A stretch of 63,534 nt of DNA, the filler included, from Rhabdomonas costata (Eukaryota), in the NCBI GenBank assembly GCA_019059605.1. It is 56 parts of 56 records of this genome, joined end to end, with 100 filler letters (N's around TTAATTAATTAA, not from the genome) between each part and the next. Parts side by side here need not be neighbours in the genome. Positions count along the whole stretch, not along the records: positions 5,687 to 6,723 come from JAHMHO010032134.1; 55 more parts are not named here. One strand, written 5' to 3'. The translations under genes were made by a program, and so were the position numbers. Shown here piece by piece: positions 1 to 63,534 of the stretch. The notes below the pieces were generated by a model that was not told the origin of the DNA, did not search any database, and saw only the letters and a list, made by a program, of their open reading frames with translations. Numbering within the stretch: position 1 is the first letter of the stretch; each line of letters begins with the position of its first letter.

Positions 1-1038
1 GGTGGTTGGGACATTCTCTGTTTTAAGCTACAATGTTTTTTTGAAGCAAACACGATCGAAATCAAACGGGTGAGACTACACTGGGCAAATGGGGCTGCGT
101 CAAAGTGATCTTGAGGGTGGGTGCGGTTGGGGAGGCGAAAAATGCAGGATATGGAAATAGGCAAAATTCTGCTCGACCGATGTCCCCTTTCTTCACTAGG
201 GGTTTGGTGAGGCTCTGCGTCTCGAGGGATTTGATGTGTATGTGTTGTGGCGGAGAGGTGAGGTTAGTGCAGAGGATGGACTCTCAGGTGGTCTCGCGGC
301 TGAGTGCCAAACAGTGCAGTTGGACAGGGACAGGGATGGTGTGGATTGTTCACGGAAAATAGGACTAGCGAGAGGGCGTAAAATGAAAGGTGTCTGTCAC
401 ACTTGATCTTTGTCGCCCGGGAAACCTTGCGAACCTGAGCCTTGGCCACCCACTGCGCAACATCAAAGGCTCCAGCGTCTTCCCTGGGAAGAGGAATTTC
501 ATCACCAAAACACTCACAATAGGACGGAAAAAAGCAAAAAAAAAAAAAAAGCGGCACCCAAATGCATCTAAACGACGAAAAAGCCGCAGTTCGACGATTT
601 TTGGTCTGCCACTTGGGATTTCTTCCGAAATTCAGGGCCTCCAACCCGCAGCCTTGCAGACCTCTAGGATGAGTGACCCTTGCGACAGGATATGGTGTCT
701 GTGTGCAAGAGCCTGGGTCGCTGAAGTATGCCAATTGGAAACGTGCTCTGTAAAACCACAGCGTCGCATCTGCCTGATCAACACCACAAGCCCCGAATGT
801 CCGCGAGCAAATCGATCCTTATCAGACTGAAACGAAGAGGTGTCACTGCACAATCCTTTATGGTAAATAAAATAAACCATTAAGCACCAACGGAATGGAA
901 ACGTCCACAAGCGCTGGGATATTTCTGAGCTGGGGATGTGGGATTCTACTGAGGAGGTGAGCAAAAGGGCACAACATCACCTGGAGCCCAGCTCCTCGCC
1001 CCCTCCCATGGTTCGCGCTGTGGGGCAGACAACAACCC

Positions 1039-1138
1039 NNNNNNNNNNNNNNNNNNNNNNNNNNNNNNNNNNNNNNNNNNNNTTAATTAATTAANNNNNN
1101 NNNNNNNNNNNNNNNNNNNNNNNNNNNNNNNNNNNNNN
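1039..1138. other. Artificial contig spacer N44-TTAATTAATTAA-N44 (first of about 55, one every ~1.14 kb)
   Basis: Identical 100-nt linker with stops in all six frames; contigs of near-equal length, as in a size-sorted concatenation. Confidence 0.99.
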
Positions 1139-2637
1139 ATTACTGATTTAGTTATCCATTGGACCTAGTTCACATTGCTTCGTAGATGCGCGGAGGAAGT
1201 AAAGTATTTAATATCAAGCGAACTTGGATGCACGCATGAGTTTCTCTGTTCAATGAGGCGTGTTTGTATTGGTGTTTGTGCTGAATCTTACAACGGCTCA
1301 GGTTCATATGCCTTTGAACTATATCACGAGCGAGAAGAAATCGAGAATATTACTGGTATCTGCTCCGCATTTTAATCAGATGTCTGGACAGTTTTAGTTT
1401 TTGAAACGACGCATAGCAATTCTGGTGATTTATTTGCCGAGTTTAAGTGAATTATCCATCCACTCATGTAAGTGTAAGGATTCTATGCACACACGTTCAT
1501 TAGTTTACATCATGTATTGTTTTGATAAAGTGTAAAGAAGACCAGAGCCGTAAATAGTGTCCTAAAGAGAGTTTAAAACGTCATCTGTAATCACACTTGA
1601 TCATCTGGATGAGAGTTGAATGTTGAAAGGAAGTTTTTATTTAACTCGACTAATTAGAGCATCATCAAGAATCCAGTCTTTTCATGTGCGGATAAGGAGT
1701 GACCACACGTAACACCTCTGTGTTTTTCCTAACGCGCGCAGAATACTTGAGCACTATTGTTTTTATTTTCTTCATCCCAGAAATTGCGTCTACTTGGGTG
1801 TGCTACTACAGCCTGGCTTTATAGTCTGATAGATTAAAAATATTGGCCAGGTATGTGAACGCTTCAAAGTGCAAAAAAAATGTTTGAATGACTAAGATCA
1901 ACTGATGGAATGTGATCTCTGCAAATACACTGGTTTGCTGTGCAAACTTTCGTTTCGCACATGACACCAAAATCTTGACGTGACAAGTTACACAAAACAA
2001 ATCAAATTATTTGGGAGTGCTGTAAAAGTTGTTCCAAGCAGTGAAGTCGTGTGTAGCAAAGAATTTCAATGAATGAAGGCAGTTTATAAATGACGGAGAC
2101 TGCGCCTACAGCGTTTTAGAATGATGTTGTCAACTCCACCCACAGCAAACCTGGCACCTGTATAACAACCACAACNNNNNNNNNNNNNNNNNNNNNNNNN
2201 NNNNNNNNNNNNNNNNNNNTTAATTAATTAANNNNNNNNNNNNNNNNNNNNNNNNNNNNNNNNNNNNNNNNNNNNCATTGATCTGGGCATAAATAGCGCT
2301 GGTGTTTTGCGTGCCAGCTGTGCGGCTTATGGTTCCGAACCCGAAACACGTTAGTATCCAGACCCACCTTCACCCCGCAAACGCAAACTACACGGAAAAT
2401 GTGGAACGGCGCGCCTCGGTGCCCCGGTAAAACAGCAACACAGCAAATCGCGAAGTTAAAAAGCTACATACCCTTTATTACCCGTGATCAATTTCCGCCG
2501 CAACCAACGAGAGGTGATGCCACCAGGTCAACGCAAGGGGAAAACAGACTGGTTAGGATCGCAAACGCCAGGAATGTTATCACATTATCACATCCCTTGA
2601 AACTGGAGGCGCGGGGTGTTGACCGGTGCGGCCTGAC

Positions 2638-2863
2638 CTTGATGCTGAGGCATTTCACTAGCAGAGTTTCCGCCGCAGGCACCAAAGCATTCTCCGGAGC
2701 ATCCAATTTCAGACTCGAAATCCCGAGCATCTTCTGAAAAATACAGGTAGTGTGGAATGGATGAAACTGAAAATTGCCGCACCTGCTTCATAGGGCGGTT
2801 GCGGGCAACACATTGCAAGCAGACCAGCTCCAGACCATAGGGCGCAAGTTTCGCTGCCAACAT
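2638..2863 (-). CDS. Two exons (2783-2863, 2638-2733) of an unidentified protein
   Basis: TTTCAG acceptors, GTGCGG and GTCAGG donors, 49-nt intron; two frames stay open across the splice. Confidence 0.45.
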
Positions 2864-3557
2864 CTGAAAGCTCCCGTGGGGCTCGCTCCCCTCGTGCTCC
2901 GGGGGAACGGTTTTGCCTGATCGACCTTGCTGACATCCGCAGTCACAGCTGCTTTATCGACTCCTCAACCCACATGTGGCAGGGTGGGCTAAGGGCTTTT
3001 TTGCAACAAAATAAGGGAGGCGGAGGGTCAATCCCTTTTTTGTTGTTTCACCTGTCCCCTGTAAAACAAGATACGAATAACAGAAATTGCAGTGAGGGGA
3101 CTACTTGGTATGACTTTTTTCACTGGAAAAAAAAACAGTGGGGTGGATATTCCCAATTAACAACTGGAGCGGAGGCTTGGCGAACGACGCCTTGTTCTCG
3201 GAAAAACCGGGGCTTCCTCTGCTCCCGCTGGTTGGCGAACGACGCCTTGCCTTGCAAAAGGGGCGCAAAGCGGGCAGGGCGTAGGTCGTGACGGTTACAC
3301 AGTGGTTTTTTTNNNNNNNNNNNNNNNNNNNNNNNNNNNNNNNNNNNNNNNNNNNNTTAATTAATTAANNNNNNNNNNNNNNNNNNNNNNNNNNNNNNNN
3401 NNNNNNNNNNNNTTTTGTTTGTCTGAGAAAGGAGCCAACCCCATGGAGAACGGGGTGCATCATACATGACAGGAGCACCACCCGCTCAATAAACCCAAGT
3501 TGTTGGCTCCTTTCTCAGACAAGCAAGACGGCCGCTCTGTTAGCGCTGCAGGTACAC

Positions 3558-3644
3558 CTGTCCCTTATATGGAGTGATCACCGTGATCTGGGAGCGGTCC
3601 AGCCCACCCACGCGGAGCAGATAGGAGGCCAGCTCGAAGGTCAT
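3558..3644 (-). CDS. Exon of a UPF1-like SF1 helicase (AAA_12 domain; ZNFX1/senataxin-like)
   Basis: CAG|MTFELASYLLRVGGLDRSQITVITPYKGQ|GT; the ITPYxxQ motif is typical of UPF1-like helicases. Confidence 0.75.
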
Positions 3645-4724
3645 CTGCACCTCTGTTGGCAAGGCAGGAAAAAGGAAGGTGATAACGATGAAACCTAAGG
3701 TGGGTTTTCGCAAAAGGCTGCTGACGTCATCGATGTGGAACTTGGCATGTAAAGGATGGGGTAAGGCAGGTGCGTGGGGCGAGGATGGTCAACAAGAAAG
3801 TTCGGCTTCGAATTTTGGTCCTAAACAACAGTCAGCCCTATTCTTGGGCGATATGTCTTGAGAAGATGCGATTGGAGGTCGGCGAGGGACGGAACGGGCC
3901 CGAAATAAATGTCAAATACTTTTGAGCCAGTAATTGACGAGAGAGCTGAGAGTCGAGAGAAGTAGATAGCCACACAAATACAGGGTGCAAGTTTTGCAGA
4001 CCCACCGCAACCACCGCAACCACACAAAGCAGTGAAAACTACTACGGACCTGCGACATTCATCATACTTAGCCCGACATCGCTCTTGGACTCGGGGTGGT
4101 CGTGTTCCCAGAAGAAAATGCTTCGGGCCATCCCTGTGATCGTCTCCCCCGTGTCCAGCAGCTTGGGGCCACTGAATCAAGAACCGGCGAACTGAAACGA
4201 GAGTTGTCCCAACTACTCTTTCTGCACACCAGCCCCCACTGGAAAGAAGATTGATGATTTCCAGCTTCAAGGACTTGTCACCATTGGCAGGAGTCTAAGG
4301 CGTCCCTCTCCTCTCTCTTCCCCCCAGTGAAAGTTCCACGAACCCACTTGGCCATTGCCTTCTGAGCACAGGGTTTCTTACGTCGATTCACCGGGCATTC
4401 CATCTGGGTCGACGCTCTAATCTCAAATACGTTCACCAACCCCACCATCNNNNNNNNNNNNNNNNNNNNNNNNNNNNNNNNNNNNNNNNNNNNTTAATTA
4501 ATTAANNNNNNNNNNNNNNNNNNNNNNNNNNNNNNNNNNNNNNNNNNNNTGTGTGGTCCGGGGGGAGACTCCGTCCCCCCCCGCAACTTACCTACGGTTA
4601 GGGAGTGTTCTCCTGCTCTTTTACAGCCATGTTCCCTGCTATGTTGCATCCATGATGGCTACTTCCAGGGACTCTTGGTGTGTTTCGTGATCTTCCTTAT
4701 GGCCGGTCATTTGGGATTATGCCT

Positions 4725-4980
4725 TTTATATATCATATATCATATTGATGATGATATATATGATATATGATATCTATATTTCTTTTTGATATATATCATA
4801 TTATGATATTATCATATATATGATAATATGATATTAATGATATTATCATATATATAATATTATATAATAATAATATGTATTATCATATCGTATATATATG
4901 ATATCAAAAAAATATATCTATATCAAATCATATATATATTACATCTTACATTGTAATATTTAGATTACATTGTAGATTAA
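4725..4980. repeat. Extremely AT-rich low-complexity tract with imperfect fold-back symmetry
   Basis: TA/ATG/CAT-rich; ATATTTCTTTTTGATAT is mirrored by ATATCAAAAAAATAT. Confidence 0.8.
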
Positions 4981-4989
4981 AGAAGTATA

Positions 4990-5062
4990 GTAAGTTGGGA
5001 GCACCATCCCAGTTTTACGAAGCCTGCGGCTTCGGAAAACTAGGACGTTGCGCCCAACTTAC
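4990..5062. repeat. Imperfect palindrome (35-bp stem, 5 mismatches, 3-nt loop)
   Basis: GTAAGTTGGG...CGAAGCC-TGC-GGCTTCG...CCCAACTTAC. Confidence 0.85.
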
Positions 5063-5151
5063 GTTCACTTTCATTCGCCGCCATGCCGCCATTAGTCTAT
5101 CTGTTTTGAGAAAGAGCCGCTAAACTGACTGCTCTGTACAAGTTAAATATT

Positions 5152-5390
5152 ACCCAGCCCATCCATAATATCCAGCACATGATACCACCCAGTCCAGACA
5201 TAATACCCAGCACATGATACCACCCAGTCCATTCATAATATCTAGCACATAATACCACCCAACCCATCCATAATCTCTAGCGCATAATACCACCAGTCCA
5301 GACATAATACCAAGCGCATAATACCACCCAGTCCGTTCATAATATCCAGCGCACATCACTACCCAGTCCAGCCATAATCTATAGTGCATA
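5152..5390. repeat. Tandem repeat, ~35-bp unit, about 7 copies
   Basis: ACCCAGYCCAKMCATAATAYCYAGCRCATRATACC-like units head to tail. Confidence 0.9.
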
Positions 5391-5453
5391 CTAGGTTATT
5401 TTTGTATAATTTATTAAAAAAATTATATAATAATTATATAATTTTTATTCTGT

Positions 5454-5535
5454 TTTAATCTCTGTTTCTTCAAGCGGTGCTTTAATATCTGTTTCTTCAA
5501 GCGGTGCTTTAATATCTTTTTCTTCAAGCGGTGCT
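5454..5535. repeat. Tandem repeat, 27-bp unit, 3 copies
   Basis: TTTAATATCTGTTTCTTCAAGCGGTGC. Confidence 0.9.
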
Positions 5536-5686
5536 GTACATACACCATCATACATAATGCGCCGTTTATTATATTTAGCACAAACCNNNNNNNNNNNNNN
5601 NNNNNNNNNNNNNNNNNNNNNNNNNNNNNNTTAATTAATTAANNNNNNNNNNNNNNNNNNNNNNNNNNNNNNNNNNNNNNNNNNNN

Positions 5687-6723
5687 TGTTGGTGGTTTGG
5701 CCCGCGGCGCCAACCTCGGCACGGGTTCCTCATCGCGGCGGAGGAGCGGCTCCACAGGGCTGCTGCAGGGCTGCGGCAGCTGCGCGGGGCCAGGCGATGG
5801 CGGTGGTGGGGTGCATGTGCGAGCGGGTGCATCCTTGGTAGCTGTGCTGCCGTGGCCACACAGGAGCCGCAGCAGCACACTGACCTCGCTATTCTCCGCA
5901 AGCGAGTAGGCGGAAAGCATCTCGCCTGGGTGTAGCTGTTAGATGCCGAAGATAAGCCGCTGCTGTTCGGCGGGGATGCCCTTTCGGTTGTTGATCAGCT
6001 GCATCAGCTCGCGTACGGGCGTGGTCGGTGGAAGCCGCAATGCGATCGTCTTTCCCGTGAAGAGCTTTACGAAGAATTGAATACTCGCTGGTGTGGGTTC
6101 CACCGTGCAGAGGGCTGCAAATGGAAGACCATGGGGACTGTCGATTGCAGCATGCCGAGCAAGTTGGTAGGCTGCCCGGAGAACAATCGCGCAGGAAAGT
6201 GTGCTCTAGATAGAGCGAGACACCTCTTCACGGGTCAGTGGAGCGAACGAGGACGCCTGGCGCGATATTACCGCTGAAATAAAGTTCCTGGCGTCGCACC
6301 GGAGAGCGCAGAAGGTATCGCCAACAAAGTGAAGGTATCCCCATCCCGCCGATTGGCAGAGGTCGCGGGAAATGCGGACTTTCCGTAGCGCCGAGGAGTC
6401 CACCAGGAGTTGGTCTGGGGGCAGTTTATTCCAGGGGCAGACTGGTGTGACAATCGTGACGTCAATAGCCAGATGGCGGCCTTTGTAATTTCCCACAAGT
6501 ATGTACGCTGGTACCCGGTCTGTCACCCAGGCGGTGATTGCTCTGTCTTGACTGCAAAGCCAGCTTTGAGGAGGATCTGGACCAGGGCTTCCTTGAGAGC
6601 CGTGTGACTCCGTCCAATGGTTCCAGTTTTCTGGCAGCATACTGCGTGGATTCCACGAGCGTCTGCGGTTCGTCCACAGTCTGGACAACGGTACGGCTCC
6701 GCACGTAGCGGAATGCCAAGTAC
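5687..6723 (-). mobile_element. Decayed CRE-clade (RLE-type) non-LTR retrotransposon, C-terminal region: CCHC knuckle, restriction-like endonuclease, then an in-frame ubiquitin-like domain
   Basis: CPDCGRTADARGIHAVCC, RSH, frameshift near 6523, RVPAYILV (RPAD-like), LAIDVTIV, FVGDTF, SI*STLSCAIVLRAA; no introns. Confidence 0.8.
5855..6082 (-). pseudogene. Ubiquitin-like domain, 76 codons, TAA at the Lys48-equivalent codon
   Basis: IQFFVKLFTGKTIAL...GIPAEQQRLIFGI*QL...LLRLLCG; gap-free against ubiquitin, 32/76 identities by manual count. Confidence 0.9.
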
Positions 6724-8839
6724 NNNNNNNNNNNNNNNNNNNNNNNNNNNNNNNNNNNNNNNNNNNNTTAATTAATTAANNNNNNNNNNNNNNNNNNNNN
6801 NNNNNNNNNNNNNNNNNNNNNNNTTTGTTGTGGGATGTGTGGTCTGATTGTATGGCCTCTTCAAGGGCCAAACGCACGCCTTTTATGGGCGTTTTCCTCG
6901 TTTTTTTTCTGGGGGGGGTTGTCTTGTTGGAGGAAATCGAGGGAAAATGGGCATTGCTGGTTAGCCGGACAAGTCAGCCGAAAAGATGAGGAAGATTAGG
7001 AAGAAATCACATCAATTTGGGAGGACACCTGCGTACCTTTCGATTGCCGTAGGCTCGTCGACCACCTCATCATCGTCTGTTCCGCTGCTGGTCTGCAAAT
7101 GAACAGCATCCCCGAAGAAGGGTGTGGAAACTCGAAAACAATCACACACTTCAGAAAGCACAGATTGCAACTCCACTTTTCCCCACCTTTTCTCTGTCGC
7201 AGATTTTTGGAACTACTTTGCGACTGCAAAGGTGCCGCGCGGTGCCGGCTCACCACATAACAGGCCAGTATGACCCGAGGGTCCCAGGGTTGAGGGAACA
7301 GTCCGCTCTGCTTGTCGCTACCTCCCTCCCTCCCAGACGCCCAACACAGGGGCGCGAAATTCACCATCCCAAGGGTGCGCTGAGGTTTCCATCCCTTCAG
7401 ACTGTTCTGGCAGGCTATGAGTGAACCATGCTTTGGAGGAGGAGAAGAAGAGAGCATAAGGAGATAAATTCACCTGTTCGGGTTTTGGAGTCGTCGAGGA
7501 AGAACGCATCTGCTTCTGCTTCTGCTTCTTTCGTCTCTTCTTGCTGGATTTGCTGCTGGACAACGTCCTCAGCCCATTTGAGGTCGGTTCGACACTCGCT
7601 AAACACGCGCATAACAGGCAGCTTCCCACAACTCATACCCCACGAACGGACAAAGGGAACTGAACCAATGCAAAAACAGCAGCATTGTTCACAAAAGGCA
7701 GAATAAGAGGAAGACAGGAAACAAGAAGCTGCGGTGCAGCCCCCATTTGGGATGCAACCAGCGTTGCTTCTCCAAACAAGAAAAGGGACCCGGAGAGCGA
7801 TGGTGAGCCATGAAAATCAGCAGGCGATCAGGAATATTAACACGTCAAATCAAAACAAAANNNNNNNNNNNNNNNNNNNNNNNNNNNNNNNNNNNNNNNN
7901 NNNNTTAATTAATTAANNNNNNNNNNNNNNNNNNNNNNNNNNNNNNNNNNNNNNNNNNNNCACATAAGGACAGAATGGCATTGCTTCTGGTGAACGCTAA
8001 TTATTCAAAGAAGAAATGCCCACCACAGTTCAGTGAATAGTGCAGCAGCAAGATGAACCTACAAACCGGTTTCTCTCCTTCCAGAACACAAAATACACGT
8101 GGGCGTCCTATTTTGTTTTTTTGTGTTATTTTGTCGCCCCATCTGTCCACCTCTTTTCTTCTCCCCCTCTATATCTTACCTTCTGGCCCTTGCCCATTTC
8201 AATATTAGGGTGTGTTTTTTTCTTCCAAAAAGCAAAATGTTCTTCTTTGTTTGCTTCTGTTCCTTCCCCACGCCACTCACGTCACTCACGCCTTTCCAGG
8301 ACCTGTTCAGTGGCAGTGTCTCGGCGATTCTGGTTTCCGATTACCGCATGGACGGCCGCGAGCAGGTGCGTGATTGTTTTTTCTTGGCTAAGAGTACTGT
8401 GTGTGGCAAGTGCCCTCACACCTGAAATATTTGCCGTGCTTTCTTGAGATGGGGTGCGTTGGATTCCGGACTTGTCTCTTCATGAACGAGAAGCAGGGAA
8501 CGGGATTAGCTCTCCAGCTTCCACTTGTTGCTGTAGTCTCCACATCGCTGCCATGTATCCTGCAATTTTCAATTAATCAAATGTTCCTTGGAAAAAAGTG
8601 GAGAAAAAAGATTCGGAACATCTGGCCAAGTTCTGAAATTCTGAAACACGAATTGAAACATGGCACATTCGACACGCCGTCCTCAGAGTTATCTCGCTTC
8701 TCAGGGACCGTTATGGCCTTTTTTTCCGCGAGTTCTACCAATATCTCCGGGTTCCAAACATTCAGACCTGCTGTTCCAAATAATTGGCACCAGAGTGCAA
8801 GAATTTCGAAGTGAGCCAAAGTCAAAGCGGCACAGGTGC

Positions 8840-8990
8840 CTTGGTGGACTGCGCGATGAGGGCCATGTCGTGCTCGCCCTTGCGGCTGCGGTCGAGGTTC
8901 TCCTCGTACTTCTTGATCTGCAGGGTGAGGTCCTGCTTCTCCTGCAGCAGCTTCTTCATCATCTCGTCGCACAGCGCCTCCTGGGCCCCC
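8840..8990 (-). CDS. Exon of a coiled-coil protein (unidentified)
   Basis: GC3-rich codons, AQEALCDEMMKKLLQEKQDLTLQIKKYEENLDRSRKGEHDMALIAQSTK; 3' boundary ambiguous. Confidence 0.6.
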
Positions 8991-9119
8991 ACCCAACNNN
9001 NNNNNNNNNNNNNNNNNNNNNNNNNNNNNNNNNNNNNNNNNTTAATTAATTAANNNNNNNNNNNNNNNNNNNNNNNNNNNNNNNNNNNNNNNNNNNNTTG
9101 TGTGTGGGTGGGAACGCAC

Positions 9120-10007
9120 CGATGAACTCCAGCCGAACTGAGAGCCAGCAGGATGCGCCTTGGCTGGTGAAGAAGGCCGTCTGGTTGGTGTCCAGCAGGG
9201 TCAGGTTTTTGGCCCTAAACTCCCACCACCCACGAAAGGGTGCGCCACTCGGGCACCAGAGGCAGGGAAGAAAGCAAAGCTCACATTGCACAAAGGGCTC
9301 AATTCAGACTAAACACAGCAAACGACGAGGCACACAAGCAAATGGCTTCGCGCAACGCTACTGATGGTGGGTTCAGTCAGTGGGTCATTGAGAAGATATA
9401 CTTCTCGACATATCCAGGATCGAGGAAATGTGCTGGAGACAGCCAGCATTTCTAAAAGCTATCCAGGATTCGTTCCACACCTATCCCCTACGCTCGCACA
9501 CTAGGCTTTATCGTGGCATCCGCTGAGAGGGTTCCAGACACACACAAAGGGTTGGTCTTGGCCCCCAGACAAGGGGATATGCATACCAACCCATTCACAC
9601 CTCCGGCTGGCGCCGTTCAAGCAGACCCTTGATAACAACTTGAAGGAAAGCCAACCTGGTGCGACGCACTTGCGCAAGACTGCCTTTTTGCGAAGACACA
9701 AAAACAACCACCTCAACAGGCTAATTTGCAAATAGCAACCTGCACACACACAGACATGCCCGCTCACACATGCACACCGGTAGCGGCCCTGGGCATTGAA
9801 GGCGCGGATGGTGGGAAGGCCGTGGAGGGTCTCCCCGAACAGCGCGTAGATCGGGCTGCGGCTGAGGCTGTCCAGGCGGCTGACCTCGCGGAAGGAGCGG
9901 ATGTAGTACCGCTGCGTCCGTACGTACACCACCGCGATGGGCACCAGGGCCAGCAAAGACAGCGGGGTCACCGCCACAATCGTCAGCATCACAGCAATGA
10001 TCCGGAC
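9120..10007 (-). CDS. ABCC/MRP transporter, second TMD; exons 9778-10007 and 9120-9214
   Basis: QRYYIRSFREVSRLDSLSRSPIYALFGETLHGLPTIRAF joins in phase to RAKNLTLLDTNQ...WLSVRLEFIG across a GT-AG intron. Confidence 0.92.
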
Positions 10008-11859
10008 CTATCCCCCATCCCGACACAGAGGCTAAGAAGGGGAAGTTCCACTTGAGTGGAAAGACGTTACTTGTCCAAAAGGACCACTCCACTTTGCCGC
10101 AGTTTTGTTACATAGAACAGAAGCAAACCAAAACNNNNNNNNNNNNNNNNNNNNNNNNNNNNNNNNNNNNNNNNNNNNTTAATTAATTAANNNNNNNNNN
10201 NNNNNNNNNNNNNNNNNNNNNNNNNNNNNNNNNNGGTTGTGGGGGCAAGAAGTTGAACTAAAGTCCAGCATTCCTATCCTAAATGACCGGAAACCAAAAC
10301 GAATGCTGGACTTTAGTTCAACTTCTTGCCCCCAAAAAACCTTACATTAAGAAACGTTGCTCAAGTTCTCCCATTCTTGGAATTCCCATAAGCTGTTCTT
10401 GCCCCTGTTTGCAAGTCAAAAGCGAGCCCAGTTGACTTGTGAATCGACGGTTTAGTATCAAGCACCTTGCGTCTAGGGCTTCAAACCGCACGTTCGTCAT
10501 TCATGTGTTGGACTCATAGGTTGCACAGTGAGAGCTGCACAAAAATGGAGCGCTGACTGAATTTATACGGTTGGTTGGCGGGAGTTTTAACGAACCATGG
10601 ACGCCTTGTGAAGTGGTGTTTTGTTTGGAGGCTGCCACTCGTGTGAGGGGAACGCACATTTCCCAGCTCGACCTCCGTGTCTACGCGGCCTTAGCGCTGA
10701 TACATGATTTCTTCATGGACGTCACTGGACGCACCTTATGGTGTGCAATTTTGGATTTTTCGAATTTCCAACTCAGTTTTCTGTTCCTGCATTGGGCGTT
10801 TGCACATGCATTTCCCTATCCCGTTAACCTGCTGGGCTACATACCTCAGTCCGACCTGTGATTACCTCCGTCACCATTCCCCGTCTGCTCTTTCCTCGTT
10901 TGCATGGGTTTCTTCAACAAATCTTCCTTGCATCCTCTCCTCTCTTCTTCGTAGTTACCCTTGGGAGCTAGTGTGGCACGAGTAACGCTTAGCTCACCAG
11001 TGCGCAAAGCCATCAATACGGATTCCGACCGTTTGAGCTGGTTCAGCAGTGCGGCTGCTTTTCCCTGTGAATTGGTGGTTTTCAAGGTGGTTCCGATTGG
11101 CGCTACTTTTGCTTCACCTGTGTAATGCCATCAACTCCCCCCCCCCAGCTTTTTTGTAGCTTCCTTTCCCTTGTGCACCTCAAATATCAAATGGGGATCG
11201 TGGTTAGGTTGTGCATGTTGTGCGCGCGCCTGCACTCACAGACGCGCGCACAACATGCACAACCCAACCAANNNNNNNNNNNNNNNNNNNNNNNNNNNNN
11301 NNNNNNNNNNNNNNNTTAATTAATTAANNNNNNNNNNNNNNNNNNNNNNNNNNNNNNNNNNNNNNNNNNNNGGGTTGTGGCCGCCAAAGTTGGTGGGGCT
11401 GACACAGCAAACAATCCAGCACTCCGGCTCACAGTCGCTGAACTTGACCCCACTACGAACACAGGTCGGTGGGGCACATTTACCGAGTCATCTTTATCTC
11501 CCGAAGTCAGAAACGCTGTGCTTCCAGAAAACGGGATATATCGGGAAAGAAACGGATAAAAAACAAGGGAGCAAAATCCGAAAACTTCCAGCCAGGCGCG
11601 GGGCAGATGGATTGGAAGAGGTGGGTGGGGTAAAAATCGAACCTGAACCTGACCTCTAAGGCTCTGAACAATACCTTGATTTTGAACCAAAGCAGTGAAA
11701 GTAGTTGGCCCCCCTCATTTTGGAACCACGGCTTGGTCTTCTTTCCCATCACCTCCCGCCCCATTCCCGTCGGCTTTCTCGTCTCAATAAAAACAGAAAT
11801 GGATGTAACCTATGGCCGTTGTATGGGTGAGGTTTATCTTTACCTTGGCCAATCTTCCA

Positions 11860-24324: not shown

Positions 24325-24903
24325 CTAAACCAAGCGCAAAGAATACGCACACCCAGGAAATCGCACAAACCCACGCAAGCACCAACTCATAAAGAACCAA
24401 AAACGTAACAGCAACACACGTAGAGAAGTAACCTGCAACACACAACCACGACCACAAACCCAGAAGGCCGAACCACAAATAGAAAACGTTTCCATCACCA
24501 CAAAGTCCTAAGCCAAACCGCAAGACCAAATCCACTAACCAGAAGACCAATAAACAGCACAAAGTCACGCAAGCACGACAGAAGGTAGTGGTTGCGATGG
24601 AGATCAGTCCTGGCTCAGGTTGCCCTGCCTTTGTTGCGCAAGCTCGGCTGGAGACCAGTTTCATAGCTGGAACGTTTGTTTTTCATGGTAAGAACGGAAG
24701 CACCCACAACGGACATGAAACGCGTAAGTCCACGTGTGACAGTTTTGCAGAGGTGCAAAAACCGAAGGAGTTACAGCGAGAGAGAGCTAAACCAAGCGCA
24801 AAGAATACGCACACCCAGGAAATCGCACAAACCCACGCAAGCAACAACTCATAAAGAACCAGAACCGTAGCAGCAACACACGTAGAGAAGTAACCTACAA
24901 CAC
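24325..24903. repeat. ~117-bp direct repeat, 462-bp period
   Basis: CTAAACCAAGCGCAAAGAATACGCACACCCAGG... at 24325 and 24787. Confidence 0.9.
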
Positions 24904-25493
24904 CCCCCCNNNNNNNNNNNNNNNNNNNNNNNNNNNNNNNNNNNNNNNNNNNNTTAATTAATTAANNNNNNNNNNNNNNNNNNNNNNNNNNNNNNNNNNN
25001 NNNNNNNNNTCCCCATCTGAAATCTCCCCCTATGAGTGGGTGGCTGTTTCAGGATGGGGAATTGGGTTTCATCCGCATGAGCGATTTCCCCAGCCCAGAT
25101 ACAGCACACGTGACTCTCCCATGGGCCGAGGGAGGACGCTTTGCTTATGACAGTGATAAGTGAGCGCGACGCATTGCGCGGCTCTGCACGGAACAGGGAT
25201 GAGGTTGACAGTCTCTACTCTTTCTCCATCATTCCTAGCACGCGTGGAACAATCTGTTCTGCATCTTTCAATTTCAGACTGGAAGGAACAAATGTGAAAA
25301 AAGGCAAACGCAGGAATAAGTATTGGAATCATTCACACGTCAACTCCCAGCCATCACCATAACGAGAGTAAACCGAAAAGTACACGCTGTAGGACCCTCC
25401 GTGCGAGCGCCTATTGGCTGCGCGTGTCTTGGGTACAACGAAAAACGAAAAGAAGAAGAGAAGCCCCTCCTAATCCCAACCCACCGACTCCAC

Positions 25494-25765
25494 CTGCTCC
25501 TGCTGCCGGGCGCTCCACCACCGTGAGAGCACCAACCACAGGGCCACCCCCAGCTGGAATATAGTGAGGCTCTGCAACCCGCTGCCACTCGCCGTGCGCT
25601 GCAGGGCCACGTCGTAGCCCCGCAGGAACAGCGTCACGGAGCTGTCGCTGAACCCCAGCCAGCTGGCGTACGCGAAGCCCACGAGCACGGCAAACCACAG
25701 CAACTTCCGCGAGAACACCGTGCTGCGCCAGAAGGAACCGCAACAGGAGTAGGCGTGGAGGAGGA
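25494..25765 (-). CDS. Probable exon of a membrane protein
   Basis: GC3-rich, hydrophobic segments (LLWFAVLVGFAYASWLGF), CAG|GT donor; 5' boundary unclear. Confidence 0.5.
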
Positions 25766-27312
25766 GAATACAAATTATACAATTAAAAATTATAAAAATT
25801 ATACACGCTCGAGAAAATGGAACACAAACTACCGCATGAAGCAATACTTAATAGCAACGCTCGTCCTAATTTTACCGGTTTTATCAGCAGCTCATTTGAC
25901 TCAAAATCCTCTTGGCACAGTTTTGGAGGCAAATGTGCAATTAGTTCTACTGATGCTAACAGTGTTCAACCTCCTGGTACAACGGTAAAACTGGCACAAA
26001 ATACCAAAACACCGCGAGCTCAATTTCAAAACTTAACAAACAACCNNNNNNNNNNNNNNNNNNNNNNNNNNNNNNNNNNNNNNNNNNNNTTAATTAATTA
26101 ANNNNNNNNNNNNNNNNNNNNNNNNNNNNNNNNNNNNNNNNNNNNAGGCAGGGTCCTTTCCCTCTATTACTCCGACCACACTGTAGGATTTGTATGAGGA
26201 GGCCTCGTCATCGTAACAAAAACCTGAGGCATACCTCGCCTTCCGCTACCATGCAGAAAGTAGCGGGAAGGCAATACATTAAAAAACAGATAAGGTTGAC
26301 AGCTAAGGAGTGGGCCAAGTGGCGGGAGTACAGAGTAGGAAATGGATGAGAAGAACATTAGGAGGTCCTTCGGAAACATCCCTCCGCTCTGTGGCGTAAG
26401 GGATAAGCTGACTAATACACTGCGAGCAAGTTCCTGGACTGAGAAAAGAAGGCGCTTGGGGAATGACCCTGACACATTTCCCGTTGAAGGGATTGTACTT
26501 CTTCACTTAAAACAACTTGAGCCCTTCCGCCGTGGCACACTCCTGCTCCCCCTCCTCGGACCACCTCTCACCGTAAACCTTCCCCGACACACATCCGACC
26601 CGACGGCCGGAACCCTTTTCAAACGAATCCCTCGCCTGCCCTGTCCATTGTGCCATGCCTGTTTTTCTTTTGCGCATAGAGAACAAACAGGCACCCTAGC
26701 AAATGTTTCGCATCTAACACGTCAAAGACTTCTCTTTGAATTTTGGGATGGTGAGTGGGTAGTGGGTGTAGGAGCGTAGGCCCGCGAGTGAGTGGGTCAG
26801 TGGGAGTGCAGACAACAACAGGGAATTGATGGAGGTGAGGTGAGTTGGATTAAAAATTTCAGGAAGGAGAACATGGCCCCACATCGCCTGTGGGGGCGTG
26901 ACAAGATCTCCATCACCATCTCACTCCAGTGCACGACACCCGGCATCGGAACCGGAACCGGAGCTGGAGCCCGTTCTTTGAAAATCAAAAGCAGGTTTTT
27001 AGGTATGTTACTTTCCTTCAGAGGGAAGATGGCCCCTCTCCTCAAAAGAAAGCCTTTTCTTTCCTCCCGAGCTGCTCTGTTATCCAGTACACAGCCCAAC
27101 TGAAGGTTTGCGTTGGAAGTGGGGGTTGGTGGGAGACGAAGATCGCAAAGTTCGGGGCTGCAAACCAAACCCCAAACACACCCACNNNNNNNNNNNNNNN
27201 NNNNNNNNNNNNNNNNNNNNNNNNNNNNNTTAATTAATTAANNNNNNNNNNNNNNNNNNNNNNNNNNNNNNNNNNNNNNNNNNNNGTGTTGGGTGTGTGT
27301 GGGTGGTGGTGT

Positions 27313-27498
27313 GAGGCGGTCGTGGAACACTCGGCTGCACTCGTGGGTCCACAGCCGCACCATGGTGCCGCGGTCCTGGCAGTTCTCCGGGGTGATCATG
27401 AGGATACCCTGTACCACCTTGCTAAGGTCGCGCAGGTTGAAGGTGTAGTGACTCTTCGACGGCGTGGGACGCATCTCGGCGAGAAAGGTCGAGTAAAC
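27313..27498 (-). CDS. Axonemal dynein heavy chain exon (lid after AAA3)
   Basis: RPTPSKSHYTFNLRDLSKVVQG...RLWTHECSRVFHDRL. Confidence 0.95.
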
Positions 27499-28737
27499 CT
27501 GCGGGTGGGGTACGAGAAGTGTTGGGGGAGCACGGCCTGCGTTAGAATTGAAGTCCATAAACGGGGGTGAGGATTTTGCATCGCGGTGGACCATTTTATT
27601 TGGCGAACTCTGGAATGTGGAGACTTGCGGTTGCCACAAACTTCTGTCGAAAAATGTCGCGGAGCCGATTCCACGCAAAAAAAAATTACAATGTGGTACA
27701 GTTCTGGCGATTTGGTACGCTAATGAGCCCACTTGGTGGCGTTTCTGGCACACACTAATGCCCTGACCAAGACATCTCCGATATTTGCCCAACAGGGACA
27801 AGTTTTGGTTTGAGGTTGAGGATAGTTAATCGCTTAAACTCTGACTGACTGAAGCAGGGTTCGGGTTTGGTACAGAGTTCACCATTTTGTGTTGTTCACA
27901 AGCTTGGGTTAGATTCAGGAGTTGGACCAGGTTTGGGGAAGAGCACCAATCTTGCGTCTAGCAGCGTTACTCGAATAACCGCATGAATGTAAAAATGTTG
28001 AGGCTGGAAAACTGTCCATGTCTTTCCATCACAAGTTCCCTTTTGCGAAAGACCACAGCGCAGCGTCACGGATCAAATGTGGTGCATACACACCCGCTGG
28101 AGAAGGGGGGCGGGGCGACGGATGAAGGGTTGCAATTCTCCACAGATCAAAGTTCCGAAGCTAATGCCCCCCCCCTTCAGAATTCCAGGAAAATACAATG
28201 GAAAAGCGTTTCTAATGAAGCTGACTGCCCCAGGGGGTCACACAGAGGTTGCCAAGCATTGTCAACACTCTGGTGTCAGGGTAGCCCAAACCACGTAAAC
28301 CAGGAGGTGGGTATGCCATCCNNNNNNNNNNNNNNNNNNNNNNNNNNNNNNNNNNNNNNNNNNNNTTAATTAATTAANNNNNNNNNNNNNNNNNNNNNNN
28401 NNNNNNNNNNNNNNNNNNNNNAAGCAATGGGAACACCGAAGGCATGGGAGCGCGAAGTATGATGGGGGACACAGGACGGACACACACACACACACACACA
28501 CACTGCATTGTTTCAGTCACACCGCACGTGGCACCTCGCCCTCATCTGTGCGCTCTTTGCCACACCGAACACATCAGTCGTGTGTGTGTGTGTGTGTGTG
28601 CATTACCAGCGGCACCGCTATGCCGCCTGCGGGGCTACGGTGCCAGGATAACTCAACTTCTCGAGGAGAACCCTAAGAGGATGTTACTTTTGGCTTTGCC
28701 CGTAGAACTGTCTTCGTCTCCTGTCCGGAAAAAAAAG

Positions 28738-29399
28738 GGTGTGGAGTTCCTCGCTCCCCCGCCCCGCACGGGCCACACTGCGGTGTGGTACCAGGACCGG
28801 ATGTACGTTTTCGGTGGTTACGACGCCAACGCGGTATTTTTTTTGTGTAAAAAAACGCATTTTCTGTATTTACGTATGTGCGTGTGTTTGCGTGTGTGCT
28901 CTGGCCCTCTGCATAGAAACAGCCTTTTGAGCTTTGCCATGCGAGGGCACAACCACAGGCCTTCGAAATGCCTTTGGGGGGTCTCTTGCGGTGACGTCAG
29001 TTGTGAGGCTGATACAAATGAGCTTTTTGCCAGCCTGTCGCACCATGTAGCATTTTTACACAAGCCTCAAGAAATGAGTTTTTGGGGCCATTTGGGATTG
29101 GGTAAGGACCTTTTATGGACTCCCTTCTGCGACGAGAATCCTGGTTCGTTGGCGCATCCTTAGGGCATCTGCGAACTGCTAGTGGTGTCAGGGTCTGGCC
29201 TCAATCTTCGACAGATGGGGTGGCTCTGTGTGGAAGCTTCACATGGAAAAACCGCTGTCCCCACTTTCTCAGGGCGACACCGGTGTGTTATTCAACGACA
29301 CCTTTGAGTTTGACTCCCATCGCGGGGTCTGGCGCAAGGTGCCCGCGCAACGCGTGGGCGGGTCGGGTCCCCTCACCCCGCGCGCCCCGCGGCACAGCG
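28738..29399 (+). CDS. Kelch-repeat protein; exons 28738-28833 and 29273-29399
   Basis: PPPRTGHTAVWYQDRMYVFGGY|...LFNDTFEFD...W. Confidence 0.88.
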
Positions 29400-29827
29400 G
29401 TATCTCCCCGTCCGTTCGGACACGCACAGCCTTCTCTCCGCTGACTGTCTTCCACCACNNNNNNNNNNNNNNNNNNNNNNNNNNNNNNNNNNNNNNNNNN
29501 NNTTAATTAATTAANNNNNNNNNNNNNNNNNNNNNNNNNNNNNNNNNNNNNNNNNNNNGGGGGTTGGGAGGAAAGCTCCTATCGAAATTGGGCTGGCGCG
29601 GCGCCACACTCCATATATAATGGATTTTGCTTCGACCGCTTGCTTTTTTGTGTGTTATCCTGCTTCATGAGATAAGCTGCCGACAATGGACCCATGAAAT
29701 CCCTGTCAGTGGTCGGCTGTGTATGATGGGAGGAAGGGGGAGGCCGGGGAGGAAGGGGGAGGCCGGTAAATCTTCTGTTTCTTGTTTGCCGAAAGTGATG
29801 CGATTTTGCTCATGGGGCTTGCTGCAG

Positions 29828-29941
29828 GACTTGAGCCCGGGTACGGCCTACGCTCTCTCGATTCGCTCCCTTGTGCACCAAGACTGGTCTGGCTGGAGCC
29901 GCGGGGTAGTTGTCACGACGCTGCGGAGGCTCCAAGTTTTG
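29828..29941 (+). CDS. Fibronectin type III domain, C-terminal half exon
   Basis: DLSPGTAYALSIRS...WSGWS...VTT. Confidence 0.7.
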
Positions 29942-30794
29942 GTCTGTGTGTCTGCTTTTGCTATCTCCTCCCAACACCCCTCACGGGCGCACCCATACCA
30001 GTGCAAGCAGTGAGCTGCAGGGAGTTTGGGACAGACTGATGCCACTGGAACATCACCCCAGCCGCTCTTCCCTTGGAATACCTTAATAAGGCAGCTGGAC
30101 TCCTCTGCAGAGACAGTGAGAAGGGTGATGTCTCCGGTGGCGATGTTGACACATCTGAGAGAAAGTCATACACGAAGGAAGTCCACTGGCAAGAACACCG
30201 AAGAAGGGACCTCATAGCCATCGGCCTTGGCCGTCCTGCGCCTCAACCTGGAATTCTCCAAGCCGCTCGTCATCCGACTGAAAGCTGGCTCACACAACGT
30301 CAAAAAGCGAGCATTCTATCTATTTCCTCCTGAAGCCGAAGCAGCACCACTTGGAAACTGTCACCCGCCTCAGGGGGAACATGAGATCTCTATATCTCGA
30401 CAGAGTGGAAGCTTCCTATAAACTTGGAAGGCTATTTGCGTGGCGGGGTGCGGTGCACCATTGTCTGCATTCGCCGAAATTTGCCGCTCAATCAGATGGA
30501 ACTTTCCCGCTTGGCTTCTGACATTTTTCAAGGACATGTGAGTGTGCTTGACGTCAACGAACGAATCACACCAAACCCAACCACACCCACCACANNNNNN
30601 NNNNNNNNNNNNNNNNNNNNNNNNNNNNNNNNNNNNNNTTAATTAATTAANNNNNNNNNNNNNNNNNNNNNNNNNNNNNNNNNNNNNNNNNNNNTGTTGT
30701 GGGTCTTCATCTGTCCTCGACAGTTTTGGGCATAGTTCGAATGAATGAGCTGTGAGCAGCGTTTCAGCCTGCCTTCAAACGCAAACCTTCACAG

Positions 30795-30896
30795 GGCAAG
30801 AAGGTTCCTCTGAAGAAGATCGTGGACGATGCAATGGCCCTGACTGAGGAGAAGGGCGTCAATGTGAGGCACGTGGTGGTGTTTGATAGAGGGCTG
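30795..30896 (+). CDS. Acetyl-CoA synthetase family exon
   Basis: GKKVPLKKIVDDAM...VRHVVVFDR; CAG acceptor, GTGTGT donor. Confidence 0.75.
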
Positions 30897-33357
30897 GTGT
30901 GTGCTCCATGCGGCCTCACGGTTGCTCGGTAGAATCCGATATCCCCTCTCATGTGCCTTTACGGGGTACGGGGTTTAGATTTGCAACGGCAATGCCACGC
31001 ATTTTTGATGATACTGATGAGACAAAAGACACGATTCCTGCTTCGGCAGGGCCATCAAATCACAGCGTAGCTCCAGGGACACGCTTTTTGTAACCTCGTC
31101 ATCTTTTGCAAACGCATCTTATTATGATTGAGTGTAGTAATAAGAAGTGCAAGAAGTGCAGGAATTGCCCCTGGACCTTTCCGAAATGTCGTTTCTTTGG
31201 CAAAAGTGAGAAGCTAGAAATTGCTTTAAATATATTGTCTGATCTTCTGAAACCAAAGCAGGCCTGCGACCTGCCACAAGAAGCATGCCAGATTGCAGAA
31301 GATAACATCCTCCTTCAGTCCTCTCTGTCCCCCAAATCCAAAGCAGCGCTCCTGAAGGCGGGAAGGACAACACAGGATAATAAGAATGAACATCGTTTCC
31401 AATCAATTTTGAATGATTGAAGTGTGACTTCGACCTTCGAGGGCGTGCAGGTGGCCGCTGGAAAAGTGCAGCTCGCGGTGACCCGGGGCAGAAGGGAGGT
31501 TTCCATATCTGGAACGTTCTGCGGTGAGCCGGTACACCACGGCACCGTTCGCTCCAACGGTACCTCTCGCGAGCACCCGTGGCCAACAGTGCGTGCGCCC
31601 GTCAGCCCACAGTGGTAACCGACAACCAAGCAACCAGTCAACCAGGCAACAGCCAGCGCGCAATGCGCCCTACAGACACAGACAAGCCCACTTGCAATGG
31701 AGGTCGGGCGACGCGGCTTCGCATACCGCANNNNNNNNNNNNNNNNNNNNNNNNNNNNNNNNNNNNNNNNNNNNTTAATTAATTAANNNNNNNNNNNNNN
31801 NNNNNNNNNNNNNNNNNNNNNNNNNNNNNNTTTGTGGGGGAACCAAGTGCCAATATAGTGCTGTGCCTGGAGGAAGGTGGGATTGACATGTAGTATGGGT
31901 CTAATCAAGCTCCAACCTCACCTTCGGCGATATCCCTGTCTTGTCTTCAACCCCACTCACCTCTTTGTGTTCTTGTTTTGCTTCCGTTTTGCTTGGGGGC
32001 GAACTTCCGGAAAATCTCTCTTGTCTTGCTTTCTGCTTATCCATCTCTCTCTGACTCACCCCCCCCCCGTCCCCCACTCGTTCCTCTGGTTTGCTGTTTG
32101 TGTGCGACCCTATGCTGTGGGTTGTATCAGCTGGGGCGTAGAGAGGGTGGGAAAGCCTGCGGTCGAGCACGTGAAAGGCCTGGAGGGTGTTATCGGTGAC
32201 TGAGGAGGAGTCTGCTTTGCTGTGGCGCTTTCTCACTCCCCTGAGTCCGGAATGAGCACAAGAAAGGACGCTGAAAGCATCGCATGGAAGAATACGGAAC
32301 AGGAGTTACCCGAAGAATTACAGTGAAAGGCTCATCAACGTACACTTGATCTGGCATCCTGAATCAGGCGTCTTTGTTTTTTCATATTACTCTGGACCTG
32401 AAGCCAGTAGCTCCTACCCAATCATCAATGTGGAAAATATAGCGACAGAAATAGAGACGTCGCATGGTGGTGGCCATGGAAAGGGTTGTACGAAGATTGA
32501 GTTGGTCAACTTGAAATTCATTTCCAAGAGCCTGGATTGTTGAATGGCATGGCCCGAGCTCAGATGAGCTTTGTAAGGGCCAAGTCCTCGCATTCAGTTT
32601 TCAATTTTTCAGCATGGCGTTTTTCATGGGCTTAACCAAACATTCGACAGGCTCGGAAGGACTTCGTCTGTAAAAGTTAGTGGTATGTTCAGTAATGTTT
32701 TTCGGGACTATCTATTTGGAGAACGAGCCCGAATAATTCGCCGCTTAACTTCTTCTTGCATTTTCAATTGCAAAATCACCACTGAAAACTACATCGGCTG
32801 CGAAATTGCGAAATTGTATGAGGCCTTGCTTCTCTTCCTATCCAAACCAACACCAAACACACCAACNNNNNNNNNNNNNNNNNNNNNNNNNNNNNNNNNN
32901 NNNNNNNNNNTTAATTAATTAANNNNNNNNNNNNNNNNNNNNNNNNNNNNNNNNNNNNNNNNNNNNTGTTGGGTGTGTGTGGTTGTGTTGGTAGATCACC
33001 ACGGTGTTGTTGTTCTCCACGGACCACATGCTGTCGTCTTCCTTCACTGGCCGGAAGAGCTTCCCTGCGTGTTAGAGTTGGAAGCCAGCGGTGCGGGAAA
33101 AAGAGCGGCTTAACTGCCACAAAATCCCTAAGGCAGCAAGTGAGCCAGTCCCGTCCTGCCCAGCATGCAGATGCATCCACACCATCACCCAGCCAAGGCA
33201 CACACACACGCATTACACATACACGCCCTGAAACAGTCACTGAGATTGGCGGCTTCACCGAGTACCTTCTCATTTCATTCGTTGGCCTTTTTCCGCGTCA
33301 GGAGGCAAGTGCAACCAAAAGTGTAATTGCGTGTGCAGGGGGTGGCATGGACCCGAC

Positions 33358-33953
33358 CTTTGACCAGCGGAGGCTGCCCCTTCAGCCCCACGGTTAGGGA
33401 GGAGGGGGTAATCTCGACCTGCACCTGCTTCGCCGGAGTGTTCTCGGGGATCGGCACCCGGACAATGACCTAACGATAGACGAAAAGAAAGGTTTTTTCA
33501 ACGCAAAAGAACTTTCTACGGCTCTGTACACTCTTGGAAAAGGATCTGACCGAGAAAAAAGAGGGGGGAGTCGGGCACCAAGTGCGAGCAAGATTGCCCA
33601 CTTCTGGCCACGTGCTATGCACTCTTCACGTCCTCCAGCCCTGGGCGACTAACGGGCGTGCGTTGGCTGCATATACCTATGTGGATCCAGCTGCTGTTGC
33701 ATGTGCGTGTGTATGACTCAACACAATGATTTGGCTTCTTCTGCCCATCATTCAACTTCGTGTGACCCCTCCACACTCTCCTCTCCACAGCGGCCGGAGC
33801 TGCTGGCACGTCTGCAATCAGGGGTTGAACCTCATCATCGTTCTGGGTCCACGTGTAGCCATGCGCGGAGTCCTCCCCTCCGCACTCTTCGGTCGGGGCA
33901 GGGGCCTCGGGAGCAGACGACGACGACGACGAGGAGCTCGCTGACGAAGCCAT
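33358..33953 (-). CDS. CS-domain (NudC/p23-like) protein, first exons 33831-33953 and 33358-33469
   Basis: GYTWTQNDDE|VIVRVPIPENTPAKQVQVEITPSSLTVGLKG. Confidence 0.85.
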
Positions 33954-34352
33954 CTTCCCAGACACAAACCGAAAAGATAAGGGTGACGAAAAGAAGAGGA
34001 TGNNNNNNNNNNNNNNNNNNNNNNNNNNNNNNNNNNNNNNNNNNNNTTAATTAATTAANNNNNNNNNNNNNNNNNNNNNNNNNNNNNNNNNNNNNNNNNN
34101 NNGGGTTGGTGTTTTTCCGATGCGCTTTGAATTTACGTTAACTCATCTAACCGATTTTTGGCCCGGTATTCACTTATTAGCCGGTATTTCTCCGAACTTT
34201 CAGAAGTTGCGGATAGCAGCGACCTTGATCGTCAGTGGACTTTTTTTGGTCCGTGAAGCCCCGCCCTTCTCTTCCTTGCCATTGTCCTATACCTAACCTG
34301 CTTCCTTTACGTGTCCTGACGCCCTCTTTCTTTTCCTCTTTTATACTATTAG

Positions 34353-34523
34353 TTTACGACGTTTGTGGCCAACCAACTGCTCCTCCCTACGCCTACTTTA
34401 ACGCATACTGCTGCTGGCACTATCAGTGCTTTTGCGATTTCGTCTGTTACCCCGGGTACGCTGGTGGAGGCGAATTATTCTGCAACAGCGGGCTCCAGTG
34501 GGAGCGAGAAGGCCTCTGCGAAG
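34353..34523 (+). CDS. Sushi/CCP-like module exon (171 nt, phase 1-1)
   Basis: CGQPTAPPYA...CDFVCYPGYAGGGELFCNSGLQWEREGLC. Confidence 0.8.
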
Positions 34524-34730
34524 GTTTTTGCCGCTTTCGAAGTGACCAACTTTTTGTTCTTTCCTCTTCTGTTCCTTTCTTAAATCTTAAATAGCACATG
34601 ACATTCCTCAAAAGTCGGGTGATAAACGACTCCCCGCTCGTTCTACTCATTTCGCTGGTTTGTAAGGGACTTTTGCCACTTAAACCCAACCACCCGTCAA
34701 TGAGTGTGCGACATATGTGCGCTGACCTTC

Positions 34731-35022
34731 GGGATTTGTGAACGTGGCGACCGCCGATCCATGACCCTGCATCTCTTCTCTCGGTTGACCTGTTTCTGTC
34801 AAAGCATGTGGATCAATACCCTGCAATGGTGTCGTGGACAATCGTGAGGCCGTAGGACTTCGTGACACTATTGAAGCACGCATAGCCAAGCTGGCCCAAG
34901 CCGAACGTGTTGACCCACGACGGACCCATCACGGGTATTGATCCACACGCTTTGACAGAAACAGATCCATGAGAGCACCGATGCAGGGTCCTGGATCGGC
35001 GGTCACCCCGGTCACAAATCCC
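34731..35022. repeat. Diverged fold-back (MITE-like) element with ~90-bp arms
   Basis: 34731-34821 matches the reverse complement of 34933-35022 at roughly 85%. Confidence 0.75.
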
Positions 35023-35803
35023 CTACTGATGGCCCCCGCACACCTCACAACTAAGGTATGCACTCCCCCAATGGACAAACTACTCAGCCATCCTGCTGGT
35101 CCTAACAGGTATGCGGTCGTACCTGAGAACAAAACACCNNNNNNNNNNNNNNNNNNNNNNNNNNNNNNNNNNNNNNNNNNNNTTAATTAATTAANNNNNN
35201 NNNNNNNNNNNNNNNNNNNNNNNNNNNNNNNNNNNNNNGTGGGGGGGTCTTCCCTTTGGAGAAGAGCATCGGCTTTTGGTGGGAAGCGGAGTGAGAGTGA
35301 GTGGGTGAGGAAGATGGGAGAGGTGAGAGAATAACAAAAACAAAGAGAGGGTCCCGCTTGCAGCTGAGGGTGAGGTGGGCAGCAATACGAAAGGGTGGAT
35401 GGTGCTGGCCTGTGTGGTGGTGCCCTAACCGTGCTGCAAAGCGTTTGGACAATCGTGATTCGGTGGAGCACCGGTGTGGATCCGTGGCTTGATTTTTCCA
35501 ACTGAAGTGCAACCGAAACAGCTGGGAAAAACCATTCAATGCATTGGGCTTCATTGAAGCGGGTCCACAACAATTGCTGAAGTGAATCCCTGATGACTGA
35601 TACATCGCTGTTTAATTTCGTTCAAACCTTTTGGCGGAATTCCATGGGAGATGCATGGGAGATATTGCCGTTGAACACTGCACATCTTTTCATCAAACCC
35701 CAAAAGAGCGTGCATTTCAAAATCCTTCCAACTCATTTCAAAGTGAGAGGCCTTCAAGCGGGTCGAAGAAGGCCCTGAACCAGACCACTTTGTGCCTCCA
35801 TCG

Positions 35804-36082
35804 TCAGCGGAATTCAAACAACCCCTGCGGGTCCAAAGCCCTTCTCAGCTCCAAGATCCGAGCCCAGTGGGCCTCACTGAACGCCCTTCTGGCATCCGAC
35901 AGCCGGCACTCACTCAGCTGGACACCGTACTCCGTGCCCGCGGGGATGGCAAGGCCGAGGACATCCTGGACCCACGCCGTGTTGGCCTCATCTGCACTGG
36001 GGTCGCCCCAGTTCGCGTACACCCCAACCACCATAGTGCCCACAGCACCGCTGCCTGCGTAGGCCCCCATAAGCTCGATTTC
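35804..36082 (-). CDS. Terminal exon of an FAD-linked oxidase (BBE-like C-terminus)
   Basis: ANWGDPSADEANTAWV...AFSEAHWARILELRRALDPQGLF then stop. Confidence 0.75.
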   Translation of the reverse strand, partial: EIELMGAYAGSGAVGTMVVGVYANWGDPSADEANTAWVQDVLGLAIPAGTEYGVQLSECRLSDARRAFSEAHWARILELRRALDPQGLFEFR

Positions 36083-36177
36083 CTGATGCTTTACTCTGGA
36101 ATCTGACGGCACAGAAGTACTTGGAAGGCATCACCTGTCACCAAGAGTCGGCCACCGTATGGATTTAGGGGTCGAAG

Positions 36178-36245
36178 ACTACCTACCTACCTACCTACCT
36201 ACCTACCTACCTACCCACCTACCTACCTACCACCTACTTACCTGC
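36178..36245. repeat. (CCTA)n microsatellite
   Basis: Direct reading. Confidence 0.9.
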
Positions 36246-39200
36246 CTCCCTAAGTCAAAATCAAAAAACCCTCCNNNNNNNNNNNNNNNNNNNNNNNNNN
36301 NNNNNNNNNNNNNNNNNNTTAATTAATTAANNNNNNNNNNNNNNNNNNNNNNNNNNNNNNNNNNNNNNNNNNNNTGTGGTGGGTGTGGTTGGTGGTTTTT
36401 TTGATTGCGGAGAGGGGTGCGGGGCGGGTGTATCGTTTTTGCTAAGAGTGATTTCTGTTAGTTTCGTTATTTAGGGGTCTGGGCTGTGGTGTCTAGGTGT
36501 GTCCAGGTGTTTGCTCAGGTGTGGTTTTGGGTGTCTCAGGTGTTTCTAATGATTTCCAGGAAAGCAGCATGCCTGGCACTGGCTGGCTCAGTATACCCTC
36601 TCCCCAACATCAAACTTCAAACTGTCATGAGCTTTATCGGATACCCCCACCCCCACATAGTTTTTCGCTCACAGTGTAATGCCCCCACCCGCAGGTTCGG
36701 CGGTTGGCGGGGGTCCGTCGATCCCACCGGTGGTATTACGAATGCTGCAACTCCGCCCACCTCCCGATGCACAAAAAATCCGAAATCAGATTGTGTGGGA
36801 AAACCCCTAACCCATGTGTCGGAGCATTTTTATTAACGCCGGTCATTAAGGGTGAAGAAGGTCCTCATGTCCTCATGGACCCCAGTCGGAATCGCTGCCG
36901 TGCGAAGTCGGCAGAAGATCATGCAGCTTTTGGGATCTGGATTTTTCTATTGCTGTCCATGGATGCATGGATGCTTTGTTTTGCACATGCTCGCGAAAAA
37001 TAGGGCAATACAGGTTTTGTGGTACTCTGAGTAGAATTCTCGGCCTTTTTCATATCGGAGAACCGTTACCGTACCTGGAGCTTACACCCGTCTCTTCTTT
37101 TGATGTGGTGCTCAGGGGTTTTGTCTTTGCTCGCTTTGCTTGCCGTTCTTCTCCCCTGTCCCCAGACCACCCCCCATCCTCTCCCCGTTTCATTTTAGTT
37201 TTCACGGAAGACCAGCGAGCACTCCATTTTCTTTTTGGTTTCTGAGTGGCAACTGCAAGGTAGAAGGGAATGGACGACGGTGGTCCCGAGGCCACCCCCA
37301 TGGCCGTCGATCCCGGAGATGAGGAGGAGGATAACAACGACGATGACGAGCCCGTGCAGTTCCAAAAACACGTATTAGGGCTCCACCCACCAACCAAACA
37401 CACCCACCACNNNNNNNNNNNNNNNNNNNNNNNNNNNNNNNNNNNNNNNNNNNNTTAATTAATTAANNNNNNNNNNNNNNNNNNNNNNNNNNNNNNNNNN
37501 NNNNNNNNNNTTGTGGGTAGGGAGGGAGGCTGCCGTGCATCCCGCACAACACTGACTCAGAAGGAGGCGCGGCCGTACTGGGGCGACGCTGGCGAGAGGG
37601 TGGCCGAGGAAGAGGAGCACAGGGGATTGGGCACGGGACTACGGACTACCGCCGACGCGGCTGGCAGGGCGGTGGCCTCAGGCAGGGGCTGTGCCGGCAC
37701 CAGGGCGCATGCCGAGGAGGCGAAGTCCTTTTTCGAGGAATGAAAACGCGCACAACTCACCTACCCGCCTACCCAAACGCATACACATATACTCACACCA
37801 CAGTAATCACGACTTAGACTGCAGCGACTCGAAAGCCAGCGGCCATTGACATTCTGTGGCAGTCGCAATTTGCGGGGATGTGTGCTTGACCCGGGAGCTG
37901 CTGGGAGGGGGAAATAGAGAAAACCAGAGCACTGCGCTGCACCCCGCGCCCGTTTAGCCGATAAGTGCGGATTTTAAGACGGATATAAAAGCAGCACGTC
38001 AAGTCCAAGGGGGTCTTGATAATCGGAAACTAAAAAAAGAATCAAACCCCTATCCAAGTAGTTTTCACCTTAGCTCAGACATTTGGTTCAAAGATGAGCC
38101 ACAAGGGCATGAAAAACCTTCCCCCGTCCCCGCAGCGTGCAGCGTGCGCATCCAACACAAGAAAAACAAGGGAGCCTCGCGCAAAGAACTGGTCGCCCAC
38201 TTGGTTCCCATGATGAAACTCTTTACAGACCTTTACAGCGTTTCGCAAATGTGACGTGGGGAGGTTCCAGGTCACCCCCGTGAGAGAGAACACCGGAGGC
38301 GAGCACCCTGACTTTCAACAAGCGCATACGTCAAACTAGTCAACAGACACTGGGCATATACGCAAGTCGCACACTCAGAAGTGAATAGGACCATGGCATT
38401 GGTCCCCACATCAGCCAGCGCCCTATGGGCACAAATATATGTGCCCATACAATGTGCACAATATGCAAGTGGGGGAGCAGCATCTTCACCCCGGCAGGGA
38501 TCCCCACAAACTCATTTTACTCATTTTACTCATTTACTCATTTTCCNNNNNNNNNNNNNNNNNNNNNNNNNNNNNNNNNNNNNNNNNNNNTTAATTAATT
38601 AANNNNNNNNNNNNNNNNNNNNNNNNNNNNNNNNNNNNNNNNNNNNTTTTGGGGTGACCCAGCCCGATGGGCACTATCGCACGAAGGGAAAAGTTGCCAG
38701 CATCTTTCATTGGGACGGTGGCCCAATGGAAGCTTGGGTGGCCCAATGGTAACGTGTTGCACGACATTTTTTATAACACATTCCCATTGATTACCTCTGG
38801 TCACCGTTACCACTGCCCCCACCCACAGAGCAAAAAAAATATAGGAGGAAGGGTCAGCAAAATGAGTTGATGTCCAAAAGGGAAAGGTGGGTAAGTGGTT
38901 AAAAGGCATTATGCTGCCGTGTCTCTTCCGCAGGGCACCCTCACTTGGAACTGATCGATAACTCCACGGGGTTTGAAGAGAAGATCGGGAAGGTCGTGCG
39001 CTCCATCTCCGAGCTCTTCGGCCTCTCCACGGTGTGTTCGTGTGACTGTCTTAGTGTGGGAATAGGTGAAGAAGCGTTAGACCTGGACCCAAGAGCTTGA
39101 GTGTTTCCGGACCTTTTACGGTTGTGTGCAGCTACACTTCTCATTGGTTCTGTCCCGCTTGTGCATCGGCAGTTGGCATTTTGGTGCGAACCGATTTTGA

Positions 39201-40279
39201 CAATGTAGAGCAGTAAAATCAAAGGCTGTTCAAAAGTGGTGGAATGGGCAGAAACGCAGTTTGAAGTGGTGTTCGAAAGGAATGTGTGGGGTCGGCGGTC
39301 GGGTGTGATTCCTGCGGAAAAGGGATCGTGGGGCGGGGGCGGTGAGGGGAAGGATTCATTGTTTCGTTTGGTTGGTTCAAGAGGTAGTGGATTGCATCCC
39401 CCAGGTACGTAACCCAGTAAAATATGCACATAGACTCTTGTGCCTAGACGCAAAGCAGTCCCATAGTGAAGTCCCATAGTGAACTGGCACCTCGCAGTGT
39501 CCTGTGACTGAGTCACGCACCTGTCCCCCTGCACTGTGTCCGCCTCTGCTTCTTCTTTCAGACTGGGGCAGGGCGGGTGCTCTGCTTCCTGGTCGAGCAT
39601 AGCGCCGAGGAGAAGGTTCCCATCCACACGGAGATCAGCCAGGTCTCCACCATCCTGCTCCGCGGAAGTTACCCAACCAACNNNNNNNNNNNNNNNNNNN
39701 NNNNNNNNNNNNNNNNNNNNNNNNNTTAATTAATTAANNNNNNNNNNNNNNNNNNNNNNNNNNNNNNNNNNNNNNNNNNNNGTGTTGGGTGTGGTTGGGG
39801 GGGGTGTGGGGTATGTTAGCTTGGCTTAGCATAGCTTCATAGCTCCGGTTAAACTGTGTCATTGCCTCCTAGATGAGAACTTTTTGAGTTCGAAATTTTC
39901 CACCGTTTAACGGTGTTGAACAATCAAAAATGCCCCCCACCACCACCACCACCAAAGACCCCGCTTTAGGATGTGCCTTGACACAAATGTTTGCGAATGA
40001 CATATGCAGTTTTCGCGACAATCAATGAAGTGGAGTGAGTGTAATCATTTTTCGGTTTCTTGTGACTGACGACGTCCCCTTTTGCTCTCTTGTTTTCGCT
40101 TGCGCGCGCGCATGAGTGGAAACCACTCCAAAAAGATAAGGTAAAATAAGACCAGCCCAACTCAGCTATTACCAAGAAGAGCACCATGTTACCATGGCAT
40201 CATGAAATCGACATTGACTTTTGAACCCCCATCCCCTCTCCCAACTGTCCATCCATTGGCTTCTATTTCGCAAGCGCAC

Positions 40280-40401
40280 CACCTCAATAATGCAAGCGCC
40301 CAGCGCGAAAATGTCTGCCGCGGCAAGGGTTTCCGGGGTCTCGGGTCCATTGAGTAAGCAGCGGTCCAGGTACCTGTTGTCTCCCTCATCGCTGTTGTAC
40401 C
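40280..40401 (-). CDS. Wee1/Myt1-family kinase exon
   Basis: EGDNRYL...ADIFALG; EGD.RY is characteristic of the Wee1 family. Confidence 0.8.
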
Positions 40402-43400
40402 CTGTGTTGGCGAGCCAGACACGACAACATGAACGCCCGAACACCACCGATCAGACGATCAGGCGATCAGACGCACACTCGCTCTTTTAAAGACAAGCAA
40501 AACTCACAACCAGACCACAATGCAACCCCTGAGGCAAACCCAAACACCGCCATCATCCGCCACGGTCAGTTCGCCAGAAATGCAGCAAATAGTCTGATGA
40601 TATGTTGATTCACGCAGCTCTGGCATTCGACGGTTCGAAATGCGTTCAGTTTCAGCCGGAGCAGACAACATTACAAACACGGGGATCCAAAAACGCTGAA
40701 GACCAGGTACAAAAGGGTGCAAAACAAATACCCAAGTGGGGCGGAGAAATCGCATCCATCTTACGCGCCAATCCCTGAAAGAAAGAAAAAAGAGAAAGGT
40801 GAACTGAACCCACCCCCNNNNNNNNNNNNNNNNNNNNNNNNNNNNNNNNNNNNNNNNNNNNTTAATTAATTAANNNNNNNNNNNNNNNNNNNNNNNNNNN
40901 NNNNNNNNNNNNNNNNNTGTGGGTTTTGAACCAGTTGATAAATGCAGCGCGTTGAAAGTCGAATAAAATTTTATCTGACATCCCATGACCTTCCTAATGT
41001 CTCTCACTTACGCAAAGAGGATGGGCTCCAGCCTCATTCGCTGAGGTGACTTATTGTACTCTTGCGAGCCGATGCGAAGAAAAAAGAGACAAAATCCAAC
41101 TACTCAAAATACGCCATCACATGCAGTGACGTGACAAGGCACAACGAAAAGGGTGAGGCCGACAGCGAGGATCCCCACATTCCAGAAAAGCACACGCAAG
41201 TGCAGAAAAAAAAGGAAAGGTGGCGCGGAATGAGCAAGGCAGTCACATGGCAGAGGGGAGTCTGGGAGACGGGGGGGAAGGGAGTGAGATCGCATCTGAG
41301 TGGTCTCCTCCTCGACACCAAAGAAAGCGCCAAAAAGAAGCGGCGGTGACATCGAAGTCCGTCGTGCTCAACAAGAATTGTCTTTCCCTCTCTCTCTCTC
41401 CCTTTCTTTCATGCCACACCCTGTATACGGATGGCCCAACAACAGACAATTGGGAAAGAAAAAAGGCCCGCCAATTTCTCACGGATGCCCCTCCAACACC
41501 TCCATGCCCCGCCCCCACCACTCACTTCCATTCCTGATCTATCCCCTCGAATTACGTTCCCGAACATTCACTTGTAATGTCATCACTTAACGACCCCATA
41601 ACAGGTACAAGGGAGGCATATCCGAAGAAAAAAGTCTGGAAATGTGGCAAAAGTATCCCTTGCTTAGATATGACTCTGCAAACCCTCCAGCCACCCCCTT
41701 GATGTGTGCGGGTCAATCCAAACACGTGAGCACAAAGGCACGGCGCACGTGCTTCCCGAACGAAAACATGGAAACAAAAAAGCGAGTCAGGTCCCTTTCC
41801 ATCCTTCTTCGCCGCGAATCGGATGGGAGCCAGGTGAAGGATCACTCACTCTGGCCCTGCACAAGGGTGACCAGCTCCTGCACCTGATTCCGGACTTCCG
41901 CGAGAGCCTAAGGGAAAGTGCAGAACAAAGTTGCTGAGTGTGTCACACACAACNNNNNNNNNNNNNNNNNNNNNNNNNNNNNNNNNNNNNNNNNNNNTTA
42001 ATTAATTAANNNNNNNNNNNNNNNNNNNNNNNNNNNNNNNNNNNNNNNNNNNNGTGGTGGGTGTGTTTGGTTGTGTGTGGGCATTCCAAGGGAATAAGAG
42101 AAGGAGAGTTGTGTGGCTGGATACGTCAACTGAGGCCGACGCCCCGGATGATGGTTGTTTTTCTTCCTTTTCGTGCGCCTTTTATCTTCGTACTAGTCAA
42201 GGACGGACCAAAACCAAGCCTGCTTTGTCTTTACGCAGGTGCACCTGACGAGTCCGTCTTTTGTTGTTTCTCTCGTTTTGTTCTTGGGAAGACTTGAGCA
42301 ATGTCTAATTTGCTATTTATTAATATCGGCCAGAACGAGGAGAAACATCCCGCACTCTCTATCGACACTCCCCCCAAAAAAGAAAGTACAGACCGAATTG
42401 AAAAAAAAAGGGGGGGGGGATTTAACCAGGATGTAGACAGTTGCGTGGAATGGGAGTGTGAGGTGATTGGGAAAGGCTGTGTGGCTGGGCGGGTGGTTTT
42501 GGTGACTAGCAAGCTTCTCTCCTCTCACCGCATTTGTGAAGGTCCTTGGGGAAATTATCCCCAGAGTCAGCGTGCTTCTGCGGATGAACACCTACTACGG
42601 CACCACGGTGCTGACAGGTCACGCATGGTCTTTTCACACTTTGTATTGCCCTTGCATCTCGCGCACACAAGCCCGTTCTCGACTCCAGGATGTATGTATG
42701 GGGCTCATACGATGTTGATTTGTTGTTATGGTGTCGGCACTGCTCCGTTCGTCAACAAGCAGCGATATACAGCGATGTATGAAACAGTCTATTTATTTCT
42801 TGGGGCGGGCGCTTATCCCAACGCTTATGAAAATCTCACCCCCGACCTGCGTGGTGAGTGGCGTCCCCTAGTGGACCCGGTAGAGTGAGAATCAGCGCAT
42901 GAGAAATGAAGCCCTGCCCCGGGATGCTGTGGTAGTTTAAGGGCCCCTGCCCCCACCCACACGCTAAATTCTTCGCCTTTGCAACAGCTCAAGCTTGTGT
43001 TCAAGAGTGCTTAACTTCAATCAGCTCGGCTTCGCTTGGATTTCTGCCTTTTATTTTTGCCTACCCAACCACCCAAACACACCTAACACNNNNNNNNNNN
43101 NNNNNNNNNNNNNNNNNNNNNNNNNNNNNNNNNTTAATTAATTAANNNNNNNNNNNNNNNNNNNNNNNNNNNNNNNNNNNNNNNNNNNNTGTTGGGGGGG
43201 GTGTGTGTGTGTGTTTGTGTGTGCTTGATGTGTATGTGTGTGTGCGCTAACTCGAGAGCTGCAGATAAGGATAAAAAAGATCCCGAGGTGCTGTGCCCAA
43301 ACGAAGAGCGGAGACAGCTTGTGATTCACATGACAGAAACGTTGACCTGAGGACCCAGAAGGCAGAAGAAGAGCAAAGTGAGGCCACCGAGCTCTACTGG

Positions 43401-44440
43401 GTGAAGCGCACAGGGCTGTAGCACCCAGGAGTAATGCGCCATTGAGGTTTCCCAAGAATCTCAGCAACCTCGCCCAGCAACTGACGGAAGCAGTACCCTG
43501 AGAATCGGCCAGGCAGCGGGAGAGCATTTGAAATTTGTGCTTGTGTATGTATGTGCGGAAGCGAGTACCCAGAATGGGCAGTGGAGACCAGGGTGGTGAG
43601 CTACCACGACGACCAGGGGAAGGAGTGCTGGGAAGCGATGATGGGAGATGGGAAGCACGCAGACAGAAAAAGTGCAGGCAATGGCATCCGTGAGTACCGC
43701 ACACACAGGGAGGACCCAGGCTTACGCAAGGCTAAGGGCCGTAAAGCTGCGCTCCCGCTTCCGCTTGCAGGTCTTTATTTTCGGCTTGGTCGTGGTTGTT
43801 TGGCTGCTGCATCTGCGGCACAGGTTTGTCTGGGCTTGTGTGTGACGTTCCCTCTTTGCTCCATGGTGTCACGTCAGCCGCTCCTTCGGCAAATGGTCAT
43901 CTGTTTCATATGCGGTGTAATTTTAATCCCGAAAGAATCTGTCAGAATGACGTACTTCTGTGCATGTCTTATACAGAATTGAAGGGAAGGCATTGCGATT
44001 TAACTGAGGGTGGATTCAGCTGCATGCCCAACCGCTGAGCTTGCTTTGGCTCTGCTCCGTATCTTATTACCTATCACAGCTGCCATGCTTCCTCAAACCA
44101 AATTTTACTATTACAAGAGCATGCCTTGGTGCCATGGACTTCGTCTGTCTTCGTTTGCTGAACTGTCACTGGTTCTGCCTCGTTTTCGTTGGCATGTGCT
44201 TGATAGTGTTTACTCACAACCCACCNNNNNNNNNNNNNNNNNNNNNNNNNNNNNNNNNNNNNNNNNNNNTTAATTAATTAANNNNNNNNNNNNNNNNNNN
44301 NNNNNNNNNNNNNNNNNNNNNNNNNCAAAGCCGCTACAAAGACATCACCGTCACGACAATACCCAAGACCCTTGTGATATCCATGCGCATGTGCATAAAA
44401 AAGCTGAGAGGCACTATCCGCGGTGGGTTTTCTCTGGCAG

Positions 44441-44581
44441 CACTTCAATCCCGTGCTGTACGTAGTGCTCCCGGAGGCGTTGCGGCGGAGATGCCCGCAG
44501 TGCGTGGCGCAGGCCGTGGCGAACCAGGCTGCCCGGGTTACCCCGTTTGACCTGTACGCCACCATGCGCCACATCGCAGCG
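44441..44581 (+). CDS. DUF229-like (alkaline phosphatase/sulfatase superfamily) exon
   Basis: PVLYVVLP...NQAARVTPFDLYATMRHI. Confidence 0.6.
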
Positions 44582-46959
44582 GTGCTGCTCAATCATCCAT
44601 ACCCTCCCGCCCGTGCTTCCACCTGTGCAGTGATCTTTGTCGTTGTGGAGGTAAAAATGGCAGTGCTCGAAGGCAATCACCTGAGTGCGCTGGAACGGGA
44701 AAATCTAACCAAAAAAAGCTGAACGGAGTCAGACCTCACATTCCCAACTCTCAGCAACCCCCGCAGGGGTGGAGCATGTGGTCAGGGAGTGTTAGCTCTG
44801 CAGGGGTAGTCTGGGGCTCATGGGGAAGAAGAGGGTCCTCGTCAACGTTTCTCCGTTTTTTCGTTTCTCCGTATTGCAATCCACATTAGTCGCCATTCTT
44901 CGTTTACCTTTTTTGATATAGGTGTGAATTGAGCTGTATTTTCGCTTACACGCTCGATATGCGGTGGCGTTTCACTCCCCTCCTGCCTCAACAGGGAAAG
45001 TGAAGCAGCTCGCTCCAAGTGCGAGGGAGAGCGGTGATTCCATCATCCATGTCGGTCCCCCGAAAAATCTCGGATGACGGCTATCTGGCATGCAAATGCT
45101 GCACCCACCGCTATTTTATGGAGCTTAGAGCACACGCAAAATCAGTAGTACGTTATGTTGTGAGTATCGGGCGGCCTGCCACCCACTCGCTGAGGGCTTG
45201 AATTTGACGTCACGGCCGTGCTTCAATGAGTCAACGTCTTTGGGAGAACCGCTGACGTTGTTGTGCTTGCTGGGAGAGTGTATCACTACTTCCCTCGCAC
45301 CGTGAAGCTTCCAACGCTCAACTCATTAAATTTAAGGCTCAAGGCAGCCGAACCAACCCCCNNNNNNNNNNNNNNNNNNNNNNNNNNNNNNNNNNNNNNN
45401 NNNNNTTAATTAATTAANNNNNNNNNNNNNNNNNNNNNNNNNNNNNNNNNNNNNNNNNNNNGTGGTTTGTGCTGGGCGTTTTGGTTCTTGTCATCGTGGC
45501 AGCGAGTGATAGTCAAGGGGCCATTAGGGCAGCGTCGCCTCAGTAGTACAGTGCAGTACACAGGGACGCTTGGATGCTTCTCCCCTGGGTGGTCGCACCT
45601 AGGGCGAGTTTCTTTGTGTTTTCTTGATGCTCCAAGAGCACGCAGGTTGCCTTGCATCTCTGCCAGCCGGAAGAGGACCAGAGAACTTGTCAGAGGAGAT
45701 GGGAGGGCAGATGCGTCTGAATTCCACCAGGGCTCCTGGTGCCTCTGGGATATGCAGCAATGCAACTGCGCAGCACATCCTCTAGGCCTCACCCCGTTTT
45801 CCGCCCTCCGCCTGCTTGGACCTCTTCTGTCTTTGCTTATTGCTTTCCTGTGCGCTGTAAATACCCCTTTGGAGACCCACCTGCAGCTGCAGGAGTAGTG
45901 TGTGTGTGTGTGTGAATGTGTCCTCATTGCACCTGCCTCGTCCCTCCGCGCACGCATACAAACAAATCAGCTGTTGGTGCGTTGCGGCGCTGCGGATGTG
46001 TATCGACTAGCATGAATTCCTTGGTCCCAAAAGAAGTCGTGAAAAGCATAAAACTCTCAGTTCTGGGGCCTCAGCTCATGGATCCCCACAGGCTGGATTC
46101 GAATTTTTTTTTTTCGAATTTTCACCATTCGAGAATAACTTAACCAACATAATCAAAGTTGAGGCCTAAATATCTCATATGTCCAGGCCAACTCGGTGGC
46201 ACAGAAAATGATGGGATGTGCTTGTTGACCACCTAGCTGATGTTTTGATTCCCACTTCCGATCCTCCGGTCCGGCTTCAGCTCCCCTACCATTAAGGGGG
46301 TGCCAGGGTGACTCTAAGGATTGGGGTTGTCAGACCAGATTACGAGACTAGAGTAGATGGGTGCTGTCAGACTACCCCTCCCCGTTCCAGTCACCAAAAC
46401 GAGGAATTCGTGTTCGTTTCTTCTTCGTCTGATGCACTGTGGTCTTTCCTTCACTCTGTCGTGTTTGCTTGGCATTTGTGTTCCGTCTCTTGCTGTGNNN
46501 NNNNNNNNNNNNNNNNNNNNNNNNNNNNNNNNNNNNNNNNNTTAATTAATTAANNNNNNNNNNNNNNNNNNNNNNNNNNNNNNNNNNNNNNNNNNNNTTT
46601 GTTGGGGCTTACGCCCAGAGCTACTACACACCCAACATACCGTAGGTTCAACGTGGGGCGATCACATCTACTACTAAGATACATATGCGTTTGGTTCACC
46701 GTATGACCTAAGCGCACCCTACCGTATTGGGCAGTGGCCTCATCCGTGGTTTACCAGCGTGCGTTTCTAGGCGTCCCTGATCGACACGCTTAGTCCAGCG
46801 CGATCACCTCAACTTCGCCTGCGGAACCTCTTCTACGCAGGCAATGGGGCCTGAGCTGTTGTGTGTGATCTATGTCTTCGGATGGATGATATGGCGAAAA
46901 GTGCCCGCCTTTCTTGGATGATAAAGAGGGATGATAAAGAAAGATGCGGCATGATTGAC

Positions 46960-47633
46960 GGAGACAGAATTGCGAACCCAACCAACACGAAATGAACACG
47001 TTAAGCACATCACGATACACTACCAGATACACTTCCCACGATACCCTCCGCACAACACCCGAACCCCAACCCCGAGACAAGAACCCTCTTTGCCGACAAA
47101 CTCAATGCTTCACGAACCAATTAACCACCAACGAACACACACTCACGAGAACCAGCTATATGGATGATCTGCCTACTGAATCCGTTCATAACTACGTCAC
47201 TGGAAGAGGCGTTCCACCCCCTAAATCACGGTACTGCTTCCGGCTGGGTTCTTCTGGATACGGGGTATCCAGTGCCATATGATCATGACCAGGTCACCAA
47301 GCCATACCTCATTTCGCCTTCGGCATGCGCGGAAAACCGAATGCCGAATGCCGAATGCCGAACCCCAACCCCAAGATGCAAAGACCGAACCCCAACCACA
47401 AGACGCGATTCCTCAACACACTCAATTCGGAGACACTAACACCCAATGCATGAATACCGAATACCCACGAACCCCGAATGCCAAACCCCTCGAATCCAAA
47501 ACCCCAAGAGAAAACGAAACCCAGAAATCAAAACCCAAGCGGAATTCAGAACCCAAACACCCAACCCCGAAATCAACACTCAACACCCTAAGACCACCAA
47601 GATACGTCATGACGACGCCTACACACCAACACA
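46960..47633. repeat. A/C-skewed copy (reverse orientation) of the G/T-rich repeat family
   Basis: CCGAATG x3 and GAACCCC motifs complementary to 12508-13544. Confidence 0.6.
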
Positions 47634-49145
47634 NNNNNNNNNNNNNNNNNNNNNNNNNNNNNNNNNNNNNNNNNNNNTTAATTAATTAANNNNNNNNNNN
47701 NNNNNNNNNNNNNNNNNNNNNNNNNNNNNNNNNGTGTTGGGTGTGGTTGGTGTGGTGGTGGTGGTTGTGGGAACGGGGCGCACCGGCGGGGCGCTGTTGC
47801 TTCGCCGGCTGCTGGTCCGAGGCGGCTCTGACACCCACCCACTCACCCAGTCGCCCCGCTCTGAAGCGCAAACTATAGTTTGCTTAATTAGCTTTTCAGT
47901 GGACTGAGACGATTTCGGAATCACCATAAACGGGTAACGTACAAGCAACAAACGGCAGAGAGAATTTGCCCATAGACCGCAAGACTTTCCGAAGGAATGC
48001 ACACAAAACGCACAGAGTTGGGTGTAACGGGTAAACACTGGTGATACTGTCCAGCACCGAAATCGGCTTGAATCCATGCCGGTCCTCAATTAAGTATATG
48101 GGTAAAGGCAACTCTGGCCCCACCTCAACCCGGTCTTCCCCTGTGAAACACGGCGGTCAGCAGGTGCCTGGAGGACATAAGTTGCCTAAAGGTCGAAAGG
48201 TCGAGCAGTCACGAGACTTAAGATGATGATTGAGAAAAGTCTGAAATTCACACATTTTGCACAAGGCTAACACACCGTTGGTCTCGGCTGGTCGAGGCTG
48301 CCGGCTAGTCCGATGCTGTGGAAAAGAACACCCGCGGACAACAATAGAGAGGAAGAAGGTCACTACCAAGGACTAAGGTAGCCCCGTTTAGCCATGCTTC
48401 ACAAAAGGCAATAGCGAAGACTACGCAACCATAATAATGTACGTACCAATGTGATAGTGTTACTGATACTTTCACTTAGATGCTTTCGTACGAATCCCAT
48501 AAGTGCGATTTATGGAAGGGTACGGGCCCCTCTCTAACAACAGCTACATCAATTCAATTCAACCACCCGCCCACAGCACATAAATACCTGGATTCAAAGA
48601 ATCTCCACAAGAACATACTGAATCAGGGTAAACCGAAACGGCTGAGGGCAGTACACCTCCCCCATTCCACAGGTTGTCTAGTTCAACCCGTTGACAGTTT
48701 GCTCTTTTATTCTCCCACACACCCCGCCTCCCACCCTGACCCTCTGCACAGCTCAGTCGCCACAAACCCNNNNNNNNNNNNNNNNNNNNNNNNNNNNNNN
48801 NNNNNNNNNNNNNTTAATTAATTAANNNNNNNNNNNNNNNNNNNNNNNNNNNNNNNNNNNNNNNNNNNNTGTTGGGTGGCTGTGTGAACGGGGTGAAAAT
48901 GACAAAGGCATGTGCGGTTCAGGTTGTGGTTGTTATTTCATGTCATCCAGTTTTTTTTGAACAATGTTTTACATGGTTTTCAGAGTCGGATTCGATTGAA
49001 GGTGATTTTTCGGTGAAATAAAATGCGGGGGGTACTGCTGCGTTAGTTCTTGCAAGTTGAAATAGAGCTGGAAAGGTCCCGTATGGTTTTGTGGTGTCTC
49101 CTCTTATATCTCATCTGTTGATTTGTGTGCATTTTCTGAACACAG

Positions 49146-49280
49146 GCGTTCTTTCGAGGGTACGGGGTGACCATTACTCGTGCAGCTCCTGTTGCGGGGT
49201 GCATCCTGACCACCTACGATCTCACTTACGAAGCCCTGGTTCAGCACAGGGTATTCAAAGGGCCAGTGATGCCCCTTTGA
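49146..49280 (+). CDS. Mitochondrial carrier (SLC25) terminal exon
   Basis: AFFRGYGVTITRAAPVAGCILTTYD then stop; typical even-helix signature. Confidence 0.8.
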   Translation, partial: AFFRGYGVTITRAAPVAGCILTTYDLTYEALVQHRVFKGPVMPL

Positions 49281-50772
49281 AGCTATATTATTGTATATCT
49301 TCTGGGTGGGTAAGTCCACCCCCGCCTCGCCTTGGGGTGAATATTGCGCAGGGGTTGTGTTGGTCACTGGGAGCCCACCCAGCTGCACCATTCTCTGGAC
49401 ATGCACGTGCCAGAGCCCAAACTCACGCTTTGTCCTGACTGAGAGGCCAGCAAAGGTTTTTCAAAGTCTGGTTGCCGCGAACACCTGCGATGAGGGATGG
49501 GAATCCGACAGGAAGGAAGTCGGTTGGTAAGTGAACAGTGCCTGATCCATGTTCAAAGGAGGATATCCGAAACTTAAGCTCCTTCTTGACTGTGGAGAGG
49601 AGAATTCTGGAACCCACATTCGCATAAGAGAGAGACATGTGACGGGTGCGCTGCGCTGCAACCAATGGTTCACTACCTCCTCGACACCTTTACTGCCGTT
49701 GGCTCGATTCCTATATCACCATCCCCTGTCTCTGCGTCGGCCGTTGGGGTACGACACGGTACAATACGCTTTTGTGTGGATTGAGTTTTGAGCCGCGCGT
49801 GAGTGCTTCTTATTATATCTTGTGAATGCTTCTTATTTCCTTCTGTTCACAACTTCCCAAAACTTCTTAGCATATCGCTCCCAATATTGTTCAATTGGTC
49901 TGAAANNNNNNNNNNNNNNNNNNNNNNNNNNNNNNNNNNNNNNNNNNNNTTAATTAATTAANNNNNNNNNNNNNNNNNNNNNNNNNNNNNNNNNNNNNNN
50001 NNNNNGTAATCAGCGAGGTTATTTGTCAGCTGATTAATCATGTTTGTAATTCGGTGCGGTGAAATTGTTATTTGGTGTCTGGTGTAGTTTGGTTTGGTTT
50101 GGTTTCTTCTTCGTGTTCCATCGCGTCCCCCCTTCCTGCTCTTTTCCTGCTTCGGCCTCACGGGTTTTTTCCGCCGGACATGAACAATTTGTTTGCAACC
50201 TTTTGTTGCCGACAGTTTCCGGTTTTCTGTAAATTATTGCCTTGGTTGGGTTGGGTTGTGTGAGGGGGGTATGTGTTTTTGCCCTGTCTCTTGTTGACCA
50301 TCCTACGCGGCGCTCCACTCGATTCTATTGCTCGGTGGTTTTGTTCGAGCTAATCCCGTTTTACAGGGATAGCGCTTCGGCTCCCCCTTTCCTAATGCGT
50401 CGTTGGTTTTGTTGTGTCGCTTTGATCTCCGGAACCATGCTGTTTCTGATGTTTGCTTGTGTTGTCTGCTGTTTATGTAGACATTTTTTTTCCGTGACTT
50501 AGGCTTGCGGAGTCCCGGTGCTACTATCGGCACCCCGTTTGTGTGGGCATGAATTGTTGCTGTTTCTTATTGCCTTTTCCTTTCCTACAAACTGTGAACG
50601 CATTCCTTCGGTGAAAATTCACCTGGTTTTTTTCTATTCTAAAAGAGGACAATTATTTTTAATGGGAATCGGTAATCGACGCTCTCCGGAACACCGGCGT
50701 CCCCGGGGGAAGTTACTGCTTTTGCAAGGGGCAATACTTACTCCACGCCGTCTTCGCTCGACTTCACGTGGG

Positions 50773-50932
50773 ATGATTTTACCCACCTTGGCCTTTTTGG
50801 GTGCTTCGTTCTGGGGGCTCACTTCACTATGTCGATGGCTGGATGCAAAGGAAAAGCGTGTGCTGGAGTACTCTCACGATGACGTGGCCAGGCACAAGTC
50901 TTCTCAAGATGGAGTTTGGGTGACTTTTAATG
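50773..50932 (+). CDS. Cytochrome-b5-like domain N-terminus (sulfite-oxidase-like) after a hydrophobic leader
   Basis: YSHDDVARHKSSQDGVWVTFNG|GT. Confidence 0.7.
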
Positions 50933-51418
50933 GTGTCTGCCACTTTAGTGAGTTTCCCTCCGTTTTCTTCGCGAGGAACACCTCGATAACAGAGCACCTC
51001 GACAGACTTTTTCTCGCGTTTGTTTTTGCGTGTGCGTGTGANNNNNNNNNNNNNNNNNNNNNNNNNNNNNNNNNNNNNNNNNNNNTTAATTAATTAANNN
51101 NNNNNNNNNNNNNNNNNNNNNNNNNNNNNNNNNNNNNNNNNGTGTTGGGTGTGGGTGGGTTTGCTCTCATTTACTTTTATCTTGGCTGCACCTTTAGTTT
51201 TGCCTTCAATCAGAACAGTAGCTAGGGTGCGTTGTAGCAGCCGCCGCCAATCTTCCGTCATCGAAACCTAAGTGAAGTGAAACAAAGAGGGGAATACGGT
51301 GTGCGTGGTCTCATGTCCATCAAGAAGCGAAGAAAATCCAGAGCCTTCCTCGATCTCTCCCTCCCCTACCTCAGGGTCTCGGTCTTCTCTCTCTCTGTGT
51401 GTAATGTGTTTGTTTTAG

Positions 51419-51695
51419 GGAACCACGGGGTCCCGGTGCCACCCCCAGTCACTGCCCGAGTGGCGCGGGTCGCGGTGAGCCTGAGGGACGTCTACGACAA
51501 CCCCGTGCCTGGGGACTACCACATGGTCACCGTGTGCCTGGGGCCTGACCCCGTCCCACCTGAAAGCTCCTCTTCCGCCTCCCCTTGCGAGGTGGGATGC
51601 TGCTCCAGCTCTGGTCCGTGCTCCTCCTCGAGTTCGTCATCGTCATCCTGTTCCTCGGCCGCAGCCTCAAGCTCCTCGATTTCCTCCTCGTCATG
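51419..51695 (+). CDS. Two probable exons of an unidentified membrane protein, ~35-41-nt intron
   Basis: LRDVYDNPVPG then LLQLWSVLLLEFVIVILFLG; GC3-rich. Confidence 0.4.
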
Positions 51696-52400
51696 GTGTG
51701 CATCCCTGTGAGGAGTTCACTTAACCCCGCCAAATGGGGAATTTGCAATGGCCCCGTGAACACAGTGGCACCCAAACCCTCAGGCAGTGACAAGGCACAG
51801 CGGGGTACAAGGTCCGAAGGGGTCAAGAGGCCCGACGAACTCGTGTTCCATCGAAAATGGTGAGCTATGGGAGGCGAAGGGACCTCAACTCGGCGCCACA
51901 TGTAAGGATGTAAGGGAGGGGCAAGGACCGGGCCAGGGCAGTTATGGCGCTGTGGTCTATGGGCAAAAGAAAGGGCCCAATGGAAGTTAGGAAGGGGGGG
52001 GGGCAAACGGACACCAGTGGTCACTTTCTGAAAACTTTTCTGAAGTTAACTGAGCGGTTACACAATACCCTGACAGCACTTGAAATGACTTTTTTGTTTA
52101 AGCGGGTTACGTATACGTTGCCAGTACTCTCTATGGCTGGGATATGGCCGGACGAGCAGGGCGTATCCCAACCAACCNNNNNNNNNNNNNNNNNNNNNNN
52201 NNNNNNNNNNNNNNNNNNNNNTTAATTAATTAANNNNNNNNNNNNNNNNNNNNNNNNNNNNNNNNNNNNNNNNNNNNCCGCACACTGTACATATGTGTTT
52301 CAACTTATGCCTCTTGCTAATGATTGTGGCGGTTATGAGGTTGAGTTAGGTGGATGTAAAGTTAGGGTATGCGGGCGAGGACATGGGCGTGGGTGGGCAG

Positions 52401-53108
52401 GTCATGAGATCTACAGCTTTGGGCAGGGCCAGTTTGGGCGGCTGGGCCACGGCGACCAGGCGGACCACCTCACCCCCGCGATCATCCGGGGCCTGAAGGG
52501 CCGCTCCGTGGCCGGGGTGGCCGCCGGCCTTTTGCACACTGTCGTGTGGACTGCTGGTATTGGCTCGGATCACCCTTACTGACCATGACCCCCTGTAAGG
52601 AAAGCGGCGCCACAAAAAAATATGGCCCGGGGCGAACTTTTGGCTTTAGGCGTGCGTGTTTGAGCATTTTCCATGCATTGTCAGGCTCCAAACTAAAATA
52701 CTGACTCTCGAAGAGATCCGGGGGTTCATAATAAAGATGTGCACAAAAAACTTCTCTTGCTGGCAAAGGGCGAAGCCGAAGCAGGCATGTGGTCTTTCTA
52801 CACGTAACGCTTGTGCCCCGTGACGATTATTTCAGGGTAGCATTCGGGTTCGTCTGTTGCCGTTGCCGCGACCGTAGTGTTGACCCCTCTCCCAGCACAG
52901 CAGACTCAAGGTCCTTCTCCACCGATTGCACCGCGCGTCTGTCCTGCCTCAGGAGGGGAACTGTACAGCTGCGGTTGTGGCCATGGTGGGCAACTCGGCC
53001 ACGGGGACTTCCGCAACCGCAACGTACCCACCCTTGTCCGTGCCCTTCGAGGGAGACCAGTGATCGGGGTGGCATGCGGGCACTACACCACCCTCGTGTG
53101 GACCCGAG
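52401..53108 (+). CDS. RCC1-repeat protein; exons 52401-52556 and 52953-53108
   Basis: YSFGQGQFGRLGHG...VAAGLLHT; YSCGCGHGGQLGHG...VACGHYTT. Confidence 0.92.
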
Positions 53109-53942
53109 GTTTTCTTCTTTGGCTTTGGGACAATTGCCGTGTTTTTTGTTCGCCTTAGTGCTTTTTCGTGCAATGAAAAGACGCACGTAAAGGAGAGTGG
53201 TTCAAAAGAAAAAAGCCCTTCCCTGTGACGCGCCAGTACGGAAAGTCCTGTTGCACTGTTTTCCGACATTGGATGTCGGTTCACCAGGACCCTCTCCATG
53301 CAATGTTGTGCTGCACNNNNNNNNNNNNNNNNNNNNNNNNNNNNNNNNNNNNNNNNNNNNTTAATTAATTAANNNNNNNNNNNNNNNNNNNNNNNNNNNN
53401 NNNNNNNNNNNNNNNNGTGTGGGTGTGGTTATTTAGTGTCAGTGTGTGCTGATTTGTTTTCTGGTGATTATGACAATCAAAAAGAAGTCAGTTGTTTTTG
53501 CGCGTCACAATATATTGGGTGGATGCAGAACAAGAGTTGGTGACTCTAATGGGGTTTTCTAAATGGGTTTTTATGCTGGTTACCGCTACCTCTGAGTATA
53601 TCGTAGCTTGCCTTCGTTTCGCAGTTTTTTGTCCTTTTCAAGCTAATTTTTTCTGCAGATGGAGTGTTGGTAGCACACCTGCCCGAGCGCACACATCAAA
53701 ATAATACTTACAAACTCATTCTTTGGAGCCTGTTCCTCAAACTGACTGTGAATGCCTGCATCAAAAAGCATACGCGGAAGCAACTTAAACAAAGACAAAT
53801 GAAAAAAGCTGCTACCGCACTACATCCGCAGCACATCTCATGGGGTTCCGTTGCGTGCTGAAGCCCACACTTTAATGGGTTGTGGCCACAAGAAAAATTG
53901 GCATACCTTCACTTGTACGGCACAGAGAAAATGGTGAGGAAG

Positions 53943-54452
53943 TCACTGAAAACAACCATCCTTGATGCACAACAGTAGCAAAATGAAAGGGTAAGAGTCC
54001 TTTTCTAAGTTCCTTTGCCACAGAAACTCCTTCACACAGCTCTCTAATTGGTCAGCGGAGCAACCACCACAAGCTCTGAGAAAGGTTTTCAAGTTTCCGC
54101 AGGCACCGTCAACCCTGAGTGGAAACAACCCGGATTCTGCCTCGAACAGTCTGACTACGACAAAACTCTCCCTTATTGTGATACACCTAAGCAATGAAGA
54201 TACAAAAATCCTTACAGACAGAGGTGTAAGCTCTGGAACCATCAGTAAATAGGAGCGTTCCCGGGGCTAGTCTCTCCACAAGGGGGCGAACATCATCAGC
54301 ACAAGTGGGACCGAAGCGGCGATCATCCTGATCTCTGTTCAGCTTCTCGTATGCCTCTGCCAAAAGGCGACCAGAGCTCCTCTCCCACGGAACCCACGGA
54401 AGTCGCCCTTGACGTCTAAGTCTCTTCCATGCATGCCCTTCCTCTTTCTGCC
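53943..54452 (-). mobile_element. Decayed Merlin/IS1595-like (ISXO2-type) DDE transposase
   Basis: LAPGTLLFTDGSRAY...VYHNKGEF...VSTQ, frameshift, DGACGNLK...LESCVKEFLWQRN. Confidence 0.7.
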
Positions 54453-55822
54453 NNNNNNNNNNNNNNNNNNNNNNNNNNNNNNNNNNNNNNNNNNNNTTAA
54501 TTAATTAANNNNNNNNNNNNNNNNNNNNNNNNNNNNNNNNNNNNNNNNNNNNTTGTTTTGGTGTACAGTGGGCCCTTGCTGAAAACTGTCAGCAGTTTCC
54601 TATGTCCACTTTTCCTTGTTGGTTCGCGCACAGCCCTACTGTCATGCCTTCAGAACATCGTCTTGTGTGTTTGGGTGTGGAGATAACACAGAGTTTTGGT
54701 GAGAAAAGACTGGAGTTTCCACCAAAAATCCAGAAAGTGTCATGGCAATCAAGAGGCAATGACAGTGACTTCGCCACTAAGGAGGGCCTTCGCCACAAAA
54801 TCTCCTGGATACCGTTCATCGCCTTTTCCGGGAGAAGTCATCGAAGTCAGCCCTCTAACAAGCCAGGAAAAGTACCCCAATATAAAAAGTCCACTATTGT
54901 GACAAACCGTTTAACAACCTTAAACCGCTTAAAACGTTGTTAAAACGCTTAACACCCCCCCCCCCGCTAAAAAAAAAACAGCAGTGAACCCCCGTCCCCG
55001 GGGGTTTGGGTTGTTAGATGTCTGATGCCAGAGATCTCCCTCATACCCTTTTCTTTCTCTTTCTTTCGTTAAGAAAATAAAGTTCGACCTTCGCAATCTG
55101 ATTGCCTATCTGCAGTATCCGAGGAAGGCGGCATTGCCGTCACAGTTCTTCTGTCTGTTCTCCTGTTTTGGGGAATCACGGAGGATACAATACACGTCAT
55201 GGATTCAGTAAACATGGCAGGCGGTTGCGCCTGCTCTGTTCGGTGCTGGGTTCGAGGCTGAGGGCATTGCGCAGTGAACAGCACAGGCCAAGCTTCCAGG
55301 GAGCCTCTTCGGCGAAGCAGCTTCCACTGCGATTCCATGAAACCCCCGACCATCCCTGGTGGCTCAGCTTCTGCGAGAGCAAGAAGGAAAGAAGAGAGCG
55401 CGGAAGAGTAATGAAAGCATATGAGATAAGAGATCACACCCAACCTTCTCGCAAAAACTTACACAAACGGAAGAACAAGGGTCATCATCAAAAGCCACAC
55501 AAGGAACATTCATCAGCTGCACGCACCATCTTCTCAGAAGCGTCTCCGGAACAGCCCCCCCTCGCGGGCGATGGTCAGACCCACACACNNNNNNNNNNNN
55601 NNNNNNNNNNNNNNNNNNNNNNNNNNNNNNNNTTAATTAATTAANNNNNNNNNNNNNNNNNNNNNNNNNNNNNNNNNNNNNNNNNNNNTGGGTGGGCAGA
55701 GAATCTGTGCTTAGAAATGTCAAATGCACCCGGAGGATAATCCCGTTTCAGTTTTATTGTCGATTTCAGCCCCTTTTTATTTCGAGTTTTTTCATTTGTC
55801 GTCTCCTGCTTATGTTTTTCAG

Positions 55823-56201
55823 GCTCCGTCGATCGTCTTCATTGATGAAATCGATGCCGTTGGCACGAAGCGCTACGATGCCTCCTCCTCTGGTATCTGA
55901 TCGCACTTCTCGCGTTCGCGTGAGCAGTCTAGAGTCATAACAGACAATTGAGAGAGAGTATAACGGGGACAATTTTTTAAGGGGGTGGGTGGGTGGTAAA
56001 CGCTCAACTCCGTTAATACGAAAACTCTTTATGTTTTGGAGAAGTTGAAGGGGGTTACCTCTCACCTGAATATTCCGGGTTTTTTTCATTTTGTTTGCCC
56101 GAGCCGCTTCTTTTTGGGGATCAGGGGAGAAGGAAATCCAGCGGACGATGCTTGAGCTTCTGAATCAGCTAGACGGGTTTGATAACCTGGAGGACGTCAA
56201 G
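55823..56201 (+). CDS. RPT2: 26S proteasome AAA-ATPase Rpt2; exons 55823-55892 and 56125-56201
   Basis: [19 protein letters not shown]...[20 protein letters not shown]. Confidence 0.92.
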
Positions 56202-56545
56202 GTGAGCTTGTGCTTTCTGCTTTAACATGTCCCGTCATCCGTCAAGAAAAGAAAAGGAATTGAAGAAGCAGAAACATTCGACCACCCTCGATCATTGCTG
56301 TTGCAGTTGCTGCAGTGGTCACATAGAAAGCTAGTTATGACTAAGATTAATATTCTGACGACTGGCCAGCGCGCTGTGCGCTCGACACATGGTCTGAATA
56401 TACAGAAGACCCAGGTGTTGTTTTTTCAGACAATGGTGCGTACTGTCTTGTGTCCTGTATTGCAAAGATAACAATGCGCATGAGATTACTAAAGTGGAAC
56501 GTGGGTGCTCGTGGCTTCGCGATCAACACCAACTCTCTTCTCTAT

Positions 56546-56672
56546 ATTTGGCAGAGATAAATCATTCATCCCGCTCCATGCGAACTGTGGAAGGTGACGT
56601 ACACACACCTCACGGGACGTCACCTTCCAACAGTTCGCATGGAGCGGGATGAATGATTTATCTCTGCCAAAT
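56546..56672. repeat. Near-perfect 55-bp inverted repeat with 16-nt loop, in the presumed intron after the last Rpt2 exon seen
   Basis: Arms 56546-56600 and 56617-56672, one 1-nt indel. Confidence 0.9.
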
Positions 56673-57146
56673 GTAGCATTGGCTGAGTAACAAGTTGCCG
56701 AAACGAGTATTGCTCAAACACAANNNNNNNNNNNNNNNNNNNNNNNNNNNNNNNNNNNNNNNNNNNNTTAATTAATTAANNNNNNNNNNNNNNNNNNNNN
56801 NNNNNNNNNNNNNNNNNNNNNNNGGTGGGGTGGGGCACATGGTCCTTTCTTTCTTTTCATCAGCAATCGAAGCTTCGAGTTGGATTCAAGGGGAAGCCTC
56901 CTTTCGTTGATGGTACTTTTGCTGACGTTTCCTTCTCCTACTGCCCACAGTGCCAGCAATGATTAAAGACACATTTGCCACAGATGCGTTAAGGTGTTGA
57001 CGGGGATTCTACAAAATTGCTATTTTTTCCACAAATTGTGAAGGCACACTGGAAAAGTAGACCCTGCGCGGTGGCTCGAACGGAGAACCCTTTATAAACC
57101 CCTTTCTTCAGAAAGGTGGAGACAAACGTAACCTGTTTTGTTTCAG

Positions 57147-57449
57147 GAAAGCTCTGCCAGGCTGTCAAGGCAGAGGACTGCTTCTGGACTTTGGAGGACG
57201 GTGAGGTTGTCGCCGTTCACCTCACCAAAGTTAACCAAATGGAATGGTGGAAGTATGCTGTTGCGTGCTGTGATCTGTGAGTTGCGGATGCCGCCAGACA
57301 GTTGAATGGCCTTGTAAGTTTGTTCTGAACACTCGTGGCAGCCCATGCTGTTGCCTTCTGCTCGCATATCAGAAACGTCATCCAAGGAGAACCCGAGATC
57401 AATCTTCAGAAGGTGGTGCCGGAAAACAGCAAGCTTGACGATTTGGACT
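57147..57449 (+). CDS. NUDC: Nuclear migration protein NudC; exons 57147-57252 and 57373-57449
   Basis: DCFWTLED...KVNQMEWWK|NVIQGEPEINLQKVVPENSKLDDLD. Confidence 0.93.
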
Positions 57450-58487
57450 GTATGCAAGCCTTTCATTGCAACTTTTCTTTTTGGCAATGCTTCCTGTTTC
57501 TTCGCCTTCGATGCAATACTATACAACTTTGCGTACGCACGCACGCACGCGCGCGCGCGCGCGCTCGCTCGCTCGCAAGCACACACATACGCAGACAGAC
57601 TTTCTTCTTGGACTTTTATTCAGAGTACCTTCTGTGTTACCATATTTAGTAGATGTATTAAATATCAGTGGTGCAGAATGACCGAACGCAATAGGGAAAC
57701 AATAGCTCCTTTTGCACAAAAAAAATATATCAAAATTTTCACTTCTGAACACCCTTTCAACCCCCCCCCCCCCACACACACACCTCATCGTTCCCTCGAC
57801 CTTCTCAACTACGCCGTTTGTCTTCTTGCTCTGGCCCAGTCTCCCAAAAACCCAACACANNNNNNNNNNNNNNNNNNNNNNNNNNNNNNNNNNNNNNNNN
57901 NNNTTAATTAATTAANNNNNNNNNNNNNNNNNNNNNNNNNNNNNNNNNNNNNNNNNNNNGGGGGGTTGGTAGTCGTTCAGCAGTGGTCCGTCGCCGCAGC
58001 CCTGCGGTTTTTCCACACTGAACGCTGAAGCGGGCCGCTCTGATTTCTCTGCATTCTGCTGAGTTGTTGGGAGTTTGGTGGCCTCAAATCAATCATTCGA
58101 CACCATTTGTGCGGGCATGACCAAGGTCATGTTGTGTGATGACGCACACACTTTCGCCCCAGTCTGACATTTCCGCGTCGAAGGAAATTGGCGAATTTGT
58201 GGTGGGATCGTATGTCATGGCCCATGGTAATTGTGAGGAATATCGTTTCACATGCTCTCTGCATCGCTCGCACCGAAGCAAGTCGTCTTCATCAATTGTT
58301 CTGCAACAGTGTCAGAATAGGGCTTCACGTACAAGTCGCACCGTTTTTTTGTCCTTTTCTTTCAGAACTGAAATATAATACTGTCAAATAATTTAAATCA
58401 GTGTTGCGAAGGAATGGTGAAAAATGAATCGCGTTTGCTGATATCTTTTCTGTGGGGAGACATTATTTTCGTATCCGCTCCATTCAG

Positions 58488-58910
58488 GGGTAAGTCCTGT
58501 GCAGAGTGCCTGGATCTGCTGAGGGAGGAGCGTACCCGCGGCGAACTGGAGATCAATGGTGCGGAGATCAGTGTGGACACCCGCAAGCTGTGCTGGCTGG
58601 TGGCTGGGGTCACTGGAGTGCGACACCCCTCCTCCCCCTCTCCGCGGCACTTCTGCCTCTCCGTGACAGCCTCTGAGGAGCTTCCCGCTCCCGAGCAAAG
58701 CCCCGCCTCAGCTGCGGAAGCGGCAAGCGCGCATCCAAAGGATACTGCCGTTGCTGTCAGGCCAAGCCCCCTGGCGGGTGGAGCGCACGATCGCAGCAAA
58801 GGCTCGGGTGCCGCCGAGGAAGCTAGTCCTTCGGGTAGTATCGGTGCCCTTGCCACAGCTTCCTCTGTGAAAGAGAAAGATTCTGTCGGTGGAGATACAG
58901 AGCAAAAGAG
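58488..58910 (+). CDS. Probable exon of an unidentified protein
   Basis: Open frame between CAG and AG|GT, GC-rich. Confidence 0.4.
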
Positions 58911-59423
58911 GTCCGCACGGGGAAGGGGAGGGGGGCTTATTCCCATTCAGATAATTTATTTGAATCTAGATAAGGATAGTTACACCCCAAAACCCNNNNN
59001 NNNNNNNNNNNNNNNNNNNNNNNNNNNNNNNNNNNNNNNTTAATTAATTAANNNNNNNNNNNNNNNNNNNNNNNNNNNNNNNNNNNNNNNNNNNNTGGCT
59101 TATTGACGAACCAAAAGCTTCTAGCGCTTCGGCCAACCAAATGGCTTTTGACAGAACACGAGGATTACCACTGCCTTCAGTCCACAAACTTTTATCCGCA
59201 CGAGCCACGCAGCAACGATGATTGCAGGAGTTGGGAATGTATCATTGTGGCAGCTGACACCAAAACAGTTTTTCCCCACCACGAGAACTCACTTGCCTTC
59301 GTAAAAGGAATCCTCCTGAGAGGGACAGAGATACAACAGTTTTTGTGGTTTTTTTTTTGAAAAACTGAAGAAGGTAGGGGTGGAAATAGTGGCCACCCCT
59401 ACCAATAGAAACAATAAGGTCAC

Positions 59424-60012
59424 CTGAGCCACCGTTCTCCCCCACGACGGGCCCCTTGGGGCATTTCTTTGAGGAGGTGTGCCTGAGCATCTCCTCAATC
59501 ACGTCCAGGGCGTTGTTCCGCACCCCTGGGTCAGCGGAGTCCAGCCGCGTGAAGACCTGCGGAACTACTGTCCGGGGGTGCGCCGCGGCAAACAGTGCCA
59601 GCATCTCCACCACGGGCCTCGCGGCCCCATCCCGAGCGTCCAGCAGCCCGAGAAGCTCGGAGAGGTCCAGAAAAGAGGGCGAGGGAATGACTCCAGGGCC
59701 TCCCTCATCAGCTTCCGGCAACGGCATAATGCACACAGAAAGCAAAGCGGCAGCTAACCGCTGGACATGGTCGTCATGAAGCCGGAGGGTTTGGCTCATT
59801 AACGTGTTTGCTAGGGTTTGGGTGAAGGGCTGGTGGGTGGAAAGGAAGGCAGGCAAGTCCGAAAGCCTGCCAAGGTGGAGGCAAAGCTGTAGCAAGCGGT
59901 ACATCGTTGCCTTCCCGGTTCCAGGTGAATCCGAGGGAGAGGCAACGCAAAGCTTCAGCAGCTGAGCAGCGGTTAGGAGGTTGGAATCTCTGACATCGAA
60001 CTCGGGTTCTGC
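59424..60012 (-). CDS. Large exon of a HEAT/ARM-like helical repeat protein
   Basis: Leu-rich; LDSADPGVRNNALDVI is HEAT-like; CAG and GT flanks. Confidence 0.65.
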
Positions 60013-61924
60013 CTGTGCACCGCCAAGCACACAAACAAAGAGTTGGCAAAAATTGTGATAATGTCACCGCAAAGACGGGGTGCGGCGACAAGTTGAAGCG
60101 AGGCCTAAAACACGACTTATAAACAAAAACCNNNNNNNNNNNNNNNNNNNNNNNNNNNNNNNNNNNNNNNNNNNNTTAATTAATTAANNNNNNNNNNNNN
60201 NNNNNNNNNNNNNNNNNNNNNNNNNNNNNNNGGTGTGAGAGGCAATGGGGGAAGCCCTCGCACTGCAGAAGGTGGGCTGCCGAGCCGTGGGTGCGCCTGT
60301 GCTGGTCACGGAGGCGGTGAAGGGGCAGGTTCTTCATTTTCTATGCTTCAATATCACCTCGCTGTGTGAAGCTTCCCGTTCAGAACGCTGCCAGGGTTTC
60401 GTGTCAGAAGAAGAACCCGAAAAACCCCACTTCGCGATGCGCTGCCGGGGCCTGGAATACCAACATTACCTTCGTTGTTCATTTGACAATTCTGGAGGCA
60501 TATGCTGTATGGGATGATGAAAAATGGAAATAATTCGAACGTACTTACAATTGCGGCTGTAAAAAAACGTTCAAAAAAACCCAGTTGCGCGCTTGCTGGT
60601 TTTTTAACAAGAAAAATCGTAAAGAAATTATAGGTGCCCCAGACAGTGTTCTTTGCAAACGAGTGACCTTGGAAGCAAAGAATGACAGAATGCATCTACA
60701 GTGGAAGCACTCGGGAGCAGAAAGGGATCAGCGCAGTGTCTATCTATGAAAAAGTCTGCACACAAGGGCGCAAGGGTCCTGCCACCCCAGTGCTCTGCTG
60801 TCATCAGCATCCATCCAGGCAACATCCGGCATGCTATGTGCCCAACATACACATGCACACACGGACACACTGACACACACACAGAGTGAGAATTATGTTG
60901 TTGAAAGACTTGGGGCGATGTTGCGGCTCCGTCCGACATTTGCTCCTCTCTTTGCCATGCCAACCAACATCCAAAAGGCCTCAGCAGCTGGACGGAAAGA
61001 GGGCTTTCAGGCCCGCTCTTTAGCCTGCGCGAAGCGCCATGCGGTGTCACCACGTAAACTTTAGCTTTTCGCGATTTTCAAACTTTAACCTGATGTTGTG
61101 TTCAGTGCACATGTTACTCCGATTTTACGCTCCAGGTGGTTGGAGGGCCATTACCGGCTGGCTTTGGAGATCCACCCCATGTTGGAGTACACGCGGTACC
61201 GCGTGGTTGCCGGGCTGACCCCCCAAAGTGAGGTCAGACCCTTCTCCCGTGCCCAAAACCCCNNNNNNNNNNNNNNNNNNNNNNNNNNNNNNNNNNNNNN
61301 NNNNNNTTAATTAATTAANNNNNNNNNNNNNNNNNNNNNNNNNNNNNNNNNNNNNNNNNNNNGGTGGGGGTTCCTTCTGAGTAGGAACCTTCACAAGGAA
61401 CCCCCCCGCCCCGGCTCACGGGTAGCACCACTTCAGGACCGGACTAGATGGGAAACAATCACAACTTGGGCTGGATTGGCCGGTGGAGTTCTGTACTTCG
61501 TCGAATGGTGTGCCCTTGTGTTCATCGAATGTATATAACGGAAGATACGAGGCGCCGGAAGCAACCGGAGGTAGATATCAGTGGCCTTAACTAAAAGGAT
61601 ATGACCTCAAGGGCTTTTCGACCAGTACTTTTTCTGGAGTGGAAACGTTCTGGAGCTTACCTCATTAGCTTCGGCGGTGCTGTATTGTGTTGTTTTTGTT
61701 TGTAACCGTGGAAGTCAGTTTGCGGTCTCTGTAAGGTTTTTTTTGCTGCATACAGTCAGGCATCATTCTTTGTGTTAAGAGGGAAATTGTGCGCTGGCGC
61801 ACCTTCCTGCCCGCCTCCACGCGAGCGTTTCACCAGTGCTACTTTGTATGCTGATATTACGGTTGTTGACTTGTGTTGGAGTTCTTTTGCATCCTTCTTG
61901 TGGATTAATATGTATGCTTTTTAG

Positions 61925-62390
61925 ATTGGCCATTGAGGTTTTACGTGCTGCTGAGCTTGAGGCTGCATCTGCAGAAAACTCCACTGAATTCATCCTCGAT
62001 GCAGACGCTCGGCTACCCACTGTTCTTTTATGCGACCCCACTTTATTGCGCCGTGTGCTAACAAACCTTGCGACCGTAGCCCAACGGTTTTCTCAAAAGG
62101 GTCGCGTTGTGCTTCGACTGAGCTGGGATCCCTTCCGCGGTCACCTGCAGGGGCAGATTGAGGGATCTGGAATTCCGGAAGCCACTGGCGCGAGTAAAAG
62201 CTCCTCTCTGGGTGCAGGAATGGCGCTCAGTTTGTACGTTTGTGAAGTTCTGATCAGCGCAATGTACGGCACGTTTTCCACTGTGGACTACGCTCTTTTC
62301 CCGAGCAACGTCAACTGTAACTTTGACATTCCAGCTCCGGTGTGCAAAAACTTTTGCGAGTGGACAAACCTCACCGCTGTGGTTGTAGAC
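61925..62390 (+). CDS. Degenerate HATPase_c domain of a hybrid histidine-kinase-like protein
   Basis: LPTVLLCDPTLLRRVLTNL...RFSQKGRV...GAGMALSLYVCEVLISAMYG; ends in receiver-like LTAVVVD. Confidence 0.75.
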
Positions 62391-63534
62391 ACACAACANN
62401 NNNNNNNNNNNNNNNNNNNNNNNNNNNNNNNNNNNNNNNNNNTTAATTAATTAANNNNNNNNNNNNNNNNNNNNNNNNNNNNNNNNNNNNNNNNNNNNGG
62501 TTGTGTTTAAGTGCATAGGGACACATCAGGGGGGTTTCTGGTTTCCGAGCCTACCAGCACAGTTTTCAACCTTATCGTTTAACGACGTTAAACCGTTTAA
62601 TGTCGATAAACGGTATGGTTTATTGGCTCAATGACGATAAACACTTTCACCCCCCCCCCTCCGCCCGAAAAAAATGCAAGGTACCCTGTCGCTATCCTTT
62701 GAGGCTCGCAAAAAAATGTCAGCAAATATTCCGTACTGGTAGCAAAAGACACTCCTCATCGAGACCCAAAAAATTGATAGGGACGACAAAAAGACGATAG
62801 CAAACGCTGTCGTCTTCTTGCCGTCGCTGTCTTGTTCTCAAAAGCGATAATAATGTAATCCCGACAGCAAATCCTAGCGTTATTTTGACCTCGCTATCAC
62901 CAGGGGGGGTGTCTTGTGTCTTTGACCAGTATATTGAAGGCACGCATCGTTTCTCATTCCATCCCACTCCCTTACCCAGAAGTGGACCGGCACTTCCTGG
63001 CATCAAGGCTCGAGCGCTGACATAATATTGGTAGCAAATGCTATCTTGATTGCGAACTCGCTATCACCAGCACCAGGGATGGGGGAGGGTGGATCAGTGC
63101 CCCGCATTGCTAAATGCCTTTGCTCGTTGGAAAACAACATCCTGGATCATTTGAATCTTGTTCCCAAATTTCTCCCTTAAGATTTACAGTGATAGGAATT
63201 TTTCTTTGAGAGAAGGGAAAATAGTAGATTATTATAAGATAATATCAGCATGGAAACTGTTTGTTTATCCACTATTTTTCAGAAAAGAAATTCGAATTTG
63301 ACTCGTTAATCCAGTCCATTTCCTTTACGCAAAAAAAAAGGACCCGACGCCCTAGCTCTCGTCAGTGCGCCACAACCCGAAAATTATCACTACTTGTGTG
63401 GCACTCACAAAGTGTGACTAAAGGTGCTGCCAATTGTGTATGAGTTGCATGATTCTGACCCCAACAACCGGTCACGCAGCGTTTCGGGAGGCCAACTGCA
63501 TATTCACCCACCCCCCATGAACCCTGCCTAACAC

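Follow-up and report, generated by a model that had tools for sequence, protein, structure and literature searches.

Does the genome of Rhabdomonas costata hold a retroelement endonuclease that continues into a ubiquitin-like domain, or do two dead coding pieces with separate histories stand side by side on the same DNA? The question is raised by one contig within the stretch that we analyzed, here called the window, whose 63,534 bases do not represent one locus: it consists of 56 contigs of 1031–1040 bp, arranged in roughly descending size, and the joints between them are artificial N44-TTAATTAATTAA-N44 spacers, so that any feature spanning a joint is an artefact. The initial annotation had described this contig as a CRE-like retrotransposon endonuclease fused in frame to a C-terminal ubiquitin-like domain (Ubl), and had proposed that a retroelement family captured ubiquitin. 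The junction between the nuclease-like part and the Ubl was examined in a single copy (n = 1). The contig carrying it has the highest GC content among the 56 (0.596), and searches with tblastx and blastn found no relatives of it among the other 55. It begins 12 codons upstream of a zinc knuckle and carries no reverse transcriptase (RT). The coordinates of its features are collected in Table 1. The reading that we favor, at a probability of about one half, is that the remnant of a retroelement-type (RLE) open reading frame (ORF) adjoins a separate, host-derived Ubl pseudogene or exon, and that both are dead.

Table 1. Features of the contig with the nuclease-like part and the Ubl, listed in reading direction; positions are those of the window.
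Feature	Position	Strand	Description
Whole contig with nuclease-like part and Ubl	5687..6723	-	1037 bp; artificial spacers on both sides, without flanks
CCHC zinc knuckle, C-x2-C-x9-H-x2/3-C	6634..6687	-	Frame 0; only generic zinc-finger matches with phmmer against PDB
R-S-H	6604..6612	-	Frame 0; candidate for the RH motif of RLE helix 1, here with a Ser inserted
Glu of VKTEQ	6541..6543	-	Frame 0; after a helix-like stretch
TGA closing frame 0 (6526-6723)	6523..6525	-	Chain resumes in frame 2; frameshift within about 6521-6540
P-A-Y, within RVPAYILV	6503..6511	-	Frame 2; candidate beta2 of a PD-(D/E)XK core
A-I-D-V-T-I-V	6449..6469	-	Frame 2; candidate beta3 of a PD-(D/E)XK core; Asp at 6461-6463
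Lys of A-L-R-K (A-L-R-K-V-R-I-S)	6380..6382	-	Candidate catalytic Lys, 27 residues past the Asp
In-frame TAG	6206..6208	-	57 codons past the candidate Lys; lesion or natural terminator of the nuclease ORF
Stop-free spacer	6083..6205	-	41 codons, GC3 0.46; holds a possible splice acceptor TCTTCCATTTGCAG at 6115-6128
Ubl	5855..6082	-	76 codons; first codon ATT, TAA at 5939-5941, end LLCG
Pro-rich open frame	5687..5854	-	56 codons, runs off the contig end; GC 0.71, GC3 0.70

Judged by its sequence, the downstream half is beyond doubt a genuine ubiquitin-family domain. The Pfam profile PF00240 matches it with 50.3 bits (cut-off 25.4; E 2.1e-13) over profile positions 2–71 of 72, with the internal TAA read as X, and against the canonical ubiquitin unit 32 of 76 residues are identical in an ungapped alignment, which upholds the 76-codon, gap-free homologue proposed at the outset. 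A search of PDB likewise aligns it to ubiquitin without gaps and places the X opposite Lys48, where the stop had first been reported. Its end, L-L-C-G followed by a Pro-rich stretch, also reads as annotated. The position of the domain is another matter: its description as C-terminal is unsupported, given the 56 further open codons up to the contig end, and neither the suggested DUB-cleavable site nor a C-terminal tag is visible, the Ubl having no RGG end and the frame continuing past it.

The domain may also be compared with host Ubl-domain and ubiquitin-fusion genes, in which the Ubl opens the coding segment and further sequence comes after. Here, too, the Ubl starts its segment and is followed by Pro-rich sequence, and ubiquitin-type residues are kept, for example GIP..QQRLIF. 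It differs from such genes in ending with LLCG instead of the C-terminal Gly-Gly (LRGG), in starting, where ubiquitin has Met1, with an ATT that differs from ATG by a single base, so that the segment as it stands has no ATG of its own, and in the TAA at codon 48.

The upstream half was approached through the published hallmarks of RLE domains, which in an excerpt of PMC4838377 comprise a CCHC knuckle, an RH motif in helix 1, a Glu, a PD, a second acidic residue (D/E) about 13 residues on, a Lys in helix 2 (K..KY) and RG.W; R2Bm uses Asp996, Asp1009 and Lys1026 for catalysis, and its RLE is the C-terminal domain (PMC10499050, excerpted text). The R-S-H, the RVPAYILV...AIDVTIV block and the downstream Lys named in the initial annotation were all located on the minus strand. 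The knuckle is present as well, but with a spacing of x9 where x8 had been given, and the break placed near 6523 is real: frame 0 halts at a TGA and the motif chain is picked up in frame 2.

Set against the CCHC and RLE module of the R2, CRE, NeSL and Utopia type, the likeness lies in the order of the motifs, in the distance to the second acidic residue (the Asp of A-I-D-V-T-I-V, 14 residues past the Tyr, against 13 in R2Bm, as far as the excerpted sources go) and in the position at the end of an ORF. The differences concern the catalytic positions themselves. The Tyr of P-A-Y occupies the place of the first catalytic Asp, and no Asp stands there; the K..KY motif is absent, and a single Lys without a KY stands 27 residues after the Asp, not 17 as in the excerpted description of R2Bm; and no R-G-x-W lies downstream of the candidate core, although an A-G-W stands before candidate strand 4. 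Further differences are the lack of detectable sequence similarity to solved R2 proteins, the absence of an RT, which together with an RLE, zinc fingers and poly-A makes up the CRE architecture in the excerpted text of PMC12278014, and a frame that can be read on into the Ubl. Members of the CRE clade (CRE1/CRE2/SLACS/CZAR) are recognized by their RT phylogeny and by insertion in spliced-leader RNA genes; this contig holds neither an RT nor a flank. Six-frame translation of the 56 contigs gives 115,844 residues, which contain one CCHC-R.H chain and one match to the pattern P-A-[D/Y]...D-[VI]-[TS]-[VI], both in this contig, and CCHC-type patterns such as the one found here occur twice in total; these counts are to be read as post hoc, as the patterns were written with the sequence already known.

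Homology searches returned nothing that would identify this half. Pfam assigned no family to it. With phmmer against all PDB chains (E up to 10), no R2 chain was found for either piece, and the core piece matched nothing. Word-indexed protein searches yielded 121 candidates for residues 1–145, 46 for the 66-aa CCHC piece and 5 for the 104-aa core, none of which scored, and metagenome scans gave 364 and 542 pattern matches, with 0 relatives by tblastn. In a scan of viral contigs, two from IMG/VR (L001 and L002; 4001–4081 in each) share a 23-residue match of 56% identity with core-piece residues 77–99; it is probably due to chance, since no more than 5 candidates underlie its E of 5e-4. The claim of an RLE core by homology thus has no detectable homologue or family behind it in Pfam, PDB, the protein database or the metagenome searches.

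A HMMER search used the nuclease core read through into the Ubl as its query and is therefore uninformative on the nuclease part: all 150 listed matches are multi-ubiquitin proteins, with the best stretch within query residues 119–232, and among the matches listed no protein scored above about 144 bits with a match to both halves. Four pieces from outside the Ubl, compared by phmmer with these 150 listed multi-ubiquitin proteins, showed no resemblance (best E 0.13). AlphaFold2, run without an alignment on the 278-aa read-through, gave a mean pLDDT of 35.7. In the Atlas, the 104-aa core lies at 0.96 beside unnamed eukaryotic protein clusters without Pfam families, a value to be read against shuffled proteins, which reach 0.95 about once in 100. 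The motif chain may also resemble the unannotated, element-associated ORF ends common in eukaryotes, a likeness that amounts to a lead. We regard the upstream part as probably a degenerate RLE-like remnant.

No Pfam family was found in the 5 open frames on the opposite strand and in the other frames (0/5), Rfam had no match, and the only internal repeat is one imperfect 22-nt inverted pair. This pair, 6043-6064 and 6224-6245, is 77% complementary with a perfect core of 10 nt and brackets the spacer between nuclease-like part and Ubl; such a pair is at about chance level for 1 kb.

What joins the halves is a common strand and a common frame. The 278 codons of frame 2 hold 2 stops, where shuffled sequences lead one to expect 7.8 (P 0.012), and most of this openness belongs to the nuclease-like and Ubl domains themselves. 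The 63-codon spacer at 6083-6271 contains one stop in two of its frames and two in the third, with a GC3 of 0.52; no frame stands out as coding, and the spacer has no coding signature. It includes the in-frame TAG, whose position agrees with the initial annotation. This codon had been taken for a mutated Trp codon, but it may instead be the original terminator of the nuclease ORF, since it falls 57 codons past the candidate Lys and the RLE is C-terminal in known elements. For orientation, R2Bm has a total length of about 1114 residues.

For an unrelated downstream segment, the chance of matching in strand and frame and of following a 41-codon spacer free of stops is about 1/2 x 1/3 x 0.30 = 0.05, a probability that is small, yet not negligible for a finding that was picked for its in-frame look. 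Reassignment of TAA and TAG was also considered and is unlikely: clear host exons, a small sample, have no internal stops, and the frameshift persists regardless of the code.

A single GC3 change point fitted along the reading path falls best at 6076, after the first two codons of the Ubl, with 0.55 before it and 0.74 after it (permutation P 0.0135). The GC3 of the Ubl (0.75) exceeds those of the CCHC piece (0.50; p 0.003) and the 63-codon spacer (p 0.007), and does not differ from that of the Pro-rich tail (p 0.56), which groups with the Ubl. The nuclease core alone, at 0.63, is not significantly different from the Ubl (p 0.12).

Two Pfam-confirmed host exons, from an ABC-transporter and a dynein, have GC3 values of 0.91 and 0.86, so that high GC3 marks host coding sequence here, and a scan in GC3 windows, which picks out host exons, picks out exactly 6076-5894 here. 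Because the GC3 of the Ubl is itself lower than that of the two host exons (p 0.012), it can be called host-like in a relative sense only. The upstream part, at 0.50–0.63, lies far under the host exons (0.89; p below 1e-5).

These observations are most readily accommodated by two pieces with separate histories. The first would be what is left of an ORF at its 3' side, combining a CCHC knuckle with a degenerate PD-(D/E)XK-like core such as stands C-terminally in RLE-class non-LTR retroelements; it is frameshifted, carries Tyr for the first catalytic Asp, and most likely terminates at the TAG. The second, which begins 123 nt downstream, would be a diverged Ubl that starts at the Met1 position, is interrupted at codon 48 and extends into the Pro-rich frame past the contig end; we infer that it came from a host gene. 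Their common strand and frame would then be coincidence. The composition step at the start of the Ubl, the spacer without a coding signature and a TAG standing about where RLE ORFs normally stop all argue for this reading, as do the first codon of the Ubl, one base from ATG, and the 56 open codons past it, which fit an N-terminal Ubl followed by a low-complexity region and not a C-terminal tag. Neither piece is functional now: the nuclease remnant is unable to cut DNA, and the Ubl frame is interrupted. The verdict of the initial annotation that this copy is dead is supported.

Several observations weigh against two separate pieces. The agreement in strand and frame and the open spacer, for which two pieces need a coincidence at odds of about 0.05, follow directly if the fusion is real. 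The lesions are similarly light in both halves (344 codons hold one frameshift and one or two stops), which is what the single death of one unit would leave, and the composition contrast is blunted at both ends, by a nuclease core close to the Ubl and by a Ubl below the host exons. Neither an element 3' UTR nor poly(A) was seen between the TAG and the Ubl, and the Ubl has no ATG. Furthermore, Pfam found RT, integrase or transposase families in 0 of the 150 longest open frames (out of 178 with at least 95 aa) of the 56 contigs; retroelement coding fragments are thus rare in the sample, which makes a chance adjacency less likely a priori.

An alternative origin of the same adjacency would be an event at a single locus, for example template switching, read-through at the 3' end, or an insertion that landed beside a Ubl gene or pseudogene. 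LINE-type chimeric retrocopies and 3' transduction join an element and host-gene-derived sequence at one locus, and their products are dead on arrival. On the present 1-kb piece, neither a poly(A) nor a target-site duplication nor the 3' UTR of an element is visible in support of such a mechanism. On balance, what the contig itself shows speaks rather against a fusion of nuclease and Ubl that is old and established.

Next in order stands the proposal closest to the initial annotation, namely a family of RLE-class non-LTR retroelements with an in-frame Ubl after the endonuclease, serving as a processing or targeting module, of which this contig would hold one decayed copy. We regard it as rather unlikely. 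It accounts for the common strand and frame, for the single stop that separates the nuclease block from the Ubl, for the near-open 278-codon frame, and for decay that is comparable in the two halves. The Ubl itself, with 32 of 76 residues identical, is far from ubiquitin, yet it has one stop and no indel, which implies that, until its death, selection acted on it as a Ubl in its own right. Against such a family stand the single copy, without relatives in database searches, the GC3 step at the Ubl start, the non-coding-like spacer and the TAG at the usual end of RLE ORFs, and also a Ubl without an RGG end whose frame runs on. The last point can be turned around in a variant of the proposal that we hold to be just as doubtful, in which an internal Ubl is followed by further polypeptide as a module in the style of ubiquitin fusions, the copy died recently and the TAG is a lesion. 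Such a module could, for example, release or stabilize a downstream product, or engage the proteasome or shuttle machinery.

Accessory domains of the ubiquitin system do have a precedent in this class. According to the excerpted text of PMC4640811, NeSL and Utopia-1_TSP combine an RLE-class element with an acquired domain of the ubiquitin/SUMO system; there the extra domain is a cysteine protease resembling Ulp1, located at the N-terminus and present in several families, whereas here it would be a ubiquitin fold after the endonuclease, seen once. On the parts of the literature compared, this N-terminal Ulp1 protease appears to be the nearest precedent for the fusion. The abstract openings and excerpted texts covered, as distinct from supplementary element tables, describe no element of the RLE class with a ubiquitin fold. 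The word "ubiquitin" has 0 occurrences in the Utopia/NeSL paper (PMC4640811), supplementary tables apart, and likewise 0, again apart from supplementary tables, in the mobilome paper on 57 trypanosomatid genomes (PMC12278014).

The features of the sequence are real, but as a biological entity the fusion of nuclease and Ubl is unproven. If true, it would give RLE-class elements an accessory-domain architecture that is new, and would be a natural experiment in the use of the host ubiquitin system by a mobile element. The present data describe ordinary genomic debris, an element-type remnant adjoining a dead Ubl coding segment, and they carry a general lesson: in-frame continuity across a stop-containing spacer, on a contig of 1 kb, is weak evidence of fusion.

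Two further explanations are improbable, each to a similar degree. In the first, an assembly or amplification chimera would have joined two unrelated fragments somewhere within 6083-6271. The extreme fragmentation of the assembly, the composition step at 6076 and the spacer without a coding signature would all suit a joint of this kind, but no repeat or low-complexity tract that might favor misassembly lies there, apart from the imperfect inverted pair, and a chimera requires the coincidence of strand and frame as much as the two separate pieces do.

In the second, the contig would belong to a host gene, possibly a domesticated, element-derived one, encoding an inactive nuclease-like domain and a Ubl, and either recently pseudogenized or affected by sequencing errors. 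At key catalytic positions it has lost the expected residues (Tyr stands in for Asp, and K..KY is missing) in spite of few stops, which suggests divergence under selection that preserved the ORF, and the reading frame does extend past the Ubl. However, this ORF contains a frameshift and two stops, whereas clear host exons have no internal stops; 1 kb of the contig is free of introns, whereas host exons here are about 70 codons long with GT-AG introns; and the GC3 of the upstream part is far below that of host exons. The most improbable explanation, that only a Ubl pseudogene or exon is real and the upstream part is no nuclease or retroelement remnant, would fit the uniformly negative homology tests, the low pLDDT and the post hoc patterns, but it has to face an ordered chain of CCHC, R-x-H, E, P-A-x, D 14 residues on and K that reproduces the RLE order of the excerpted publications, is unique among the six-frame residues of the sample, and includes a core placed at 0.96 in the Atlas.

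The remaining contigs offer several minor observations. The ABC-transporter coding sequence mentioned above consists of two transmembrane exons at 9098-10134 on the minus strand (PF00664, E 1e-9; GC3 0.91) with about 530 bp of GT-AG intron between them, from which we take the genome to be intron-rich and its exons to be GC3-rich islands. The dynein exon, at 27286-27825 on the minus strand, encodes a heavy-chain AAA-lid (PF22597, E 1.7e-13; GC3 0.86). Further host exon fragments occur in several contigs, including 52278-53316, 14782-15817 and 3413-4449, and RCC1, Pkinase, Kelch, HATPase_c, ORC5_C and DUF229 are among the Pfam families matched by the 150 open frames that were scanned. Two AT-rich contigs, 1139-2175 (GC 0.39) and 4550-5586 (GC 0.36), stand apart from the rest (about 0.51) and may be of different origin, for example from an organelle or a contaminant; the latter contains a short tandem peptide-like repeat (KAPLEE.DI) near 5445-5560. 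Finally, (CA/TG)n microsatellites are frequent in the sample, for example at 28423-29160, 45463-45966 and 18745-19227, where they give rise to long open frames that are spurious and translate as THTHTH or CVCVCV.
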